Source of the DNA: Giardia intestinalis | Lineage: Eukaryota | Length of the DNA: 64,000 bases | NCBI GenBank assembly: GCA_000002435.2 | Contig: CM018792.1 | Strand: one strand, 5' to 3' | Part shown: positions 1-64,000 of the stretch, piece after piece | How the letters are laid out: every line of letters starts with the position of its first letter | How positions within the stretch are numbered: position 1 is the first letter of the stretch | Notes under the pieces: model-generated | What the model was told of the DNA's origin: nothing | The model's input: the letters and a program-made list of their open reading frames with translations, nothing else | Database searches by the model: none | Translations under genes and position numbers: made by a program

Positions 1-26
1 CTTCCGTTTACAAGAGTATTCATTGC

Positions 27-929
27 TTACTCATCGAAGAAGCCCGCATAGGCCTGCTCCTCGATGCTACAGTCGTTTATGCCGCGGATCATGCGGAAGT
101 AGCCGTCCTCGCCCCAGTCAGGACCCCAGGAGTTGCGGATGATCCAGTAGTCAACGCCGTCGTCGTCTGTGCCGTAGCCCACCATCTCGACTGCGTGGCC
201 ACCCTCCATGTATCCGTAGGTGTGCTGGTAGACGCCGCTCTCGTAGTACATGAAGTCGGAGTAGACCAAGAAGGCGACCTGGAGAGGGCCGCTCGTGGAC
301 AGGGCCTTCATCATGGCGGGTATGTCAAGCCCGTAATCCTTGTAAGACGTGGCGGTGGCCAAGTGAACCTTGCTCGATCCATCGGCGCACTTCGTCGGGC
401 AGGTGCCACGGAGAGTTGTCGACCCGCTCTTGTAGGGGACGCACTCGTCGGTGGTCGTTCCAGTCTTGGTAAGGAACTTCCAGACATTCGGGAGCCAGCC
501 CCCATTGCAAGCCATGTCGCCATGATCACAGGAGACCACGTACTGTGGGGAGTACTTGACAGGCTTCTTGTCGAGCCCAGCGACGCAGCGGCGATCACCA
601 AAGGTGGCAACAGAGGAGAAGGCCCAGCAGGAGCCGCACCCGCCCTGGTCGACAACCTCGGGGATGCAGTGAGGATACTCCTCGCGGAAGTCAAAAGACT
701 CAGGCACGTCGTCCTTATCGGTAAAAGTGCCACGGGGTGCGGCGCCCTTTGCGTTCTTAAGGAAGGAAACAGGCATAAGGAGACTCGAGATCTCGTCCTT
801 CGTGAGCCCCTCGAAGCGCTTCGGGATGCCCGCCTTCCACCTGGGATTCAGGGACTTGATGTGGTTAAGCTCGGAGACCGTCAGGGCGGGCGCAGAGAAA
901 GCTGCAGCGGCGAGGAGAAAGAGCTTCAT
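27..929 (-). CDS. Cathepsin B-like cysteine protease (papain family C1), secreted; Giardia CP2/CP3-type
   Basis: Translation begins MKLFLLAAAAFSAPALTV, a signal peptide. It contains the papain active-site Cys motif QGGCGSCWAFS, a His region GGHAVEMVGYG, and Asn-Ser-Trp (IRNSWG). The start was trimmed from the track ORF (27..1013) to the ATG at 927-929, which I verified as 'cat' on the plus strand. Protein length is 301 aa. Confidence 0.9.
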   Translation of the reverse strand: MKLFLLAAAAFSAPALTVSELNHIKSLNPRWKAGIPKRFEGLTKDEISSLLMPVSFLKNAKGAAPRGTFTDKDDVPESFDFREEYPHCIPEVVDQGGCGSCWAFSSVATFGDRRCVAGLDKKPVKYSPQYVVSCDHGDMACNGGWLPNVWKFLTKTGTTTDECVPYKSGSTTLRGTCPTKCADGSSKVHLATATSYKDYGLDIPAMMKALSTSGPLQVAFLVYSDFMYYESGVYQHTYGYMEGGHAVEMVGYGTDDDGVDYWIIRNSWGPDWGEDGYFRMIRGINDCSIEEQAYAGFFDE

Positions 930-1040
930 TTTAAAATTGGAGGAAAAGCGTGGACCAAAAAAACAAAAAATGAAATCGCATTCAGAACAATACAGTCTGA
1001 CACCCAGTAACACTAAAAAAACGTTTGACTGTTCGGATGA

Positions 1041-3383
1041 TCACCGCAGAGAAGGTAGGGAAAACTCCGTCTGTGTAATAAAAGGGATCCAGGCGGCCTC
1101 TGTGAAGAGTTTGTTGCTATCTGCAGATGCGTATGCCGGAAAGACCAGATTGTATGTCACTCCCTGCTCGAGTCGAGATGCTGTTCTGATCTGGTCTCCC
1201 TGGACACTATAGCAACGGCTTTCTGCGACAATGGTTTTTTTGAAAAGACCCAGTAACAGTGTCACGTACACAAAGAGTTGCATATACGAGGCGTCGCTCG
1301 GGAATCTTGAGGGTATTGCTTCCAGATTATTGTTAGCAGCACTACAAACTGATTGAACAAGAGACGGTGGACTTTCGCCGCGTTCTAATGGAGCTGTCAG
1401 CTTTGTCCTTCCACAGCAATCTGTACTGTTATTAAAATTGCTCAGCATTGCCAGCACGAAGTGTAGGCTAGACAGGAAGTTTGGATCACGTTCTTCCAGC
1501 TCATTAGTCTTAGAGCTTGCGATTACGCTTGCAATATGGACCAGCGCGCATTGAACTTCGTTTCCCCACTTATTTAAGATAAAATAGGCCCCAAGTTGCA
1601 TCGAGAGGATACTAAGTTCATCTGAGTCCTTGTTACTTCCTAATTGACGGTGCTTGCGATAGTTGTAAATGACTATCTCCTTTTCTGGAAGTAGAGTTGC
1701 GGGTAGAAAGTACAGAAGAAAGTAGAACATCTGCTTCTGCATCCAAACGTACGTATCGTTTGAGAGCGAAAGCATGAGGTCGTGTAGGGCGATATAAGGG
1801 TTGTCGGCCCCTGTCTGGAGACTCTGGATGCGTGCTTGGTTGTGGGCCATAACATCCCTTGTATGCTTAGCCAAGGCTTGTACCTCGAGCTGTACCTCCT
1901 CCAGACGCACCTCCTTGTAGTTAGTATCCTCTGCAATACCAAGTGAATTATCGCGATGTTCTAAATCGGATGTGTATTTCTCAACTAGTTGACGTAGGAG
2001 CGTCTCCAGTGGAATATCTAATAATGCTCTCATAACACTCTCTTCCCCTTTCTCCTTGATTGCTCCTGAGACTGAATGAGCAAAAGAGAGCTCTGAAGAA
2101 AAGGGTGGCAGGATGCTGTTAGCGCCATATGTATTCAATAGGTATGCCCGCAGTGACGGGTTCTTTGCGTCAGTTGTCGGCGAATAATAAGGACTGAGGA
2201 GTAGGTCTGCAATGTCATCACCATTGGTGTTGCTTGATAATTTCACCGGATGTTCCTCTTCGGTTGTATTGAAACTTTCTTTTTTCTCTTCTTGGCTGGT
2301 GGATTGCAACGCGAATAGACTGTGTCTCCCGGTCTCATCCTTGGGGTAAATATACTTTATCGACGAGTCTCGTATCTGTAGACCCAGTAGTTCCTTAGTG
2401 AAGTCGATTACAGTAGTTCCACCTGGTTCAGACCAGGGGCACAAGAGGAAAACTCCTGATAAGAACAATAGAGAGCCTTGCACGTCGACGCTGTTGAAGA
2501 ACGGAGCAGGATGCTCTGTTAACGTGTCATGCTGCAGTGAGTAGTGGAGATACTCAGACTTGCGGCAGTTGCTCGCTTCCTGGGCAATAAGCACTATGGA
2601 ATTCTCTGTGATGGCGACAGAGTTGCGAATGGGTAGGCCATGCAGGTGTGTGCTTTGAGCACTCATCACCATTCCACTTGGACCTAGATTGATCTTATGA
2701 AGGTTGGCCTGAAAGGCCGGTACGGATGCTCCATCACAGATAGGATGGTCCGTAAGGAAGTAAATAACCATTGCAGCATCATGCTTGAGAGAGGTTGGAG
2801 GGTCTTGTATGTCTGCCTTGTGAATGGAAGCGACGCATTTAAAACGTCCAGAATGGCCCCTTGGGGGAGGCGGAGGGGGCGGGCTTTTGTTGCTTATAAA
2901 ATTTGGCGGGGTAGGTGGCAGAACTTGGAGCTTGATGAAGAAAGGTCTTTGTTGTTTACCAGGGTCAGTAGTCGGCTCCTGCATAGAACAGACATCCACC
3001 AATTGCATCGCAACATCCTGACCCTCTATAAGTCTATATGCTGTTTGTACCAGTCGCAGCTCATTGCAGTCTTTCCTGAAAAGAAAGATGAGATATTGAC
3101 TAACACCTTCGACATCCACTAAATTGCATAGTCCCAGAGGCTTCATGATCTCCCTTAGCTCTGTGACGCACACTCTTGGCTGTATCATCAGAGAAACAGT
3201 GAGCCTTGCACTGATTATAAGCACTAGGTCTTTAGTGCTCACCACGAAGAGCCTCTCTCCCTGATGCGCCGGAATACATTCATACATAATTTCAACCCAT
3301 GAAGAACCCTCTAGAACATCGATGCTTATCGCTGTGCCCCTATCATGTAATCTGTACGTGTCATTTTGATGATTAAATAGCAT
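1041..3383 (-). CDS. Hypothetical protein (about 780 aa) with a poly-Pro tract PPPPPPPRGH
   Basis: A long uninterrupted ORF. The track start at 3390-3392 is GTG, and the first ATG is at 3381-3383 (protein starts MLFNHQNDTY). I recognise no family motif. Coding is supported by length and by the absence of competing long ORFs. Confidence 0.55.
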   Translation of the reverse strand: MLFNHQNDTYRLHDRGTAISIDVLEGSSWVEIMYECIPAHQGERLFVVSTKDLVLIISARLTVSLMIQPRVCVTELREIMKPLGLCNLVDVEGVSQYLIFLFRKDCNELRLVQTAYRLIEGQDVAMQLVDVCSMQEPTTDPGKQQRPFFIKLQVLPPTPPNFISNKSPPPPPPPRGHSGRFKCVASIHKADIQDPPTSLKHDAAMVIYFLTDHPICDGASVPAFQANLHKINLGPSGMVMSAQSTHLHGLPIRNSVAITENSIVLIAQEASNCRKSEYLHYSLQHDTLTEHPAPFFNSVDVQGSLLFLSGVFLLCPWSEPGGTTVIDFTKELLGLQIRDSSIKYIYPKDETGRHSLFALQSTSQEEKKESFNTTEEEHPVKLSSNTNGDDIADLLLSPYYSPTTDAKNPSLRAYLLNTYGANSILPPFSSELSFAHSVSGAIKEKGEESVMRALLDIPLETLLRQLVEKYTSDLEHRDNSLGIAEDTNYKEVRLEEVQLEVQALAKHTRDVMAHNQARIQSLQTGADNPYIALHDLMLSLSNDTYVWMQKQMFYFLLYFLPATLLPEKEIVIYNYRKHRQLGSNKDSDELSILSMQLGAYFILNKWGNEVQCALVHIASVIASSKTNELEERDPNFLSSLHFVLAMLSNFNNSTDCCGRTKLTAPLERGESPPSLVQSVCSAANNNLEAIPSRFPSDASYMQLFVYVTLLLGLFKKTIVAESRCYSVQGDQIRTASRLEQGVTYNLVFPAYASADSNKLFTEAAWIPFITQTEFSLPSLR

Positions 3384-3452
3384 TTTTATCACAGACCTGC
3401 ATGCACATAGAATGGCCGAATAAAGTCATAAGTTTACTAAAAGTTAGTCAGA

Positions 3453-5972
3453 TCACGGCTCCTCCGAGTCTTGATACTCCAGCCCCTGGCCGTCTGGGAT
3501 GAGCGTGGTATTTTGTTCACAGAATATTGCATCTTCCCGGTCCATCCTCTTACGAAGACGAATAAGAAGCACTACTGTAACAACGATGAGAATGAGTACA
3601 ATAATGAAGACAATAACTCCTACTATGAGGCCTGTATTTGTCTGGCTGTTGCTCTTTGGGAAAACGCATATGTTGACGCCATTGAATAAGGACAACCGGT
3701 ATCCAGCCACACACTCATAACATGTGGACCCGCTGGAGGAGCCTCTCTTCTCGATACAAAGACGACACCCTTCCGAGCACGGATTAATGGATGCATCCTC
3801 GGAATTGTAGTAGTATCCATCCATCGCCAGGTTGCATTGAGTCCCATTGTCGCAACTCAAACAGTTCTCCATGCACTGCTCTATTGTTTTAGATTCTGTG
3901 ATATAAAACCCTTTTGCTGCTTTCTCGCATATAGACTTACCATCCTTTTTTTCCAGGCTGCAAATCTCACAGTTGGGATCGCACTGCTGGCAGATCATTG
4001 TGATTGGCGAGCTCGTTGTGTCGAGGGTCAGATAGAATCCTTGTGCACACACGGAGCAATGATATTCCCTTTCACATAACTCACAGTTGGCCAGGCATTT
4101 AACACATTGTGTTCCAGCGAGATAGTAACCTGGTGCACAGTTAGTACACTCAAAAGACGCAGTGCCTGTTTGCTTACATTCAGCGCAATTTTCGATACAC
4201 GTAAGGCAGCTGGATACCCCGTTGCTCGTTGATAAGAAGTATCCTGGAGCACATGTGCCACAGGAAGTGGCGGAGCTGCAAATAGCACAGTTATCCATGC
4301 ACTTTGCGCAAGTGTGTGTCTCAGAAACATAGTACCCAGTCTCGCAGCCCAAACATCGACCATCAGAAAGACACTTCAAACAGCGGTCTTGGCAAGAGAG
4401 ACACTCTCCATTAAACAGGAACATCCCTGACTTACAATCCGTGCATGTTCTGGTATCTCCGACGCACTTAGCACATCCAAGTGTTATGCTCTCACAGAAA
4501 ATGCACTGTGGTCCACCCTCGGGGCCAGGAGACGCATTAGAAGCGCAGATCAGACAGACACCTGTCGAATCGCAAACCTGGCAGCCAGGTATATGAGCAC
4601 AGGAGATGCATGTATCCTGCTCCCCCGACGGGCTTGGGTTAAGGTAGTACCCTTCGTCACATGTTGTGCACTGGGGTGTACCATCATTCGTGCATTCTAC
4701 ACAATGTGCTATGCCACAACCCTTGATAACGCACTGCCCATTGACCAATGTTGCTATGTCCCTGCACTTAGAACACTTGTTGGAAAGAGGAGGACATTGA
4801 ATACAGTTTTCCAAAGACACGCCAAGACATTTGTACGTGGTACACATATCACCGCTATATCCCGATAAACAAGAAGTACACTTACTCAAGGACTCACAAC
4901 TGGCACAACCTAAAGGGCATTCAACACATGATTCATAGAAGATATTATCAAGCGTGTAACTCTTAAAGCGCCCACTGCTGCAAGAACCGCATGCATTGGG
5001 ATCAATCTGGTCACAGCTGGCACAGCCCTCGAATAGGTTAAACCCACATTGCCGAACAACACAGTTCACGCCACTTAGTCCAGATTCGCAAGGTGTACAA
5101 ATCCCGCTAGTGTTTGGTGCGTACCCATCAAAGCAAACGCCGCACTTTCCCGTCGTCCCACAAGACGTGCAGTGCTCCAATTTCTTGAGTCCGCACTTCA
5201 GAAGGGAGCACTCAGGCCCTAAACGCCCATCTGGACATGCCACGCATTTCCCCAAGCTCACCAAGACACCGTCAATCATTGTCTGTTCATAGACATCTAG
5301 CTTGTAGTCATCGTTGCACTCCCTACACATCATACTATTGTCAGGGCCGCAGACCTTACAGTCATAAATAGCAAAGCCGTTACACTGCTTTTGGCGGCAG
5401 TTGTTGCCACTGGTTCCCTCAGGACACGGCTCACACCTACCTTCGTCGGTCAACTGATAGTCCTCATCGCAAGTCTCACAGGAAGCTTGTATGCCCTTAC
5501 ATTTTGAGCAATAGGGGATTACAGTACTAGCACACAACCTATCTGCACAGTTCTTTCCCATTCTATCGTCTTCGCACGCAACGCATCGATCCCCTACTCG
5601 GTGGCTTCCAAGAGCACATGTCTTACAGCCGCTGCCATCTTCTGTGCACTCTTGGCAATTCGTCATTAGAATGTTGCACATGATATCTGCACAATTGTAT
5701 CCCGTGGTGTTTGTCTTGCCAAGATCCTTTGTACAATCATAGCATGCAGAAAGATCTGGGTACTTAGGCCCATATCCATTATCACATGTTTTGCACAGAG
5801 ATCCAGTCTTAGTACATGTCACACAGTGCTCAATTTCTTTTCCTCTACATGAAATTGACACATTTAGGCTTAGTGGCGGACTTGATGACAGATTGCTATC
5901 TTTAGCATCAGGGGTTTGCGAACAATAAAGTATAAAGAGACCAAAAAGCAGGGTGATAGAGGAACAGGGCAT
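3453..5972 (-). CDS. High cysteine membrane protein (HCMP; VSP-like CxxC-repeat type-I membrane protein, not a VSP)
   Basis: There is a signal peptide (MPCSSITLLFGLFILYCS) and about 840 aa dominated by CxxC/GxC repeats. A single C-terminal TM helix (IVGVIVFIIVLILIVVTVVLLI) is followed by a 35-aa cytoplasmic tail that does not end in CRGKA. The track start (5997-5999) is TTG, and the ATG is at 5970-5972. AGTAAAC follows downstream of the stop on the minus strand (complement of gtttact at about 3431-3437). Confidence 0.8.
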   Translation of the reverse strand: MPCSSITLLFGLFILYCSQTPDAKDSNLSSSPPLSLNVSISCRGKEIEHCVTCTKTGSLCKTCDNGYGPKYPDLSACYDCTKDLGKTNTTGYNCADIMCNILMTNCQECTEDGSGCKTCALGSHRVGDRCVACEDDRMGKNCADRLCASTVIPYCSKCKGIQASCETCDEDYQLTDEGRCEPCPEGTSGNNCRQKQCNGFAIYDCKVCGPDNSMMCRECNDDYKLDVYEQTMIDGVLVSLGKCVACPDGRLGPECSLLKCGLKKLEHCTSCGTTGKCGVCFDGYAPNTSGICTPCESGLSGVNCVVRQCGFNLFEGCASCDQIDPNACGSCSSGRFKSYTLDNIFYESCVECPLGCASCESLSKCTSCLSGYSGDMCTTYKCLGVSLENCIQCPPLSNKCSKCRDIATLVNGQCVIKGCGIAHCVECTNDGTPQCTTCDEGYYLNPSPSGEQDTCISCAHIPGCQVCDSTGVCLICASNASPGPEGGPQCIFCESITLGCAKCVGDTRTCTDCKSGMFLFNGECLSCQDRCLKCLSDGRCLGCETGYYVSETHTCAKCMDNCAICSSATSCGTCAPGYFLSTSNGVSSCLTCIENCAECKQTGTASFECTNCAPGYYLAGTQCVKCLANCELCEREYHCSVCAQGFYLTLDTTSSPITMICQQCDPNCEICSLEKKDGKSICEKAAKGFYITESKTIEQCMENCLSCDNGTQCNLAMDGYYYNSEDASINPCSEGCRLCIEKRGSSSGSTCYECVAGYRLSLFNGVNICVFPKSNSQTNTGLIVGVIVFIIVLILIVVTVVLLIRLRKRMDREDAIFCEQNTTLIPDGQGLEYQDSEEP

Positions 5973-6048
5973 CTTCCAAAACCCAATAACCAGAGCCAAA
6001 CTGCTTTTTTATTTTACAACCTATTAATGTCTAAGTATTATAGTTTAC

Positions 6049-6801
6049 TCATTCAATAACAAGCTTCGACGCTTTTCGCTTGATTTCTCGGACAAGTTGT
6101 TCATAGGCCTTTGTATTTTCTCGTGTCTCTTGAAGTATGGAGAAGGAATTTGTCTTCATTTTGGAGTAAAAGGACGGGGTCGGTAGCCCCTTAGGTTCGT
6201 CTGGCGGAGACTTTTCAAGGTCCTCTAATGAGACACACTGCTTGTAGATAGAGAGAATGGCCTTGGCGATTTGCCTTCTGTAGTCCGTGGAAGTCATAAA
6301 GCAAGGGTAGTCGACCGAGTAAATTGTAGTCAGAATCCTCTCTTTTACTTCTGAAAAGCACGTCTTTACAGCTGGGTGGTTCCTTATAGCGGCTAGGGAG
6401 TGAAAGTCCAGGACCACAGCTACCATGAAGGTTTTCCAGCTGTAGTTCACGCCCTTAGAATTGAAGCGTATCAGATCATTTGTCCACTTTACGCGACAAC
6501 TGTGTATGTCTCGCTGCTGAAACAACTCTTGTGCCTTAGAAAAGTCCAAGGACTCCAAGATTATGAACTGAATAAGTAGCTGGAGGTTGTCTACAAAAGA
6601 CCAATGCTTGTAGCGCTTATTGGGCTTCGACTGCTGTTCGTCCTCGTCACTTGGCGATGCATTCTTTATTCGGTCGAAGTTGGGGATCGTAAGGGTCGGC
6701 ATTTCTATGTGCTCGAAATGATTTGGATTTAGTAACGCGTCTCTGTGCTGCTCGAGAATCTTCTTGTCAAATACGACTGTGTAATACTGCTGAATAGTCA
6801 T
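6049..6801 (-). CDS. Hypothetical protein (about 250 aa)
   Basis: The ORF is 6049..6807, but the track start at 6805-6807 is TTG, and the first ATG is at 6799-6801 (MTIQQYYTVV). I recognise no motif. It is divergent from the tRNase Z gene, with only about 21 bp between the two ATGs. Confidence 0.5.
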   Translation of the reverse strand: MTIQQYYTVVFDKKILEQHRDALLNPNHFEHIEMPTLTIPNFDRIKNASPSDEDEQQSKPNKRYKHWSFVDNLQLLIQFIILESLDFSKAQELFQQRDIHSCRVKWTNDLIRFNSKGVNYSWKTFMVAVVLDFHSLAAIRNHPAVKTCFSEVKERILTTIYSVDYPCFMTSTDYRRQIAKAILSIYKQCVSLEDLEKSPPDEPKGLPTPSFYSKMKTNSFSILQETRENTKAYEQLVREIKRKASKLVIE

Positions 6802-6822
6802 TTTCAATTTATCGCCAGGGGT

Positions 6823-8931
6823 ATGGATGTCTACATCCTTTCTGTTGCCCCCCTATCCCTCCTTATCCGTGCCCTGAACAGTAGTAATGCAGTGCTGGTC
6901 AATGTTCCAGGCGGGACGCAGCGAATCCTGAACTCAAATAAGCTAAAGGTAGGAGATATATCCACAGTGCTCCTGACCAATGCACACCCGTATTTCTTAG
7001 AAGGCCTCTCGGGGCTTCTCCAGACCTTATGCAATAACGGCCCTCCGGTGACTACTGATCTACTGACGAGCGACCCCAGTGTTCTTGATCTTCTAGAAAC
7101 ACTCAACAATTTTGCACATACACCATATTGGGATGGACGCACTGTACTGTTTAGTAAGACATACCAGGACTATTCCACTGCTTTGTATGCGATACGCGCC
7201 ATAATCCTGGATTCAGAAATGCCACTCTTATTCTCCATAGAGCATGTTGTGACGAAGCGTAAGTTGGACAAGAAGAAAATTAAGGAGCTAAGATTGACCG
7301 GTCTTCAATGCAAGGAGCTGGCAGCTGGAAGCACGGTTGTTCATGAAGGTGTCCCCATTATTCCCGATGATGTCTCTGTGCTGGCGACTACCCGTAGCGT
7401 TATCATTCTAATGGATACATACTATCCCGAGAAAACAGAGCAAATACTCTCAGCCGTGTTAGAACTAGTTCAAAAGGAAGGGTCGTTTCTTATTTGTGCA
7501 TCTGAGCGGTACAGGCCTCTGTTATCAGCGAAAGTGTTGAAGCGGAATACGTTAGATATTGTATACTGTGCCGACAGCTACACCCTTAAATCTCCAAATG
7601 ATCCAGGTGTTCTCACGGCATATGCAGATTTTGTTGGTTTGCGCAGAATTTGGAATGTACTTGTTCCTCATGCACTTATACCTCCTCTCGAATCGTGTTT
7701 GGCCTCAGAAACTCCCAGTCTGACAAGGTTTTTTCTCAGCACTGCTCTAGAGCGATTTGCTCCGATTCGGCTTTCTACTTTGCAAGACCTTATATCTAGC
7801 CTGGAAATCTATCCCCAATACTCTGGTTTGCTTACAGAGACCGATCCCAGCTTAGCTCCCCTAGCGTGCGTTCACAGTCTAGATGTTCCAGGGCTATTAC
7901 TCTTAGGGACCGGTGCTTCGGTTCCCTCCAAATATCGCAACGTGTCTGGTTACCTGGTTGTCACATCTAGTCGACATACAGTATGCATTGATCCTGGAGA
8001 GGGGACCCTGCAACTATTGGAATGGGCGGCCAGGGGCATATCGGTTTCAGACTTGGTTGTTAGCTTGTCTTTTATTGGCATTACACATAGTCATGCTGAT
8101 CATTATCTTGGATTATCCTCGCTGGTTCACCGGTATTTGCTCGAAGTCATGCGCCTCACAACTGAAGGTGACACAGAAAAACTACATCCTTTGATTATAT
8201 TGGCGGGATCAACAGAACTGTCCTTTTTGGATCACAGTCTTAAGACCCTTGAAAAATCTTATCAACAACTAGCAAATATGTATCTGCAAATATTACCTAG
8301 AGAGGCAACCAACTATTTAGGAAGACTTACCTCCCTTCCGGAGTTCTTGGATGGGTGTCAATCTACTTCTTACTACCTGACAGCTGTACGCGACATTCAG
8401 TTTCTCTGTGTGCCATCTGATCATATCCCCGGCTCTATCTCCATATTCTTGAGGGACAACTCCTTGCAGATCGGTATCGGTATTAGCGGAGATACCAGAC
8501 CCTCTCCGGCCTTCGTTTTTGGGGCGCAAATGCTTAGAGAGGCTAACACTAGGTTCCTAATAATTGTTCATGAAGCTACTTTTGCTGATTCTGAGCAGGA
8601 TCTTGCTGCACTAAAGGGACACAGTACAATAGGCCAAGCAGCCGAACAAATACGAAAATGTGGAGCAGACGTGGGGATTTTCACTCACTTTTCACAGCGA
8701 TACACAAAGAATATTCCAGAATTGTCCTCTGATAAGGATCAGGAGGACAAGGAGGCTCCAATTGACAGGCCTGTCTGCTTGTACGCATCTGACATTATGT
8801 GGCTACCAATTGAACAGCATTCAAATCATCATAGTGTGCATAATTTACCTGTGTCAATCCAGCCCTGGACAGATCTAGCCTCAGTTGTAAAGCAGCTCTA
8901 TGTAATGGCTGACTGTTCCGCTATCAATTGA
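6823..8931 (+). CDS. Ribonuclease Z / tRNase Z long form (ELAC2-like), tRNA 3'-end processing endonuclease
   Basis: The C-terminal metallo-beta-lactamase domain has the HxHxDH motif GITHSHADHYLGL, an HEATF motif, and the family-specific C-terminal motif FTHFSQRY. The N-terminal pseudo-MBL half (NVPGGTQRILNSNKLKVGDISTVLLT...GLSGLL) aligns with the ELAC2 N-terminus. The start was chosen at the ATG at 6823 (MDVYIL...), which I verified. The upstream 26 codons of the track ORF overlap the neighbouring gene. Confidence 0.8.
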   Translation: MDVYILSVAPLSLLIRALNSSNAVLVNVPGGTQRILNSNKLKVGDISTVLLTNAHPYFLEGLSGLLQTLCNNGPPVTTDLLTSDPSVLDLLETLNNFAHTPYWDGRTVLFSKTYQDYSTALYAIRAIILDSEMPLLFSIEHVVTKRKLDKKKIKELRLTGLQCKELAAGSTVVHEGVPIIPDDVSVLATTRSVIILMDTYYPEKTEQILSAVLELVQKEGSFLICASERYRPLLSAKVLKRNTLDIVYCADSYTLKSPNDPGVLTAYADFVGLRRIWNVLVPHALIPPLESCLASETPSLTRFFLSTALERFAPIRLSTLQDLISSLEIYPQYSGLLTETDPSLAPLACVHSLDVPGLLLLGTGASVPSKYRNVSGYLVVTSSRHTVCIDPGEGTLQLLEWAARGISVSDLVVSLSFIGITHSHADHYLGLSSLVHRYLLEVMRLTTEGDTEKLHPLIILAGSTELSFLDHSLKTLEKSYQQLANMYLQILPREATNYLGRLTSLPEFLDGCQSTSYYLTAVRDIQFLCVPSDHIPGSISIFLRDNSLQIGIGISGDTRPSPAFVFGAQMLREANTRFLIIVHEATFADSEQDLAALKGHSTIGQAAEQIRKCGADVGIFTHFSQRYTKNIPELSSDKDQEDKEAPIDRPVCLYASDIMWLPIEQHSNHHSVHNLPVSIQPWTDLASVVKQLYVMADCSAIN

Positions 8932-9865
8932 ATATGTTATGGAAAAAGCGCGAAATAGCGTTCCCCGACTCTCTAGTTCGCTTTGTAAATCGCGGGGGAG
9001 GGTCCATAGCTGCCCCGTAGTAATCTTTGTCGCGATGGTAATTCTCAAGCAAGCTTTCGAAATACTCTAGCCCATTTATGGATGAGCTATCAACCCCATT
9101 GAATATTCCATCGAAGTAGACACGGCAACACAGCTCCTTGACTAATGAGTGCACCATAGTAAATATAGTGTTGTCCGTGCACGACACCTCTATAAGCAAA
9201 TCAACAGAATTGCTGACTAGCTTCATGACGAGGTCAAAGGGCGGCGTGTCAATATCGAGTTTGTTAAGACTAAAGGCAGGATGAAATATATACCTTACAT
9301 GTCTGATGGTCTTATGCGGCGGTGGCTCAATCTGTAGCTGTATGTTAAACCATCCGTCCGGCCTCAGTCCAAGGCGGATTGACTCTGGGGAACACTTTGT
9401 TCTTATGGCGACATTCTTTATCTTCCATCTGCGCTCTCCCATTGGTCCATCCATATCTATGTTTGCGCGGCATAATGGGCATGAAGTATTGTCATAGTGT
9501 AGCCATCTAATGAGGCAGATCCGATGAAAGGTATGGGTGCACGGTAGAACAACGACGTCATTAGGGTCTGGATTCGAATGGGCCGTCTCTCGCACCCTGT
9601 TGCAATCTACAATTGTAGCGCTCCTATCAGGCTCCTTGTGTGGTTTGAGCTGAATGACCAGAGGGAGCTTCTTCTTAGACACCTTCGTTGTTATTCTCTC
9701 CATCTCCACACTCCGATGGGACGGGGTCTGTATGGAGGACATAGATTCACATTCGTGCATGCTTGCTTGACAGATTACACACCAAACGCCGTCCTCAGAC
9801 ATCGAGGTACTTGGAATGGGCGTTGGTGTTTGACCTTGACTGGGAGTAACTCTAAACATAGACAT
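8924..9865 (-). CDS. RING-H2 zinc-finger protein (putative E3 ubiquitin ligase)
   Basis: The N-terminal motif is CVICQ...(insert)...LPCTHTFHRICLIRWL...SCPLCRANI, a C3H2C3 RING-H2. The ATG at 9863-9865 was verified. Its 3' end overlaps the tRNase Z 3' end by 8 nt (convergent). Confidence 0.7.
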   Translation of the reverse strand: MSMFRVTPSQGQTPTPIPSTSMSEDGVWCVICQASMHECESMSSIQTPSHRSVEMERITTKVSKKKLPLVIQLKPHKEPDRSATIVDCNRVRETAHSNPDPNDVVVLPCTHTFHRICLIRWLHYDNTSCPLCRANIDMDGPMGERRWKIKNVAIRTKCSPESIRLGLRPDGWFNIQLQIEPPPHKTIRHVRYIFHPAFSLNKLDIDTPPFDLVMKLVSNSVDLLIEVSCTDNTIFTMVHSLVKELCCRVYFDGIFNGVDSSSINGLEYFESLLENYHRDKDYYGAAMDPPPRFTKRTRESGNAISRFFHNIFN

Positions 9866-9973
9866 GAATTAATTTAATCTAAGTTGATGTGGTTGGGTTC
9901 ATATCCCACTTTCAGGATGAATGTGAACCATGTCTTCATAAGGTCCATAAGTATAGTAGAGCGGAGAAAAAGT

Positions 9974-11377
9974 CTAGTTCTCATCTAACCCCGCTTCACT
10001 TCGCAAGGCGCCGTCAACAAAACCATTTTGACCCATAACAACTACGGTTGGCTCATCCCGATTCTGCCGAGCCCGTTCTCGTGTACCCTCGCTAACACCT
10101 TCTTTCTCATGCTGACCCAACCCATCTTCATCTTCGGCCAGTGGCCGCCCTCCATAGTAGTCTCTATCTTTCCCTTGTAGCATCTCCTTACTAGTCTCCA
10201 CAGAAGCAGGCATAACGCTTGTCAACGTGCTGCTACCACCACATGCGTTTGCGGGTTGTATTTCTCTGAGCTTTTGTCGAATGTGTGTGAGCTTCTGCTC
10301 AATGTCCTGTCTTGTGTTCTGATTGGGAAGATTGATGCGTGGAACAAGCAGCGAATAATCGGGGCCATAGTACTCGTAGAACTGATTTGCTGGTATCTGT
10401 TCGGACAGGACCTGGTTACAGACGAGTGATGTCTCATATGTCCAACACTTGGCGGCAGAACGCGCTGTATACCCACCCCCACCTGTTAAGAGAAGCGGTA
10501 TGCCCTTCGCTTGCGTATACTGATACAGAATCTTAACACACTCCCCGTGACCTTTCAAGGTGACATTGAAGACCCCTAGTCGATCGCCTGCCAGCGAGTC
10601 TGCTCCACACTGCAAGACAACTGCTTGTGGATCATAGCAACACATCACATCCTTTACCACGCTTCCAAAGATGTAGATGAATGTGTCATCATCGATGGCG
10701 TCTTTCAGCGGAAAATTAATGGCGTACCCTTTCCCTTGGTCAGCTCCATTATCAAACAGATTGCCGGTGCCCGGAAAGAAGTCTGTGTCGTACTTGTGGA
10801 ATGACAGAGTCAAAACCCGATTTGTGGTATAGAAGGCCTCCTCGACTCCATCTCCGGCATGGATGTCAATATCTACATACAGCACACGCTCGTGTACCTT
10901 CAAGAGCTCAAGTATCCCTAAGACAAGATCATTGGCATAACAAAACCCAGAGGCTTCAGAAGCCTTTGCATGGTGGAACCCGCCCATCCAGTTGAGGGCT
11001 ACATCGCACATCCCATGATTCAAGTGAGCACATGCATTAACAGAAGCACCCACTGTCATGCTACAGTAGTCGTAGAGCCCAGAGAACACGGGGCAGTCTT
11101 CGGTAATGTTATATCTCTTGGCAAGGTCCTGGAACTTAGAAAGAGTCTCAGGCGTGATATTTTTCAGAAAGCGTATATAATCAGGGGTGTGGTAAAGAGC
11201 CATGTCCTGAAAAGTGGCGTCTCTAGGTGTATAGTAGTTCAAATGCTCATCCAAGCCGTATGCTAAAATAAGCTCATTCACCAAGGCAATCCTGAATGGC
11301 TTCATCGGATGATGCAGCCCAAAGTAGAAGGTGGGGAAGAGTGGGTTGTAGAAGAAGGAGGGTTTTGAAGGCGGCAT
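9974..11377 (-). CDS. Class I histone deacetylase (HDAC1/Rpd3 family)
   Basis: It carries canonical HDAC blocks: GFCYANDLVLGILELLK, VLYVDIDIHAGDGVEEAF, SFHKYDTDFFPGTG, QCGADSLAGDRLG, and LLLTGGGGYT. The ATG at 11375-11377 was verified. Confidence 0.92.
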   Translation of the reverse strand: MPPSKPSFFYNPLFPTFYFGLHHPMKPFRIALVNELILAYGLDEHLNYYTPRDATFQDMALYHTPDYIRFLKNITPETLSKFQDLAKRYNITEDCPVFSGLYDYCSMTVGASVNACAHLNHGMCDVALNWMGGFHHAKASEASGFCYANDLVLGILELLKVHERVLYVDIDIHAGDGVEEAFYTTNRVLTLSFHKYDTDFFPGTGNLFDNGADQGKGYAINFPLKDAIDDDTFIYIFGSVVKDVMCCYDPQAVVLQCGADSLAGDRLGVFNVTLKGHGECVKILYQYTQAKGIPLLLTGGGGYTARSAAKCWTYETSLVCNQVLSEQIPANQFYEYYGPDYSLLVPRINLPNQNTRQDIEQKLTHIRQKLREIQPANACGGSSTLTSVMPASVETSKEMLQGKDRDYYGGRPLAEDEDGLGQHEKEGVSEGTRERARQNRDEPTVVVMGQNGFVDGALRSEAGLDEN

Positions 11378-11454
11378 TTTTTAATCCTTCAAATCAATGC
11401 AATGTAAAGCCGGTTTAAACACGGAGATGCTATGCATTAGCTCACCAGATGAAC

Positions 11455-13728
11455 TTAGTGCTCAGAGGTAGTAACAACAGACAGCATCTTGGCTAGAACA
11501 ATGTGCCTATTTTGCTGTGTGTTTATCCACGCCTCAAATGATGCTCCATCCACTTGAAGCCAGTGTAAAAGCTCATCAGGAAAATCAAGGACCTGTCCAT
11601 CCAAGGAGCTAGCAGATATCTTGGCGGGATTGAATACATACGTTTGATAGTAGTTGTTAGTAAGAAACAAAGTTTGATCTATACCTTCCTCTGCAAACTC
11701 ATTCAATAAGGTCATGCACAAGACTCCAGATCGCTGGATAGCATTTCGTGATACTTGCAAGGCTAAAATCTGACGAAGAATATCGGATGACTGTGCTGGT
11801 AGTTCAACCATTGTTTTAGCGTGCGGTTGGATCCCTGCAAACTTGACAGTGATGGCTGTTTGTAGCATGCAGCTGCTCGAAGATAAAACACCGCGGCTAA
11901 GCATGGCTATAGTTGCATCTACTGTTTTCCTCAATACGATGGTAGCTACTCTTTTCTCCAGGCAAGACGCGAAGCAGCGCGATCCTAGTATTCGGCAGAG
12001 TGTCAGGGGTGTTTTTTGTATATTGCTGTATTGACAAAGAAGCCCTCCTATAACTGCCTGGGCAGTGTTAGGGTTAAAGTTGCTATATCGTGCAAATACT
12101 GTAAGGAACAAATCAATTACCAAATAATCAAGACTGCTGATTTTTGAATTTTGCGCTTGAGAAGACTGTGCTTTGCTTCTATTAACAGAGATATCATTAG
12201 AACAGGCACTCTTACCCTTTAAATTTGCCATAAGGTTGGTGATTTTCTCGCATAGCTTACGAGTCCCATCGAGCTTAAGTTCACGGTCTGTCTGGTTTCT
12301 GATGAAGTAGTTATTTTCTGTTGATGCTATAACCTGCTGTCTATGTTCTTGTCCGGCAACAAACATAGTTCGCGCCTTTGGTTGCTTGGTCACTAACTTC
12401 AGTTGAGTGCTTAATGGAGGGAGTGTCGTACGTGATGTTATCTCTAGGCTTTTATAGTCTATTTTTGTGCTTGTGTTAAAGACTGGCTGCTTATTTTTCG
12501 TCAGTGCAGAACTCTTTTTGGAAATAGCTGGGGAAGACGAGGACAGAAGCTGCGGCTTAGATAGTGGGGTTTCAGAAGAGCATTCTGCAGGAGAGGTCTC
12601 ATCTATTACGCAGCGCAGAAGTGATAGCAAATCTAGGGGATGTAGGGCCTCACAAAAGTGCAAGGAAAAGAGGCCTAAAACGCCACAACATGCTAGTGTC
12701 ACAATGTGGAACTTGGGGAGCTTATAGAGACCGTCTCGGTATATCAGTCGGAGAAATATGTTTGCCATATAGCGAGATGTCAGGACGCGCTTAGTGATAG
12801 AGCGCGGAGATAGCTCCAAGAGATGCCTATTAAAGCTGTTACTATTAACCTGGGCAATGATACATGGCTGCACTAGAATGTCTGCTACTACATCGGCACA
12901 GATGTGATTCTGACCCGGGGCTATCGCCATCGCAATGGACTCTGCTACAGTGTCCTGCAAGAAGTAGTCTTGCGCACCTTCTGATGCATATGGAAGGGCT
13001 GCTATTCTTTTCATCCAAAGGTCCGCATACTCCATCGTGGAATCCAATAGGATCAAATACTGTAGGCATAACCTATCTGTCGGTACGGAGTTGAAGGGAG
13101 TGTTGGCGATGATGACAGACGACGATTTGGACAGATATACTTGCATTTCTTGAAAGTGGCAATTGTATATGTTAAGCGCTTTGTGAAAGAAAACCCCAGT
13201 TAAATTCCCCAGGCCATGCAACCCAGAAAAGTTAGAAAGTACTGAATAGACGTTTGAGCATACATGACAAAAGAGGGACTCGCACGTAGATATTAGCATT
13301 AAGATGATTGTGCAGGCATCTTCATTTTTAGAGCACTCCTCTTCTGCACTTAAACGCTTAAGAATGGCCTCCAGCAGCATCTGAAGGTATTGGATGCATG
13401 TGACAGGACTTATACTATGCGTGCATGTGACTAAAGCGTCGCACGCGCCATGTACAACACTGGACGTGTTTGAATAAAGAAATATCTCTGTGAATTCATC
13501 CAGAATTTGACCAGAGAGAGGAGACTCCTCAAAGATGTAAGGCGAGTTGGTGATGACTGATAACGCAGTAAGCTGTGCCATGGGGTCCCGTAAACTCAGA
13601 GAACTGATGGCATCTTGGAGCTCTCCGACTGAATAGAATGTGTCAAGCAAGTTTTCTGCTTCCACAGTATACAAAACTTCGTCATCTTCATGCAAGAAAT
13701 GGACACGTCCCGTGGGGTCCTTGAGCAT
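11455..13728 (-). CDS. Hypothetical protein (757 aa), predicted helical-repeat rich
   Basis: A long ORF with a verified ATG at 13726-13728. I recognise no catalytic motif. There is a Ser-rich middle region. Confidence 0.55.
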   Translation of the reverse strand: MLKDPTGRVHFLHEDDEVLYTVEAENLLDTFYSVGELQDAISSLSLRDPMAQLTALSVITNSPYIFEESPLSGQILDEFTEIFLYSNTSSVVHGACDALVTCTHSISPVTCIQYLQMLLEAILKRLSAEEECSKNEDACTIILMLISTCESLFCHVCSNVYSVLSNFSGLHGLGNLTGVFFHKALNIYNCHFQEMQVYLSKSSSVIIANTPFNSVPTDRLCLQYLILLDSTMEYADLWMKRIAALPYASEGAQDYFLQDTVAESIAMAIAPGQNHICADVVADILVQPCIIAQVNSNSFNRHLLELSPRSITKRVLTSRYMANIFLRLIYRDGLYKLPKFHIVTLACCGVLGLFSLHFCEALHPLDLLSLLRCVIDETSPAECSSETPLSKPQLLSSSSPAISKKSSALTKNKQPVFNTSTKIDYKSLEITSRTTLPPLSTQLKLVTKQPKARTMFVAGQEHRQQVIASTENNYFIRNQTDRELKLDGTRKLCEKITNLMANLKGKSACSNDISVNRSKAQSSQAQNSKISSLDYLVIDLFLTVFARYSNFNPNTAQAVIGGLLCQYSNIQKTPLTLCRILGSRCFASCLEKRVATIVLRKTVDATIAMLSRGVLSSSSCMLQTAITVKFAGIQPHAKTMVELPAQSSDILRQILALQVSRNAIQRSGVLCMTLLNEFAEEGIDQTLFLTNNYYQTYVFNPAKISASSLDGQVLDFPDELLHWLQVDGASFEAWINTQQNRHIVLAKMLSVVTTSEH

Positions 13729-13854
13729 AGGTAAATTTCAAATTTTAAGAAGACCTTTCACAGCTTGCTCATAATAAACCCCTTGTCTGCTCTCTGCAGT
13801 GTCTGCTGGTACTTTATAGATTGTCTGGCTACTTGCTTGTTTACTCGCTGCTTT

Positions 13855-16800
13855 CTAATAGTCCTTTAATAGACCACCATAAATTAGAGATAATATCTGA
13901 ATCGATAAGCGCCTGCGATTCAGCCGCATAAAACACCCTCCTCCTGGAGCTACAAATCCAAACCCATCTTCATACGGTTCTAGAACATAGCTTTCCTTTT
14001 CTAGTCTTGCGTAGCGGCTAGCACAGAACGGTGATTCGAAAAACTCATTGCTCCAGCACTGACAGAGCCCATCTTCCACCAATTTATCAGCAACAAATAG
14101 ATCCTCCCGCTCGTCACTTATTGGAAGTCCACAGTATATGCAGACTCTGCCTTCTGTTGAATCGAGAAAGAACTTATTCCGACCCAGACTAAAGTATGCG
14201 AGCTTCAGGCGCTGAAAAGCTGTATCTGCTAGTGCTAGAGGACACAGGAGATTAAACGTTGTGGGTTTTATTGTTGTCGATATTGTACTTGTAGTGTTCT
14301 TCATCGCAATTCGGACTACATGGGTCTGGAAGCTGCATGCCTCTGTGCTGAAGGTCGTATTCAAAGCCATGGGCTGGCCTCCGTTCAAGTAGCTCTGTAT
14401 GTTGCGCTTGAGAGAATACGCACGTGCATTGGAAGACTGCTCTGGACAAAGAGCTTCATATATAGCCGCTTCCAGACAGACCAAAATCAAACTGTAGGAA
14501 ATGGCTGTTGCCTCTGTATAATTACGAATGGATCCTATACTTAGTAGGTTGCCAGTAAGTCTCTCCAAGGTACACGTAAGGCACTGCGACAAGTCTTCCA
14601 TGTTGGGTGTAATTGCTTGCTCTCCCAACCGCTGAAGCTCCTTGCTGACGTCCACGGCCATCTCCCAGATGATACGCATAGACAAGACGGCCCTTTCGCC
14701 TAGTTGCACTAGGCACTCGTTCACGGCTTGTACAAACGGCCTCTTGCCTATCCTTGTATCAAAAATCCAAATATATTGTAGCAAATACAGCAGAACAGCG
14801 AATATGCGAGACACGTCTGAGATTACTCTAAGAAACAACTGTGGAAGAGACGGCTCTGCACACATTTCCTGACACTTTGGTAAAAATAATAGAGATTGTA
14901 GATTGCAATCTATAAAATGAATAAGAAAAAGAATCATACCTAAAAGAAAGGGATCAGATGATAACACCGCCTTCAACTCATCTGTATTTGGAAAGAATCT
15001 CTTGGTACCGTGGTTTGAATGAGCAACATGCAATATTCTGATTAATAGTGGGAAAACAAGCTCTACCAGAATGAAGTTATGCATCTTATAGTTAGAGCTG
15101 GACCAGAATATGCTCGGCTGTACAAGAATATCGTGAAATAGAGGTATTCCGGTGATGTATGGAAAGGAGCAAACGGGACAAACTAGCGACTCCGCAACTT
15201 CAGACTCATCGTTACGTAGCATACACGACACGTGCTGGATGTGCGCACAAGATGCTGAGAGCAACGAGAAGAGCTCTGTGCTCGACGTTGTAAAAACAGA
15301 TATGATGATTCCTGCGTGCTCCTCCTCTGCTAACTGCTCAACGTACGGTATTAGAATAGAGTCAGCAGTAATGTCTAGCAAGTATGTATAGCCTGTGCTG
15401 TGATGGGAAATATGTGAGCTGGTGTTTCCTGTGTGAGGATTAAGATCAAATACTGATAGTTCTGGCCAAACACGTGGAGGGTAGTGGGAGACTGTCTCTC
15501 CCAACTGGCAGGCATGCTTGCGGAACGCTATGTACAAAAAATTGCTCCTAATGATTTGTAATGGTACGGCTTGTAATTGGTTGAGCAGCTGCACATCAAG
15601 CTCTGACAAAGCACAGAGCTGCGTTTTATAAACCAGTGATCTATTAATGGTCAGGGACTCCAAGCAAATGCAACAGATAGCGGCATCTACCCCGGTATTC
15701 TGGTGCTCCTTCTTTCCCGAGGAAGATGCGTGTATCATGTGGTGATCTGCCATAAGCTTTCTTAGTGTGCGCGTCAATTTGACCTTAATAGCTTGCGGGG
15801 ATTTTCGTTTGGTTACTCTTTCTGTGAATTTCGTAGCTGAATCAGAAGCCTGGACATAGAGCATCGAGGAGTATTCTATACTATTCTCCCTGAAGCTTTC
15901 CTCAAGATACTCTACAAGAGTCCTTGCCATCGGGTCAAACAGGAGGCGTCCTGCGCTAGATGCTATACGTCCGTGAGCGTAGCTAAGCATCTGGATGATG
16001 TTTGCAGTTGGGACAAGGAATCGGGTCGTTATGCACCTTTTAGATATGCAAATCAGAAGACGAAGAAGATGCAAAAAGCAACAGTGCCGTAAATATCCTG
16101 CACCATACAAATCAATGCAGGCAAATAATAAGTCAGCAAAATACTTACTGCCAGCAAAACAGCTAAGCAGATCTTCGTTACACTGTAGACTTACCAACAC
16201 TGGAAGTATGCGTAGCTCTCGGAGAGCCTCAGAATCCATAAACGCAGAGTGCACCCTATCGAGCTCCAGCGGGGCCAATAGAGGCTCCAGGACACGCCAG
16301 CCATTAGTTGTTAGCCTTACTTCTGCAGAGAAGTCCGTGTCATGTGTCTTGGGACTACAGACTAGCTTCACGGCTTCTAGGATGATCGATGTGTCTGAGA
16401 ACTGTCCAGAAAACTCCACAATTAAAGATGAAGGTGACGTGGTGCGATTTAGCGCTACATAAACGGCAACAAGGCTCTGAATATAGGTATTTCCTACGGT
16501 CAAGTACGGGTTATGAGTCACGAAAATAAGTTGAAGCAACAGTATGAGGGCCCCCTCATACAGAGACGAAAAAAGTGCAGCGGGTTCTGGATGAAGAGCG
16601 TGCGCATTACCAAGTTCTCCACCTACAATCGGAGGTATGAGCTCAGCCGTTTGTGTCATAAATCTTCGTCTGTCGAGTTCAATGGTCAATAGCGGCAGGT
16701 ATGACTGGTTAAAGATACTGGAAGACTGAATATATAGGTTATTGGAACCCCGAGATATCAGTCCAAACGACACTAAAATACCTAGCAAACAACAATTAAC

Positions 16801-19242
16801 AGGGTTGTAAAAACTAGAAAGACTATTGTCAAGAGAACCGTATCTGGCTTTAGAAACCATGATGAAGATAAGGAGTTGGAGTAGCGAGATATGCTTGTGC
16901 CAGATATGTATCTGCTTAGGCCTGTGACAACTGATAAAGAGGGTAGCAACCATTGTAACGTCTTCGCCGTTGCGTGCATATGCCCCGAACGCCATTCTAT
17001 AGACGAGAGAGATACCAATAAGAGTACTAAGTATTTCTAAAAACATTACTGAGGCAATCCGTTCGGATTGACAATCCTTAGTACACGAGGTATCATCGCA
17101 ATGATATGGCATCCTAAACAATGTATCAGCTTGATTTTTAACAATGTCAAAAACTTCATCAGAGGCAAGTATAGGCGGTGGAAGAAGCTCGTCTGCAAAC
17201 TGCCACGAGAAGCAATCAGTCCGAAGAAGAAGTCGCTCATGCATAGTTTTAGCAAAGGACCATGTAGTGGCTGCCGATGAGCTAGCCAAGTATTTAGTAA
17301 GACATGCATGTAGGAGAGAGGAGTACAACGGCAGAGAGGGAAACCGAAGCCCAGACAGTGCATATCCATCTTCAGAAACGCCACTCCACGTCTTCAACCT
17401 ATTAACAAATAGTGGATCCAAGGCCAATCCTGTCGCCTGTGCAGCTATAAAGATGGTTCTATAGTTAGCAGAATACTCATAGGCGTTGTGAACTGCTGCT
17501 AGAAAAATTGCTGGATACGTATACCCTGCGCACCCACGTGCAACCTTCAGTTCGTGATTGTACACATAGGCGCAGAGATTGGTGCGACCATGAAGAGTCT
17601 GGTTAAGTAAGAGTCGGAGAGTAGTGTCCATCAGCTCTATTATATTACCTGAACGGGCCATAAATACCGCGTGGACAGCGCTTAAAGTGGGATGAAACAG
17701 TGCTCGTTCATTATCAACCATTAAGGCCAAGCTTCGTCCAGACAGGTCTGCAGCAGATGCGTGCTCTCCAGAGACCTTTCTGTGTACAAAGGTGAGTTTG
17801 TTACCGACAAGCCTTAGCAACTCTACATACAAGAGAACCGAATCTATGACATCATGGTTCACGGAGTCATAAAAGGTACTGTTCTCCAGAGGAAGAAGAG
17901 CTGCCGAAACCCGAATAGCCCTGGCAAGTTGAGAAACCATATACGTATTGACGGGAAGGTACCTCCCCTCGTGGACCAAGAAGAACAGTTGCTCCAAAAC
18001 TGTCACTCTCTGCGGTGCATCACCGCATGCAGCTTGTAAATATTGCTGAGATAGTGAATCAGTGGAAAATAGACAAAGATAATTAGAAAAGGAATGCAAG
18101 AGCGCCGAGTTTCTCTTTTCTGGACCTCCAAAAATAAGGACAATCCATCTAACAAGAAGGGATTGGACAAGCTGCATATGTGCCAGATCTAGATTAGTAA
18201 AGCGTTTCATAGCTCTGCATCCCAGCTTATATGTCGCTATCAGGTACATCAGGCTTTCGCATGGTTCACGTGTAAGTGTATAGAATAAATCAGAAAAATA
18301 ATCAGATTGAAGGGCCGAGCAAAAGGCATCATCAAACAATAGCGCTCTGCATACTCTCAAATCGCTTGTAGTGAAGACCAGAGGAAGGACAATAAAGGGC
18401 CAGAGCTTGAAAATAAAGCATGGAAAGCTGGTACTATCAGACGCTAGCATAGAGTACAGTGCATGAAGATCAGTGCTAGCGCCAGCACTTGCTGGGCCTA
18501 GTGGCAAGCAACCACTGTGTGTGTATAGGACATAGAACTCTAGGAATGAATAGCCCCTCTTAATAGCTTCATGCAGTTGTCCAACTGAACTAGTACCGTG
18601 ATCAATCAGCTGAAAAAAGCCCTCTAGTGAGCGTACTATCGTGCATACCAATAGTGCATATGTTTTGTTAAGAGCACACTGCGTAACAGGTATTGAAGTC
18701 TGTGGAGATGAGTATTCAAGAAGACCCGGGAGAGTCGGTTTAGTACAACAAACTTGCGCTACAAGTGCGTGGTAAATAGGATATTTCAGTATAAAATTCA
18801 AGACTTCCTGGGCATTGTTCGACAAGTGTGCCTGATAAAGAAGTACTTCAGTTGCAAATACCAGTCTTGTGTAAAGATCGCGGGGGATCCGCGCGTGTAG
18901 AAAGGCCTCTGGATCATCTGGACGTAGGGTCACTGCGTTCATCTGCTCGTGAGCGTGACAGAGTATGCCATTGGCGCAGGAAATGACAGAATAGGGGATT
19001 AAAAACCAGACGTGATCTTCGTGCTGACCCTGCGTAAAGCAATCCAGGCATAATTCTAATTGGTTGTCAGAGTGGCATGTTAGACATACAATTCGTGGTC
19101 CTGGCGGAGCCAAACAAAAGTTGAGATGGGCCAGATCCGGTGGAAGAGCTAGTAAATTTGATTCAATATCATGGCTTACTGAATCAACTACCTTTCTACT
19201 GAAGTTTATCGGTACTGAAATCAAACGATCACGAAGAAACAT
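13855..19242 (-). CDS. Giant (1795 aa) putative UBR-box-containing E3 ubiquitin ligase (N-recognin/UBR-like)
   Basis: The N-terminal region (RIVCLTCHSDNQLELCLDCFTQGQHEDHVWF...SCANGILCHAHE) matches the Cys/His spacing of a UBR-box zinc finger. There is an internal CCIC...C cluster (AICCICLESL) and a C-terminal Cys-rich region (RVCIYCGLPISDERE...GLCQCWSNEFFESPFCASRY) reminiscent of the UBR C-terminal autoinhibitory domain. The ATG at 19240-19242 was verified. The family assignment rests on motif spacing only. Confidence 0.4.
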   Translation of the reverse strand: MFLRDRLISVPINFSRKVVDSVSHDIESNLLALPPDLAHLNFCLAPPGPRIVCLTCHSDNQLELCLDCFTQGQHEDHVWFLIPYSVISCANGILCHAHEQMNAVTLRPDDPEAFLHARIPRDLYTRLVFATEVLLYQAHLSNNAQEVLNFILKYPIYHALVAQVCCTKPTLPGLLEYSSPQTSIPVTQCALNKTYALLVCTIVRSLEGFFQLIDHGTSSVGQLHEAIKRGYSFLEFYVLYTHSGCLPLGPASAGASTDLHALYSMLASDSTSFPCFIFKLWPFIVLPLVFTTSDLRVCRALLFDDAFCSALQSDYFSDLFYTLTREPCESLMYLIATYKLGCRAMKRFTNLDLAHMQLVQSLLVRWIVLIFGGPEKRNSALLHSFSNYLCLFSTDSLSQQYLQAACGDAPQRVTVLEQLFFLVHEGRYLPVNTYMVSQLARAIRVSAALLPLENSTFYDSVNHDVIDSVLLYVELLRLVGNKLTFVHRKVSGEHASAADLSGRSLALMVDNERALFHPTLSAVHAVFMARSGNIIELMDTTLRLLLNQTLHGRTNLCAYVYNHELKVARGCAGYTYPAIFLAAVHNAYEYSANYRTIFIAAQATGLALDPLFVNRLKTWSGVSEDGYALSGLRFPSLPLYSSLLHACLTKYLASSSAATTWSFAKTMHERLLLRTDCFSWQFADELLPPPILASDEVFDIVKNQADTLFRMPYHCDDTSCTKDCQSERIASVMFLEILSTLIGISLVYRMAFGAYARNGEDVTMVATLFISCHRPKQIHIWHKHISLLQLLIFIMVSKARYGSLDNSLSSFYNPVNCCLLGILVSFGLISRGSNNLYIQSSSIFNQSYLPLLTIELDRRRFMTQTAELIPPIVGGELGNAHALHPEPAALFSSLYEGALILLLQLIFVTHNPYLTVGNTYIQSLVAVYVALNRTTSPSSLIVEFSGQFSDTSIILEAVKLVCSPKTHDTDFSAEVRLTTNGWRVLEPLLAPLELDRVHSAFMDSEALRELRILPVLVSLQCNEDLLSCFAGSKYFADLLFACIDLYGAGYLRHCCFLHLLRLLICISKRCITTRFLVPTANIIQMLSYAHGRIASSAGRLLFDPMARTLVEYLEESFRENSIEYSSMLYVQASDSATKFTERVTKRKSPQAIKVKLTRTLRKLMADHHMIHASSSGKKEHQNTGVDAAICCICLESLTINRSLVYKTQLCALSELDVQLLNQLQAVPLQIIRSNFLYIAFRKHACQLGETVSHYPPRVWPELSVFDLNPHTGNTSSHISHHSTGYTYLLDITADSILIPYVEQLAEEEHAGIIISVFTTSSTELFSLLSASCAHIQHVSCMLRNDESEVAESLVCPVCSFPYITGIPLFHDILVQPSIFWSSSNYKMHNFILVELVFPLLIRILHVAHSNHGTKRFFPNTDELKAVLSSDPFLLGMILFLIHFIDCNLQSLLFLPKCQEMCAEPSLPQLFLRVISDVSRIFAVLLYLLQYIWIFDTRIGKRPFVQAVNECLVQLGERAVLSMRIIWEMAVDVSKELQRLGEQAITPNMEDLSQCLTCTLERLTGNLLSIGSIRNYTEATAISYSLILVCLEAAIYEALCPEQSSNARAYSLKRNIQSYLNGGQPMALNTTFSTEACSFQTHVVRIAMKNTTSTISTTIKPTTFNLLCPLALADTAFQRLKLAYFSLGRNKFFLDSTEGRVCIYCGLPISDEREDLFVADKLVEDGLCQCWSNEFFESPFCASRYARLEKESYVLEPYEDGFGFVAPGGGCFMRLNRRRLSIQILSLIYGGLLKDY

Positions 19243-19578
19243 GACACATCAAGGAGGAAGAGCCTGCGCTATAAGATTCTTTTAAATTTAGTGGACCGAA
19301 ATAGAAATTCATACACTGTACTTCTGTATACGACTCACATGATCAGAATGTCTAACTATTTGTTCGCCAGTGAACTCTTTCTCCTTACAGTTTGACGCCA
19401 TTACTTTTTTAATTCGTACTCTCAGTAACCTGTACAAAAAGAAAGAATCGCCTACTGGCACTTTCTGGACAACTGTGCGGTGAGTATTCGCAGTGAATAT
19501 CTATCCTCTTGACATTTTAAATAAATCTTTCAAAAAATTTTAAATTTCACAGCTCTTGTCACAGTACTCTCTCACAGG

Positions 19579-21696
19579 ATGAGGCACAACGAGGTTTTCC
19601 TGACCCAGCTGGACAACGGCGTAGTCTCAAAAGTTCCCGGCAGTTTTTCCCGTTTTTGGCATGAACTGGTGGATGACTTTCCACCGTTTACTAAGATCGT
19701 AACGGCCAAAGAGTCCAGTTTTTCTTGTAGTGTAATTACCACAAGCCATCGCTTAATCATTACGCAGCTTCTCCAGCCAGGCTTGGCAGCTTCCATTGTT
19801 AATGAAGATAGCCAGGTTCAGTTACCGATTTGCGCGTCTATTCCCTTCTCCCACTTTAGCTCTATCCTTTCAACAGGCGTTAGTACCACTGGGGTGACTG
19901 TCACATTCAATTTTTATTATCCACTGCAGCTTAATCTATTCATCCCCGTCGGCCAGAATCCCCAGGCAATAGTTGATCAAACGGTTAAGCACTGGTGCAT
20001 ACAAGCCCGTGGAGTCTTTCTCCGTCCTATGTCTGTTCCTCTTATTAATGCAGCAAAGGATCTAAAAGGACTTGGACGGTGTGCAGACATACCAACATTT
20101 TGTGATAACCGCCCTACGTTTCTTCGCTCGACTGGCGATGATACACTCAGCACCGCCAATGATCGCTGGACACATTATAGTATATCACGTACAATATTGG
20201 CTATGCAAAAGGGCGGTGATGTATTGCGTGCTAAGTTAGTGCTGGGCCCAGATCAGAACCCTGAGACACTGAAGGAACCCCTCACTGTCCAGAGGTATCT
20301 GAACATTAAGGCACACTACAACGCTGTACTTGATTTAGGTAGTAGCCCTGTCTACGCTGAGGCTTCCATAGATAGCCTCCTAGGTGGTGAGGCAGGTGCT
20401 CTCAAGGAACTTCTTGAATATGAACCTGAAAATGGCCAAGATGGCACCGCAGAGTTTACACGAACTCAGCTCCACATTTGTATCAATAAGAACTACCAGG
20501 TCTGCGAAACATATCCATACCTTCTCTTTCTGCCGAATCAAGCCATCATTAGACCAAACACATTCGTCGATAATCGTTTTCTCTGCGTTGCCGGATTCAT
20601 TGATGGACTTCCCATATTCCGCTCCGGAAACCCTATTCTTGGGATTGGTGCTAATCCCATTGCGGATTTTCTGGACTTCTACATGCCTTCTACGTGCTAT
20701 AAGCGCGCCATTGTTTTTAGTCTAGGACCAACGACCTACTATGACATTCAGAAGCCAGTTAGCACCATGCCACCTAACTCAAATGGTACCTTCATAGATT
20801 ACGCTAATTACTTGCGTGTGTTGCAGACCAAGCTTCCGTTCCTTGAAGAACTGGCCATGGCATTTAATACTATGTGGTCTCTGAACTTGGTACAGCCGAC
20901 GCAATTTTTCTCTAGCGAGCTTCCAGCGAACTGGAATCTTCAGCAAAAGGGGGATACAGATCTCTATAGTGTAGCTGCAGATCTGTTCGACACATTTCAC
21001 ATCAAAACGATTAAGGAGGATAACGATTTCCAGTACACTGTTCGCGTGGAGGAATCTGGCTGGCTGGATTACATAATCTCATTTGTTGCTACAGCAAGGT
21101 TATTGGTTGAACTTCTTCGAGATGACAACAGTCAGAACATGATCATTTTGTCAGGAGACCTGGAGGTGTTCTGGGCTCCTGTAATACTGATCCTTTCTAC
21201 GATAATAGCGAAGAAGCAGTACAGGACTATCAGGGGTCTTTTAGAATTGATGCGTTACTATCTTCCATCTTTTGGCTTGCCACTTGCATCATGTATGAAT
21301 TTCGAGGGCTCTCAAATAGAGGCTAAGGCGCCAGTTCAGGAGCAACACTACAGGCTCATCACGCAACGTGCTGGTCACGTACCAGTTATCCCGCTGCTAA
21401 TAGATTGTATCTCTCTTTTAGTGCATTACTCACGGCCTGCGTTTGGCTTTGGAGAAGGCTTTTTAATGCATCTTTCGGCTATTATTTATTCCAATCTCTA
21501 CGGAGACTTTCTCTTTGATAGTGAAGCTGAGCGCTACTTCCTTGCCATTCCAGAGCTTACTGATTCTCTTTATTCACAGGAGGCCATAGAGCTTCTTTCT
21601 AAAAGGTTTGAAACACCGATTGTTGTCGATTCTCTTGAGCTGAGCTCTTGGCCAACGATCAGCAAGTTCTGGTCACTTGGGCTAGACTTTTCTTGA
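19579..21696 (+). CDS. Hypothetical protein (705 aa)
   Basis: A long ORF with a verified ATG at 19579. I recognise no family motif. It is divergent from the UBR-like gene across a 336-bp AT-rich spacer. Confidence 0.55.
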   Translation: MRHNEVFLTQLDNGVVSKVPGSFSRFWHELVDDFPPFTKIVTAKESSFSCSVITTSHRLIITQLLQPGLAASIVNEDSQVQLPICASIPFSHFSSILSTGVSTTGVTVTFNFYYPLQLNLFIPVGQNPQAIVDQTVKHWCIQARGVFLRPMSVPLINAAKDLKGLGRCADIPTFCDNRPTFLRSTGDDTLSTANDRWTHYSISRTILAMQKGGDVLRAKLVLGPDQNPETLKEPLTVQRYLNIKAHYNAVLDLGSSPVYAEASIDSLLGGEAGALKELLEYEPENGQDGTAEFTRTQLHICINKNYQVCETYPYLLFLPNQAIIRPNTFVDNRFLCVAGFIDGLPIFRSGNPILGIGANPIADFLDFYMPSTCYKRAIVFSLGPTTYYDIQKPVSTMPPNSNGTFIDYANYLRVLQTKLPFLEELAMAFNTMWSLNLVQPTQFFSSELPANWNLQQKGDTDLYSVAADLFDTFHIKTIKEDNDFQYTVRVEESGWLDYIISFVATARLLVELLRDDNSQNMIILSGDLEVFWAPVILILSTIIAKKQYRTIRGLLELMRYYLPSFGLPLASCMNFEGSQIEAKAPVQEQHYRLITQRAGHVPVIPLLIDCISLLVHYSRPAFGFGEGFLMHLSAIIYSNLYGDFLFDSEAERYFLAIPELTDSLYSQEAIELLSKRFETPIVVDSLELSSWPTISKFWSLGLDFS

Positions 21697-21803
21697 GTAG
21701 CCACCAGTCCACTTACGCTGCTGCTTGTGTGCTGCCCATATTCTGTAAATGCATGAACTGTTCAAAGAGCCGTTTGTTTACTCACTCGTGGCTACCGTTT
21801 AGG

Positions 21804-22529
21804 TCAAGGCGGGGTGAGGCAGTACTCTCCGCAGTCCGGATCAGTAAAGCACTGGGCACAGTTGGTTGGTGGCAAGGTTCCACAGTTCTCACAGTCGACA
21901 TCTCCGCACTTGAAGACGAACTGCACTCCAGTCGCATCGGGGCATGTGAGGTCAGGGTTGCAGTTGAGATAGAGCTCCATAAGGTAGGGGAGCGTCATAA
22001 GGCCAACAGGGACCGTGCCTGACAGCTGATTGCAGTCTAGGTGGAGCTCCTTGAGAAATTGAAGCTCATTGATGCAGGTGGGGATGGAGCCTGTGAGAGC
22101 GTTGTCACTCATGTACCAGAACATTAGGTGAATGAGGTCGCACATGCACTCGGGAATATCGCCTGTCAGACCGGCACTATTGACCTGCAAGTACTGGAGG
22201 TTCGTCAATTGGCACAGACCCTCTGGGATGGCACCAGCCAATGAGTTGTTGCTCAAGTAAAGGGTCTTGAGGTAAGTAAGGCAGCCGATGTTCTCCGGGA
22301 TGGTACCTGTAAGGCCCATGTCCGAAAGATCCAGGGCGATAACGTAGTTATTCGAGGCCTCACACGTAACACCTGTCCAGGTGCAAATAGAGTCTCCCGA
22401 AAGCCAATTATTGGTCTTCCAATTTGCTCCGTCAGTGGCATCGTAGATTTCGACGAGCACCTCCCTCTGAGTAGCCGGGCAAGTGAGGGCAAGGGCAGAA
22501 CCTGCAAGAGCAAGGAGAGCGAGCATCAT
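21804..22529 (-). CDS. Secreted leucine-rich repeat protein (plant-specific-type LRRs, Cys-rich C-terminal cap)
   Basis: There is a signal peptide MMLALLALAGSALALT and an LRR N-cap (ATQREVLVEIYDATDGANW...CTWTGVTC). About five LxxLxLSxNxLxGxIP repeats follow (LTGTIPENIGCLTYLKTLYLSNNSLAGAIPEGL..., LTGSIPTCI..., LSGTVPVGL). The Cys-rich tail is CPDATG...CENCGTLPPTNCAQCFTDPDCGEYC. The ATG at 22527-22529 was verified. Confidence 0.75.
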   Translation of the reverse strand: MMLALLALAGSALALTCPATQREVLVEIYDATDGANWKTNNWLSGDSICTWTGVTCEASNNYVIALDLSDMGLTGTIPENIGCLTYLKTLYLSNNSLAGAIPEGLCQLTNLQYLQVNSAGLTGDIPECMCDLIHLMFWYMSDNALTGSIPTCINELQFLKELHLDCNQLSGTVPVGLMTLPYLMELYLNCNPDLTCPDATGVQFVFKCGDVDCENCGTLPPTNCAQCFTDPDCGEYCLTPP

Positions 22530-22566
22530 CCCTGATATTTTATTTCTGTGTTTCTTGATCTGAGAG

Positions 22567-22616
22567 TTGTAAACTGTAGATTGTATACTGTAAATTGTAG
22601 ACTGTAGACTGTTAGC
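22567..22616. repeat. Seven imperfect tandem copies of a 7-nt unit TGTA[AG]A[CT] (tgtaaac tgtagat tgtatac tgtaaat tgtagac tgtagac tgttagc)
   Basis: Read directly in the 148-bp spacer between the LRR gene 5' end and the NEK gene 3' end. Confidence 0.7.
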
Positions 22617-22677
22617 CAGAAAAAATGCAGACAGCCCATGCGTGGCTAGAACAAGAGAATGATTTAGTAAGCCGTTG

Positions 22678-25014
22678 TCATGAAGCGTATTTCATGACAA
22701 AGTCCAATGCCTCTGGAGACCCGAGGTCCTTCGCCACATCGACCCATGTCCTTGAATCGCCAGAAGAGAGAACTACTGTCTTTTGACATTCTACTGGGGA
22801 ATTAGTGAGTATATACTCTGCTGTCGAGTATGCCTTTTGCTCAATTGCCAGCAGAAGAGCGGTATACCCTGCTCCTTTAGAGTGTAAATTGTTTGTTTGG
22901 AGACCCTCTTCTAACGGCAAAAGCAAGCGAACACAGTCAAGAGAATTAGAATGTGCCGCGCACATAAGGGCGGTAGTTCCATCAGCCTTCTGCAGCTTCG
23001 CTTCTCCCGGTGCTAAGAGCTTGCAGATATCTGCATAGCCTTTGTGTGCAGCGCACATCAAGGCGGTCTGGCCCTCAGTCGTCTGCATCTTTATTTCTGC
23101 TGGCTGAAGGCTTCTAACTATATCTAGAAAGCCTTTATTAGCAGCCACCATAAGAGAAGTTTCACCGGTGTCGTCAGCAATCCCAGCCTCGAAAGATACG
23201 AGACTCTCCACAATGTCTGGATAACCAAAGTTGGAAGCTATCTTAAGAGCGGTCCATCCATCCTCGTCAGCAAGCCCGTGCTCGAAATGTATGAGGACAT
23301 CAACAACGTTCTTTCTTTGTGCTTGAGCAGCAATCATAAGCGCAGTTTGGCCATCACGACGAACACACTTTGCTTCATACGGTGCCAACGCTGTAACGGC
23401 AGAAATAAAGCCTCGCCTGGCTACCTGCATCAATGCAGTTTCTCCTTCGAAGATTCTAGGGGCCTTCAGAGCCATCGTCGCTTCCTTTGGAGCAAGCAAG
23501 CGAACAATATCTAACATCTCTTGTTCAGCGGCTACCATAAGGGCTGTGCGGCCGTCCAGTGTTGCACGTCCAGCATGCGTGGGGATGAGCTGCATAATCT
23601 TTTCTATATCCTTGCGTTCTACGGCCAATATCAAGGAGTTGGCCTTGTCTGGGTTGAGTTCGGAGATTGATAGTGTGTTATCGTCGTAGGGGTTCGCTTT
23701 AGAGAGAGCAGACGCGCCTTTATTAGCAGAGCCTGGGGCCTTTGGTGGTGTAGTGCCTTGTATTCCAGTATCTGGGAGAGTTAGCTTTAATGGATTGCTA
23801 GGGGCCATGGGGACGAGTAGGTGATTGTCATCCGGTACTTGTGCCTCTTCAACGTTGTCTGTTCTATCTCGGAGCTTATAAGCTGTTGGGCCATTACTTT
23901 TCGGCTCGCAGTTCGCCGCCAAGAGAGAGGATGGAGTGGCAAGATCCATAATATCCATTAGAACATCTGGAGACATACGGGCCTCGGGCGTATCGCAAAG
24001 GCGTTCTATCGTTTTCATTCTAGAAATGAAAGGGTTGGAGGACGGAGATGGCATAGAGAGAAAGGTCTCTGGAGGGGTTTTATTCATCATGTAGAGCATG
24101 TCTACGACTTGGCGCATCTCAAACAAATCACTCAGAAGAGGCCTGTTAGTCGGGTTGACGTTCAGCATGTAATAGATTGTGCAGCGAAGTATATCTGTAT
24201 AGTCCTGAGGTATTGGACGGCGCTCTGCTGCCACACTCTGCAGGAGCCCGGCAACATCCTTCTTATCCATGTGGGATGGTGCTATGAACAGCGGCTTGAA
24301 GGTACAAAGTTCGTAGAGTAATGCCCCCAAAGACCAGATATCCGATGCTGCGGTATACTCGCCAGTTAGAAACCACTCTGGAGCAGTGTAAATGGCTTGC
24401 TGCGCGTTTTCTTTAATATCTTCTGCAGGGCCATAATGAAACAGTATATAATCGTGGGCAGAAATAGGCTCAACAGACGGCTGACAGATAAATTTGTTGG
24501 GACTGAAGACGGAAAGAAGGTAGTTCCCATCTCTAGTCACAGAGATTGAGGATGGACGAATGTCCATATGAACAGGCGGGCTATCGTTCTTAAGGCGCTG
24601 ATTTTCAACTGGATCATGTATTGACGCCAGTGCATAAAGGAGCTGCGCAAAGATGTACCATATTTTGGCCTCAGATATATGCTCTCCTTGCGCTCGTGCG
24701 CTTGATATGAGATTGAGCAGCGTCTCAGTACTCGGTCTATCGGTAATGACGTATGATGAGGAAGACCCATTGTGACGTTGAACCGAAAAGCACTTAGTAA
24801 TGTATGGATTGGTAACAAATGGAAGATGTCGTATTGAGAGCTCCATGTCGACAAGCTCCATTGTCTTAAGCTTATCGCGCTTGATGCGATATATGTAGAC
24901 GGGGTGGCTATCATGAGCGCGCACGGCCTCATATACGTCAAGTGCATGATATTCTCTCATAAGTCTTCCTAGCAAGTAGCCATGCGGCGTGTACTTCGTG
25001 CATTCTGTGTCCAT
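22678..25014 (-). CDS. NEK-family kinase-like protein with C-terminal ankyrin repeats (probable pseudokinase)
   Basis: The N-terminal region has a protein-kinase fold. The catalytic loop HMDIRPSS replaces HRDLKPxN, there is no recognisable DFG, and the APE-like segment is YTAPEW. The C-terminal half has at least 8 ankyrin repeats (GxTALMxAAxxG...). The kinase+ANK architecture is typical of the expanded Giardia NEK family. The ATG at 25012-25014 was verified. Confidence 0.7.
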   Translation of the reverse strand: MDTECTKYTPHGYLLGRLMREYHALDVYEAVRAHDSHPVYIYRIKRDKLKTMELVDMELSIRHLPFVTNPYITKCFSVQRHNGSSSSYVITDRPSTETLLNLISSARAQGEHISEAKIWYIFAQLLYALASIHDPVENQRLKNDSPPVHMDIRPSSISVTRDGNYLLSVFSPNKFICQPSVEPISAHDYILFHYGPAEDIKENAQQAIYTAPEWFLTGEYTAASDIWSLGALLYELCTFKPLFIAPSHMDKKDVAGLLQSVAAERRPIPQDYTDILRCTIYYMLNVNPTNRPLLSDLFEMRQVVDMLYMMNKTPPETFLSMPSPSSNPFISRMKTIERLCDTPEARMSPDVLMDIMDLATPSSLLAANCEPKSNGPTAYKLRDRTDNVEEAQVPDDNHLLVPMAPSNPLKLTLPDTGIQGTTPPKAPGSANKGASALSKANPYDDNTLSISELNPDKANSLILAVERKDIEKIMQLIPTHAGRATLDGRTALMVAAEQEMLDIVRLLAPKEATMALKAPRIFEGETALMQVARRGFISAVTALAPYEAKCVRRDGQTALMIAAQAQRKNVVDVLIHFEHGLADEDGWTALKIASNFGYPDIVESLVSFEAGIADDTGETSLMVAANKGFLDIVRSLQPAEIKMQTTEGQTALMCAAHKGYADICKLLAPGEAKLQKADGTTALMCAAHSNSLDCVRLLLPLEEGLQTNNLHSKGAGYTALLLAIEQKAYSTAEYILTNSPVECQKTVVLSSGDSRTWVDVAKDLGSPEALDFVMKYAS

Positions 25015-25213
25015 TTTGTTTCTTTTCAGTTTTTCCCAGACGTTTCCCTTTATGATCGGCTCATCTAGTGAAGGTTTAACGATTAAATGACTCCCAGCAC
25101 ATGCTCATATACCAGCTCACTACCCTGCCTCAACTGCATCCGTTGCGTATTAGGTTTCCATCAGTAAGGCAAAAATTTATCTATAAAATTCCAGTCTCAT
25201 TCCTGGAACATCA

Positions 25214-28200
25214 ATGCTTGATGCAGGGTCTGTAGACAGCTCAGTCATCCACAGCACCACCGGATTTAGTTTTAGTTCGACTGGGTCTCTTACGTACACT
25301 CCAAACGGAAATATCATATCTGTGTCACCTTTTGGACTTATCCGGCACACTTTGACAGCGACTGGGGCAAAGATTGACAAAATTTGTCATCTCGGAGAAT
25401 ACGACCAAGTGGTGACGGCCATTCGCGCCCATCCACGGGAAAGCATTGTGGCAGCGGCGGTTTACGGATCCACACAGGGCTCTATTGCGATAGTCAACAC
25501 AGATACCATGGCGCACACTTATGACATCCCGTGGCCTTCTATTTTTGGCGAGCCGTCGGGACTCTGCTTCTCCCATGATGCAAGCTTCTTGGCAGTCACC
25601 ACTAGATTCCCGGGAGCTGTGTATTTTATAATGATGGAGATGGACGCACACGTTATTGTTGCTTCCGTTGAAGGATTTCTCCCAGACGGAGTGCCCTTTG
25701 CGCCCCAATACTTTCTTGCAGATCCGACAAGCCTCCTATCTGACGAACCTTCGTTCATTGTGGAGGCAGGAATGGCATGCATTCATTTATCCCTGCGGAA
25801 GAAATTCAACTATGATAAGGGGGATCTCTCGCGGCTGTCCTCCAGCTATACATGCACTGCCCAATATGTCCTGAACATGACTGGAGCAACGTCTGTCGAC
25901 TTTGCGCCTTTCTACACTAATAATTATCTTGTTGGAGGATTCCCAGACTCTTCTATTGCCCTCTGCGCCCTGCTAAGGCATCCAGACATACCCCACCGCA
26001 GTACTCTGACCAATAATACGTTCACTAAATATCTCCCAACTACTGTGTCCGGTGTAACCGCACGCTCGGGGCAAACATTTGAGAATATGACTCTTGTCGA
26101 GTGTCTTGCGGCAGATACTTATGTTACATTTAAAGAAATAAATAGGCGAATCAACATTCCACTCATACTTCCTAAGAACGTTCCCACTCCCCGGTTTGGG
26201 GTGAGCTCTATACGGGGAATCGTAGGGGGAACTATCTATGTGCTCATGAAGTCAGGAATGTTCTGCTCATTCTATATATCCAGCACCGAGAAGAGAAGTG
26301 CTGAGCTGGATGATCTAAGTAGCGAGGAAAGCGATACGGAGGGTCAGGGGCCTGATGATGTTAAGAGCACAGCCAAGAAACGTGATGTTCGCTTTGATGC
26401 CATGGACAGGCCGGTAGAAGTCAAGAAGCCGCCACAGCTAGAAGGACACACCATCGAACTGCAGACAGCCATGAAAACCGGCTATATGAGTGTAGCTCTT
26501 AACTTTTCTGCTTGTGTTCTCTTGAATGCGGACCTTGTCCTGTGTGACTCTGGAAAGAACGGCTCAGTGACTTCTATCTTTTCCAGGGCATCGTCAATAG
26601 TCGATGAGATAACATCTTGGAGTGAGACTAGGTCGAATATCACGCTTTGTTCCATGACTGTGGATCGTACGGATCTCACGACTATTGCATGTGTGGTGTA
26701 TGACCCCGCCACAGGGTCTGCCTACCCCGTCTATATGAATCTTCCCCAGGTTAATAATAGGACTGCCCTTCAGTGTGTCATGCGCCCAATATGTGCGCCT
26801 TTCATTTCTCTCTTTGGCTATGTTCACATTAACACTATTTCTGGAGCAGTCCCCTATCTCCGTCAAGTGTCTCAGACTTTTTCGTTTATGAGCAAACAAG
26901 CATCACTGATTGGTTCTGATACTCTCGCCTCCTCTACGCGATCTCAGCCATTGCTTGACCCACTGGATAGCACATCTACTGTAGATGATCCAGTTACTGG
27001 CTTTGAGACAGATAGCCTTGTCGCACTGTTCGGGCATTCTAGTCTGGCGCCATTCATTTCTAGTGCTGGCAGGCTATCCACCCGAATAACACTAGTCGAC
27101 TCTAGCTGTGCCTTCAGCACAAGGAGATTTGTTGTCGCTACAAGTGATGGCACTGTTAGACTTTATGAGTATGATGATCAGTGTATTTCGGTAGTTGCAG
27201 CAGTGAGAATTATAGATACCATTACCTCAATTTCTTGCCATCCCATGGGAAATATTGTTGCGGTAGCGTGCACAGACAGCGTACGTCTCTTAATTACTAA
27301 CTCAGACTCTTTGGTGCTAGAGTACGAGATTCCAATTAAGCTATCAACGTATGTGCGCTTTAATACATCAGGCGGGATCCTTTCTGTACTCAAAGGGAAC
27401 GTTGTGTCTTTGTATGACACCTGGACCAAGCACTGTATCGGGACTCTCGAGGGTCACAATGACATGATTGTGGACATATGCCGTCTACCAAACAAGCTCT
27501 ACAAGGATGTCTTCTTTGTGACAGCGGCGAAGGACGGCATGCTTTATCTTTGGAGCCAGGCTGGGGTACGCATATCTGAGATAATAGGCAGAATTCGCTT
27601 TACGTCTCTTTCTCCGTACACTGCACCTATACCTGAGTTTGGCAAATACCCCCCTGTTTTAACATGCGGAAATGGCTGCATTCATCTCTGCGACTTTAAT
27701 TCTAATTTGGTGTTATTTACAGGTTATTATGAAGAAGAAATAGACCAAAATGTGGTATGTCTGCGGCATATACTCTATGACGACTACAGAGACATAGTGT
27801 ATGCCTCAGACATCGATGGCCGTATTCATTCGCTTTTGTTTCCAGACAGCCTCAAGGACAAGTGTCTTCGCATAATAGAGAATAGCAAGACGGGGATGGT
27901 CGGGGTAGACTTGCAGCCAGAGCCGACACCCCTCCGTCAAGCAGAAATGAAACTCCCATATGTCCGATTTTCCACGTCTATGAGTATTGTGGAAACCAAT
28001 CTGCAGGCGACCTTTGGTGCAGGTCTCATGAGCACATACCGCTCGGGCATCACCTCAACGGATCGTCAGCTAACAGCATCCTCTACGACCAAGCGGAAGA
28101 CTCCCGTGTCTGTTCCAACGTCTTCAGAGACACAGAGGCAGATAGAACAGCCTTCTGATGCATCGGACATAGATCTGCCCGAGGTAGCTGGGCCACAGAA

Positions 28201-29977
28201 GCATCTCATTGGAAAGATATCTCGATCTTTTGAAGAAATACAAAAGACAAAGTCTCCCTTGGTTGTAAGGCTTGCTCTTTCTCCAGATCACAAATATCTT
28301 CTTGTCACTAGCACTAATCAAAATGGCTGTTTCACACTTGTCCTTCTTCCAGGCCCATACAAGCCATGCATCCACAGAAAGTTTAGGGAGCTTGCCAGCG
28401 ACATCGGTGTCTTCAAGAATGAGGAGGCTGGTTTCATTGACACAGATATTTTGGTTGACGAATCCTATCTGTATGTCTTGCGCAGAATTCTTCTTACACT
28501 ACTCGATCGCACAAAAGAGGCCGAGCTAGAGTTTGAGCACACAGTTCGGATAGTCATCCAACGGCATGAAAAGGCGGCAGAGGCCGAAAAGTCTCTAGCT
28601 GCTCAGGAACTGGAGAGCGCAAAGCAGCGAACAGACCTATTAGTGAACAACGCCGAGCGAGAGGCAGAGCAATATGAGGCAGAGCTGCATTCACTGGATC
28701 GAATGCACTCTGCAGCCCTAGAGAAATTGGAAGCACAGTATCGTATTAAGGTGCAAGCCAGTCATGAAAAGCATGAGAAACTCAAGCTGGATCTTGAAGC
28801 GTCCCAGACCTACTTAAATGATACGCTCGCTGAGCTCATGAAGCAGCGTGACAGTCGTATGGAATCAACTTTTACAGCATACAATAGGGAAGAGGAAATG
28901 ATCAAGAAGAAATTGTCTAAACTCGATTCTGATCGCGCACAGCTACGCAAGGAGTACCAGGAGCTGCTAAGACAGAGTGACGAAGATGCAGACGTCCAGC
29001 TGCAGGAACTTCAGTCTCGCTACAATGCCCAGCTAGAAGAGCTCCAAACACGCACTAACAGCATTGCCGCAGAAACAGGAATGATAAAGAATAAGTTCCA
29101 GACAATTGAAAAATCAATCCTAACCTATCAAGGAAGCGTTGCTACGTGCGAGAATACCCTTCACAACTTACAACAAACAAGTAACAGCCTCAAGGCAGAA
29201 ATACAACTTGCTCGGGCGGAGGCAGAGGCTCGAAATGAGGCCATCGTGTCCCGGGAGCGGCTTATCTACTCCTTAAAGAAGGAGGCTAAAGATCTTGAAA
29301 AGCATCGCTTTGTCTTAGACTTCAAAATTAAGGAGCTACGTAAGTGCATAGAGCCACGAGAGACAGAGATAAGCGACCTCAAAGAGCAGATAAGGGAGCT
29401 GAGCAACGAGCTGGAGAATTTCCACAAGGCTGCTGCTATATTGGAGAATGTTATCCAGGGACATAAGGATGAAAGCGCCGAGCTGAAGAATAACCTTCTT
29501 CGTCTCAAGTCGGATAACCAACTTCTTCGCAATAAGCTTATGCATTTGGAGCATGATGTACATGACTTGGCTGACGTGCACGGTAGCATACCACTTGCCA
29601 CTCTCAAGGAGAAGTGTCGGACGCTGTTCGATCAGTATGGTGGCTTCAACATCATAGATGCAGACGCAGCTTCGGCCGCCAACGAGAAGGAGCGTCACCA
29701 ACAGTACCTTGTCAAGGCAATCAATATGCTCACCCGTGAACTCCAGAATTCCAAGGATGCAACAGTGACGGAGAACGCTAGGATAGTGGAAGAGAATGCA
29801 GAGCTGCTCAAAGAGGCTGCCGTGTTGCGGCGAGAGATACAGAAGATTTTGCACGGTCCCATCACCCAACAAAACACGGAGAACAGCAAGGTTTTTGCTG
29901 CACGCCTCACTGCTCAGGAAGCAGAGATCAAGCGGCTCAAGAAGCGCATCGTTGAGCTTCAGAACGCCGATGATTAA
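25214..29977 (+). CDS. WD-repeat + long coiled-coil protein, CFAP57/WDR65-like (cilia/flagella associated)
   Basis: The N-terminal roughly 900 aa have WD-repeat-like content. The C-terminal roughly 550 aa are continuous heptad-repeat coiled coil. The segment HRFVLDFKIKELRKCIEPRETEISDLKEQIRELSNELENFHK closely resembles the conserved [21 protein letters not shown] block that I recall in CFAP57. The ATG at 25214 was verified. Confidence 0.45.
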   Translation: MLDAGSVDSSVIHSTTGFSFSSTGSLTYTPNGNIISVSPFGLIRHTLTATGAKIDKICHLGEYDQVVTAIRAHPRESIVAAAVYGSTQGSIAIVNTDTMAHTYDIPWPSIFGEPSGLCFSHDASFLAVTTRFPGAVYFIMMEMDAHVIVASVEGFLPDGVPFAPQYFLADPTSLLSDEPSFIVEAGMACIHLSLRKKFNYDKGDLSRLSSSYTCTAQYVLNMTGATSVDFAPFYTNNYLVGGFPDSSIALCALLRHPDIPHRSTLTNNTFTKYLPTTVSGVTARSGQTFENMTLVECLAADTYVTFKEINRRINIPLILPKNVPTPRFGVSSIRGIVGGTIYVLMKSGMFCSFYISSTEKRSAELDDLSSEESDTEGQGPDDVKSTAKKRDVRFDAMDRPVEVKKPPQLEGHTIELQTAMKTGYMSVALNFSACVLLNADLVLCDSGKNGSVTSIFSRASSIVDEITSWSETRSNITLCSMTVDRTDLTTIACVVYDPATGSAYPVYMNLPQVNNRTALQCVMRPICAPFISLFGYVHINTISGAVPYLRQVSQTFSFMSKQASLIGSDTLASSTRSQPLLDPLDSTSTVDDPVTGFETDSLVALFGHSSLAPFISSAGRLSTRITLVDSSCAFSTRRFVVATSDGTVRLYEYDDQCISVVAAVRIIDTITSISCHPMGNIVAVACTDSVRLLITNSDSLVLEYEIPIKLSTYVRFNTSGGILSVLKGNVVSLYDTWTKHCIGTLEGHNDMIVDICRLPNKLYKDVFFVTAAKDGMLYLWSQAGVRISEIIGRIRFTSLSPYTAPIPEFGKYPPVLTCGNGCIHLCDFNSNLVLFTGYYEEEIDQNVVCLRHILYDDYRDIVYASDIDGRIHSLLFPDSLKDKCLRIIENSKTGMVGVDLQPEPTPLRQAEMKLPYVRFSTSMSIVETNLQATFGAGLMSTYRSGITSTDRQLTASSTTKRKTPVSVPTSSETQRQIEQPSDASDIDLPEVAGPQKHLIGKISRSFEEIQKTKSPLVVRLALSPDHKYLLVTSTNQNGCFTLVLLPGPYKPCIHRKFRELASDIGVFKNEEAGFIDTDILVDESYLYVLRRILLTLLDRTKEAELEFEHTVRIVIQRHEKAAEAEKSLAAQELESAKQRTDLLVNNAEREAEQYEAELHSLDRMHSAALEKLEAQYRIKVQASHEKHEKLKLDLEASQTYLNDTLAELMKQRDSRMESTFTAYNREEEMIKKKLSKLDSDRAQLRKEYQELLRQSDEDADVQLQELQSRYNAQLEELQTRTNSIAAETGMIKNKFQTIEKSILTYQGSVATCENTLHNLQQTSNSLKAEIQLARAEAEARNEAIVSRERLIYSLKKEAKDLEKHRFVLDFKIKELRKCIEPRETEISDLKEQIRELSNELENFHKAAAILENVIQGHKDESAELKNNLLRLKSDNQLLRNKLMHLEHDVHDLADVHGSIPLATLKEKCRTLFDQYGGFNIIDADAASAANEKERHQQYLVKAINMLTRELQNSKDATVTENARIVEENAELLKEAAVLRREIQKILHGPITQQNTENSKVFAARLTAQEAEIKRLKKRIVELQNADD

Positions 29978-30114
29978 AAATTTATTCAGCTTACAATCTG
30001 CAATCTGTATTTTTATGATGTTATGAACTATATCTCTGTTACAAATTGCTTTAGTGTAAATACCTTATGATGTTTATTTTAAGTTTCAAAATTTAATTTC
30101 TAAATCACAAGCCG

Positions 30115-32169
30115 ATGGAGCACCGTCGTCTACCTCCCCAGTTCTCTTACGTTCAGCTTCTCGGGGAGACGGGCTTTGGGGCTAGTATTCTTGCCCAGCG
30201 CAGGGACACCGGAGTTGGGGTCGCTGTAAAGGACGTTAACACGCAAACGCTCACCGAACTTGGCCGCGTAAAGCTCGAGCAGAACATTGAGCGCATTCGT
30301 TCTCTTCATCATCCCAACGTCAATCCCTATTACGAGACGTACACCACAGAGACCGACCACTTTTACATAACCTCTGACTATCTGCCCCAGGGGAGTCTTC
30401 GTGATGAGATTGCCGCGCGTAAATATGACAATTCACCGTTTCCGGAAGAACGTATCTGGGCTATTATCTCACAGATCCTCCAATCCCTCGCATATCTTCA
30501 CGCTCGCATGAAAGCAAACGCTCCTGACGCGGGTTGCATCATTCATGGGAATTTGAAGCCAAGCAATATACTATTGTGTGATGATGGTCCTCTGCGCGTG
30601 ACTGATTACGCCATTCGTCCGTCTTCCTCAAATAGGGTCTTCTCTACCACGACAAACGATTACACCGTTTGCTATAAGGCTCCAGAGGTGCTGATGCACA
30701 AACCATGTGACGAAAAGCAGGATATCTGGTCTCTGGGATGCATTCTCCTCGAGATGTGCTCTCTCTCATATCCGGCGTTGATTAAGTCGGGGGTTCCCCT
30801 CGAGGATAATTTTCGCGAGGAGCCTGATTGCATTATTCCACAGAAGTACAGTAATACTATTCGTATTTTCTTAGACCATACTCTTGTTCTAGATCCGTCT
30901 AAGAGATTGTCTGCTGCTGAGCTGCTAATGTTCCCGATAATAACGGAAAGCCTGCAAAAGTTATCATTCAAATATGCACCAGAGGATGATCTGCGGCGTA
31001 GCTCTAATATTTTTGTCTACAAGGAGTCTGAGCAGCGTCAGACAGAGATGGTTGAATCTCTCCCTATGGTTCCTGTGGCTCCTCTTGACGATAACTACGT
31101 AGGAACTCCCTTCCTAGGCCGAGCACCGCCTCCTCTTGTAGCTACCACCAAGGAGTATGTACTGGCTGAAAATAGTACTCTACTGCACGTCTCTGCCTCA
31201 AAAGGTGATGTAGATGGAATTAGAACATATATAAGCATGGCAAGAGCTAAGAATGATGACGGGCTCACGGCTCTAATGGTGGCAGCCCAATTCAATCAGC
31301 CCGAAAGCTGTCGTGAGTTGCTGAACTATGAGTGCTATCTTCGGGATGACTATGCAACTACGGCTCTTATGATTGCAGCTACAGAGGGACACATAGACTG
31401 TGTTCGTGTGTTGATGACTCGAGAAGCCGGGTTTATGCGCCCTGACAGAGCCTGTGCATATAGCCTCGCCATGGCTAAAGGGCACATACATGTCGCTAAC
31501 TTGCTAAAGCCTATCGAGGACGTCTGGCGTGACGATAAGGGAAACACGGCTCTAATTCTTGCGGCAATGGCCGGTAACTTAAAACAAGTTACTGATAACC
31601 TCGACAAGGTTCGATTCACTAATGCGCAAGGGAAAACCGCGCTGATGTACGCATCAGAAGGTAATCACGTTGACATAGTGAAAATCCTTACTCCAGATGA
31701 ATCTGGAATACATAAACTTGGGACAAATAACTGCATCGGTGCAACAGCCTTGATGCTAGCATCCAGTGCGGGTCATACACACGTAGCAGAAATACTTGCT
31801 CATTACGAGGCTGGAAAGGTGAAGCACAATGGCTGGACAGCTCTGATGTTTGCAGCCCAGAACGGCCATGACGAAATTATACCCTATCTCATAGATAAGG
31901 AGGCACGTAGGCAGCTTGTGGATGGGTGGACAGCCCTTATGTTTTCTGCAAAAGGAAACTTTATCAAGTGTATGGACAGACTCATTGAATTTGAAGCAGG
32001 GCTCACAATGAATCAAGGGATGACTGCTTTGATTTTTGCTATTGAAAAGGGGAACGAAGAGGCTATTAAGAAGCTCATTCCATATGAGGGCAAGATTCTT
32101 GTCGGAAATGGCCACAAGCCCTCTGAGTATGCTAAGACACTCCACATAAGGAATTTGCTACCTCTGTAG
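30115..32169 (+). CDS. NEK-family kinase-like protein with ankyrin repeats (probable pseudokinase)
   Basis: The kinase fold has VAVKDV (beta3 Lys), HHPNV, IIHGNLKPSNILL (the catalytic Asp of HRD is replaced by Asn), VTDYAI in place of DFG, and YKAPEV. The C-terminal half has about 9 ankyrin repeats. The ATG at 30115 was verified. AGTAAAC lies at 32234-32240 downstream of the stop. Confidence 0.7.
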   Translation: MEHRRLPPQFSYVQLLGETGFGASILAQRRDTGVGVAVKDVNTQTLTELGRVKLEQNIERIRSLHHPNVNPYYETYTTETDHFYITSDYLPQGSLRDEIAARKYDNSPFPEERIWAIISQILQSLAYLHARMKANAPDAGCIIHGNLKPSNILLCDDGPLRVTDYAIRPSSSNRVFSTTTNDYTVCYKAPEVLMHKPCDEKQDIWSLGCILLEMCSLSYPALIKSGVPLEDNFREEPDCIIPQKYSNTIRIFLDHTLVLDPSKRLSAAELLMFPIITESLQKLSFKYAPEDDLRRSSNIFVYKESEQRQTEMVESLPMVPVAPLDDNYVGTPFLGRAPPPLVATTKEYVLAENSTLLHVSASKGDVDGIRTYISMARAKNDDGLTALMVAAQFNQPESCRELLNYECYLRDDYATTALMIAATEGHIDCVRVLMTREAGFMRPDRACAYSLAMAKGHIHVANLLKPIEDVWRDDKGNTALILAAMAGNLKQVTDNLDKVRFTNAQGKTALMYASEGNHVDIVKILTPDESGIHKLGTNNCIGATALMLASSAGHTHVAEILAHYEAGKVKHNGWTALMFAAQNGHDEIIPYLIDKEARRQLVDGWTALMFSAKGNFIKCMDRLIEFEAGLTMNQGMTALIFAIEKGNEEAIKKLIPYEGKILVGNGHKPSEYAKTLHIRNLLPL

Positions 32170-32268
32170 AGCGATAACATGGCGCTGCTTTCTTTTATCT
32201 TCTACCGCCGTGTTCTATACTGATTTGGTAGGTAGTAAACATTAAAAAGGCATATTCTAGCTCTTGCA

Positions 32269-33984
32269 TCAGTTGTCAATACTCTTCCCCGTTATCATAA
32301 ATCTGAGATACCTATAGGCAGACCTTTTCTCAGCTTTAGACTCAGCTATCTTTTGGTGGATTTCGGCCCAGTCGGTGGCAGACAAGGAACTGGAATTGGT
32401 CTTGCTTGTCATTGCGTGAAACATTTCTAACCGTCCCAGAAAGGTGTGCTCATAAATCTGTTCTATTGAAAAGAACACGGTCCCAATGGCTGTGGGTATC
32501 TCTGCAATCAGCAAGGCATTTTCAATACTTGAATTATCTTGGTTCATGAGCCCTATAATAAGCACAAAAGCTAACCCGAAGACTAGCCGGGTTAGACAAA
32601 CAACTGTGTTCAATATATATGTCTCTCGAAGAGTCTGGACAACGAGGACCATGTCAAGGCCCACTAGTATCACTCCAGCAATCGCAGCCTTATGCACTGC
32701 TGCATCACAATAATTAAGAAGCAATGCCTGTCTTGTCTCGGTTAAGGTTGCAAACGAATCGGCCACGTTAGCAGGAAGTAACAGTCGCATAAGAAATGGG
32801 GACAAAGCAAGGAAAATAAATCCTAATAGAAGTCCAATAGAGTAGACGAGAATAGTCAATCTGACTAGAACTGTCCCTGCACACTGATAAAATCTATGAA
32901 AGTAATAGGTCTGCATCGAAGTATAGTAAGAAGTAGCAAAGGACCTCGATGATATCATAAAGATGTGCCGAAAAAGATAGAATACAAGCAGAGAAATCCT
33001 TTTCGTGATCGATTCATCAGAGTTTGTGTAGTACTTTGCCACAAGAGTATTGGTCGCTAAAAGCATAAGTGGCTCATATAGCGTTTTAAGATAATGTGGA
33101 ATAGAACTTAACAAGATGTGCTTATAGACCTTCCACTGCCAAGGGTATCTGTTTTGCTTAAGAAGATTTAGAGAGGTTGCTAATGGATAGTTGTAAATTG
33201 TCTTCTGGCACGTTATAAGTAACATCCAAATACTTAAAGGTATAGACACTACAATATCAGTCACAGCCGGCGCAGTAGCAAGAGTTGACATCATGTTCCC
33301 ACCCCGCTCCCGTCCAATCTTACTGCAGATGGTATAAAAGAGAAGGAGAAAGATACCCTTAAGCAGGTACCTTGTTAATATGTGTGTGAAGATAAGCACG
33401 TGCCGTTGCTCAACAATGTGAATTGCCGTCATCCCTTCATCAAATATAATACTCAACCCTCCGAGCGTCGAACAGAGTACTAAGTATTTGGTAGCGTACG
33501 AGTCATCTGAGGTGCCTACTGCACTAACGATATAACGGGACGCGGGGGCAATGGTGAGAGAAACTAGGGTGCACCAGCACACAGAGAGAATAATATAGCC
33601 AAGGAGGTATGCATTAGCAAATATGGCGTGGCCCACTTCCAGCTCCTTGTGAACAAACGATGCTGCCGATAAAGAAAAGGATATGATTGGACCCCGAATG
33701 GCTATCTGATAAATCGGGTACACAGTGGCAAGAGCAAGGAAGCCATGGAGGCCAGTGAAATAAATCATTACTACACATTCCATTACCAAGTATCCTGCAT
33801 ACGCAACATCTAATAATAGGTTTATAAAGTATCCACGCCAAATCAATCGCATTAAAGAATAACGAGGAAAGGTGGGAATAAGTGATTGTTCTGCCCCCTG
33901 CGTGTATCCTTCCTGCTTCTTATATCTATTCTCCATGTATTTGTCTAGTAGTTGAATAATCGTCATACGCGGTTTCCGAGCCAT
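32269..33984 (-). CDS. Multi-pass integral membrane protein (about 12 predicted TM helices), possibly a MOP-superfamily flippase (Rft1-like)
   Basis: It is 571 aa with many hydrophobic helices throughout. The ATG at 33982-33984 was verified. The Rft1/MOP assignment is a guess from size and topology only. Confidence 0.45.
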   Translation of the reverse strand: MARKPRMTIIQLLDKYMENRYKKQEGYTQGAEQSLIPTFPRYSLMRLIWRGYFINLLLDVAYAGYLVMECVVMIYFTGLHGFLALATVYPIYQIAIRGPIISFSLSAASFVHKELEVGHAIFANAYLLGYIILSVCWCTLVSLTIAPASRYIVSAVGTSDDSYATKYLVLCSTLGGLSIIFDEGMTAIHIVEQRHVLIFTHILTRYLLKGIFLLLFYTICSKIGRERGGNMMSTLATAPAVTDIVVSIPLSIWMLLITCQKTIYNYPLATSLNLLKQNRYPWQWKVYKHILLSSIPHYLKTLYEPLMLLATNTLVAKYYTNSDESITKRISLLVFYLFRHIFMISSRSFATSYYTSMQTYYFHRFYQCAGTVLVRLTILVYSIGLLLGFIFLALSPFLMRLLLPANVADSFATLTETRQALLLNYCDAAVHKAAIAGVILVGLDMVLVVQTLRETYILNTVVCLTRLVFGLAFVLIIGLMNQDNSSIENALLIAEIPTAIGTVFFSIEQIYEHTFLGRLEMFHAMTSKTNSSSLSATDWAEIHQKIAESKAEKRSAYRYLRFMITGKSIDN

Positions 33985-34017
33985 TCTTTAATTTTATCTC
34001 AAGACTTCCTGCTTCCG

Positions 34018-36477
34018 ATGCCCATAGACGTATCGGATTCAGATGGTTTAGGAGAATTTCTTCAGATTGAGCAGATGGTGTCAGGGGAAGACCCCGATGT
34101 GCTTCGAAAGTTCGCTAGAGACTTTGCAAAAGAATCACCCCCTCCACACAAGCTGCGGCACGATCTCACAGGGAGCTGTATAGATATTTCAGACGATACT
34201 GACTTGGACGCAAATCCATATCCATTAGATGGACTGTATACCGCAGAAGGTGCCCCGCGACAACAGCGAATTCTCACAAGACATAACCTATTATCAGAGC
34301 GCCCACAGGTCGGCGAATCTCAAAGTTATGACTTCGAAAATGGGTATTCTCCTGGACCTGATTCCAGACTTGCCCATTCAGCTTTGGGAGCAACAGTGGA
34401 GCAAGATTTTCTGGCAGACCTTGACGTCGAGGACGATATTATATCTGTTGACCCGCATATTGAGAATGATACTGATGCCAAGGCACACATGGACAACGCC
34501 GCTAAGTTCTTATCCGATAGCCATTATCAAAGTGCTCCAGACTTTGGGGAAACATATACCCATAATCGAGAAGATTTACTTAGCAATTCCTACTTCCAGG
34601 CTGTAGAGAGACAATCGGATAATTATGCAGCAGTAAAGGACCCGCACTCAAGCCATGATAATTGTGAAGAAAGTGAGGATTTAGAGTCCAAGTTTCATGC
34701 ATCCATTAGGAAAAATAGCTTAGCGGGAATTGAAACAGACCTTGCCTCTGTTGATGAAGAAGGTGTCTCCACTGGAACGGTAGTTCACCTACCTAAATTT
34801 CTTACTCTAGAATCAGTGGAGAATAGCAACACAATAGTCCGCATGAAGTCAAACTCCACTGGGATTAGTCGTTTCTTAGAGGCTGATGATGTCAGAAAGC
34901 AGTCGGAGGTCCCTGACGGGCCTGCAGATTTTAATGCAGCTCGCGACCAGAGTGCACCTACGTCTGTCCAGAGTCAACAACGACAGCAACAAATTGCTCT
35001 TCCCCCAGCCAGTGCAGATGACCGCATTGACGAACAGCTTCGATTGATGGAGAGGGAAATCAACAAGTTAACAGATATGCAAAAGGAGGTCGACGAGTCC
35101 TTGAAAAAGAACGCCGCAGAGCATACTGAACGAATGCGTAAGCTAGAGGCAGACAAGGCGGAATTTGACAGAATCAGGAAGGAGGAATGGGCAAAGATAA
35201 AGAAGGAGAAACAACAACTAGACGACCGCCGAACGGCTTTTAAAGATAAAGATAGCAAATTGAAAGAGCTTACAGCAGAATTAGAGAAGCACAAGACCAG
35301 CAATCAGAAGTTAAGGGAGGATATGCGCCGCAAAGACAACAACTCGCGGCTAACTTCAGAACAATTGCGCTCAAAAATCGACACTCTTACAGAGGAAAAT
35401 AACAATTTAAAGAAGCGGTTGGAACTGAGTGATAAGGCAGCTATTGAAATGCGCCAGAAGATTCTTAACTTGGAAAAGCTGAATAAAATGCTTCAGATTC
35501 AAGCTCGTTCTGATACTTCTGATAGAGAACCGTCTTCTAGAGCTATGAATTCCCCACCAAGACGTCAAGGTCCAGCTGCAGCTCCGCTAAATGTCCATGT
35601 GAGTGACACGGAGCAAGAGAATGACTCCATGGTCACTGTCAATAAGCCACTGAGGGCAGACATACCTAATAAAACTCTCTCTAACATAACAAGTAGTCCT
35701 GGAAGAAACCTTAGCCAGACGCTGAACCACGATTGGCGGGGCCAAATTACAAAGGGTCGGCCAATCAGCGCTGATATAGATTCCATAAGTCCTAAAAGGA
35801 ACCCTGCACACCTTAGTGCAACGGCTCGCCCGGGATCCTCGCACGTATCATTTAAGGAACAGGTATCCTCATCAATTCAACAGCCCAGACAGCCTATCGC
35901 ACTACCGAAGGCAACCGTGGGGGCGCCTTCCAGACAATCGCTTTCTATGCACGCACCAGAGAACGATGAGGTTCTCAAATTACTGCCGTACAGCACCCCG
36001 GATTTGTTCTTCCGACAATTTAACGACAGTGTCCTGGCTTACGTGAAGGATGCTCAAATACTAGAGCAGCATACAAAGAATCAACGTGTGGATAAAGTGC
36101 TTTCCACTGGCGCTACGCTTACCGAATTTGATAATGGAACAATGAAGCTACAGATACCGCACAGAGGAGAGATAAACATCAAGTTTCAAAATAATGACCT
36201 GAAGCAGCTACACAGCGATGGCAAGATAGTCTATTTTTACCATGAAAAAGGTATTCTAATGACTACAATCCCAGTGGTTCTTATAAATCCATCTGCTGCA
36301 ATCAGCAAGGACGAACGCATCAGTGTGTATAGATTCAGCTCAGGGCAGATTGAGAAGCACTATGCTGACAATCGCAAGGAGGTTTACTACCCAGATGGGT
36401 CTAAGAAGTATGTCGCAGCTGATGGATCTGAGCATTCTATTCTAGCTGACGGCACTGAGAGTCACTACACTCCTTAG
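34018..36477 (+). CDS. Coiled-coil protein with C-terminal TCP10/G-box domain: CPAP/CENPJ/SAS-4-like centriole (basal body) assembly protein
   Basis: The central coiled coil is DEQLRLMEREINKLTDMQKEVDESLKK...RLELSDKAAIEMRQKILNLEKLNKMLQ. The C-terminus has tandem short beta-strand G-box-like repeats: IKFQNNDLKQLHSDGKIVYFYHEKGILMTTIPV, HYADNRKEVYYPDGSKKYVAADGSEHSILADGTE. The track start at 33952 is TTG, and the first ATG is at 34018 (MPIDVSD), which I verified. Confidence 0.45.
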   Translation: MPIDVSDSDGLGEFLQIEQMVSGEDPDVLRKFARDFAKESPPPHKLRHDLTGSCIDISDDTDLDANPYPLDGLYTAEGAPRQQRILTRHNLLSERPQVGESQSYDFENGYSPGPDSRLAHSALGATVEQDFLADLDVEDDIISVDPHIENDTDAKAHMDNAAKFLSDSHYQSAPDFGETYTHNREDLLSNSYFQAVERQSDNYAAVKDPHSSHDNCEESEDLESKFHASIRKNSLAGIETDLASVDEEGVSTGTVVHLPKFLTLESVENSNTIVRMKSNSTGISRFLEADDVRKQSEVPDGPADFNAARDQSAPTSVQSQQRQQQIALPPASADDRIDEQLRLMEREINKLTDMQKEVDESLKKNAAEHTERMRKLEADKAEFDRIRKEEWAKIKKEKQQLDDRRTAFKDKDSKLKELTAELEKHKTSNQKLREDMRRKDNNSRLTSEQLRSKIDTLTEENNNLKKRLELSDKAAIEMRQKILNLEKLNKMLQIQARSDTSDREPSSRAMNSPPRRQGPAAAPLNVHVSDTEQENDSMVTVNKPLRADIPNKTLSNITSSPGRNLSQTLNHDWRGQITKGRPISADIDSISPKRNPAHLSATARPGSSHVSFKEQVSSSIQQPRQPIALPKATVGAPSRQSLSMHAPENDEVLKLLPYSTPDLFFRQFNDSVLAYVKDAQILEQHTKNQRVDKVLSTGATLTEFDNGTMKLQIPHRGEINIKFQNNDLKQLHSDGKIVYFYHEKGILMTTIPVVLINPSAAISKDERISVYRFSSGQIEKHYADNRKEVYYPDGSKKYVAADGSEHSILADGTESHYTP

Positions 36478-36489
36478 AAGTCTATTGTG

Positions 36490-37284
36490 CTACTCTATGA
36501 CTGTGTTAACTCGCTGATGACAGCGATTGCGTACTTGTACCATTTGGCTAGGCGATCGTCTGATCACACGTTCCGAATCTAGTCCATACTCTTGCGCAAA
36601 GCTGTATAGAGAGCATTCCCCAGGGAGGATTGGAGGCTTGTAGTCTTTATCATCTGATGCGTGTGCAGGGACTGGTGGGCATAGCGTGATGGCGCCCATA
36701 AATGCGACGCGTTGGTGCACTACCGAAGGACTCTGCACAAACTGCGCGACTGTCTTGTAAATAGCTGAAAGGCTGGTTGAGGTGGCATCTCTGTCAAGTG
36801 CCTTCCCTCTGAGTACCCATAAGGATGTGGTGTAGGAGATAAAGCTGTCCAGCAGGTGGCCGATCACATGCTGAAGATCTGGAAACCTGAGCTTTAGCCG
36901 CTCTCCGATGACTAACAATGAAGCAACTTGCATGTCAAGTACTTCTATTTGCTTGCAAGTAACTATCGACGGATAGGTGTCTGCTGCAGCTTCTGTGACA
37001 TCCTCCATGATGCATCGGCTTTGAACAGCCTGAACCAAACTGCTCCAAAGTGGCGCATGCTTGATCTTGGAGATGTGTGGAGCACCCTTAAGCCGTGGTT
37101 CGGAGAGAGCTACATGCAAGGTACCCTTAGCTTGCTTTCCAGTAGGGAACCAATCTGGATCATTTCCCTCCTGACGATCTTCCTTCTCTCGCTTAGCTGC
37201 TTCATCTAGAGAGTAGGTTCCATAGTATCTAAAGATCAATCTGCCAAGGAAGCTAGAAGGATCCAACTCGAAAGAGCTATCCAT
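36490..37284 (-). CDS. Hypothetical protein (264 aa)
   Basis: The ORF is 36490..37323, but the track start is TTG and the first ATG is at 37282-37284 (MDSSFELD). It has no recognised motif. Confidence 0.45.
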   Translation of the reverse strand: MDSSFELDPSSFLGRLIFRYYGTYSLDEAAKREKEDRQEGNDPDWFPTGKQAKGTLHVALSEPRLKGAPHISKIKHAPLWSSLVQAVQSRCIMEDVTEAAADTYPSIVTCKQIEVLDMQVASLLVIGERLKLRFPDLQHVIGHLLDSFISYTTSLWVLRGKALDRDATSTSLSAIYKTVAQFVQSPSVVHQRVAFMGAITLCPPVPAHASDDKDYKPPILPGECSLYSFAQEYGLDSERVIRRSPSQMVQVRNRCHQRVNTVIE

Positions 37285-37325
37285 CTGATTTCTTTGGCAA
37301 AAGCACAGGGCCGCGCCCAACAAAT

Positions 37326-38546
37326 TTACTGTGATTCTCCACCTTCCCCATCAGCTAGAGGAAGAGTGTCGTAGCAGGACTGGCGAATAATTCCAACAAC
37401 TTCGGGCACTGTTATCGGCCAGGGGTGCATCTTATTCTTTCCGCTTGCAAATAGAGAAATTGCATAGTCCATTACTTCTTCCTCGTCATAAAGAGTGCGG
37501 CGACCCTCCACATCTGCGCAAATGACCTGCTCAACCATATCTTTGAACTCCTCATAACTGTCCATTTGGAATGCAGAAAGAATCTTCTCTAGCGTCTTTT
37601 CGAAGCGCTGATCGTCATGTGTCTCCGAGTGCTGCTTACATATATTCAGATACGCTATCAAGAAGATGGCACAGGCCTTCCCGTGTGGAACACCCTTGAA
37701 ATAGGTTATCTTGTACGAAAGACCGTGTGCAATGGAGGTGCCTCCAATTGTAATGGCTATACCAGCGTAGCAAGAGGCAAGCGTCATCTCATCGCGAAAC
37801 TCTGTCATCTCCGGGTCTGTTAAGTCCGTAAATGTTGTCTTCATGATCGCCGGCTTCAAGTAGAAATGCCAGCAGATCTGAAGATGCTTAAGGCTCTCAA
37901 CAGATGCTTTAACAGAGAGCTCAGTTGTTTTAACCGTAAGCATAGATTCAACTGCATGACACAGGATGTCCAGGAACATGCTAAGCGTTTGAGATGTCGG
38001 CAGATACAGTTGATAGCAAGGGTCGACCAGCGAGATCTTCGGAAATACGAGGTTAGGAATGCTGATTTTAGTTTGCTTAATGTGGTCGGTCAAAATGGCA
38101 TAGGGCGTTACTTCAGAGGCTGTGCCTGCTGCCGTGCTAATGCATATCACATCCTTTGGTGACTCAGAGATTGCCACCTTGATGCCCTCCTTGTTGACTA
38201 GATATACAGCAATGGCTTTTGCCGCATCCATAGCGGAGCCCCCTCCCAGCCCAATGACAAAGTCCACCTGCTTACCAGACACCTGTCTGGCTGCCTTTGT
38301 GACGGTCACTGTACTAGGGTTCGGCTCAACCTCATTGAAAAGATAACTTTCGATCTCGTGGCTGGCTAATATGTCCTTTAGCTTGCTCAACGAGTGGTTT
38401 GCCTGGGATGAAGTACTTCCTGTGACCACAAGAGCCTTCTTGCCTGCATACGACGCAAAGATACTTGCATGTTTCTCAAGCACGTCGCGATCGATATAAA
38501 TTGGATGCCTGATCACATCGGCAAAGGCACTCAGGTCGAGGGGCAT
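37326..38546 (-). CDS. Iron-containing (group III) alcohol dehydrogenase
   Basis: It has the Fe-ADH signature GLGGGSAMDAAKAIAVY and the metal-binding His cluster AHGLSYKITYFKGVPHGKACAIFL. The track start (38655-38657) is GTG. The ATG at 38652-38654 would abut the upstream HCMP stop, so I chose the ATG at 38544-38546 (MPLDLSAFADVIRHPIYID), which is preceded by an AT-rich initiator-like sequence (aatctaattttaaaATG on the coding strand) and fits the Fe-ADH N-terminus. Confidence 0.85.
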   Translation of the reverse strand: MPLDLSAFADVIRHPIYIDRDVLEKHASIFASYAGKKALVVTGSTSSQANHSLSKLKDILASHEIESYLFNEVEPNPSTVTVTKAARQVSGKQVDFVIGLGGGSAMDAAKAIAVYLVNKEGIKVAISESPKDVICISTAAGTASEVTPYAILTDHIKQTKISIPNLVFPKISLVDPCYQLYLPTSQTLSMFLDILCHAVESMLTVKTTELSVKASVESLKHLQICWHFYLKPAIMKTTFTDLTDPEMTEFRDEMTLASCYAGIAITIGGTSIAHGLSYKITYFKGVPHGKACAIFLIAYLNICKQHSETHDDQRFEKTLEKILSAFQMDSYEEFKDMVEQVICADVEGRRTLYDEEEVMDYAISLFASGKNKMHPWPITVPEVVGIIRQSCYDTLPLADGEGGESQ

Positions 38547-38653
38547 TTTTAAAATTAGATTTCTCAAGGACACCGAGTCGCTTTGTTGCGACCTCATATC
38601 TGAGAGTACGGACCAGGTCCATTTACTAGGGAGCTGGTAGCTATGAAAAAACA

Positions 38654-40822
38654 TCACATTAGTCCGATTCGTGAGCTCACTATTGAAGAATTGCTAGAGA
38701 GTTTTGGAGGCATGTTCACCTTATTAGTCTTTTTCTTACATACAAACCACCAGACAAGAAACCCTATTACGCCTGCTATTGCCAATATTGCGATAGTAAC
38801 CCCTACTGCGATACCTGTTGCATTAGATCGAGACCCTGTCTCATTCTGAGGTTGGGTGCTATACTCAAGGCAATGAACAGGGCCATGTCCAGTGGACGGA
38901 GCCTTGCACTTGGTGCAGTTGGGAACCCCCATAATGAGAGAGCCACTGTCCGTTGAATCGCACTTAAAGCAGTACCTATTGTTGACAATAGCATAGGTTG
39001 ATTGACAGCTGGTACAGTAAAGATCAGAATTACAGCTCATACACCCTTCGCCGCAATGAATGCATTTCCGGGTCTGTGTGTTTCCAATGTAAGGACCAAG
39101 AGTCGCGCAATCGGATACACAGGATCCGTCGGGTGCTAGAAAGAAGTTCTCCTGACAGCGATCACACGTTGACGGATCTGTCTGGCAAAGCTCGCAATTT
39201 TTCATTGAGCATGAAGTTGAAGAGATGCAGTGAACCTGATTAAAATTGGGAACCATTCCGGTAGTACAAGCACTACATTTTAACTCAGTCGTCGTGTAAC
39301 CGCCTTTGTAACAGCGAATGCAGTTTGGTATCCCTGTAAAGGTACTGCCAGACTGGGTAGATGAGCAAGCAATGCAGTTTCCCACTGATCCTGGAACATA
39401 CTGTTCCGGGACACAGTCTGTACACTGGTTTTCTCCAGGGCCTACACAAGCCCTACAGCTGGAATGGCACTTCTCGCAGGCACCAGTAGCACTGTCTCCA
39501 TAGTAGTGATTGTCATCACTGTTCTGAGTGCTGCAGTTACTCACACACGTTTTATTATCAAGAGCAAGATAGGTGCGCATGTGGCACACAGCACACCTTG
39601 TCGTATCCGTAGTGTTGCACGTTTTGCATGCAAGGATGCTACAGTCACCCTCGGGAGGTCCAGGCGGCGTAACAGCATTGCAGTGATTATTTTGAGGAAC
39701 CGATCCATCAGAGCATTTCGTACAAGTTAATGTGGATTGCGCATATGAACACTCCACACAGTTTGCAATACCCTGTCTAGCTGTATCGCTACATGAAACG
39801 CATGCTTGCATATCACTCGCAGTAGGATTGGTGAACAGACCAGATGCTGTGCTTGTGTTACACTGCAGGCATCTGCCACCGACATCCACATCTCCAGAGC
39901 AGATGGACCTAGCCAGAGTGGAGTACCTGTGATAGCAGCCTCCATAGTGGTAAACAAACTTCTTCTCAGCACACTGTGTACACCGTCCACCACTACATGT
40001 GCACATAAGGTTAAAGTCACTACAATCACCGTCTATAATCGCTAAACCGGTGTTCTTACATTGCTTGCAGCATATAGTATCAGCTACGTGAATCTGATTG
40101 GATACTTCACAGATTTTGGGGGCATAATTTCCGTTGGCCAAAAGACACGTGGATGCAAACTGCAGAAAGCCTGCTCCACAACGGTTACAATATGTAGATC
40201 CAGACGACGTAGAATGCACACACCCCGAAAGGGCATCCTCTACGCCTCCGATGGGAACACACTTGTTGTCTATGGCTACTTTGTCTCTGTCAGCGCAGCC
40301 ATGACAGATGACCACAAAACCGCCTGTGCTGCCATCGTCTGGAATTGCCGTGCACAGGTTGCACCCGGAAGTACCATCTGACTCAAAGCATGCAATGCAA
40401 GACTGAGTTGTGGAGGATTTCTTCGGATTATCAGTATATCCATCTTGGTTGCACTGAGTACAATAACCGTCAACCAGTTGCTCATTCTCATCATCAACAA
40501 AGTCACATACTAGACTTCCAGCGCTGTCCGTGCTGATGTTGAAGCAGCTACCGTAATGGAGAAAATAACCTTTAGTACATCTAGTGCATCCTGCTGCCGA
40601 ACAAACGTTTCCTTGTGCGTCATTTGCAGATACACATCTACCGTTTATAGGAACCTTCTCTGTTGCACATTTAGAACAGTATTTGAGATCATTTATAGAG
40701 ATTGTACAAGAGCCAGACACACCACCGCAGTCACTATCAGATGTGCATCCGGCAACAATAGAGGCCTTAATAATTACTGTAACTAGAATCATGGCTAGGG
40801 ATGTGTGCAAAGAAGTCATCAT
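38654..40822 (-). CDS. High cysteine membrane protein (HCMP)
   Basis: It has a signal peptide (MMTSLHTSLAMILVTVIIKASIVAG), 722 aa of CxxC/GxC repeats, and a C-terminal TM (IAVGVTIAILAIAGVIGFLVWWFV) with a basic tail KKKTNKV... and no CRGKA. The ATG at 40820-40822 was verified and has an AT-rich upstream sequence. Confidence 0.8.
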   Translation of the reverse strand: MMTSLHTSLAMILVTVIIKASIVAGCTSDSDCGGVSGSCTISINDLKYCSKCATEKVPINGRCVSANDAQGNVCSAAGCTRCTKGYFLHYGSCFNISTDSAGSLVCDFVDDENEQLVDGYCTQCNQDGYTDNPKKSSTTQSCIACFESDGTSGCNLCTAIPDDGSTGGFVVICHGCADRDKVAIDNKCVPIGGVEDALSGCVHSTSSGSTYCNRCGAGFLQFASTCLLANGNYAPKICEVSNQIHVADTICCKQCKNTGLAIIDGDCSDFNLMCTCSGGRCTQCAEKKFVYHYGGCYHRYSTLARSICSGDVDVGGRCLQCNTSTASGLFTNPTASDMQACVSCSDTARQGIANCVECSYAQSTLTCTKCSDGSVPQNNHCNAVTPPGPPEGDCSILACKTCNTTDTTRCAVCHMRTYLALDNKTCVSNCSTQNSDDNHYYGDSATGACEKCHSSCRACVGPGENQCTDCVPEQYVPGSVGNCIACSSTQSGSTFTGIPNCIRCYKGGYTTTELKCSACTTGMVPNFNQVHCISSTSCSMKNCELCQTDPSTCDRCQENFFLAPDGSCVSDCATLGPYIGNTQTRKCIHCGEGCMSCNSDLYCTSCQSTYAIVNNRYCFKCDSTDSGSLIMGVPNCTKCKAPSTGHGPVHCLEYSTQPQNETGSRSNATGIAVGVTIAILAIAGVIGFLVWWFVCKKKTNKVNMPPKLSSNSSIVSSRIGLM

Positions 40823-40863
40823 TTAATCTTTAAATTTTTGTTCCGCATGTAGAGTAGAATAGG

Positions 40864-42045
40864 TTACAACGTTAACGTTTCTAACCGCTCTATGCTCGTG
40901 TGCATTGTTGGAGAAAGGGTATTGTCATATCCTGCCTCTAGAAGCAGCCTTATTTCGAGATCACTTAAGGGCGCATAGGGGAGAGTGGGAAGAACGTGAT
41001 CAATACATAGAGCAATGTCGTCTACGTTGTCGCTAGTTGAGCAAAGCAGGCCTTCTCCGTCTGCCTTGCAAATCTCCTTTATGACCTGTCCCAAACCGTC
41101 TACAGACTCAACCCCTATAGATTCATATAGTTGGCGAATTTCTTTGCCCAACGAATCTTCTCTTATCCGTAGAAGAGGCGCAAGGAACATAGCTGACGAT
41201 TTCCCAATATTGGACCCATGCCTATAGGAGACTGCTGATCCCAAGTATGTCAAAAACCCGATGCCTAGTTTGTTTTGTAGCAGGCCAATCTCCACTGCAC
41301 ACGCTGCAAGAGCATATATAAAGTCTCGCTTCTTTAAGTACTCAGTGTTGAATGATTTTAGGTAGGGTCTGATCCCCAGGAGCCAAGCATCGTATGTATG
41401 CACGAGGAGACGAAGATAGACCGGCTGACATTCAGGATAAAGGGAAACACCTCCTGCCAGTAGATACTCGGCTGCATTCACTATACCCATCAAGAATGCA
41501 GGGATGCTCATGGCCGGTGTCAGCGTCTCAAAGTACGTGGTGCTTAAAAGAACAGTTTCTGCTCTTAGGGTACAAATTATACTAATGCAATGCTTGCAGC
41601 GATGATCCATCAAGACTGTGAGCCGGGTGGACAGGGCTCCACAGCCAGGACCCGTGGGGATTAGTATGAGCGGTGTCCTGACGCTGCTAGTCTCGTGGTT
41701 TGATGCCACAAACTTTGCAACGCTCAGCACAGAACCCCCACCAATCGCAATTAAAAAGCTTGCGCCACTCTTCCGAAACGTCTTCGTAGCCAGGTGGGCT
41801 GACGTTACAGATGCGCCCGATTCTAGTATCTTATGGTGCTGGTATGCAATAGAGAGTTGCTCGAGGGCTCCTATGACATCTGCCATTGCCCCGGACTGAT
41901 GCCCGGATTGCATCCCAGTAATGAGCATGCAGCGCTCCTCTGCTAGCGGCATCAATATAGTTAGCAATCTAGGGAAGATGTTATCCGGCATTTCAACGTT
42001 AAGCCCGTTCAGTCGCGCTATGTCGTCCATCACTGCTTGGTTCAT
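40864..42045 (-). CDS. Fe-alcohol-dehydrogenase-like protein, divergent paralog with degenerate cofactor/metal motifs (possible pseudoenzyme)
   Basis: AIGGGSVLSVAKFVA aligns to the GGGSxxDxAK motif, but the Asp is replaced by Ser. The C-terminal region SYRHGSNIGKSSAMFL aligns to the His cluster with one His replaced by Ile. The ATG at 42043-42045 was verified. An alternative ATG at 41989-41991 would remove the 47-nt overlap with the upstream EF-hand gene. Confidence 0.6.
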   Translation of the reverse strand: MNQAVMDDIARLNGLNVEMPDNIFPRLLTILMPLAEERCMLITGMQSGHQSGAMADVIGALEQLSIAYQHHKILESGASVTSAHLATKTFRKSGASFLIAIGGGSVLSVAKFVASNHETSSVRTPLILIPTGPGCGALSTRLTVLMDHRCKHCISIICTLRAETVLLSTTYFETLTPAMSIPAFLMGIVNAAEYLLAGGVSLYPECQPVYLRLLVHTYDAWLLGIRPYLKSFNTEYLKKRDFIYALAACAVEIGLLQNKLGIGFLTYLGSAVSYRHGSNIGKSSAMFLAPLLRIREDSLGKEIRQLYESIGVESVDGLGQVIKEICKADGEGLLCSTSDNVDDIALCIDHVLPTLPYAPLSDLEIRLLLEAGYDNTLSPTMHTSIERLETLTL

Positions 42046-42514
42046 GATTTTTGGAATCCTTGCATTTCCTTAGGATGGCGCGTAGCTGTTCATATGTGAA
42101 TTTTTCACTGCCATCGGGCGCATGTTCGTTTTGAAAGTGGGCCCATCTCGTATCTGCTACACTGGCTCCGAACTTCTCGAGCAGACACCTCAGTTGGTTG
42201 ATGTGGATTGTTCCAGTAGACGCTGGATCAAGGGTTTCTACCAGCATCGTGAAGATCTCATCCTCCTGAGGTTTATTGGTCAAAAGAATAGCTGCTCTTT
42301 CAACATCATACACAGTGTACCTTCTCTCTGGATGTATTTGCAAAGCCGATAGTACCTCGTTTAGAGAGTCTCCACTTGTAGCAAACCCGGAGCTTAGCAG
42401 CACATTGCTAAGTTCGTCAAATGTGAGAAAGCATCCACCCGTTTGCAGGCATGACCCTAGCACTTCTTCACACCGGCTCCACTCTTCACCAAACTCACAC
42501 TTGTCCAGTTCCAT
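41999..42514 (-). CDS. Small EF-hand-like protein (171 aa)
   Basis: It has helix-loop-helix pairs such as FLTFDELSNVLL and EIFTMLVETLDPASTGTIHINQLRCLLEKFG. The ATG at 42512-42514 was verified and is preceded by an AT-rich sequence. The assignment is tentative. Confidence 0.4.
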   Translation of the reverse strand: MELDKCEFGEEWSRCEEVLGSCLQTGGCFLTFDELSNVLLSSGFATSGDSLNEVLSALQIHPERRYTVYDVERAAILLTNKPQEDEIFTMLVETLDPASTGTIHINQLRCLLEKFGASVADTRWAHFQNEHAPDGSEKFTYEQLRAILRKCKDSKNHEPSSDGRHSATERA

Positions 42515-42557
42515 TTATGGCTTACGTATTTATACGTTTACTGTTATCTGTAGCGCT

Positions 42558-45500
42558 TCAGGACAAGTACCTCTTTAATTGCGGACCTGTTGCATACGCG
42601 CTAACTGTTGTGCCATCAAGCTGGACCACATCCTTTTCGTATGGGTACAGGATTTCGTAGCAATCAAGATGATCGCCTTGTGCTGCAGCCATCAATGCGG
42701 TGAATCCTGCGCCGTTTGGATGGCTTGCGTTTGTTCTGAACCCAGACTCGCTGGTGACAAGCAACTTCACGATCTCTGTGCGGCCCAGAGTAGCTGCTTC
42801 CATAAGCGCTGTGACCCCTTGGTTGGTGGTCATGCCGGCCTCATATTCTATAAGTAATTCAACGATGTGGTCGTGTCCGTGACGAGCTGCCGACATAAGT
42901 GCGGTGAATCCTGTTTGTGTTTGAAGTCCTGCCTCGGCTGAGAGTAGCAGCTCGACTATATCCGTATGCCCCTTAAAAGCCGCTAGCATGAGGGCCGTGA
43001 CTCCGCTGACATCCGACATGCCTGCTTCATAACTAGATAAGATTCTAACACACTCTGTATGACCCTGAAACGCTGCGTGCATAGTAGCGGACCACGACTT
43101 GAGATCTTGACGCCCATGCTCGTACTCGGCAAGAAGGGCGACCATAGCATCGTGTCCGCTTGTTGCTGCAAGCATAAGGGCTGTATTCTTTTCTTGGTCC
43201 ACTAAACCCTGCTGAAGCCTCCGCAGACAGTAACATAGAGGCAAGTCGTTGCTGATGGCAGCTATCATCAGCTCTGTCTGCTGGTTGTTGGTACGCCGAT
43301 AGGAGGAAACGTCAGGAGCTTCTACCGGAGCAAGAACTTCGGCTACGTTTATATGGCGATGAAGAAGCGCTAGATGCATTGCTGTGACACCGTCAGTGTT
43401 CCGCTTCAGCCCAGCCTCCCTTGGAATGAGAATTTTAACACATTCCTCGTATCCATAGATAGCTGCAAGCATCAGTGCCGTATTTCCGTGGTTATCTGTG
43501 GCAGTTGCGTAGATGTCCTGTGTTTGCCACACGCCAATCAAATCATTGTTCATTACTGCTATGTGAAGAGGAGTATATCCATTGGCATCATATTTAACAT
43601 CGCGGTCCTCTACCTTGGTCTTTTCAAGCTTCTTTCGAAGAGACGCGTTTCGCATCAGTGTTTGTAGGTTTCGCTGCACAAATAGTTCAGCGCCCTTGAT
43701 GAGATTGTGCTGATCGATAAGACCTAGATGCAGCTCTGCATTGTACTTTTTTAAGGAGGCTTTCTCCCAGATAGAGTCAGATATGAGAGTTGCAATGCCC
43801 AGCCTATTTGCCTTTAAAGCATGCTCCAATAACTCATACCTTATATCAGTCCGGTCTGGATCAAGACGCCGCACAAACTCCCAAATGCTCACTATATCGT
43901 TGTCATCAATGGCTGCATGCCCGAAGCGAATCTGCTTGTCTATATCCCTTGGGTTATACTGTGCACGCACTGCAATTGCCTGTCCATCGGTTTGGGACAG
44001 CTCTGCCGCAACTTCGTAGTGTTGAGATAAGAGTGCAAGCACAAGAGCAGACTGTCCATGTATGTTGCATTGATCAATATTCTTGCTATGCCGAGTCAGT
44101 GATGGCAAACACTCAATCATCCCAGTTTCGGAAACTAACATCAACGGTGTTACATTATTGTGATCTGCTGCAGAGGCCTCGAAGTGGGATAGAGCATCTA
44201 TGACCTCACGATTCCCCCTATCTATGGCTAGCATCAATGCCGTTTTCCCAGCTCCATTTCGAATATGAGCCTCCTTCGGCGCCAGAATAGAAATGAGAGA
44301 CACATTATCCGATAAAACTGCCATGTGAAGACACGTGTTTCCGTGATCATCAACCTGCCCTGCCTCATACTGAACCAGAATCTGACTGGCCCGGAGTAAA
44401 GAGAGAGCGCACGCATTCATCAGCGCCGTCCTATTGTGCGAGTCACGAATACGTGCTTCAACAGCGGCCAAACATGGAATACATGCAAATGACTTAGATG
44501 CAACAGCGATATGAAGAGCTGTGTCTCCATAATTGTTGCGAATACACCCCTCGGTACGTACAAGTATGCTAGCTAGGTTCTCCTTATTGTCCTTCACAGC
44601 ATACATGAGAGCAGTACACCCATGAGAATCAACAAGGCCCGACTCAACAGCTGCAAGCATCTCCACCAGATCCAGTGACCCCAGTTGTACGGCATACATA
44701 AGAGCGGTTCGTCCATCCAGATCCTGAAATCCGGCCTCAATGATCACAAGCTCCTTTGCGGCCCTCAGTGACCCGCTCTGAATGGCAAGCATAAGACTCG
44801 TTTGATTATTGCTAGTAACAGTACGAGCATACTTCATGTTTATTTGGACCTGGTAGAGGTCATCCGAAACAGCGGCATGCATCAGCGGGGTAGCGTCGAA
44901 GTCAAGTTCCACTTGTTGACGTCGGGATAAAGCGTCCACTTCAGCCTTCGTTGCTGAAGATTGTAGAGAGTGTTGTAGCTGTTCCAACGCTTCGTGGGTC
45001 GTTGTAAAACCATTAACAGCATCAGAAATGTGTTTGGCAGTATCTAGGTCACTATGAGAGAGCTTTTCTTCAATGTGTGTAAGGCCAGCACCCGGCTTGT
45101 TGTTGGCGTGACAGGGAATGAAGTTGTCAAGCTTCTGCATTGTACTAATCGGAGACGCAGTCTGACTCGTTCGACTATTACTACCTAAACTGCTACCGGG
45201 GCTTTTCAAGGTTGGAGTGAGGCTGTGAAAGAGAACTTCGTTCTCCCCTTTGTCCTCCATAGCACTCTTGGTCAAGTTCTCATCTCGGCACGCACTGTAA
45301 TGCACAACATAATTTTTACGATTGCTGGGATCCTTTGCTGCATTCATTTTCGGGAATTCATGCCTGTTTTCATCATCTAACTGCTTACCTGGCCGTCCAT
45401 CTGGAGACACAAAGTTACCATCCAATGCCTGTCCATCACGTGTATTCCCTTGTTCTTCCTGTATCTGTAAGTCTGCCGGCTTAGTTAACTCTGTCTGATG

Positions 45501-46316
45501 GATTCCAGGATTTGGTTGCTCAGGTAAAGACAATATCTGCCTGAGAACACGTTGTGGAGACACACCCCTAAGCTGAGGAGAAGAGCATGATGTCCTGTAA
45601 TGACTTGTCACTAGAGTACTAGCGTTCTCTATCTGCTTGTTGGTAAGGAGCCAGTTATCCAACCAAGACGCTATCTGCCTGTAGCCTTCTCGTGCAGCTA
45701 ATCTGGCGCACTCAATAAGATCGCATTTTCCCAAGTTTCCATGCTTCACCAAGAGCTTCACAATCTCAAGGTAGTTCCCCATGATAGCGTATTCAAGGGC
45801 TCCCATGCCATTTGAGTCTCGCTCAGGGCCTAAGAACCCCAGTAGTTCCTTGCAACATTCATAGGAACCTGCTTCTGCAGCTATCATGAGAGCCGTCCTA
45901 CAGTCGGGGAGAATGACCAGTCGCTCCAGAGGGGCAAGAACTTTGCAGCATGCAGTGTTATTTGACTGACATGCATACATCAGAGCAGTGAAGCCTGTAC
46001 GTGTGGTAGCACAGGACTCAGAAATAGCGAGGATCTGGCACATTTCCGCGTCCCCAAGGATAGCTGCCCGCATTAGGCCTGTCATGCCGTCTTCGTCTCT
46101 CCTTCCCCCAAATATTGCTATGCTTGTCTTGACCTGAGCATACTTCCTGCTACAGATCCCGTTAAACCAGTCATGAACACTCGTGAGCATAAGACAAATT
46201 TTTGGGTGAGTGTAATACTCGCGTCTTAAGGATCGATAAACCACGTAGGCTTCTGCATGATGCTTGCTCTCTAAGGCCGACAGGCAATTGTTAATTTTGT
46301 AGAACTGAAGTGACAT
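42558..46316 (-). CDS. Ankyrin-repeat protein, 'Protein 21.1' family (1252 aa)
   Basis: There are more than 20 ankyrin repeats with the characteristic G-TALM-AA--GH--V--LL pattern across most of the length. The ATG at 46314-46316 was verified. Confidence 0.8.
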   Translation of the reverse strand: MSLQFYKINNCLSALESKHHAEAYVVYRSLRREYYTHPKICLMLTSVHDWFNGICSRKYAQVKTSIAIFGGRRDEDGMTGLMRAAILGDAEMCQILAISESCATTRTGFTALMYACQSNNTACCKVLAPLERLVILPDCRTALMIAAEAGSYECCKELLGFLGPERDSNGMGALEYAIMGNYLEIVKLLVKHGNLGKCDLIECARLAAREGYRQIASWLDNWLLTNKQIENASTLVTSHYRTSCSSPQLRGVSPQRVLRQILSLPEQPNPGIHQTELTKPADLQIQEEQGNTRDGQALDGNFVSPDGRPGKQLDDENRHEFPKMNAAKDPSNRKNYVVHYSACRDENLTKSAMEDKGENEVLFHSLTPTLKSPGSSLGSNSRTSQTASPISTMQKLDNFIPCHANNKPGAGLTHIEEKLSHSDLDTAKHISDAVNGFTTTHEALEQLQHSLQSSATKAEVDALSRRQQVELDFDATPLMHAAVSDDLYQVQINMKYARTVTSNNQTSLMLAIQSGSLRAAKELVIIEAGFQDLDGRTALMYAVQLGSLDLVEMLAAVESGLVDSHGCTALMYAVKDNKENLASILVRTEGCIRNNYGDTALHIAVASKSFACIPCLAAVEARIRDSHNRTALMNACALSLLRASQILVQYEAGQVDDHGNTCLHMAVLSDNVSLISILAPKEAHIRNGAGKTALMLAIDRGNREVIDALSHFEASAADHNNVTPLMLVSETGMIECLPSLTRHSKNIDQCNIHGQSALVLALLSQHYEVAAELSQTDGQAIAVRAQYNPRDIDKQIRFGHAAIDDNDIVSIWEFVRRLDPDRTDIRYELLEHALKANRLGIATLISDSIWEKASLKKYNAELHLGLIDQHNLIKGAELFVQRNLQTLMRNASLRKKLEKTKVEDRDVKYDANGYTPLHIAVMNNDLIGVWQTQDIYATATDNHGNTALMLAAIYGYEECVKILIPREAGLKRNTDGVTAMHLALLHRHINVAEVLAPVEAPDVSSYRRTNNQQTELMIAAISNDLPLCYCLRRLQQGLVDQEKNTALMLAATSGHDAMVALLAEYEHGRQDLKSWSATMHAAFQGHTECVRILSSYEAGMSDVSGVTALMLAAFKGHTDIVELLLSAEAGLQTQTGFTALMSAARHGHDHIVELLIEYEAGMTTNQGVTALMEAATLGRTEIVKLLVTSESGFRTNASHPNGAGFTALMAAAQGDHLDCYEILYPYEKDVVQLDGTTVSAYATGPQLKRYLS

Positions 46317-46349
46317 TCCGCGGCCTTTGCGCGGAAGAAACTTTTAAAA

Positions 46350-47324
46350 ATGTCGACGTACACTTCCCTTAATGCGTCCTTCGGCAGCTCTGCGGGGACG
46401 AGGATGACTGCCTTTCCAAACTCAGCAGAGATGATTGAGACGGCGGTTCCCCATGCCACGCAGAGAAGGCTCTCGTCTGGTTCGGGCGCCCTCCACGACT
46501 TCCATGACAAGGTTTTCACGCAGAATATGACCTCTCCATCTAACCTCATAGGCTCTGGTCGCTTCGTTAACTCGAGGGTCGGCGATCCCGCGAGCTATGG
46601 GCTGGCACGCGACTTCTTTTCATTTGATAGCCACAGGCTTCCTGATGTCAAGGTATCTGGTGGTTCTCTCTCCTCGTCTCTTTCCTCCAGTCGAAACGTC
46701 AAGGAGCCGATGCCCCTCATGTCCCAGACGGCTGAAACCCTGGCCATGGTAGGGTCGTGCCATAGCAAACCTATCTACACTGTCTACGACAAGGGGACTT
46801 CGCGTGTCTTCGGTCCGGGCAACGAGACCATGTTTGCCAGAGATAAGATCTTTACAGGGGTGGTTTCATACCCCATGAGGCCGTCTCCGAAGTGGAGCTT
46901 CCGCTCGTCTGACTACCCCACCGATAACAAGGTTATCCCGCCGTTCATCGGCGATGCTGAGACGGGTCGGTACGCACATTCTGGGCGCCTTTCGTCCAGC
47001 GACATCATTAAGCCAAGCGCGTACAAAACTTACGGTACTTCGTCGGAGGCTGTCTATGTGCCCTCTGTTGCACGCTACAACTCGGTCCTCCCAGTTTCGG
47101 TGACCCGTACCACAAGCGCAGGCCTGAGGTCTTCTTCCTCATCCTTCTCAAGCCACGTCGCACCGGTCGCCGCAGCTCTCGATAACCTTGGCGCTAGCTT
47201 CAGCAAGATGGGCAGAGGAAGCTCCATGGGCAGCAGGAGCCTCTCCGTTAGTACTGCGCCGGGTACCATGCGCATCTCAAGGAATTACACGCTTGATTCG
47301 TTAGCAAACGTCTCTGTTTATTGA
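46350..47324 (+). CDS. Ser-rich hypothetical protein, member A of a tandem paralog pair (shared YGLARDFF and VSTAPGT-R motifs)
   Basis: The ATG at 46350 was verified (cttttaaaaATG). It contains RVGDPASYGLARDFFSF and the C-terminal SLSVSTAPGTMRISRNY. AGTAAAC lies at 47337-47343, 13 nt after the stop. Confidence 0.55.
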   Translation: MSTYTSLNASFGSSAGTRMTAFPNSAEMIETAVPHATQRRLSSGSGALHDFHDKVFTQNMTSPSNLIGSGRFVNSRVGDPASYGLARDFFSFDSHRLPDVKVSGGSLSSSLSSSRNVKEPMPLMSQTAETLAMVGSCHSKPIYTVYDKGTSRVFGPGNETMFARDKIFTGVVSYPMRPSPKWSFRSSDYPTDNKVIPPFIGDAETGRYAHSGRLSSSDIIKPSAYKTYGTSSEAVYVPSVARYNSVLPVSVTRTTSAGLRSSSSSFSSHVAPVAAALDNLGASFSKMGRGSSMGSRSLSVSTAPGTMRISRNYTLDSLANVSVY

Positions 47325-47416
47325 TAGTCTTTGCTGAGTAAACAAGGTCTCCTTTGCGCTCGTCGGGGGACGGCTAAAAATTCTGTTCCGCGCACTTTTC
47401 TTAAAAAGAAAATAGG

Positions 47417-48772
47417 ATGGAGGACCTTCCCTTCTCTACGTCTCCTATCAACGCACGGCCAAAGTCTCTCCTCGAATCCGGTCTCGGTGACTCCCTTAGG
47501 GCCAGTGCTGCGGGGAATTCTTTTACGAAGATGGCTCCAGGATCAATGCAGACCTCCGGGATAAACGGTGTCACCTGCGGGAGCACGTTTGACTCAGATG
47601 CCTATGTAGCCAAGGTCAATCATATGAACTACTTACACGCAACAGCACCTTACTCACCACCAGTACGCACCACAGAAAGCAGGATAGGGCAGCCCGAAAC
47701 CTATGGGTTAGCACGTGATTTCTTTAAGCGCAGCATGCCTCGTTCTTATAGCGCCTCCGCAGGACATCTCTCTCGGAAGTATGCGGGGCTTGAACCGGGA
47801 TCTCTGACTGGGCGAGACTTTTTCATAACGAGCAAGGAAATGGCAGAGCAGAGCAAAAAGAGTGACCCGACCAAGTTGCCTGGCGGTGAAAATTTTAAGT
47901 ATGGGTGGAAAATCGGTAGTCCGGCAGGGTGCGGAAGGGGAATTGATATCAGCGCCTACATGACTTCTCCGTCGGCTCTCTTGCGTAGCGAGAGCTATTT
48001 CGATGCACACAGAAGGCTCTGCAGAGAGCCTGAACCAGAGACGTCTCGCCTTTGCAAGTGTGCCGACTGGGAACGCCCTGTGTGCAAAACCTGTGGAAAG
48101 GCCCATGCAAATGGCGCTGTTGGAGGCTGCGAATACGCAAAGGCAGTCTCGGACAGCTACCTAGCAAAGGAAAAGGACTCTGCATATGCGTTCACAGTTA
48201 ATAACGTCGCTGCCACGCAAGGTCACTTGCTTGCCGCCGGCGCACGCCTCCGCGGAGCACAGAATTGCAAGAACAACTGCCCTGTTTGCCGCATGGAGCA
48301 CTATCAGCCCTCGGAGCTCTGCAAGGAGCATATGGCTCACACGGCAGATAGAATCCGAGATTATGAAGTGCGCTCCCTTATGCGCAGCCAAGACTTGGGA
48401 TGCGGCCTCCACCCTGACCGGCTTCCTTGCAAGGTTTGCCATGCACATCATATTATGTTCACGCCACACGACAACCCTCGAAGCCACCAGTTGCCAGGCT
48501 CATGCAGGGTCTGCGGCTCATACCACAGTCCCGAATACATGCTAGACAGGGCCTGTCGCACAGCAGGAATGGATAGTGTTTCCAGGCTTCAGACCCTTGC
48601 TAGCTCCACCGGGGTGCCACGTATGGATGGGAGCACATACAGTATGCCTCATGGGCCCCTCTCTGGGTCGAGAGGCGGCATGATGAATAAGTCTGGTGCC
48701 TTTAATAGCAACATGAGTCTCAGCTTGGGCGTTAGCACAGCACCGGGGACTCGTCGTTTCTCGATAGTATAA
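47417..48772 (+). CDS. Hypothetical protein, member B of the tandem paralog pair; contains a central 4x CxxC putative zinc-binding region
   Basis: It contains RIGQPETYGLARDFFKR, TGRDFFITS, and the C-terminal SLSLGVSTAPGTRRFSIV, which match paralog A. The central part has CKCADWERPVCKTCGK, CPVCRMEHY, CKVCHAHH, and CRVCGSYH. AGTAAAT lies at 48781-48787 just after the stop. Confidence 0.55.
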   Translation: MEDLPFSTSPINARPKSLLESGLGDSLRASAAGNSFTKMAPGSMQTSGINGVTCGSTFDSDAYVAKVNHMNYLHATAPYSPPVRTTESRIGQPETYGLARDFFKRSMPRSYSASAGHLSRKYAGLEPGSLTGRDFFITSKEMAEQSKKSDPTKLPGGENFKYGWKIGSPAGCGRGIDISAYMTSPSALLRSESYFDAHRRLCREPEPETSRLCKCADWERPVCKTCGKAHANGAVGGCEYAKAVSDSYLAKEKDSAYAFTVNNVAATQGHLLAAGARLRGAQNCKNNCPVCRMEHYQPSELCKEHMAHTADRIRDYEVRSLMRSQDLGCGLHPDRLPCKVCHAHHIMFTPHDNPRSHQLPGSCRVCGSYHSPEYMLDRACRTAGMDSVSRLQTLASSTGVPRMDGSTYSMPHGPLSGSRGGMMNKSGAFNSNMSLSLGVSTAPGTRRFSIV

Positions 48773-48796
48773 GTTACCAAAGTAAATGATATACTA

Positions 48797-49186
48797 TCAG
48801 TTTCTGATTGGATCGTCTGCGTCCTCCTCAGGGAGCCGCATGCGCGGTATGCCTTCAGTAATTGGAAAGACTAGTCCGCAGCTATTGCAAGTAATAGAAC
48901 CCTCAAGTATTATAAACCCGTAAAGCGTATATGCGAGGACAGTTAGAAATTCCTGGTTTGAGTCATAGTCGTCTGGTAAATCGGGAGGCAGACCTTCAAC
49001 TGCATGTCCAACCATGCCATAGAGCATAGGATAGTCCATTCTGCTGGCTAACTTGCGAACTATATCGATGTTATACTCCGGGGCGTCGTCTTCCGCCTGC
49101 TCAGTGACGTCGACAGTGAAGCCGGCGTTGGCAGTGCAGCACGATTTCCTGGGGCAGGTGAGCGTAGAAAGAAGGAAAAGATGCAT
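48797..49186 (-). CDS. TRM112-like multifunctional methyltransferase activator subunit
   Basis: The 129-aa protein has an N-terminus MHLFLLSTLTCPRKSC...GFTVDV and a C-terminus EGSITCNSCGLVFPITEGIPRMRLPEED. These match the TRM112 zinc-ribbon-like N-terminus and the conserved EG-L-CP--G--FPI--GIPNMLL motif. The ATG at 49184-49186 was verified. Confidence 0.7.
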   Translation of the reverse strand: MHLFLLSTLTCPRKSCCTANAGFTVDVTEQAEDDAPEYNIDIVRKLASRMDYPMLYGMVGHAVEGLPPDLPDDYDSNQEFLTVLAYTLYGFIILEGSITCNSCGLVFPITEGIPRMRLPEEDADDPIRN

Positions 49187-49238
49187 TTATACGATGCAGC
49201 GACAGAAATTAAATAATTGCTCAAGTTTTGAGCAAGAA
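49187..49238. promoter_or_regulatory. 52-bp AT-rich bidirectional promoter/initiator region between divergent TRM112 and poly(A) polymerase genes
   Basis: The sequence ttatacgatgcagcgacagaaattaaataattgctcaagttttgagcaagaa lies between the two divergent ATGs. Giardia promoters are short AT-rich elements immediately upstream of the start. Confidence 0.5.
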
Positions 49239-51092
49239 ATGACGAGTCACCTAGGAGGTCAGAGTCCCCTTATTGACGCAGAAGTTCCCCTCCAACCCCT
49301 TCCAGAAGGACACAAGCTTAATAAGGAGCAATTCCAACTCGTAGATAACCTTCTGCTCAGCTATTTGAAAAATTGCAAGCTATATGTCTCCTCAGAGGAA
49401 ACACGGAAAAAAGAAGCCATTCTTAGGAACCTGGAGCTTATAATTTCAGACTGGGTGTATGAAACGTACAAAGACGCATTCTTGGCCAACATGCAATTCT
49501 ATCGAAAGCAACCTAACATGCCTCGCTCAGAGCGTCTGGTGAGGTTGTATCCCTTTGGGTCATACTATCTTGGCATTAATGAACCATCATCAGATGTGGA
49601 CACAGTCGTTATCTTTCCACAATATGTCCGAATAGCAGACTTCTTTGATAAGTTCCCGACCATCATAGGACAGATGCCACAGGTGTCCTACTTTGATTGC
49701 ATTCGAGACGCAAAGGTGCCGCTCATCACCTTAACGTATGACTCCGTTGATTTCGACCTGAGCGCGGCCGTCATGGCAGTCAACCGCGTGACCGATGCCA
49801 TACCCTTTCTTGATCCAGAATGCACGGCCAATATGCACGAAAAGTCCATTTTGTCGCTCAATGGGTATCGCACAAACATCCATGTGAAGTCTCAGTTCGC
49901 TGGGAACAATATATTCTATAGCACATTCCAAAATGCTGTACGTGCTCTTCGTCTCTGGTGCAAGCGGAAGAACATCTACAGTAATCGCTGTGGTTTTTTC
50001 GGCGGCATCAATTGCATAATATTAGTGGCAAACGTAATGTTGCGGAGCTCGTTTGAGCTTCTGCAATTGGATGTAGAACAACAAAACTTGGAATATCAAG
50101 CTTCTTTATCCACTGCACAAGGCGATCTCACCAGTCCCAGTGACCCGCAATCACCGTACATTCAATACAACAGTGACTCTATTCTGGAGTTACGAGAAGC
50201 TGTCCCTCTTACCTTGTGGCTGTACAATATATATTATTATTACTCTCGACTAGATTGGAGCACAAAGGCCATTCAGCTACCAAATCCTGTACAGGCATCA
50301 GCAGCTACCAGACTATCCATGACAGCTCAGAGCTGGGTGCGGCGAGACAAGGACAAGATGTGCCTTCTCACCGCAGTGGAACCATATTTTAATAGCACGG
50401 ACAAAATATTTGAAACAACTTTCGACACCATCCTGACAAACTTCCGGCAGGGGGTCAAAGCTATATTGGACATAGTTAGAGGAGTAGTGGCAGCATATTC
50501 ATTTGGACTTGAAATTGCACGGCCCCTTTTGCGGCCATCTCTTTGGGACACATTCTTCTATAACAGCTTTTTAGAGTTTTTCTCCAATCCGGGCTATAGA
50601 CCAAATATTATGTATCTGCTAATAACGCGGAATACGATGTCATCAAACAGCATGGTGGAATTAGACAAAGTGAAGAGCTTTCTAGAATCTCGGATAAATC
50701 GGATATGTCGTCGTCTTTTAACGAGCCTTCAGCCTGCAGTGGGAAATAATGCTAGGCTCATTCGCGTTCATCCTCTTCCGACGTGGTATGATAGCACAAG
50801 CCTTGGTGAGTTAGAGCATGGAAAGCACTACTTCTACATAGGAATGGAGACGTCTACCACTGGAGACCTTAGGGGTCTATCTGAGCGCCTCTCGCAGGAG
50901 GTAAGGGACTTTGCAAGAGAATGCAAGGGATATCTTTCTGAAAAGAGAATGCTACTGGGCATGGAATCGATTGATAAGATGCTCCAGATTAGAATCACAA
51001 CCTACAAAGACCTTCCAGAGGCACTCCGAGGCCTCTCGCCGCCAGAACAAGCCAAAACCTTGTATTGTACGAGCGGTCAGCAGATCGAGTGA
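49239..51092 (+). CDS. Poly(A) polymerase (nucleotidyltransferase catalytic + central domain)
   Basis: The catalytic motif is YPFGSYYLGINEPSSDVDTVVIFP (compare [22 protein letters not shown]). The third Asp region is KVPLITLTYDSVDFDLSAA. RALRLWCKRKNIYSNRCGFFGGINCIILVANV matches PAP [28 protein letters not shown]. The track start at 49053 is TTG and would overlap TRM112. Homology to the PAP N-terminus starts at about MTSHLGGQSP (ATG 49239). An alternative ATG is at 49194. Confidence 0.85.
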   Translation: MTSHLGGQSPLIDAEVPLQPLPEGHKLNKEQFQLVDNLLLSYLKNCKLYVSSEETRKKEAILRNLELIISDWVYETYKDAFLANMQFYRKQPNMPRSERLVRLYPFGSYYLGINEPSSDVDTVVIFPQYVRIADFFDKFPTIIGQMPQVSYFDCIRDAKVPLITLTYDSVDFDLSAAVMAVNRVTDAIPFLDPECTANMHEKSILSLNGYRTNIHVKSQFAGNNIFYSTFQNAVRALRLWCKRKNIYSNRCGFFGGINCIILVANVMLRSSFELLQLDVEQQNLEYQASLSTAQGDLTSPSDPQSPYIQYNSDSILELREAVPLTLWLYNIYYYYSRLDWSTKAIQLPNPVQASAATRLSMTAQSWVRRDKDKMCLLTAVEPYFNSTDKIFETTFDTILTNFRQGVKAILDIVRGVVAAYSFGLEIARPLLRPSLWDTFFYNSFLEFFSNPGYRPNIMYLLITRNTMSSNSMVELDKVKSFLESRINRICRRLLTSLQPAVGNNARLIRVHPLPTWYDSTSLGELEHGKHYFYIGMETSTTGDLRGLSERLSQEVRDFARECKGYLSEKRMLLGMESIDKMLQIRITTYKDLPEALRGLSPPEQAKTLYCTSGQQIE

Positions 51093-51217
51093 CACCGGCG
51101 GCGCGGCTGATGTGACGAATGTTATGATAAACGGTGAAGAATCTGCCAACTGAAGACTTGACACACGCCTCTTCATCCATTGGCTCTTTAAATATATTAC
51201 TGATATGCGATAAATAA

Positions 51218-51799
51218 ATGCGTATTGTACATTTTCTTGGTGTTCCCGGCGCAGGTAAATCTACCGTCATTGGCCGATTTTGTCAAGAGTACCCCCTGTG
51301 TGCGAGTCTTTACATTGGCCAAATCGTCCGCGAGGAGATCCAGCGACAGACCCCACTCGGGCAAGAAATGCAGCTAATGTTGGCCCAGGGAAATGTACTT
51401 TCAGGGGACGCAGTTATACCTATCCTCCAGCAGGAGATTGCACACCATGAAGCAACTGGAACAGCTGTTCTTTTTGTGGACGGCTTTCCTCGGTCTGATG
51501 ATCAAGCTCGTGCCTACTTACTGCACTTCGGTTCTCCTACTTTAACACTTTGTCTCTCCGCTTCGGATGAGGTAATTGCCGAAAGGCTGATGACAAGACA
51601 GCAGTCTACTACACTACGACTCGATGACACAAAGGACATAATACAGCGGCGCATTGAAAAGGCACGAGAACATGTACAGCCAGGGCTAGATGTTTACATA
51701 GAGCATAACTGCAAAGTAGAAATTATTGATAGTAGCGGGTATTTGGATGAAGTCTGTTCGTCTGTACTGAAAATGCTGCATAAGCATAAAGTATTATAG
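51218..51799 (+). CDS. Adenylate kinase-like nucleoside-monophosphate kinase (NMP kinase family)
   Basis: It has the P-loop FLGVPGAGKSTV, the NMP-binding/LID motifs VDGFPRSDDQARAY, and the expected size (193 aa). The ATG at 51218 was verified and is preceded by taaataa. Confidence 0.75.
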   Translation: MRIVHFLGVPGAGKSTVIGRFCQEYPLCASLYIGQIVREEIQRQTPLGQEMQLMLAQGNVLSGDAVIPILQQEIAHHEATGTAVLFVDGFPRSDDQARAYLLHFGSPTLTLCLSASDEVIAERLMTRQQSTTLRLDDTKDIIQRRIEKAREHVQPGLDVYIEHNCKVEIIDSSGYLDEVCSSVLKMLHKHKVL

Positions 51800-51817
51800 C
51801 TGTTTAATTCGACTCAA

Positions 51818-53617
51818 CTATAGATTGGCGCCCTTACCACTCATATGTAAAAAGTGCTTCTCTTCGAATTCTTTAATTAGAGCAGATGGGCTATCGACTG
51901 CACCACTCCTCTTTTGGCTAGCTCCGCCGCTCTTGTGTATAAGGGAGATATTCACCGAAACGTCATCTAAGAGACCGCATTGTGAGCCAACTGTCTTGCA
52001 CGATGACGTTCCCGAAAAATCCATCTTGCTATCTAGCGATTCGTTCTCATTGTCGGTACTATTAATCAATCGATGCTGCAAGCTGCTCTTTTGCTTAGAA
52101 CACATAACGTAATCGTCAGAGTCAGAGTCATACGTTTCTGCTATGCGATCATCATTTGCCCCTACCTTAAAGAGTGTCTGTTCTGCAAACTGCACTCGCG
52201 CCCTGCGTGGCTTATCTCTTTTGGGATGCTTAAACGGGTACTGAAACTCCTCTGTCAAGACGTTAGTGGTATCAGATACAAAGGCTATCGGCTCTATTTT
52301 TGCTAGCCCGAGAGGCTCTACTTTTTGTGCCAGTCTATTACAGCGAAGTACTTGAGGAAGTGAGATGGTCGTTTCCAATTTTAGTTCTGGCAAATGCGAC
52401 TGTTCGGCAGCAGACGTTTTTAGATTAATGGATTCTGTAGTGACTAGTTGTGTAGGCTTAGATGCCACGTGACGCATAGAGAGAGCTTTTGACACAGGGG
52501 CACATGTCACCAAGTAGGGATTCTTATAGTATTCATGATTCTCATGAAAAGTAAATGTGGAAATAGTGGGAGCTGGCAAAGATAAAGATTGTGTATCGGC
52601 ACCAGCTGACTTCGGGTTCAACTCGCTTATAGTATCAGTATGAGTAATAGGACTTACAGATTCTAGATCTGAGTATGCGGTCAAGGGAGCCTTGGAGCTC
52701 GCGGAAAGAGAAGATGGCTGCACAAGTGGTAAAGAATCAAAGAAAGAAATGGGCATGGATCTAACGGGGCTGTCTGGAGAAATTGCACTACTAGATCTAT
52801 GAGAGATCCTAGTTTGCGTTCCAGTTAAGTTAAAAACGCCTCCCTCTAACGTTGATTTGAAAGGCAGGCTCTCTTCTAAGCGCCGCCCAGTCCCGTCTTG
52901 CTTTTCTGTTTCAAGGAGGCGGCGCATATCATCCGGATTAAAAAGCTGCATTGATAGTCCTGAAAGCATATCAATCTTAGAGTTATTATATTGAGACATA
53001 TTAATTAGTGGGTGATTTTCTTTGGCTTCTAATGGTTTATCTTTTGCTGAAATGAGAGTGGTAAATGCGGCCCTAGACTGAGATCTGAGAATGGGTCCAC
53101 TGACAGACCTTTCTTCAACGGGGAGTCCGTCAATGTTAAGCGTTGTGTGCCCTTTACCCGTTGTGGGTGGTTGGGACATAGAAAGACTGTGTCCTGTGGG
53201 GGCAAGTTTGTTCAATTCCCAGGAGGGAACGGGTTTGTGAGTGCACTCTCGTGCCTCGTCAAGCAGGCGAGAGCTTAGCTTACAGCTGCAGTGGCGCAGC
53301 TCCTGCACAGAACAATTCTTTCCGTGGTAGGCGTACTCTCCGTTCCGAAGGGAGCGCCGTACAATTGCGGGAAGCATGTGCTGTGATGTTGCTGCAGCAG
53401 TTGCTAGTTCTACCTGTTCAGCAGTATACATCTGACCTGCGCGACGCTGAAGCTCCAGCCTCTTCAAAATGCATTCCTTGTGTTTCATGCGCAGCTCGTG
53501 CCGCCGGATGTCCTGCTCATCCCATTTGCGCTCCTTTTCATTGAACTGTTCCCGAAGGAGATCCTCAAGCTTATCTACAATAGATGGCCCGTTGGCTCCT
53601 TTATGTAAATCATCCAT
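51818..53617 (-). CDS. Ser-rich hypothetical protein (about 600 aa) with N-terminal charged coiled-coil-like segment
   Basis: The ORF is 51818..53695, but the track start is TTG and the first ATG is at 53615-53617 (MDDLHKG). It has no recognised motif. Confidence 0.45.
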   Translation of the reverse strand: MDDLHKGANGPSIVDKLEDLLREQFNEKERKWDEQDIRRHELRMKHKECILKRLELQRRAGQMYTAEQVELATAAATSQHMLPAIVRRSLRNGEYAYHGKNCSVQELRHCSCKLSSRLLDEARECTHKPVPSWELNKLAPTGHSLSMSQPPTTGKGHTTLNIDGLPVEERSVSGPILRSQSRAAFTTLISAKDKPLEAKENHPLINMSQYNNSKIDMLSGLSMQLFNPDDMRRLLETEKQDGTGRRLEESLPFKSTLEGGVFNLTGTQTRISHRSSSAISPDSPVRSMPISFFDSLPLVQPSSLSASSKAPLTAYSDLESVSPITHTDTISELNPKSAGADTQSLSLPAPTISTFTFHENHEYYKNPYLVTCAPVSKALSMRHVASKPTQLVTTESINLKTSAAEQSHLPELKLETTISLPQVLRCNRLAQKVEPLGLAKIEPIAFVSDTTNVLTEEFQYPFKHPKRDKPRRARVQFAEQTLFKVGANDDRIAETYDSDSDDYVMCSKQKSSLQHRLINSTDNENESLDSKMDFSGTSSCKTVGSQCGLLDDVSVNISLIHKSGGASQKRSGAVDSPSALIKEFEEKHFLHMSGKGANL

Positions 53618-54073
53618 GCCTAAAATCCGAGTGACTTTAGAATAAAAATCCCTTTCAGTTTTTACCGGCCCTCCATACTTCAATAGGACAGTCAATCTTG
53701 AAATGTAGAAAGAACTATGCTAGTTGCAAAGCGAGACATCTAATCACTAAGAGTCTGCATTGGAATTCAGCGCGTTCTTATAAGCTTATTGTCCATCCAC
53801 TTTACTTAGGGGAATACTGTCAAGACCTTTTTTACCACGGTAGAAAGCATGCTTGCGACATTACTGACTTCTACTTGCTTTACAATCACCCACATCCCCC
53901 AGTTATCAACAGCCTCCATCAATGTATACCATATACTCGTTTAGTCATGGATTTACATGAGCAATATTTAATGCGTATTGGTCTTCAGAAGCACTTTTAT
54001 AGGACGAGAATGGCGTCTACCTGTCTCCAGGTAGTTCTAGTGAAGATTTTATGCAATTAGAAACGACGCACTA

Positions 54074-56371
54074 CTACCGTTTACTTGAGTCACCCGCATC
54101 TATCTCGCTGTCTAACAAAGCAAGTATCTGTACCCTACTATTATGGTCGTCGTGATTGGGATATTTGGCATAGAATTCTACATAATTTCCGTCATCATCT
54201 GGTATGTACCTTTCTTTAGCCAGCACAAGCTTCAGACAGTCATGCTTGCCATAGTAGGCTGCAAGCATTAATGCAGTCATTCCATCCTTGTTTTTGAAGC
54301 CTATCTCGTACTTCGCGAGTTCTTCCACAATAGAATCAAACCCGCTTTTACAGGCATACATCAGTGCAGTGTTGCCTTCCCAATCTTGAGCCCCTGCTTC
54401 TGCTATCAAATAGGGTATTGCTCCGACGTTGTTGTTTATGGCAGCAAGCATCAGAGCTGTTACACCATTGGTGGCACACTTTCCTATTTGGCTTTTATAT
54501 GCGTCGAAGTTCTTTAGCACTGCTCTTGTTGTCGCAAAGAACATCAAACTTGTATATCCAGAGATCCCTATCTCACTAACCAGTAATTGGCAGGTGCTTC
54601 TATCCCCTGACTCCGATGCGATCATAAGGGCGCTATATCCATTATTATTAGTGGCTCCTGCTTCGTAGCTTGTTATGAGAGAAGCTATTTCTGTATGTCC
54701 ATTTCTGGCAGCGTGCATCAAGGCCGTGTTGCCGTACTGATCTCGAGCTTTGGCCTCCCACGTTACAAGCATCCTTGTACATGCAATTGACCCTGATTGC
54801 GCGGCAAGAATGAGAGCCGTTCTTCCTCGCTTATCCTGCATTCGTGCTTCATCCGTCAAAAACTCAAGCACTTTGTCTTGACCGGCGGCAGCAGCAAGCA
54901 TAAGCGCAGTTGTGCCATCCTTCATAGATCTTCCTTTCTCCATATTGAAAAGATGCTTGACTGCCTCTACGTGGCCGTGCTCTGAGGCGAACATTAGTGC
55001 GGTTTTCCCCGATGAATAGGGGCCAGAAAGCTCCATCCCGCCTTCACACTGACAAAGGAGCTGGACTACACTGCTGTGACCCCCTCCACTGGCAAACATA
55101 AGGGCCGTCTTACCATCGTTTGTTGAGATTCGAGCCTCGCTATTTGCAAGCAGTTCACAGACTTCTAGATGCCCTCGTTCTGCAGCATACATTAGGGCTG
55201 TTTTTCCTTCGTATGTTTGCGCTTTTAACGCTGCATACCATTTATCTGGTTTGCTACATATCATCCGGACCAGCCATATGTTCCCTGACGAAGCTGCAAT
55301 CATTAGTGGTGTTTCGCCTTTTTCATTTCTGAGATCGCCTTCCTCCTTTAGCAAGGCCTCTGTAACAAATTGGCAGCTGAGGTTTTTATCGTCGTCCCTT
55401 CTACTGTATTTCGCTAGCATGAGTAATGCAGTGTAATCATTGATCCAATCGTTTGTAGTCTGAAGCCTTATCTCTTCTGCGACAAGTAGAGATGCTATTT
55501 TGTAGCGCCGCAGCTTGACGGCAAGCATGAGGGCGCTCCAGCCTTTATCACACTTAAGTGAGATCTGTCTTCCTGCCAGATGAGTAAGCCTACAAGCCCT
55601 ATCATAGTCATCACACGCAACCGCATACATGAGCATCGTGAAGCCACCGAGATTGATCTCTCCATAAAGAAGTTGAACGCACTTCATGTGGCCTTCAGTT
55701 GCTGCAAGCATTAAGGCGCTCCATCCATCGTCACTGATCAATCCTGACTCAGGAACCAGTCTGGCGACAGCATCAGCATTGCCGCGGAATGCAGCAATCA
55801 TTAATGCTGAAGCCCCTGTTATGCTTATAGAATCTCCAGGAAACGTGATACTGTTCATCTCTATGGCTTTGGTATACTGCTGCATCATCAGGGCTGATGA
55901 AGAATTATCAACGTGGAAATTCTCATCTTCTTGTGCTAACTGCATAAGACTCGTCTGCTCAGTTGTACGGAGCCCTGTGCGCGGAGTCATACTAATCGAG
56001 ATTTCATTGATCCGTAAGGTTGTTATAATTGTAGCAATCTCCTGAGCATTTCCAAGACTAAGAGCCCGTATGTAAGCGTTCTGTAATAGAAGATAGCCAG
56101 ATTTTTGGGTTCTCAGAGAATTTCTCAAGGTACTTCGGCATTCACTGTGCATGGTTTTGCTCTTGGTTATCGGCTGCAAATTCCATTGTTCATGCTTTTT
56201 ACCCCTCGATATCTGTACTGGAACAGTCAAACTCATTGGTTGTGAAGAGGTACACTTCAAACGGTAGTCTCCACTTAATTCTCCCATGCGTTCATTCGAT
56301 AAAAGAAGCGGGGCATCTTCCAGGAGGCTAGTCATGCTAATTACCTTATTGCTTTCCTGGTCCATGTTCAT
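54074..56371 (-). CDS. Ankyrin-repeat protein, 'Protein 21.1' family (765 aa)
   Basis: It has about 15 ankyrin repeats (G-TALM-AA--GH...). The ATG at 56369-56371 was verified. Confidence 0.8.
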   Translation of the reverse strand: MNMDQESNKVISMTSLLEDAPLLLSNERMGELSGDYRLKCTSSQPMSLTVPVQISRGKKHEQWNLQPITKSKTMHSECRSTLRNSLRTQKSGYLLLQNAYIRALSLGNAQEIATIITTLRINEISISMTPRTGLRTTEQTSLMQLAQEDENFHVDNSSSALMMQQYTKAIEMNSITFPGDSISITGASALMIAAFRGNADAVARLVPESGLISDDGWSALMLAATEGHMKCVQLLYGEINLGGFTMLMYAVACDDYDRACRLTHLAGRQISLKCDKGWSALMLAVKLRRYKIASLLVAEEIRLQTTNDWINDYTALLMLAKYSRRDDDKNLSCQFVTEALLKEEGDLRNEKGETPLMIAASSGNIWLVRMICSKPDKWYAALKAQTYEGKTALMYAAERGHLEVCELLANSEARISTNDGKTALMFASGGGHSSVVQLLCQCEGGMELSGPYSSGKTALMFASEHGHVEAVKHLFNMEKGRSMKDGTTALMLAAAAGQDKVLEFLTDEARMQDKRGRTALILAAQSGSIACTRMLVTWEAKARDQYGNTALMHAARNGHTEIASLITSYEAGATNNNGYSALMIASESGDRSTCQLLVSEIGISGYTSLMFFATTRAVLKNFDAYKSQIGKCATNGVTALMLAAINNNVGAIPYLIAEAGAQDWEGNTALMYACKSGFDSIVEELAKYEIGFKNKDGMTALMLAAYYGKHDCLKLVLAKERYIPDDDGNYVEFYAKYPNHDDHNSRVQILALLDSEIDAGDSSKR

Positions 56372-56493
56372 ATTCAGTTAGCGCTACTAACTTTAGATAG
56401 AGTATTTCAAAATAGTTTGTACAACTGGAATCTGACCTAAAACTGGAATCCACACTGAAGTATACGAGGGAAGGTAAAAAGACAAATAGTCAT

Positions 56494-57090
56494 TTACTTC
56501 TGAATCGTAATAGGAATATCAACAGAAGGCTCAGGTGTGACTATGTTGCAAGGAATACGGATAACGACAATCTTGTTTGCATACGACGCAACGACCTTAT
56601 CAGCAGGATAATTTTCCTTCAGGGAGGCGCTAAGAAGCTTGATTCCATCTGCCTCTACAGTGATGGCGCCGGTATTGGAGATTGTTATGGACGGCTTTGT
56701 TTCTGATACAATATGAAACGTGACCACTCCACGTGCGACAATCGGCATGCTTCCGTGATGAACGGTGACAGGAAGCTCATTCATATCTTTGGATGACAGA
56801 AATGGGCAGGGTTTGGGACCGGTCCAGCGCTCTTCTTTTGAACAGTGGGGTCCATGATGTCCCCTGCCCTTAATAAAGTGGGAGAACGGGGGCCCGTGTT
56901 TCCAGAATTTGCGGCGCTCGCGGTCGCAGCAGTATGGGCCTGGGCCCTGTCTACAGCACTCCCTTTCATCATGGCCAGCTTCGCACTCACAGCTAGAGGA
57001 CGATGATGAGCTGGAGCTTTCATCCGGTGGACGCCTTCCATGATGCCTCCTTCCAAAGAACTCGCCGTTGGCGTGCCTTGGGTTGAACAT
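56494..57090 (-). CDS. Small protein with His/Cys/Ser-rich N-terminus and C-terminal beta-sandwich resembling an alpha-crystallin (HSP20) or CS domain
   Basis: The N-terminus is HHGRRPPDESSSSSSSSSCECEAGHDERECCRQGPGPYCCD...HHGPHC. The C-terminus VTVHHGSMPIVARGVVTFHIVSE...ITVEADGIKLLSASLKENYPADKVVASYANKIVVIRIP resembles the sHSP core and the tail (SA-YENGVL-I-IPK). The ATG at 57088-57090 was verified and has an AT-rich upstream sequence. Confidence 0.35.
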   Translation of the reverse strand: MFNPRHANGEFFGRRHHGRRPPDESSSSSSSSSCECEAGHDERECCRQGPGPYCCDRERRKFWKHGPPFSHFIKGRGHHGPHCSKEERWTGPKPCPFLSSKDMNELPVTVHHGSMPIVARGVVTFHIVSETKPSITISNTGAITVEADGIKLLSASLKENYPADKVVASYANKIVVIRIPCNIVTPEPSVDIPITIQK

Positions 57091-57229
57091 TTTTTTCTTT
57101 GAACTTAAACTTGAAATTGATTATTGATATATTGATTAAGTTCATTAGAGATCCACTAATTATCATCTAAGAATAGATTTCGAATGCGTAGCTGAGCTGA
57201 TAGTCGAGTCATTTGGTTCTCTTTTAAAA

Positions 57230-58915
57230 ATGTCAATTCTGGACAAGTTCACTTGGTTCAACGTTTGTCGGGCTGGACTCGTTAATCAGATAAAGGATAA
57301 CATTGCTAAGTTTAAGACTGTGCGGGACGAGGTCACCGGGGCTACAGCTCTCATGCATGCGTGTGTTGATAACAATCTTGAGGTTGTGCGAATTCTGCTA
57401 CCATATGAGGATGTTATCACTGATAATAGTGGGAAGACAGGTCTCATGATTGCTGCAGAGCACGGGTACCTGGATTTAGCCAGACTTTTAATGGTGACTC
57501 AGGTTGGAAAGCAGCGCGAGAATGGCCAAACTGCACTCATGCATGCGGCAGCCTATGACTTTGAAGAGGTCGTAGAGCTTCTTTTGCCGAGGGAGGGTAC
57601 AATGACAGACAACAATGGATGGACAGCGCTCATGTGTGCCGCCTGGCGAGGATCTAATAAGGCCGCGTTGGTTTTGGCTAAGGTGGAGGCAGGAATGGCT
57701 AGCAAGCAAGGAGAGACCGCCTTTCTTTGTGCGTGTGATGCTGGTAACTATGAGCTTGCCAGGCTTCTGTTGGAGAAAGAAGGTAGAAGCACGCTGCGGA
57801 CAGGAGAAACCGGTCTTCACCTGGCTGCACGGAGTGGGTGCAAGGCTATTGTAGAGCTTCTTCTGGAACCGCTTTGTCGGAAGCAAACAAAGGCAGGAAA
57901 GACAGCTTTGATGTATGCAGCATCTGCGGGCAATTTGGAGATAGTAATGCTTTTATTAGAAAAAGAAGTAGGATACCAAGATACAGACGGGCGCACAGCT
58001 ACCATGAATGCCATCCTGAATGGACATGAGGGTTGCATGACAGCTTTGTTGCCTCATGAGAAGGAGATTGTCGATAAAAAGGGGCAGACTGCTCTAATTG
58101 TTGCTCAGAGCACAACGCCCAGTGTAATGTCTTACCATGTAGCTGCTTTATTAGGTGGAATCATAGATCCAGAAACAGGGAGCACTACTCTGATACAGGC
58201 AGCACGACGTGGTTTGTCCGATATTGTTGGGATTCTTGTTCCTGCCCAAACAAACTTAACTGATGAAAGTGGAATGTGTGCAATTCACTATGCTGTTGCG
58301 AGTCACAATCTGGAGTGCATTAGGTTGTTGAAGCAATATGAAGGTAAGACACTCAATGCCAATGGGCATCATGCCCTGATAATGGCTGTGATAGAGGGAG
58401 ATGTCTCTGTCATACTAGAACTTATTGAACACTCTTGGATTCCAGATGCAGAAGGCAACTATCCAATTACATACTGTAAGGAAGATCCACTGAGCGATAT
58501 CTATCAGCTCCTCTTCTCCCACATGATGCGGACACACCCCAATTTTAAGGCTGTTACATCAGCGTTCTGCCTTGCTCTTCATACATGCTTCTCGTTGCTA
58601 CTTAATGACTACCCCGATAACGATGATTTTGAATTTCTCTCGGAGTTTCTGCTGCTCATATCTGATCTCTTCTTCAGTCCAGAAAGGATTACTGCTACAC
58701 AGATAACGGGAGAGATTACTACGCTCCTGGACAGCTTCACTGCGACGGTCCACGAGTTCCCCTGCTGCGTCTGCATAGACCGCCCGGCCTTCGTCATCAT
58801 CCGGCCCTGCATGCACATGTGCATATGCAGCCAGTGCGTCGCGTCTCTGCGTGGGCGGTGCCCGTACTGCCAGCGCGCCGTTACAGAGCACTTCGAGATT
58901 GCCCTCGAGAAGTGA
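57230..58915 (+). CDS. Ankyrin-repeat protein with C-terminal C3HC4 RING finger (putative E3 ubiquitin ligase)
   Basis: About 10 ankyrin repeats are followed by CCVCIDRPAFVIIRPCMHMCICSQCVASLRGRCPYCQRAV. The ATG at 57230 (cttttaaaaATG) was verified. The stop TGA at 58913-58915 is embedded in the poly(A) motif AGTGAAC (58911-58917). Confidence 0.75.
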   Translation: MSILDKFTWFNVCRAGLVNQIKDNIAKFKTVRDEVTGATALMHACVDNNLEVVRILLPYEDVITDNSGKTGLMIAAEHGYLDLARLLMVTQVGKQRENGQTALMHAAAYDFEEVVELLLPREGTMTDNNGWTALMCAAWRGSNKAALVLAKVEAGMASKQGETAFLCACDAGNYELARLLLEKEGRSTLRTGETGLHLAARSGCKAIVELLLEPLCRKQTKAGKTALMYAASAGNLEIVMLLLEKEVGYQDTDGRTATMNAILNGHEGCMTALLPHEKEIVDKKGQTALIVAQSTTPSVMSYHVAALLGGIIDPETGSTTLIQAARRGLSDIVGILVPAQTNLTDESGMCAIHYAVASHNLECIRLLKQYEGKTLNANGHHALIMAVIEGDVSVILELIEHSWIPDAEGNYPITYCKEDPLSDIYQLLFSHMMRTHPNFKAVTSAFCLALHTCFSLLLNDYPDNDDFEFLSEFLLLISDLFFSPERITATQITGEITTLLDSFTATVHEFPCCVCIDRPAFVIIRPCMHMCICSQCVASLRGRCPYCQRAVTEHFEIALEK

Positions 58916-58917
58916 AC
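58911..58917 (+). promoter_or_regulatory. Giardia-type polyadenylation signal AGTGAAC (AGTRAAY) overlapping the TGA stop of the ankyrin-RING gene
   Basis: The sequence gagaAGTGAACaaa places the stop codon TGA at 58913-58915 inside the motif. Equivalent motifs are AGTAAAC at 47337-47343, AGTAAAT at 48781-48787, and AGTAAAT at 60710-60716. Confidence 0.6.
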
Positions 58918-58921
58918 AAAG

Positions 58922-58994
58922 CACACCCGACGGGACTTGAACCCGCAACCCCCAGATCCGAAGTCTGGTGCGCTATCCATTGCGCCACGGGTGC
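58922..58994 (-). tRNA. tRNA-Arg (anticodon UCG)
   Basis: The minus strand folds by hand into a 73-nt cloverleaf: acceptor GCACCCG/CGGGTGT (G1-U72 wobble), U8, D-stem GCGC/GCGC with loop AATGGATA, anticodon stem CCAGA/TCTGG with loop CTTCGGA (anticodon TCG), variable GGGTT, T-stem GCGGG/CCCGT with loop TTCAAGT, and discriminator G. It is very similar to eukaryotic tRNA-Arg-TCG (shared AATGGATA and GACTTCGGATC). Confidence 0.85.
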
Positions 58995-59064
58995 CTTGGC
59001 GCGCGCAAAACCACTACACGCACATAAGCGTTGTGACGAGTGTATGGATATAGGCTAAACAAAA

Positions 59065-60699
59065 ATGCTTCTGGCCATTCTCGCGGCGCTCCTCGGGGCC
59101 GAGGTTCGACAGTGCGTTTACTACGAAAACGACAGCTTTACTCTTGTACCTCTCGAGGACAAGGGCCACAACTGCGTCGCCACTACCATTTCTGACATCG
59201 AGGTCTTCAACGAGACGGGCTGGATGCGCTTCAACGTCACGACGAGCGCAAGCTATCCAGACTTCATCCAGATGCGCGCAGTCGGATTCGCTGAGGGCAA
59301 GATCTTCCAGCACCACATCTTCAACCATTATCATAATCTCAAGGACTGGTTCCTCTTTGCATACCTTCACGCAGACGACTACCCCCAAGAGCTCTACGAC
59401 TTTCTTCAGGAGAACCTTGACTGGACCCGTAGCACTGCCTACAAGTACGCCGAGGTTGACAGCTTCTGGCGTCAGGTCGCCTACACACTCGATCACTTCG
59501 ACGGGCTGGTAGAGGCGTATCGGGCAACGGCTCCGCAGGAGGAGATGCTTTCAGAGCTGGACCTCTGGACGTACCTATCGAGCGGCGATCTTCTCGATAT
59601 CGTAAACTTTGCAGTGCCATCCACACGGATGGACTTCTCAAAGATGACGCGCGAGGAAATCTCCGACTATCTCGCTTTTAGAAGCCATTGCAGCGGCCTT
59701 GTTTACTACAATGGCGACACCGTCTACATTGGCCAAACAGCCTGGTTCTTCTATGGTGGCATGACTCGTGTCTTCAAGGGATACACTCTCAACCTTAACG
59801 ATGTGTCTAATGCAGCCGAAACGCTCACGTTTAGCTCATACCCAGGCTTCTCCTACTCATTTGACGACTGGACAGTGACCTCGCAAGGACTTGTTATCAT
59901 TGAAACGACAGCCAACGTTCTAAACACCAGCCTGTATGATAACTGCACGCCTAGGTCTGTTCTCACGTGGATTCGCTCCCAGGTGGCCTCCCGGATGGCA
60001 GTCTCAGGCGCCGGCTGGCATCAAGCCAACAGTCAGTACAACTCTGGAACGTATAACAACCAGTGGATTGTCGTCGACCTTAAGCAAATTGAGAGTATGA
60101 CCGTGTACAAGAACAACTTTGTTTGGGTTAGCGAGCAGATGCCCGGATATATCGTTTCGGAAGATGTCGCCCATGATATGACTTATGGCGGATACTACTT
60201 CCCATCTTACAACACGCCCTTCTTCGATGAGCTCTGGATTGTCGCTGGCTATCCCAGCGTCGCAGAGGGTGATGCCAGCTATCGTTATGACAAGAATCCT
60301 CGTGGACTTATGTTTGCACGCGATGTTCCACAGATTACTGGCATCGACGATATGAAGAGGATCATGCGCTATAATAAGTGGCAAACAGATCCGCTTGCAA
60401 TTACCGAGGGCCAGACGGAGCCAGATCCAGGGAACGGCATCTCTGCCAGGTACGATCTGCGCCTCGATGAGTCTCGTCGTAAGGCATTCGGAGGTTACGA
60501 TGCAAAGATCCTTAGCTATAATGGCCATAGCAGGAAGATGATCGCGTACTTTATCTCTGGGCCCACGACAGACGATCAAGAGCCATGGGACTTCTCCAAG
60601 AGCACCCTTTACTGTCCTCGTAGAGGTCTTAAGGATGGTCCGTACCAGTATGATTGGCAAGAACTACACCTTCCTGTTTATTGGCATAACAATATGTAA
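59065..60699 (+). CDS. Phospholipase B-like protein (PLBD / 'LAMA' Ntn-hydrolase family), secreted
   Basis: It has a signal peptide MLLAILAALLGAEV, a size of 544 aa, and the conserved central block YNNQWIVVDLK characteristic of phospholipase-B-like proteins. The ATG at 59065 was verified (aacaaaaATG). AGTAAAT lies at 60710-60716, 11 nt after the stop. Confidence 0.7.
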   Translation: MLLAILAALLGAEVRQCVYYENDSFTLVPLEDKGHNCVATTISDIEVFNETGWMRFNVTTSASYPDFIQMRAVGFAEGKIFQHHIFNHYHNLKDWFLFAYLHADDYPQELYDFLQENLDWTRSTAYKYAEVDSFWRQVAYTLDHFDGLVEAYRATAPQEEMLSELDLWTYLSSGDLLDIVNFAVPSTRMDFSKMTREEISDYLAFRSHCSGLVYYNGDTVYIGQTAWFFYGGMTRVFKGYTLNLNDVSNAAETLTFSSYPGFSYSFDDWTVTSQGLVIIETTANVLNTSLYDNCTPRSVLTWIRSQVASRMAVSGAGWHQANSQYNSGTYNNQWIVVDLKQIESMTVYKNNFVWVSEQMPGYIVSEDVAHDMTYGGYYFPSYNTPFFDELWIVAGYPSVAEGDASYRYDKNPRGLMFARDVPQITGIDDMKRIMRYNKWQTDPLAITEGQTEPDPGNGISARYDLRLDESRRKAFGGYDAKILSYNGHSRKMIAYFISGPTTDDQEPWDFSKSTLYCPRRGLKDGPYQYDWQELHLPVYWHNNM

Positions 60700-61533
60700 G
60701 CTCTTCCACAGTAAATTGCTTTTCCATGTGATGGCGCCTCAATGAACTGTTGTGTATGCTGCGCTGCTGGGGTCTTGCCCGCAAATGCGGTCCAAAAATC
60801 TCACGAGCAAGCCTCGCCCACTTCCTGGCCAGTCTGGAGATGAAGATTGGTCGCATATGATAGCAGTACGAGATTCCCTTTATCAGTATATCCAGAGCCC
60901 GACGCCTTCCTTGGTCGCTTCGTGTTGTGTACTCTGTCTGGAGACGCGCATCCAGGGCTCACGCATTCATGTTATTCACCAATGGTACCTCTCCTTGGCC
61001 TGCCGTCAGGATGAATGAAACTCAGGTCGTCCCTGCACTTCTTGACCTCCTCGCTGTGGTATCCCTCTGGCTGCTGGATGACACCCACGCCCACCGCCTT
61101 GCGTTTGTGTCGGGCTCTGCTCTGGCCGCCGGGCTGGCCTGATCTCCAGCTTGCGTTGCACTCCCCGAGACACGGAGGCACAGGTACCGACGATCGCATG
61201 GAGCTCCTGGTCGTCCCTCTGCACCGGTGGAGAGGAGCCCCTGCTTGCTGTCTACAACCGCCCTCGGACTGGCCAAGAGTCGAGCACGAGCTTATCCCGA
61301 GGCCTCCGAATGCACCGGAGACGGGCTCCGATGGCACAGCACTCGATGCGATTCTTCCTGCTTGCACCCTAACTGAGGCCTGTGCACTGAGAGGCCGGTG
61401 GCACCCACCCGCTGGGGGCAGGCCACGATCTGGTGGTCCGGAAGGCGCTTGCAAGGGGCTGGGCGTCAGTCCAGGGGATGATCCAGGCCCTAAGCATTCA
61501 CTCTCTATGAGCTGCGGCCCGACAGCCACAGAG

Positions 61534-63606
61534 CTAGAACTCGTCCACCGTCCCCATGAGCTCCACGTTCTCGGCCGCTGCCCTCTTCTTCGAGATCGGC
61601 TTCGATCCCCGCCGCCTCCGCAGGACGAGCCAGCATGCGAGGGCGACGGCCGCTATGATGAGAAGGGAGACAACGACTGCCACGGTGATCGTCGTGGAGC
61701 TGGAGCTGGCCTTCCTGGTCTGAGAGACGCATGTGTCATCCTGGAGAATGTACCCCTCCATGCATATACAGAGAGAGCCGACTGATTCTGATCCGCTTGG
61801 ACAGCCTGAGGCGCAGGATCTCTTGCTCGGCTGGACGTTGTGATTGCTGTCCGCACATGAGAGGCACTCGCCACTTGCGCTGCAGCTCGAGCACCCTGTG
61901 GCGTCTGATGGACAGGTGTTCCTAGCGATGCATGCGCCATCACTACTGGGCTCAAAGCCCTCCGCACAGACGCATCTGCCACTACCATCTGGTTGCTGAT
62001 TTGGTCCATTACACTGAGATACACACGAAGAACTATCTACCGAAACAAATCCTTGGGAACACTTTGTGCACATGACTCTGCTGTTGCTGAAGGTACATGT
62101 TTGGCACCCTTCGATACCGCATGGAGTACAAGCATAATTAGTATCATCTCCATAATACCCTTCACCACATCCAGCGGAGTCTACACACTCAGTCGTGCCA
62201 AGGTCATTATACTTGATGTACTTCCCCGAAGCACATGATATGCACCTATCGGGCCCAGAGCCTGTGCAATCTGCGCAAGCTGGATCGCATGGCTCGCATC
62301 TACTTGTGCCAGTGTCTAAGTAGGTTCCTGAGCCACAACTGCAGCGGCAAATACCATTTTCATCGCAGCTACCTGGATTATCTGCTGGACACGAGTCAAC
62401 ACAGGATGCACCGCCCACGGCTGCATACTTACTATCCTTACAGCCAATACAGATGGGAGTGCTGGAAGCATCAGAGCCAGGAACGCACATGGCGCAATTG
62501 GAAATGGAGGCATCACAGCTACTGCACCCAGGATCCTTCTTATAATACCCTTGCGCTTCATTACAAGTAGTGCATCTACCGTTGAAAGCTTCTACACAGA
62601 TGCTACTGCCAAGGGGGTCACGAGTACTATAACATCCTCCTTCATACAAAAAGATGGTAAGACCTGGGAAGTTTTTATTACAGGCTGTGCATTTGCCAGA
62701 ACTGACATCCTTGTTACAGCTCCCTCTTGCAGTTGTTGGCCCACAGTTTCCATTGTGGGGTGCTTCGCTAGTATTAGCACACTGCTTGCAAGCAGAGTAA
62801 CCAGCTATATTTATCTGATTTTCTTCAGCGCATATATTGTTTCCCCCACTTTCCTTATTATAGCATCCGCCCTTATGGTAGACGTAACCAACTGCACAGT
62901 GAGTACAGTATCCGTTTTTGCATTCATTAGAGCCGACGTCTGTACACTGGCCATTGATCGGAGCTTTATCGTCAGCTGAACAAGAAGTACACTGAATACT
63001 AGCAGTGCTTGCAGCATTATTTGGTGCAGGATCTTCTGATAAAGAAACGCAGGTTGAACAACCATCCATTCCAACCTTACCATTGAAGCCAACAGTATCA
63101 CCACACAGGATACACTTTTCCTCAGCATTAGTATCTGAATTCGTAAAAACATTTTCATAGTCTGTTTCGCAAACGCTACACATACCACTTGAAACAGTCT
63201 TACAGATGTGCGAGCCAGGCCACTCATCCTTGCTGTAGCAACCACCATAAAATAGGAAGTAAGTTGTCTCTGCATTAGGATCGTCACTTCTACTTCCCTT
63301 TCCACCAGTGCATGACGTGCAGCGCTGTCCGCCATTGCCACCATCTTCTTGAGCACAGATAGCTATATCTATAGATGAGTCTGCATCGTCTTTCCCCACG
63401 CACCCGCCATTGATAGGCACCTTTCCAGAGGTGCACTCTGTACATAGGGTAACTCCCCGCCCGAACCTGACGCACTTGTCTTGCACGCAGTTAGGCTTGT
63501 AGCCTGTACAGGCAACGTAGTAGTCATTCTTGTACGGAGTAGAGCCATCGCCCGGCTGGGCCGCTAAGCCGATAACCGCTAGACCGAAGAGAAACAATAC
63601 CGACAT
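61534..63606 (-). CDS. High cysteine membrane protein (HCMP)
   Basis: It has a signal peptide MSVLFLFGLAVIGLAAQ, about 690 aa of CxxC/GxC repeats, and a C-terminal TM ITVAVVVSLLIIAAVALACWLVL followed by RRRRGSKPISKK..., with no CRGKA. The track start (63655-63657) is TTG, and the ATG at 63604-63606 was verified. Confidence 0.8.
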   Translation of the reverse strand: MSVLFLFGLAVIGLAAQPGDGSTPYKNDYYVACTGYKPNCVQDKCVRFGRGVTLCTECTSGKVPINGGCVGKDDADSSIDIAICAQEDGGNGGQRCTSCTGGKGSRSDDPNAETTYFLFYGGCYSKDEWPGSHICKTVSSGMCSVCETDYENVFTNSDTNAEEKCILCGDTVGFNGKVGMDGCSTCVSLSEDPAPNNAASTASIQCTSCSADDKAPINGQCTDVGSNECKNGYCTHCAVGYVYHKGGCYNKESGGNNICAEENQINIAGYSACKQCANTSEAPHNGNCGPTTARGSCNKDVSSGKCTACNKNFPGLTIFLYEGGCYSTRDPLGSSICVEAFNGRCTTCNEAQGYYKKDPGCSSCDASISNCAMCVPGSDASSTPICIGCKDSKYAAVGGASCVDSCPADNPGSCDENGICRCSCGSGTYLDTGTSRCEPCDPACADCTGSGPDRCISCASGKYIKYNDLGTTECVDSAGCGEGYYGDDTNYACTPCGIEGCQTCTFSNSRVMCTKCSQGFVSVDSSSCVSQCNGPNQQPDGSGRCVCAEGFEPSSDGACIARNTCPSDATGCSSCSASGECLSCADSNHNVQPSKRSCASGCPSGSESVGSLCICMEGYILQDDTCVSQTRKASSSSTTITVAVVVSLLIIAAVALACWLVLRRRRGSKPISKKRAAAENVELMGTVDEF

Positions 63607-64000
63607 CACTGAATTTTCCGGCGCACCTTTGCAACAGAACGAAAAGGTTTCTTGCAACCGAGTACATTAACTGCTAGCGAATCCGTGTGCGCATACTGAG
63701 ATTCCCGTGTCTGAAGCATAACGTGGAGGGCAACTAGCGGTACGATGAGATGACTCGTTGAGCCGGAGTCGCACTGGGCTCAGCTTGTAAATGGAACCAC
63801 TCCATGGAAGCCCCCTGCGTCACGGACCTGTGCTGATCAGCGCGCCCCTGCTCTCCATCCTGGTGCTGAACGGGTGATGTGCCACACAGGCAGACCTGGA
63901 GGCAGAAGAGGAAGGGAGGGGCGGGGCATTTTAATTCGCAAAATGAACTCGACGGAGAACGCGTAATCGCTCGACGGTGGCCCTGAAGAGGCATCGGACG

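Follow-up and report, generated by a model that had tools for sequence, protein, structure and literature searches.

The gene at 40864..42045 (minus strand) in a 64,000-nt window of Giardia intestinalis WB, whose reference annotation is "Iron-containing alcohol dehydrogenase", most likely encodes a repurposed, non-catalytic protein rather than the second alcohol dehydrogenase that the annotation describes. The product (393 aa; XP_001704905.1/KAE8304445.1/A8BTM2; hereafter P2) is interpreted, at a probability of about 0.7, as a catalytically dead yet functional paralog of the neighbouring ADH3, i.e., a pseudo-dehydrogenase. The original prediction had suggested as much in calling P2 catalytically dead and possibly neofunctionalised, and the combination of lost metal-ligand and cofactor residues, an intact ORF, a dN/dS of about 0.1 and a shifted pattern of constraint does have the look of a neofunctionalised pseudoenzyme.

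Both ORFs were found on the minus strand, on which all other features given below also lie. ADH3 (P1; GL50803_3593; KAE8304443.1/XP_001704899.2) occupies 37326..38546 and encodes an intact PDD-like/TM0920-like Fe-ADH of 406 aa. Its sequence is identical to the WB ADH3 protein, its ORF of 1,221 bp has the same length in PMC12400078, and an A/T-rich initiator lies immediately 5' of its ATG. The P2 sequence is likewise identical to the WB protein XP_001704905.1. The two genes have the same orientation at a spacing of 2.3 kb and are separated, as originally described, by a single gene of 722 aa at 38654..40822. This gene was matched by Pfam VSP at E=5.5e-24; its product has a cysteine content of 11.5%, with 28 CXXC motifs, and a TM segment at the C-terminus, and lacks the VSP-type CRGKA tail, features that fit a high-cysteine membrane protein (HCMP). 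The upstream flank is an EF-hand-like protein gene (41999..42514, 171 aa), the 3' end of which overlaps the start of P2 by 47 nt, and the downstream flank is a hypothetical gene (36490..37284) of 264 aa from its first ATG, a length also found in other assemblages.

ADH3 was matched by Pfam Fe-ADH at E=1.5e-39 (135.7 bits) and by ADH_Fe_C at E=1.8e-13 (51 bits). The claim that P2 is also an Fe-ADH homologue was upheld by a match of its N-terminal Rossmann-like domain to Pfam Fe-ADH (PF00465; E=2.6e-18, 66.6 bits vs a cut-off of 31.3); the C-terminal all-helical domain of P2 was not matched by Pfam ADH_Fe_C (PF25137) at the sequence level. The two proteins align to each other at 22% identity over 339 residues (E=5e-12), and both have 9jx4_A as their best PDB sequence match followed by TM0920 (1vhd/1o2d); the phmmer match of P2 to 9jx4 was at 3e-16. 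By these sequence matches both are assigned to the same PDD-like/TM0920-like subfamily (cd08181), which in eukaryotes has been reported from Diplomonadida only (PMC5125639). NCBIfam matches of ADH3 and P2 all fell far under the curated cut-offs and gave no equivalog assignment; the top NCBIfam match of P2 was ErcA (NF041833) at 34 bits vs a cut-off of 550, so that P2 is not a member.

An AF2 model of P2 was obtained with pLDDT 83.9 and pTM 0.85. Foldseek with this model returned 1o2d as the top match (TMt 0.81, 379 columns, 17% identity) with both domains aligned. P2 is thus predicted to keep the two-domain Fe-ADH fold. It retains the GGGS loop, the pyrophosphate-binding motif of the family (PMC5125639), and G102-G103-G104-S105 are invariant across P2 orthologues.

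ADH3 carries the full GGGSxxDxAK motif and ligand set with which it had been credited. All cofactor and metal motifs (GGGSxxDxxK, TxxGTxSE) are kept, including the dinucleotide-binding motif GGGSAMDAAK at residues 101-110 (38217..38246; D107 and K110) and the metal ligands D193 and H197 in DILCH (37956..37970), H274 (37725-37727) and H288 (37683-37685). The roles of D/H/H/H as metal ligands in the Fe-ADH family are described in PMC5125639. One helix carries the first two ligands as D-x3-H, and the remaining two, both His, are spaced by 14 residues; this layout differs from the "HxxxH...H cluster" of the original prediction. The P2 segment named there as its degenerate counterpart, SNIGKSSAMFL (residues 278-288, 41182..41214), was quoted exactly and covers the position of the last His only.

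P2 resembles ADH3 in subfamily, best PDB relatives, orientation, size and four length features, and differs from it in that ADH3 retains every cofactor and metal residue whereas P2 retains no metal ligand. At the D/H/H/H positions P2 has M186 and N190 (MGIVN, 41476..41490), T266 (41248-41250) in place of the third ligand, His, and I280 of SNIGKSSAMFL in place of the fourth, as aligned by phmmer against 9jx4 and in a 16-sequence MSA. A second MSA shifted the first two positions by 4, onto N190/Y194. Since residues 183-196 of P2 contain neither Asp nor His, the loss of these ligands stands in either alignment register, and the metal-binding His and Asp are not conserved in any of the three alignments (9jx4 phmmer and the two MSAs). 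The cofactor site is altered as well, on its nicotinamide/ribose side. In GGGSVLSVAK (residues 102-111, 41713..41742), also exactly as originally quoted, P2 retains the GGGS loop and Lys and has S108 where GGGSxxD has Asp; in TGPGCGAL (residues 131-138, 41632..41655), which replaces TTxGTGSE, Leu stands in place of Glu and Cys in place of Thr; and ESGAS (residues 75-79, 41809..41823) replaces the conserved E-NPS loop, with G77-A78 in place of NP. Loss of metal and cofactor residues, as first proposed, therefore extends to all four ligands and several invariant cofactor-site residues.

The rarity of these replacements was assessed in 235 prokaryote-type homologues, in which the Asp, Glu and NP of the cofactor site are 96-100% conserved (Asp of GGGSxxD and Glu of TGSE ~100%; N of the NPS loop 96%, P 99%). 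All four metal ligands are kept in 224 of the 235, and two or more are lost in only 3. Five G. intestinalis lineages carry the same degenerate P2 motifs, with the exception of position 266, which varies between T, M and I. P2 therefore lacks the catalytic and cofactor residues of its family and appears to be unable to carry out canonical metal-dependent hydride transfer; it is almost certainly not a canonical redox enzyme. TM0920 of Thermotoga maritima (1O2D/1VHD, cd08181) offers a close comparison: P2 shares its two domains, GGGS loop and NADP-favouring Gly, yet TM0920 binds NADP and, via D/H/H/H, Fe or Zn (PMC5125639), where P2 has M, N, T and I, and the cofactor site of P2 is missing its two invariant acidic residues, Asp and Glu.

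P2 is under strong purifying selection in all G. intestinalis lineages examined. Between assemblages A and E, P2 has dN/dS = 0.107 at dS 0.55, and the values for its neighbours in the same comparison are all higher (HCMP 0.143, EF-hand gene 0.18, hypothetical gene 0.12); between lineages X5 and X6 the P2 value is 0.076. Over five lineages dN/dS is 0.06-0.11 with dS from 0.55 to above 2 and saturated synonymous sites, and the ORF is intact at ~393 aa in each. The distribution of this constraint differs from that of ADH3. Among assemblages A, E, B and X5, residues 41-100 of P2 (41746..41925), the predicted ADP-binding half of the Rossmann-like domain and the best-conserved stretch of the protein, have 8/60 variable sites vs 19/60 in the homologous part of ADH3; for residues 101-160 the counts are 21/60 in P2 vs 4/60 in ADH3. 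The difference in constraint in region 111-175 was significant (Fisher p=0.003). Peak constraint in P2 now falls on the ADP-binding half of the N-terminal domain (residues 41-100) and no longer on the catalytic core.

That P2 is a functionless relic decaying after duplication of an ADH might be suggested by the loss of its catalytic residues and by its absence from the proteome tables checked: a look-up of its genomic position in an encystation proteome supplement that lists ADH3 did not yield P2, and its GS orthologue, GL50581_394, is absent from secretome tables. Direct evidence of P2 expression was thus not found in these tables. A pseudogene is nevertheless scarcely credible here, because dN/dS is ~0.1; this value and the intact ORF in five lineages effectively refute that status, and 60-residue stretches are nearly invariant and the AF2 fold prediction is confident. 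A quite improbable but more serious alternative is that P2 has remained an enzyme: it would be an oxidoreductase, NAD(P)-dependent or otherwise, that functions without the canonical metal site through newly recruited residues, in the manner of maleylacetate reductases (MAR, cd08177; GraC 3W5S, MacA 3HL0). In these proteins the fold works without bound metal: the Asp ligand is replaced by Asn or Arg and they are still active NAD(P)H-dependent reductases (PMC5125639). Because metal-free catalysis occurs in the family, "dead" is to be read for P2 as an inference. Purifying selection is compatible with an enzyme, the GGGS loop, G44, K111 and the ADP-binding half are strongly conserved, and Y274, R275, H276, N279 and E193 are invariant polar residues near the former metal site. 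NAD(P) could still be bound and used through the GGGS loop, G44 and the ADP half-site, and the five polar residues could form a new active site. However, the hallmark of the MAR metal site is replacement of the Asp (PMC5125639), whereas P2 has lost all four ligands and, with them, the GGGSxxD Asp, the TGSE Glu and the NP of NPS, so that it does not fall within the MAR type as defined. The former catalytic core has also become less constrained than in ADH3. The best structural and sequence relatives of P2 are of the TM0920 type; MAR proteins were recovered by the structural search with the P2 model but not by phmmer. A non-catalytic P2 is preferred over this enzymatic alternative.

Assemblages A, E, B and X5 share the order EF-hand gene, P2, HCMP, ADH3, hypothetical gene, which X6 shows in part, and an HCMP orthologue occupies the same site in assemblages E, B and X5. 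In G. muris the order is EF-hand gene, ADH3 and hypothetical gene, with a 143-bp spacer between the EF-hand gene and ADH3 and the HCMP missing from the syntenic site; ADH3 is flanked there directly upstream by the orthologue of the EF-hand gene (30% identity, E=2e-8) and directly downstream by that of the hypothetical gene (27% identity, E=1e-21). No second Fe-ADH was found near ADH3 in G. muris or on a eukaryote-like contig (L002), which carries an ADH3 orthologue and has no synteny with the Giardia locus. ADH3 thus has orthologues in G. muris and on this contig, whereas none of P2 was found outside G. intestinalis by a word-indexed search or by an exhaustive profile search of 1.84e9 representative proteins. 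In the latter search the best match to the P2 profile outside its own cluster was G. muris ADH3 at 72.7 bits, a small lead over the best bacterial match at 69.8 bits; G. intestinalis ADH3 scored 47-53 bits. Four length features are common to all P2 and all diplomonad ADH3 proteins and occur jointly in 0 of the 235 prokaryote-type homologues. The closest non-diplomonad relatives of ADH3 are clostridial-type proteins at ~36% identity. A bacterial origin of ADH3 fits these data, and the remark that Giardia Fe-ADHs are candidates for lateral transfer from bacteria agrees with this and with the restriction of eukaryotic PDD-like members to Diplomonadida (PMC5125639).

An old tandem duplication, as originally proposed, is the favoured origin of P2: a tandem ADH3 duplicate that subsequently diverged to an extreme degree, as the synteny between G. 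muris and G. intestinalis and the four length features suggest. Under this scheme the laterally acquired ADH3 gene would have been duplicated in tandem along the branch that led to G. intestinalis. The EF-hand-gene flank would have stayed with the upstream copy and the other flank with the downstream copy, and a burst of divergence after duplication would have been followed by renewed constraint; the HCMP gene may have come between the copies later, as first suggested. The alternative, which concerns origin only, is that a related PDD-like Fe-ADH was acquired from bacteria in an independent lateral transfer and came to lie beside ADH3. In its favour, a phylogeny with bacterial Fe-ADHs, proposed as a check and built here by NJ (Kimura distances, 200 bootstraps, 67 sequences), did not unite P2 with the ADH3 clade; P2 formed a long branch with distances >2.1 to everything (bootstrap <=3.5%). 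Because these distances are saturated, the tree is uninformative on the origin of P2 and carries little weight for the alternative. P2 also resembles bacterial proteins (up to 27% identity) as much as it resembles ADH3 (17-22%), and at 13 columns that set diplomonad ADH3 apart from bacteria it has the bacterial state in 3, the diplomonad state in 1 and neither in 9, which is too small a number of informative columns to decide the matter. P2 lacks all 37 of the states that only G. intestinalis ADH3 has, which argues only against a very recent duplication. Against a separate acquisition, the insertion would need to have entered a 143-bp spacer in the same orientation and to have produced a flank pattern exactly as from tandem duplication; P2 also shows every one of the four length features seen in the diplomonad ADH3 clade, and G. 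muris ADH3 was the top match outside the P2 cluster in the exhaustive search. Separate acquisition is accordingly considered unlikely, and tandem duplication of ADH3 is retained.

The least certain step in the scheme is the last, in which P2 would now act by binding rather than by catalysis. The most plausible roles would be binding of adenine nucleotide or NAD(P)(H), or a non-catalytic role alongside ADH3 as its partner or regulator. A more specific and decidedly tentative version, to which rather low odds are given, is that P2 is a G. intestinalis-specific prozyme-like subunit or redox sensor that would bind an adenine dinucleotide via its hyper-conserved half-site, heteromerise with ADH3 or another partner, and tune aldehyde/alcohol or NAD(P)H metabolism by redox state. 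Trypanosomatid prozymes are catalytically inactive paralogs of deoxyhypusine synthase and AdoMetDC through which the active enzyme is activated; they resemble P2 in being specific to a parasite lineage and under selection, an analogy of function only (PMC3663545). They belong to families unrelated to P2, and heteromer formation and activation have been demonstrated for them, whereas P2 and ADH3 are connected by paralogy and adjacency alone.

Within the Fe-ADH family a member is already named for a regulatory rather than metabolic role, the alcohol-dehydrogenase-like regulatory protein ErcA of Pseudomonas. This bacterial protein is part of a two-component regulatory context. If the prozyme-like reading of P2 were true, P2 would be the first pseudo-dehydrogenase with a regulatory role to be described among eukaryotic Fe-ADH-family proteins, and one born from a laterally transferred gene. 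No published description of a Giardia Fe-ADH pseudoenzyme was found, and no publication was found naming XP_001704905, A8BTM2, GL50581_394 or GLP15_698.

Under its reference annotation P2 may be counted as a redox enzyme in metabolic reconstructions and drug-resistance studies. As interpreted here, it would instead be a clean example of a laterally acquired bacterial enzyme gene that was duplicated in a eukaryotic parasite and had one copy repurposed, with a measurable relocation of selective constraint in the dead copy. Because P2 is confined to the G. intestinalis species complex, it is a lineage-specific protein that may be relevant to how this human and livestock parasite lives. Should P2 regulate ADH3 or sense NAD(P)H, it would bear on the fermentative and redox metabolism of Giardia, the setting of nitro-drug activation. 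ADH3 itself is an abundant and repeatedly detected protein, reported in several proteomes and present in all three supplement sets checked.

The interval 37326..42045 is filled by three minus-strand open reading frames. The ORF at 37326..38546 (406 aa; P1) matches the Pfam models Fe-ADH (E=1.5e-39) and ADH_Fe_C (E=1.8e-13) and is identical (100% match) to the WB protein KAE8304443.1/XP_001704899.2, "Alcohol dehydrogenase 3" (ADH3, GL50803_3593). The ORF at 40864..42045 (393 aa; P2) matches Fe-ADH (E=2.6e-18; 66.6 bits against a cut-off of 31.3), gives no match to the Pfam C-terminal-domain model ADH_Fe_C, and is likewise a 100% match to a WB protein, XP_001704905.1/KAE8304445.1/A8BTM2, "Iron-containing alcohol dehydrogenase"; its orthologues GLP15_698 (P15) and GL50581_394 (GS) were first named hypothetical proteins. 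P1 and P2 align over 339 residues at 22% identity (E=5e-12), and the motifs quoted for each in the original prediction occur letter for letter in these ORFs. The gene between them (38654..40822, 722 aa) matches the Pfam Giardia VSP family (E=5.5e-24); since its product has 11.5% Cys, 28 CXXC motifs and a C-terminal TM segment but no CRGKA tail, it is a high-cysteine membrane protein (HCMP), as had been proposed.

Residues of P2 were compared using a phmmer alignment to 9jx4 and multiple sequence alignments (MSAs), with metal ligands assigned after excerpts of a eukaryotic Fe-ADH survey (PMC5125639). The four ligand positions, canonically Asp, His, His and His, are occupied in P2 by M186, N190, T266 and I280, and the Asp of GGGSxxD by S108, which upholds the prediction that this paralog has lost cofactor- and metal-binding residues. 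A second MSA places ligands 1 and 2 on N190 and Y194 instead; whichever register is used, P2 residues 183-196 contain no Asp or His. The TTxGTGSE loop reads TGPGCGAL (Thr to Cys, Glu to Leu), and ESGAS stands in place of the E-NPS loop with its Asn-Pro. Retained are GGGS, K111, T131, G134, the Gly-Lys after the last ligand position and G44, at a position linked in the survey excerpts to NADP preference (PMC5125639). Among 235 prokaryote-type homologues, all four ligands are kept in 224 and at least two are lost in three; of the residues lost in P2, the Asp and Glu are conserved in ~100% of these homologues, the Asn in 96% and the Pro in 99%. An AlphaFold2 model of P2 is confident (pLDDT 83.9, pTM 0.85) and has as its best PDB match TM0920 (1o2d; TMt 0.81, 17% identity); a match extending over 379 columns predicts that the C-terminal helical domain is present despite the absence of a Pfam match.

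Loss of at least two metal ligands was also seen in P0321 (359 aa), P0280 and P0339, all members of the prokaryote-type subfamily. P0321, a bacterial-type homologue recovered in the exhaustive search described below, carries Met and Asn at ligand positions 1 and 2, as P2 does in one register. Degenerate Fe-ADHs may have arisen independently in bacteria.

P2 is maintained by purifying selection. Its orthologues (88% identity in assemblage E, 80-81% in B and 75-76% in two further lineages) have intact ORFs of similar length and identical degenerate motifs, except that position 266 is T, M or I. By the Nei-Gojobori method, dN/dS between assemblages A and E was 0.107 for P2 (dS 0.55, unsaturated), compared with 0.058 for ADH3, 0.143 for the HCMP, 0.18 for the EF-hand-like gene upstream of P2 and 0.12 for the hypothetical gene downstream of P1; the remaining P2 orthologue pairs gave 0.06-0.09. 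Selective constraint is relocated in P2 relative to ADH3. In P2, conservation is highest at residues 41-100, which span beta2 to beta4, the ADP-binding half of the Rossmann-like domain (8 of 60 sites variable; 19 of 60 in P1). Residues 101-160, the catalytic/cofactor core, are variable at 21 of 60 sites in P2 and at 4 of 60 in the nearly invariant ADH3. The difference in constraint between P1 and P2 was significant over region 111-175 (Fisher p=0.003), with the reverse trend over region 38-110 (p=0.07). The intact ORFs and a dN/dS of ~0.1 show that P2 is not decaying, and together with the relocated constraint they fit the suggestion that it is neofunctionalised.

With this residue complement, P2 would not perform canonical metal-assisted hydride transfer. 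Selection would instead preserve binding, through the GGGS loop and ADP half-site, through a protein-protein surface of that region, or through both. One plausible role for P2 is that of a sensor or buffer that binds nucleotides or NAD(P)(H); another, by analogy with the prozymes of trypanosomatids (PMC3663545), is that of a non-catalytic partner of ADH3. A regulatory role has lent its name to one Fe-ADH-family protein, ErcA, but P2 is not a member of that group (34 bits against a cut-off of 550). The main rival reading makes P2 an enzyme with a new specificity and no need of metal, for which the maleylacetate reductases offer a precedent within the Fe-ADH family; in the survey excerpts, however, their metal independence is ascribed to replacement of the Asp ligand alone (PMC5125639), whereas P2 is without all four ligands.

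The surroundings of the two genes bear on their origin. Assemblages A, E and B and lineage X5 share the order EF-hand gene, P2, HCMP, ADH3, hypothetical gene and opposite-strand Tcp10_C-like gene, and X6 has the identical order up to P2, where its contig ends. In G. muris, orthologues of four of these genes lie side by side: EF-hand gene (30% identity, E=2e-8), ADH3, hypothetical gene (27%, E=1e-21) and Tcp10_C-like gene (54% over the C-terminus). The gap between the first two is just 143 bp, and the site thus holds neither P2 nor the HCMP. A tandem duplication of ADH3 would be expected to leave just such flanks, each copy retaining the neighbour on its own side, upstream or downstream. The inter-paralog HCMP, absent from the syntenic G. 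muris site, is not a surface-antigen gene with rapid turnover: it is single-copy and stable in position, and its orthologues (in L003, L004 and L005, the corresponding loci of other lineages) show 62-86% identity and dN/dS of 0.08-0.14.

For remote homology, a profile of five P2 orthologues was searched exhaustively with HMMER against 1.84 billion representative proteins. Matches below 1e-30 were confined to P2's own cluster. Beyond it, G. muris ADH3 came first with 72.7 bits, a small margin over the top bacterial protein at 69.8 bits, and G. intestinalis ADH3 scored only 47-53 bits. A neighbour-joining tree was uninformative because P2 distances are saturated, with bootstrap support for P2 plus ADH3 of at most 3.5%. 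At 13 signature columns, a small number, P2 has one diplomonad state, three bacterial states and nine that are neither, and it has none of the 37 states specific to G. intestinalis ADH3. The signature columns argue against a recent duplication and leave older history undecided. Length features are more informative: four of them recur in each of the five P2 and five diplomonad ADH3 sequences, namely a long stretch from the HAxE Glu to ligand position 3, a shortened stretch from GGGS to PTT, a long C-terminal region and an insertion in the loop with ICADVEG (P1) or ICKADGEG (P2). The full set is absent from the 235 other homologues, five of which have three; because thresholds were set after viewing the data and two features overlap, this is supportive and not conclusive. 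The flank pattern and length features together favour the tandem duplication originally proposed, and an origin of P2 from ADH3 is judged quite probable. The duplication would have occurred on the G. intestinalis stem, followed by an at least six-fold acceleration, or earlier, with the copy lost in G. muris.

P1 itself is an intact, bacterial-type enzyme, with the NPS, GGGSxxDxxK and T..GT.SE motifs, the conserved Lys and all four metal ligands (D193, H197, H274 and H288), and among solved structures 9jx4 (8e-49) and T. maritima TM0920 (1e-46) are closest to it. Its orthologues are 84-93% identical in other assemblages, 51% in G. muris and 40% on the eukaryote-like contig L002, after which the nearest relatives are clostridial-type proteins at ~36%; the earlier remark on bacterial transfer of Fe-ADHs thus fits ADH3. 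Among eukaryotes, the survey places the TM0920-like "PDD-like" subfamily in Diplomonadida alone (PMC5125639). L002 (Logan SRR31929897, 56,973 bp) is gene-dense and encodes eEF2, Ist1, SKIP/SNW and ankyrin proteins; its ADH3-like gene (10001-11185), the next-closest ADH3 relative, has all four diplomonad-type length features. Synteny with the Giardia locus is lacking, and no other Fe-ADH gene lies within 10 kb of the ADH3-like one. P0030 (401 aa) and P0032 (413 aa), metagenome/Logan proteins ranking high among ADH3 matches (33% identity), have three of the four features each and may come from other protists and not bacteria; such an origin would affect how the lateral transfer is dated.

The P2 gene is already public under an automatic Fe-ADH name; as described here, it is an offshoot of the PDD-like Fe-ADHs that is confined to one lineage, lacks the metal site and is maintained by selection. 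Full-text literature searches returned nothing on the P2 accessions, nor on any Giardia or Fe-ADH pseudoenzyme, and P2 is not discussed in the excerpts of the eukaryotic survey (PMC5125639). ADH3 protein is found in several proteomic data sets; P2 was not found by genomic location in one proteome supplement. Pseudoenzymes that arise by duplication are well known; the reading of P2 given here corrects an annotation and makes neofunctionalisation of a laterally transferred gene open to test.

Older 442-aa models of P1 use an upstream start codon and would overlap the HCMP gene. The possible extension of the ORF (38547..38657, giving 442-443 aa), used in AAM94638.1 and XP_001704899.1, reaches the HCMP gene end and lacks homology to bacterial Fe-ADHs; bacterial homology begins at about residue 16 of the 406-aa form, whose ATG is preceded by an A/T-rich initiator, the classic AATTTTAAAAATG. 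The 406-aa model is the credible one; it is used in the newer WB annotation, and 37326..38546 agrees with the 45.4 kDa and 1,221 bp ORF published for ADH3 (GL50803_003593; PMC12400078). At the other end of the locus, the 3' end of the EF-hand-like gene (41999..42514, minus strand) shares 47 nt (41999..42045) with the 5' end of the P2 ORF in a different frame, and 20-47 nt in the other assemblages (L003 7001-7047, L004 7001-7032, L005 3470-3507, L006 7001-7020), so that the P2 start region, A-rich 'CCAAAAATCATG' included, falls within the coding sequence of its neighbour.

Follow-up and report, generated by a model that had tools for sequence, protein, structure and literature searches.

DAAP1 of Giardia and its downstream neighbour GL50803_4852 share two short conserved motifs

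The gene for the Giardia protein DAAP1 (GL50803_16844, hereafter A) and the gene directly downstream of it, GL50803_4852 (hereafter B), which encodes an uncharacterised hypothetical protein, have two short conserved motifs in common. On balance we favour the reading that they are an old tandem pair of Giardia-genus-specific, non-globular, cytoskeleton-associated proteins that keep two common putative docking peptides. Under this proposal the tandem duplication would predate the split of G. duodenalis from G. muris, only the peptides under functional constraint would still be recognisable in both proteins, and the motifs would attach both proteins to a common partner.

The two genes lie within the window that we analysed, a 64-kb stretch of Giardia duodenalis WB (Table 1). 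By exact-sequence look-up, A matches GL50803_0016844 (XP_001704909.1) residue for residue, and B is XP_001704911.1; the coordinates and the strand that the first-pass annotation had given for both open reading frames were correct. B lies downstream of A on the same strand, and the spacer of 92 bp between them contains an A-rich cttaaaaagaaaatagg directly 5' of the B ATG. The stop codon of A is followed by AGTAAA, which we take to be a Giardia-type polyadenylation signal, and a second AGTAAA, presumably a polyadenylation-signal-like element, follows B. The AGTAAA after A and the A-rich stretch before the B ATG together suggest that A and B are two separate transcription units. The gene order, with an ankyrin protein on the minus strand and A and B on the plus strand, is also found in G. 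muris and in two further G. duodenalis lineages.

Table 1. Features of the A/B locus; positions refer to the 64-kb window.
Feature	Positions	Strand	Residues	Sequence or description	Basis
Gene A (DAAP1, GL50803_16844)	46350..47324	+		ORF, 324 aa	
N-terminal 'GTR' element of A	46365..46415	+	6-22	SLNASFGSSAGTRMTAF	G. muris conservation
Shared motif 1 in A	46560..46628	+	71-93	RFVNSRVGDPASYGLARDFFSFD	BLASTP, hhalign
Shared motif 2 in A	47238..47279	+	297-310	SLSVSTAPGTMRIS	BLASTP, hhalign
AGTAAA after A	47337..47342	+		13 nt past A stop codon	Read from sequence
Gene B (GL50803_4852, hypothetical protein)	47417..48772	+		ORF, 451 aa, 18 Cys	
Shared motif 1 in B	47666..47725	+	84-103	RTTESRIGQPETYGLARDFF	BLASTP, hhalign
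Cys/His unit 1 of B	48083..48130	+	223-238	CKTCGKAHANGAVGGC then EYA	
Cys/His unit 2 of B	48278..48322	+	288-302	CPVCRMEHYQPSELC = C-x2-C-x3-H-x6-C	
Cys/His unit 3 of B	48428..48469	+	338-351	CKVCHAHHIMFTPH, ends in His	
Cys/His unit 4 of B	48503..48556	+	363-380	CRVCGSYHSPEYMLDRAC = C-x2-C-x3-H-x9-C	
Shared motif 2 in B	48719..48763	+	435-449	SLSLGVSTAPGTRRFS	BLASTP, hhalign
AGTAAA after B	48781..48786	+		9 nt past B stop codon	Read from sequence

Relatives of A and B were found only in the G. duodenalis assemblages and in G. muris, in agreement with the first-pass description of a lineage-specific tandem pair. Word-indexed searches returned G. duodenalis proteins only. With the B profile, an exhaustive HMMER search yielded as its only further matches the G. 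muris orthologue of B (GMRT_12235; E 6e-8) and two low-complexity false positives, and a motif-only database search listed 11 word-sharing candidates, which are unscored. The pair is thus conserved in other Giardia isolates: both genes are present in other assemblages, and the tandem arrangement and motif 1 are kept in G. muris.

Overall identity to the G. muris orthologue is 38% for A and 30% for B; the orthologues of B in other assemblages are 82-86% identical. The dN/dS of A against the other assemblages is 0.05-0.06 and that of B is 0.037, values (~0.04-0.06) that resemble those of the neighbouring Trm112 gene. On the sequence evidence, A and B are real genes under strong purifying selection. 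The start of A can be placed as well: GTR[MI]TAF, within its N-terminal element, is kept in G. muris and, in other assemblages, in the in-frame sequence upstream, which speaks for the ATG at 46350 and against the 306-aa gene models.

The first of the shared motifs is N-proximal and about 20 aa long, with the consensus R-x3-S-x-[VI]-G-x-P-x-[ST]-Y-G-L-A-x-D-F-F; the second, V-S-T-A-P-G-T-x-R-[IF]-S, is C-terminal. We located both copies of the exact octapeptide YGLARDFF that had been noticed near the N-terminus (residues 83-90 of A, 96-103 of B), and likewise both copies of the near-identical STAPGT motif, close to the C-termini (residues 301-306 of A, 440-445 of B). No further reading frame in the window contains YGLARDFF or STAPGT. 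The two motifs are collinear in A and B and stand at similar relative positions. The N-terminal GTR element of A loosely echoes the C-terminal STAPGT-x-R; global hhalign did align it with the C-terminal motif of B, non-significantly (E 0.042, probability 0.7%).

The similarity between A and B is well above chance, as the earlier claim of a related pair implied. Motif 1 aligns by BLASTP at E 3e-6 with 13 of 20 residues identical and motif 2 at E 0.003; the Smith-Waterman comparison gives z = 6.4, a score reached by none of 500 shuffles. Profile-profile comparison (hhalign) recovers motif 1 at E 6e-7 (probability 92%, 20-23 columns) and motif 2 at E 0.005, and the A/B pair of G. muris independently gives E 1e-4, again for motif 1. 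We therefore give hardly any credence to the idea that the similarity is a matter of chance, or a compositional artefact of Ser-rich low-complexity ORFs. Both proteins are Ser-rich (19% in A, 12% in B), and their remainders are indeed dissimilar; Gly and Pro are only moderately high. However, the octapeptide is embedded in the 13/20 identical block, the BLASTP E-value is compositionally adjusted and the shuffles preserved composition. Moreover, motif 1 is kept in both G. muris genes (GMRT_12235 and GMRT_12236), and the dN/dS is ~0.05 in both ORFs.

The motifs are also the parts of the proteins that have changed least. In A, G. duodenalis and G. muris agree at 10 of the 12 residues 82-93, in motif 1, and at all 12 residues 299-310, in motif 2; the motifs are the most conserved islands of DAAP1. 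In B, motif 1 (8 of 12 residues invariant at 95-106) is the most conserved island in the genus and takes the form IGRPDTYGLAPDFF in G. muris. The Arg of YGLA-R-DFF is variable, being S, G or P in orthologues. Motif 2 of B is invariant as STAPGTRRFS, with nearly invariant flanks, among the G. duodenalis assemblages, and is unrecognisable at the C-terminus of G. muris B. At the nucleotide level, the A and B copies are identical at 20 of 24 positions in the octapeptide core and at 38 of 69 across motif 1. The copies differ at synonymous sites; this favours conservation of the amino-acid sequence over a recent gene conversion. Recent conversion as the source of the octapeptide was rejected on these synonymous differences and because the motif is older than the G. 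muris split.

Outside the motifs the resemblance ends. When both were masked, the comparison of A with B fell to chance (local z = -0.13, global z = 0.46), which bears out the remark that the proteins are otherwise poorly similar. Full-length homology is not supported: global-mode hhalign gave a probability of 0.7%, and A and B are unalignable outside the motifs. The term paralogs thus rests on the motifs, the adjacency and the collinearity, and it is position and collinearity that point to a common ancestry of the genes as a whole. The further short strings listed as recurring elements (xRDFF/xRDKIF, SPxWSF and FGPG) did not hold up as repeats: the best off-diagonal self-alignments were no better than those of shuffles, and the strings are mostly unconserved in G. 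muris. Duplicated Cys units or other internal repeats in B were discarded on the same ground, the off-diagonal self-alignment of B being no better than shuffles.

No known domain emerged from either protein. Pfam hmmscan of whole A and whole B, and of ten excised motif segments, gave zero families at E<=10, and a PDB sequence search with both family profiles gave one chance match for A (E = 1) and none for B. AlphaFold2 predictions (AF2) from the orthologue alignments had a pLDDT of 27.9 and 28.0, with A almost wholly coil, and the B model is too uncertain to interpret; the alignments comprised only four sequences, which may explain the low confidence. A and B appear to be largely non-globular. 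Nevertheless, dN/dS is very low along the full length, which is unusual for a mere disordered linker and hints that the proteins have more structure, or make more contacts, than two docking peptides would entail.

Gene A has published biology. GL50803_16844 was named DAAP1 (PMC8986099), a stably bound component of the ventral disc that is enriched at the overlap zone and the ventral groove (PMC8986099; PMC8552679). It was found to be actin-filament-associated, it co-immunoprecipitates with Giardia actin (GlActin), and it is required for seal formation and attachment (PMC8986099; PMC8552679). The DAAP1 phenotype is mild, with an intact disc. The first-pass suggestion that the disc be examined was thus apt, A being a published disc protein (PMC8986099). 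The published CRISPRi guide against DAAP1 lies at bp 392-411 of the gene, ~675 bp from the start of B, and at this distance an effect on B is unlikely. Given the biology of DAAP1, we suggest that the partner of the putative docking peptides would most likely be cytoskeletal, either the microtubule/microribbon lattice of the disc or an actin-containing complex.

Two known repeat families could in principle account for the motifs. The first-pass annotation had proposed a likeness to the sperm-tail PG-rich repeats (SHIPPO/STPGR, PF07004), which would make A and B axonemal proteins; we regard this as close to excluded. The likeness is visual, consisting of RPSPKWSFRS, which recalls the last residues, 'APAYSF', of an STPGR unit, and of isolated GPG/APG tripeptides. 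The Pfam scans found no PF07004 at E<=10, in whole proteins or excised segments, and neither A nor B matches PF07004 at or near its gathering score (20 bits). A SHIPPO HMM was also built on human ODF3, with its six repeats as input; the ODF3 sequence was verified as PF07004 at 73.5 bits. With all filters off, this HMM scored A at -0.9 bits, a value equalled or beaten by 548 of 1000 shuffles, and did not report B. Neither protein is enriched in PG dipeptides (A has 2, with 1.5 expected; B has 5, with 2.6 expected), no PGPG or PGPGxY core, ~33-aa tandem unit or periodic repeat was found in A or B, and SPKWSF is unconserved (PTWTAR in G. muris). Furthermore, DAAP1 localises to the disc and not to axonemes (PMC8552679; PMC8986099). 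The identification was dropped, since neither the Pfam scans nor the filter-free ODF3 HMM gave a signal.

The second family is that of the calponin-like (CLIK, PF00402) repeats. If the motifs were degenerate members, DAAP1 and B would bind actin filaments directly through them; we consider this very improbable. YGLARDFF does resemble YGLGRQVY, and STAPGTRR resembles MTAPGTRR of calponin-2, and the reported association of DAAP1 with actin filaments and GlActin would fit (PMC8552679; PMC8986099). A CLIK HMM, built from 10 vertebrate repeats (calponin, transgelin) that were verified as PF00402, aligns TAPGTRR or TAPGTMRI in A, in B and in the A orthologue of G. muris, with empirical P of 0.002-0.04, and hhalign of motif 2 gives P 0.0011 at a probability of 21%. 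However, the HMM scores, 0.3-4.9 bits, are far short of the 21.1 bits at which Pfam sets its gathering score, the Pfam scans returned zero matches even for excised segments, and the alignment spans 7-8 residues only, the N-terminal half of the repeat (LQMGxNKxASQ) being missing. Motif 1 gives an hhalign P of 0.23 with a probability of 0.3%, and the Arg of YGLA-R-DFF is, as noted above, unconserved. Because the family was picked post hoc among thousands, a nominal P of ~1e-3 is not significant. We therefore rejected membership, the match being nominal, 7-8 residues long and far under the gathering score, and kept it as a low-probability lead. Were it true, DAAP1 and GL50803_4852 would be the first proteins of Giardia in which kinship to a canonical actin-binding module can be recognised; Giardia is described as having none of the canonical actin-binding proteins (PMC8552679).

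B differs from A in its cysteines. The four CxxC pairs noted at first begin at residues 223, 288, 338 and 363; all four read CxxCxxxH, and each is followed by a further Cys or His, giving C-x2-C-x3-H-x5-9-[C/H]. Four CxxCxxxH motifs were seen in none of 20,000 shuffles of B, and all 18 Cys are invariant among assemblages. In unit 1, C223, C226 and C238 do not vary, even in G. muris, where the His lies one position off; in unit 2, all the candidate ligands (C288, C291, H295 and C302) are invariant including G. muris (CPHCHVTHYKPSEEC). Units 3 and 4 are present in all G. duodenalis assemblages and missing from G. muris. Of the zinc module with four CxxC pairs proposed earlier, the non-random arrangement was thus upheld, but only the first two units are kept in G. 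muris. No curated zinc-finger family gave a significant Pfam match to whole B or to the excised Cys-rich segments (best DZR_2, E 0.14). Each unit (two in G. muris, four in G. duodenalis) would most likely bind a metal ion, probably zinc, and the units would give B a small folded module for interactions, without a counterpart in DAAP1.

B is expressed as protein, having been detected in three proteomic data sets. It was present in one of three GlActin pull-down replicates (3/12/2 spectral hits), in which DAAP1 was also present, and it is in a list of peripheral-vesicle candidates and in a table of putative mitosomal proteins. The literature searched gave no localisation of B. Its proteomic appearances, in a vesicle fraction, by mitosome tagging and in an actin pull-down, are mutually inconsistent, and contamination is possible.

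These data bear on an alternative that we judge unlikely though not negligible, namely that A and B share their ancestry but work at different sites. DAAP1 would act at the disc and B at or near mitosomes or peripheral vesicles, with Cys/His units that bind Fe-S or are redox-active, and the motifs would be relics or would bind some generic factor. Giardia mitosomes are devoted to Fe-S cluster assembly, and unit 2 starts with CP[VH]C, like the active sites of thiol-oxidoreductases. B is among the putative mitosomal proteins in a table whose cited source is in vivo enzymatic tagging (Martincova et al. 2015), and it is on the list of peripheral-vesicle candidates as well; DAAP1, with its single Cys, has no cluster like that of B. 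On the other hand, B matched no thioredoxin-fold or ferredoxin family (best hits Fer4_13, E 0.39, and DZR_2, E 0.14), and it was present in the one actin pull-down replicate. In B the motifs are also under tighter constraint than the remaining sequence, which makes it less likely that they are mere relics. More modest than the CLIK reading is the proposal that the motifs define a new kind of docking peptide, specific to the Giardia cytoskeleton, and that B is a so far unrecognised second disc- and actin-associated protein, a 'DAAP2', with a novel CCH[C/H] metal module; we put this forward tentatively, with a probability below even.

Few ventral-disc proteins have been shown to act in Giardia attachment; DAAP1 is among them, and it has been described as having no domains or homologues, so that structure-function work has so far had no handle on it. 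The two motifs, invariant or nearly so to G. muris and kept in the adjacent gene, are precise targets in DAAP1, and GL50803_4852 becomes a candidate partner, or partly redundant relative, of DAAP1. The value of these observations is mainly for specialists in the Giardia cytoskeleton; they are neither surprising nor generally significant, and the wider appeal came from the axonemal STPGR idea, now unsupported.

In comparison with known systems, A and B are, like ODF3 and other PF07004 proteins, Ser/Pro/Gly-containing and probably non-globular, with a cytoskeletal association that is published for DAAP1 and putative for B, and RPSPKWSFRS resembles the way in which an STPGR unit ends, but they are without the PGPGxY core, periodicity, PG enrichment or any HMM signal. 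The CLIK repeat of calponins, transgelin and UNC-87 is likewise a short peptide, one that binds actin filaments, and the heptapeptide TAPGTRR of B is identical to that in repeat 2 of calponin-2; A and B, however, score at most 4.9 bits, have no N-terminal half of the repeat, and show no significant match in motif 1. The Cys/His units of B resemble the CCHC zinc knuckle (PF00098, C-x2-C-x4-H-x4-C) in being short and tandem with the ligand order C-x2-C...H...C, but their spacing is x3/x5-9 instead of x4/x4, unit 3 ends in His, and Pfam gives no match. Finally, with respect to DAAP1 itself, B is 127 aa longer, with 18 Cys against one and two to four CxxCxxxH units that DAAP1 is without, but it carries the two most conserved motifs of DAAP1 in unchanged order.

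Two adjacent ORFs of the locus, A and B, proved to have the coordinates and strand proposed in the first-pass annotation (ORF check of the window), and are separated by a spacer of 92 bp. Exact-sequence look-up identified A as GL50803_16844 (XP_001704909.1), the ventral-disc and actin-associated protein DAAP1, and B as GL50803_4852 (XP_001704911.1), both annotated as 'hypothetical protein' in Giardia duodenalis WB. An A/T-rich stretch lies immediately 5' of each ATG and AGTAAA occurs soon 3' of each stop, an arrangement with the look of independent Giardia transcription units. Upstream, only 33 bp separate the start of a divergent ankyrin-repeat gene from the DAAP1 ATG, and the adjacency of this gene to the pair is kept in G. 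muris. Gene models of DAAP1 vary in length: 324 aa (WB, P15), 306 aa (many assemblies, start MTAFPNS) or 348 aa (one lineage). The 18 residues before the 306-aa start (MS[TV]YTSLN.S.GSSAGTR) show in-frame conservation in other assemblages, and G. muris shares GTR[MI]TAF near the N-terminus, which makes the ATG at 46350 the start with the best support. The 348-aa extension is closed by in-frame stop codons in WB. Several ORFs of 92-132 aa overlap A or B in antisense or in another frame (46271-46549 (-), 47708-48106 (-), 48161-48487 (-), 48186-48545 (+)); they are most likely non-coding by-products of a stretch with 53-54% G+C, given that A and B have a dN/dS of ~0.05 in their own frames.

Features of the A/B locus and of protein B (nucleotide positions in the window unless stated otherwise; Cys/His units in residues of B)
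Feature	Position	Strand	Remarks
Ankyrin-repeat protein, 'Protein 21.1' type	42558-46316	(-)	1252 aa; upstream of A, divergent
A 5' end, compared across lineages	46296-46415; L002 2899-3048; L003 2866-3015
A (DAAP1)	46350-47324	same as B	ORF, 324 aa
B	47417-48772	same as A	ORF, 451 aa
Trm112p-like protein	48797-49186	(-)	129 aa; directly downstream of B; PF03966, E 2e-7
Poly(A) polymerase	49053-51092	(+)	PAP_NTPase and PAP_central domains; downstream
Cys/His unit 1	C223-C238
Cys/His unit 2	C288-C302
Cys/His unit 3	C338-H351
Cys/His unit 4	C363-C380

The similarity between A and B is real, yet it consists of two short motifs only. YGLARDFF, the STAPGT block and the four CxxC pairs of B were all found as first described, and six-frame translations of the window held no further copies of the YGLARDFF and STAPGT strings. 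BLASTP of A against B gave two significant segments, one around YGLARDFF (motif 1, N-proximal; 13/20 identities, E 3e-6) and another around STAPGT (motif 2, near the C-terminus; 16/30 identities, E 0.003). The best local score lay 6.4 SD above composition-preserving shuffles and was reached by none of 500. When both motifs were masked, the scores fell to the shuffle mean (local z = -0.13, semi-global z = 0.46). Profile-profile comparison of the A and B orthologue alignments agrees, with a match of 20-23 columns (E 6e-7, probability 92%), a weaker C-terminal one (E 0.005), and none beyond those two. The proposed paralogy thus stands on the two motifs together with adjacency and collinearity, and gains nothing from the remainder of the proteins. 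The further elements first described as recurring (xRDFF/xRDKIF, SPxWSF, FGPG) form no statistically detectable internal repeat and are mostly unconserved in G. muris. Nucleotide identity between the A and B copies is 20/24 in the octapeptide core and 38/69 across motif 1, with differences at synonymous positions; these differences rule out recent gene conversion as the source of the motifs and argue that the motifs are maintained at the protein level.

Relatives of A and B were found by database searches in G. duodenalis lineages and G. muris, and none outside Giardia, which bears out the description of a lineage-specific pair. Identity to other G. duodenalis lineages is 82-94%, and the order ankyrin(-)/A/B/Trm112(-)/PAP is kept in two more of them. 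A 376-aa protein, G. muris GMRT_12235, was further recovered (E 6e-8) when the B profile was used in an exhaustive HMMER search; the gene order at its locus is ankyrin protein (-), GMRT_12236 (334 aa, the DAAP1 orthologue, 38% identical), GMRT_12235. Other G. duodenalis lineages likewise have the Trm112p-like gene directly after B; the G. muris locus lacks it there and has a phospholipase-B-like gene next to B instead. Motif 1 is retained in G. muris as VGHPETYGLAGDFFSFD in A and IGRPDTYGLAPDFF in B, and BLASTP of GMRT_12236 against GMRT_12235 independently matches it (E 1e-4). Motif 2 is perfect in G. muris A (SVSTAPGTMRIS) and not kept in G. muris B. When invariant residues are counted in a sliding window, conservation peaks at the shared motifs: 10/12 at A 82-93, 12/12 at A 299-310, and 8/12 at B 95-106, the top island of B. 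The G. muris B gene (locus L001, 10001-11131) encodes a protein 75 aa shorter than that of G. duodenalis, with an insertion of ~30 aa past the PGG-x-F-x-YGW island; a STAP tetrapeptide occurs near its N-terminus (GVSSSTAPTF). Between assemblages, dN/dS is ~0.04-0.06 in A and B, equal to that of the neighbouring Trm112 gene, with dS near saturation. This uniformly low ratio suggests constrained contacts along much of the chain, which would suit proteins arrayed on a cytoskeletal lattice. AF2 models from orthologue alignments have mean pLDDT of 28.0 (A, almost all coil) and 27.9 (B), values that may be due to the four-sequence alignments, and searching the PDB by sequence with the two profiles turned up no relatives. 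Low pLDDT, the 19% Ser content of A and the lack of a domain are consistent with largely non-globular proteins.

The four CxxC pairs of B each form CxxCxxxH followed by Cys/His 5-9 residues on; four CxxCxxxH motifs were seen in 0 of 20,000 shuffles of B. All 18 B cysteines are invariant among assemblages. The G. muris protein has units 1 and 2 only: all four candidate ligands of unit 2 are in register, and in unit 1 the His is displaced by one position. Self-comparison did not detect the units as duplicates of one another, and Pfam returned no family for whole B or the excised module (best DZR_2, E 0.14, and Fer4_13, E 0.39, both insignificant). The simplest reading is putative zinc binding with one ion per unit; Fe-S or redox chemistry may be an alternative. 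In one assemblage-B-like orthologue (436 aa, ENA assembly), 15 residues are missing (SYLAKEKDSAYAFTV in WB; columns 247-261 of the B orthologue alignment), so that the linker between units 1 and 2 seems dispensable, or the gene mis-called in that assembly.

We slightly favor, as a whole, the hypothesis that A and B are tandem duplicates that keep two docking peptides for a shared partner, with B having added a Cys/His metal module. One ancestral gene would have been duplicated before the split of G. duodenalis and G. muris, and the copies would have diverged beyond recognition save for two collinear peptides under strong constraint. In DAAP1, both peptides are the obvious candidate contacts for stable disc loading or for a link to an actin-containing complex. 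B retains motif 1 in G. duodenalis as in G. muris, has motif 2 in G. duodenalis, and would have gained the putative module. DAAP1 co-immunoprecipitates with GlActin (PMC8986099, PMC8552679), does not recover in FRAP within 12 min, needs GlActin for loading in unattached cells, and is present in G. muris and not in Spironucleus (PMC8986099). GL50803_4852 is found alongside DAAP1 in a list of GlActin pull-down proteins, with 3/12/2 hits in a single replicate out of three (PMC8552679). It is also a 'hypothetical, Giardia-specific' candidate of the peripheral-vesicle fraction (PMC3986054), and is listed in PMC7985675 as a putative mitosomal protein with orthologue GMRT_12235, citing Martincova et al. 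2015 (in vivo enzymatic tagging). These three proteomic mentions show that the protein is made. The two latter listings would fit the main rival explanation, which we consider unlikely: shared ancestry with divergent function, B acting at mitosomes or peripheral vesicles in Fe-S or redox chemistry. Gl13774, Gl24451, Gl10524 and Gl4852 are all 'Giardia-specific hypothetical' peripheral-vesicle candidates of the 2014 proteome (PMC3986054 Table 1) that turn up again among the GlActin interactors listed in 2021 (PMC8552679 Table/Supplement 3); the vesicle-enriched fraction may carry cortical cytoskeleton.

The locus is already known, since both genes are annotated and DAAP1 is published, and nothing is overturned here. 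The published DAAP1 account makes no mention of a paralogue (PMC8986099), and the papers that have cited DAAP1 since then are reviews. In the literature searched, we found no description of a motif-sharing neighbor of DAAP1, conserved genus-wide, or of the two motifs as the most constrained parts of DAAP1. For specialists, this provides defined targets for mutagenesis and a candidate 'DAAP2'.

Two known repeat families were compared with A and B. The annotation had loosely likened short repeated elements (SPxWSF, FGPG, STAPGT) to the sperm-tail PG-rich repeat (SHIPPO/STPGR, PF07004), a hypothesis that fails. At E<=10, Pfam gave no family for A, B or ten excised motif segments. Because HMMER filters can hide weak matches, we ran with all filters off an HMM built from the six repeats of human ODF3 (sequence verified as PF07004, 73.5 bits): A scored -0.9 bits, 548 of 1000 shuffles did as well or better, and B was not reported. 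Neither protein shows PGPGxY, PG enrichment or periodicity. A further resemblance of the motifs is to the calponin-like actin-binding repeat, in its C-terminal half (…GMTAPGTRRHIYD, …GMSVYGLGRQVYD). A CLIK HMM from 10 repeats of calponin-1, -2, -3 and transgelin (sequences verified as PF00402) aligns just the 7-8 residues TAPGTRR / TAPGTMRI (0.3-4.9 bits; empirical P 0.002-0.04, for a family chosen post hoc), and hhalign gave motif 2 a P of 0.0011 (probability 21%) and motif 1 a P of 0.23. With so short a match, the N-terminal half of the repeat absent from the motifs and the post hoc choice, PF00402 membership is rejected, and the calponin-like reading is at most a faint lead. If true, it would be notable: an actin-associated protein would carry a calponin-like motif in Giardia, from which canonical actin-binding proteins are said to be missing (PMC8552679).

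Follow-up and report, generated by a model that had tools for sequence, protein, structure and literature searches.

An antisense tRNA-Arg(UCG) gene directly behind a shared stop codon and poly(A) signal in Giardia intestinalis: a conserved example of compact 3' ends

The overlap of stop codons with polyadenylation signals is known from Giardia lamblia, Giardia muris and Spironucleus (bioRxiv 10.1101/2021.04.06.438666; Xu et al., 2020, PMC7641422). The poly(A) signal of Giardia is the hexamer AGURAA, which takes the form AGUGAA in 15% of genes, and the distance from the hexamer to the cleavage site is below 20 nt, most commonly 13-15 nt (Bilodeau et al., bioRxiv 10.1101/2021.04.06.438666). In addition, genes of G. 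intestinalis, tRNA genes included, are separated by a median of 81 bp (PMC7641422), and among tail-to-tail gene pairs whose ends have been mapped, 81% have overlapping transcripts (Franzén et al., 2013, PMC3610916). The latter statistic concerns pairs of protein genes, in which one Pol II unit faces another, and overlaps between mRNAs and tRNAs are not discussed in the same study.

Encounters between Pol II and Pol III units have been described in other eukaryotes. In budding yeast, TFIIIB and tRNA genes form a roadblock to Pol II at about half of the tRNA genes, with read-through not seen, and this roadblock acts mainly on polymerases approaching from the 5' (TFIIIB) side of the tRNA gene, in conjunction with the NNS pathway (Roy et al., 2016, PMC5052057). 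In the mouse Polr3e gene, a MIR element forms an opposite Pol III unit in the path of Pol II which is reported to be intronic and to slow elongation (Yeganeh et al., 2017, PMC5358760). The locus described here, found in a 64-kb window (the whole stretch of DNA that was analysed), brings these situations together in that a Pol II gene whose stop codon lies inside its poly(A) signal runs directly into the 3' end of a tRNA gene on the opposite strand.

The protein-coding partner is the ankyrin-repeat/RING gene 'Protein 21.1' GL50803_4843 (XP_001704919.1), a 561-aa ORF on the plus strand at positions 57230-58915, whose protein is an exact match to Giardia intestinalis WB XP_001704919.1 / KAE8304456.1. 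The product contains eight Ank_2 stretches (Pfam, E 1.4e-81) and, at its C-terminus, a C3HC4 RING finger at aa 510-552 (58757-58885, plus strand; Pfam PF13920 zf-C3HC4_3, E 2.7e-9), and these multiple ankyrin repeats combined with a C3HC4 finger are the features expected of a 'Protein 21.1' member with a C-terminal RING. The same gene also appears in the sources under the name Ankyrin repeat protein 2. The downstream neighbour on the same strand is the phospholipase B gene GL50803_93548 (59065-60699, plus strand; Pfam PF04916 (Phospholip_B), E 4e-128), with a product identical to WB phospholipase B. The 70-bp spacer upstream of this neighbour (58995-59064) would have to hold both the 5' flank of the tRNA gene, where TFIIIB is expected to bind, and the putative phospholipase B promoter.

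The tRNA-Arg(UCG) gene lies on the minus strand at 58922-58994 (73 nt, with the discriminator G73 at 58922). The Rfam model RF00005 matches this interval over its entire length (positions 1-71 of 71), without flagged non-standard pairs, and scores 66.3 bits where the gathering score is 29 (E 3.2e-12); ARAGORN calls a tRNA-Arg with anticodon TCG (position 34, in a 7-nt loop) at 58921-58994 on the same strand, the sole tRNA in the window. Giardia has 63-65 tRNA genes in total, a single one of which falls within these 64 kb. The anticodon occupies 58961-58959 on the minus strand. Both elements of an internal Pol III promoter are recognizable in the gene by comparison with the general A box and B box consensus, namely a putative A box TGGCGCAATGGA at tRNA positions 8-19 (58987-58976, minus strand) and a putative B box GGTTCAAGTCC at tRNA positions 52-62 (58943-58933, minus strand). 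The CCA end is not encoded, since G73 is followed by CTT.

The point at which the two genes meet (58905-58930, TCGAGAAGTGAACAAAGCACACCCGA) contains the poly(A) signal AGTGAAC at 58911-58917 on the plus strand. Its hexamer, AGUGAA at 58911-58916, is one of the two forms (AGUAAA or AGUGAA) of the Giardia AGURAA signal, and the TGA stop of GL50803_4843 (58913-58915, plus strand), the in-frame end of the ORF, lies within it. A sequence-only reading of this DNA had proposed that a tRNA occupies 58922-58994, that it starts 7 nt past the stop of the ankyrin-RING gene, that the TGA is embedded in AGTGAAC, and that the stop codon, the polyadenylation motif and the 3' end of the tRNA gene share about 12 nt. 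Each of these statements agrees with our results: the tRNA is called by two independent programs, by the Rfam model far above threshold; six bases (58916-58921) follow the stop and the tRNA begins at the seventh; the TGA falls inside 58911-58917; and the 12 nt from 58911 to 58922 contain the hexamer with the stop as well as the 3'-terminal base of the tRNA. The same reading had also called the packing extreme. The tightness of the layout is real, whereas its exceptional character does not hold in Giardia, where most tail-to-tail transcripts overlap and the sharing of stop and signal is established, so that such packing is the norm.

Comparison with the rest of the window points in the same direction. 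The stop codon lies inside an AGTRAA motif in 3 of the 32 long ORFs, against 0.17 expected from composition (P about 6e-4), and one of these three ORFs is the immediate upstream neighbour of GL50803_4843. The gaps between convergent ORF pairs in the window are -8, 12, 18, 99, 107 and 834 nt. The combination of the tRNA-Arg(UCG) gene with a stop inside the signal is not a chance pattern, because the tRNA scores far above threshold and stops in AGTRAA are enriched in the window. At the same time, a 6-nt gap to the tRNA and a 3-nt overlap of the mRNA end with it are within the usual pattern of Giardia. The locus resembles the tail-to-tail pairs of Franzén et al. (PMC3610916) in being made of convergent units with overlapping mapped 3' ends, and differs from them in that a tRNA gene transcribed by Pol III takes the place of one partner.

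The position of the mRNA 3' end was taken from published mapping. According to Table S1 of Franzén et al. (2013, PMC3610916), GL50803_4843 lies at CH991763:1391165+1392850 and phospholipase B GL50803_93548 at CH991763:1393000+1394634; when the offset between the window and CH991763 is fixed with the latter gene, GL50803_4843 coincides exactly with the ORF at 57230-58915. In that table, UTR lengths are counted from the final base of the stop codon, and the commonest site within a cluster of 4 or more poly(A) tags is used. The 3' UTR of GL50803_4843 is given as 9 nt in WB, blank in AS175, 9 nt in P15 and 902 nt in GS, with expression of 50-161 FPKM across the isolates listed (PMC3610916). The 9-nt UTR of WB and P15 corresponds to ACAAAGCAC (58916-58924, plus strand), and the published poly(A) site is therefore 58924, as the length is measured from the last base of the stop; cleavage at 58925 is equally possible because that base is an A. 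The mapped mRNA thus reaches 3 nt into the tRNA gene on the opposite strand, or 4 nt should the A at 58925 come from the template, and its end faces tRNA positions 71-73.

This site lies 13 nt from the first A of AGUGAA, a spacing within the range commonest for Giardia signals, with the site itself coming from the published mapping. It had been predicted from the letters alone that the poly(A) site would fall 10-15 nt after the start of AGTRAAY, inside the antisense tRNA, and that a Pol II mRNA would overlap a tRNA gene; mapped sites upstream of 58922 would have spoken against this. The published site bears out both predictions, by a small margin; the overlap covers only 3-4 nt of mature tRNA sequence. 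In its UGA within AGUGAA, its cleavage at 13 nt and its very short 9-nt UTR, the gene is like the other diplomonad genes with a dual-use stop and AGURAA (bioRxiv 10.1101/2021.04.06.438666; Xu et al., 2020, PMC7641422). The signal itself is no different from theirs, and all that the present locus adds is the position of its cleavage site within a tRNA gene of the opposite strand.

An alternative is that the site at +9 is minor or artefactual and that the main mRNA reads through the tRNA to be polyadenylated further downstream, in which case the overlap would comprise the whole tRNA gene. The isolates agree with this to the extent that GS was assigned the 902-nt UTR and AS175 none; there may be further sites besides +9, or some isolates may not use +9. 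However, the 902-nt GS site falls within the phospholipase B ORF, and long 3' UTR assignments may be wrong according to the authors' own warning (PMC3610916), while the 9-nt length was obtained independently in WB and P15 from clusters of at least 4 tags, at a spacing to AGUGAA that is typical. Moreover, no second AGTRAA copy is found between the 58911-58917 signal and the phospholipase B gene. Internal priming was considered as an origin of the +9 site and rejected as unlikely, as a single genomic A follows 58924 in place of an A-run.

The same alternative could draw on two other observations. About half of all genes are represented among the 3' UTRs that Bilodeau et al. validated with long reads, and GL50803_4843 is not one of them; this absence is uninformative, given that coverage, given that several neighbours of GL50803_4843 are likewise missing and given that the pipeline drops sites overlapping the next gene (bioRxiv 10.1101/2021.04.06.438666). 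Additionally, public contigs span the ORF through the tRNA and end at 59015-59040. The use of these ends (59015, 59022 and 59040) as a proxy for transcript ends was set aside, as their libraries may be RNA or DNA and a sister run bridges the gap. Considering the evidence on both sides, a main mRNA that extends past the tRNA gene appears to us quite improbable.

On the other strand, the question is how Pol III ends its transcript. The minus strand past the tRNA reads CTTTGTTCACTTCTCGAGG, and the only T-rich element after the tRNA is the 3' trailer CTTTGTT (58915-58921, minus strand), which is the complement of the mRNA 3' UTR plus the last base of the stop codon and constitutes a candidate Pol III terminator. 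Four or more consecutive T do not occur on the minus strand for 842 nt after the tRNA, so WB lacks a canonical Pol III terminator over that distance. Interrupted T-runs reportedly can terminate Pol III in other eukaryotes, and Pol III probably stops in the CTTTGTT trailer. If it does, the primary tRNA transcript and the mature mRNA would overlap by about 10 nt.

Alternatively, for want of a canonical terminator, Pol III might read through the trailer and generate antisense RNA over the 3' part of the ankyrin-RING gene, leading to interference with the mRNA or to its regulation by small RNA. The situation in WB, with CTTTGTT alone before the distant T-run, would allow this, and antisense polyadenylated transcripts are abundant in Giardia (PMC3610916). 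On the other hand, the trailer in a second assemblage-A isolate is TTTTGTT at the same place, and the reported behaviour of interrupted T-runs also argues for a stop in the trailer; our search of the literature for Giardia Pol III termination rules or tRNA/mRNA overlaps returned nothing relevant. We hold read-through by Pol III to be very improbable, and both it and the extended mRNA are possible, lesser rivals with thin support.

The locus was also compared with its orthologues in assemblage B (GS and two other assemblies), assemblage E (P15), another assemblage-A isolate and two divergent G. duodenalis lineages (71% protein identity; runs ERR3333378-83). A tRNA-Arg(TCG) gene lies antisense straight after the stop in all compared loci, with the same ARAGORN call in nine related loci, and the spacer between stop and tRNA measures 6 nt, except in one of the five lineages, where it is 5 nt. 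Across the five lineages, the tRNA varies in 3 of 73 alignment columns against 41 of 70 in its 5' flank, the most variable segment, which indicates purifying selection on the tRNA relative to its flanks. Variable columns amount to 16 of 31 in the last 31 nt of the ORF, 2 of 7 in the signal with the stop, and 2 of 4 in the spacer past an invariant 'AC', the spacer having also undergone one 1-nt indel. The signal reads AGTGAAC without variation in assemblages A, B and E; the two divergent lineages have TGTAAAC, in which the stop is TAA, and thereby differ from the described dual-use signals in having U as first base (UGUAAA), a putative variant. An unchanged layout with a freely varying spacer fits simple, neutral inheritance, and selection would also be compatible with it.

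The trailer varies among lineages as well, being CTTTGTT in assemblages A and E, TTTCGTT in assemblage B, and CTTGTTT and GTTTGTTT in the divergent lineages. A T-rich trailer with a run of three or four T is nevertheless kept in every lineage despite the base changes in the spacer, and this fits a terminator role. The T-richness is, however, also an automatic result of the A-rich signal on the opposite strand.

These observations bear on a further explanation, according to which the locus is a co-adapted two-way terminator: the same 12 or so bases would end translation, direct mRNA cleavage and terminate Pol III on the other strand, and the tRNA gene, with TFIIIC, TFIIIB and Pol III bound to it, would block Pol II past the cleavage site and thereby shield phospholipase B, 149 bp downstream. 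The retention of layout and spacing in five lineages would suit such a device, as would the persistence of the T-rich trailer and the lack of any other run of at least four T for 842 nt. Additionally, most auxiliary cleavage/polyadenylation factors are missing in Giardia (bioRxiv 10.1101/2021.04.06.438666), and the yeast roadblock offers a precedent in which, as here, Pol II meets a tRNA gene a few bases past its own 3'-end signal and the tRNA gene is flanked by Pol II genes that run in the same direction (PMC5052057). The comparison with yeast is nonetheless inexact, because Pol II here would arrive at the 3' end of the tRNA, where no clear peak was seen in yeast (PMC5052057), and because the Giardia gene has a conventional poly(A) signal.

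Further evidence weighs against co-adaptation. The spacer tolerates substitutions and a 1-nt indel, the richness in T needs no explanation of its own, and the idea is built on one locus. In the best match from outside G. duodenalis (P0030/L014, 43% identity), the stop lies in the same AGTGAAC, no tRNA is present downstream and the next ATG is 15 nt away; the signal consequently does not need the tRNA, although the orthology of this gene is uncertain because its neighbours differ and the tRNA is missing. No clear orthologue of the ankyrin-RING protein was found in G. muris, the best matches there being 27-32% identical and paralogue-like. In view of these points, we regard a co-adapted two-way terminator as unlikely. 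As for the mouse Polr3e MIR, the likeness lies in an opposite Pol III unit in the path of Pol II; the Pol III unit is here beyond the cleavage site, and so any interference would be expected to affect termination and not mRNA output.

We therefore favour, with fairly high confidence, ordinary genome compaction as the explanation of the locus, in which two independent convergent units have interdigitating 3' ends and have been inherited as such. In this scenario, Pol II would transcribe the ankyrin-RING gene and the AGUGAA signal, with the UGA inside it, would direct cleavage and polyadenylation 13 nt from its first A, giving the 9-nt UTR of the published mapping, whose last 3 nt are antisense to tRNA positions 71-73. 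Pol III would transcribe tRNA-Arg(UCG) from the other strand by means of the predicted internal A and B boxes and would most likely stop in the T-rich trailer CUUUGUU, the complement of the UTR and stop of the mRNA. The tRNA would then be completed by RNase Z and by CCA addition, the latter being needed because CCA is not encoded. The finished RNAs would overlap by about 10 nt at most, and Pol II would have to enter the tRNA gene before cleavage becomes possible. Such an arrangement would have been inherited unchanged among the G. duodenalis lineages, and a special regulatory function would be unnecessary.

Overall, the locus is a new and well-conserved example of a known habit of Giardia and not a new kind of system, and it leaves the current view of Giardia gene organisation unchanged. 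It illustrates signal sharing in a streamlined eukaryote, as 12 nt hold a stop codon, a poly(A) signal, the region of mRNA cleavage and a tRNA gene's 3' end, and probably serve as a Pol III terminator as well. Besides, it provides a compact test locus for Pol III termination in Giardia without a canonical T-run and for the capacity of tRNA genes to limit read-through by Pol II; the missing canonical Pol III terminator is the loose end worth following. If the two-way terminator were true and many Giardia tRNA genes were so placed, tRNA genes would represent a general punctuation device in diplomonad genomes.

At the stop of the ankyrin-RING gene (Protein 21.1, GL50803_4843; 57230-58915, + strand), where the TGA at 58913-58915 lies inside AGTGAAC, two divergent G. 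duodenalis lineages (L010-L013; runs ERR3333378-ERR3333383) carry TGTAAAC in place of AGTRAAY, indicating that the first A of the poly(A) hexamer is not conserved. Despite this substitution, the position of the stop-region signal and its spacing from the tRNA were kept in both lineages. The discriminator base of the antisense tRNA-Arg(UCG) (58922-58994, - strand) falls within the 9-nt UTR of the ankyrin-RING mRNA (58916-58924); this base, at 58922, is G73 in WB, whereas A73 is found in assemblages B and E as well as in the two divergent lineages. In addition, another assemblage-A isolate (SRR3177747) showed a G>A change at 58921, by which the tRNA trailer, CTTTGTT in WB (58921-58915), becomes a canonical TTTT run.

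Beyond the tRNA, at higher coordinates, contigs of 7 to 60 kb from independent public assemblies all stop within a 50-bp stretch at approximately 61033-61079, and one of them has five mismatches at 61065-61071. This stretch adjoins a region in which both strands carry long ORFs (60972-61785) and lies beside a cysteine-rich membrane protein gene (61534-63657); it is probably the boundary of a repeat or variable family.

On the other side, the ankyrin-RING gene is adjoined by a DUF5450 gene (56494-57090, - strand), whose TAA stop is likewise inside AGTAAA. Automatic gene calls in several public assemblies broke this 198-aa ORF into 96 plus 86 or 130 aa, and the GS and P15 records have it undivided. 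The stop of the ORF at 37326-38654 (- strand) is also embedded in AGTAAA, and this ORF is the downstream member of a pair of minus-strand ORFs with one base in common: in TGATG (38652-38656), the final A of the upstream TGA also opens the downstream ATG. Moreover, two convergent long ORFs (6823-8931, + strand, and 8924-9865, - strand) overlap by 8 nt at 8924-8931, where TCAATTGA is a perfect palindrome holding the TGA stop of both, so that the final codons and stop of the two genes come from a single 8-mer.

Beyond G. duodenalis, a Giardia-like organism (L014; run SRR30592944) encodes a protein just 43% identical to the ankyrin-RING protein, and AGTGAAC contains the stop of this gene (L014 2981-3003). 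The ATG of the following gene is merely 15 nt beyond, which places the predicted cleavage site inside the start region of that gene.
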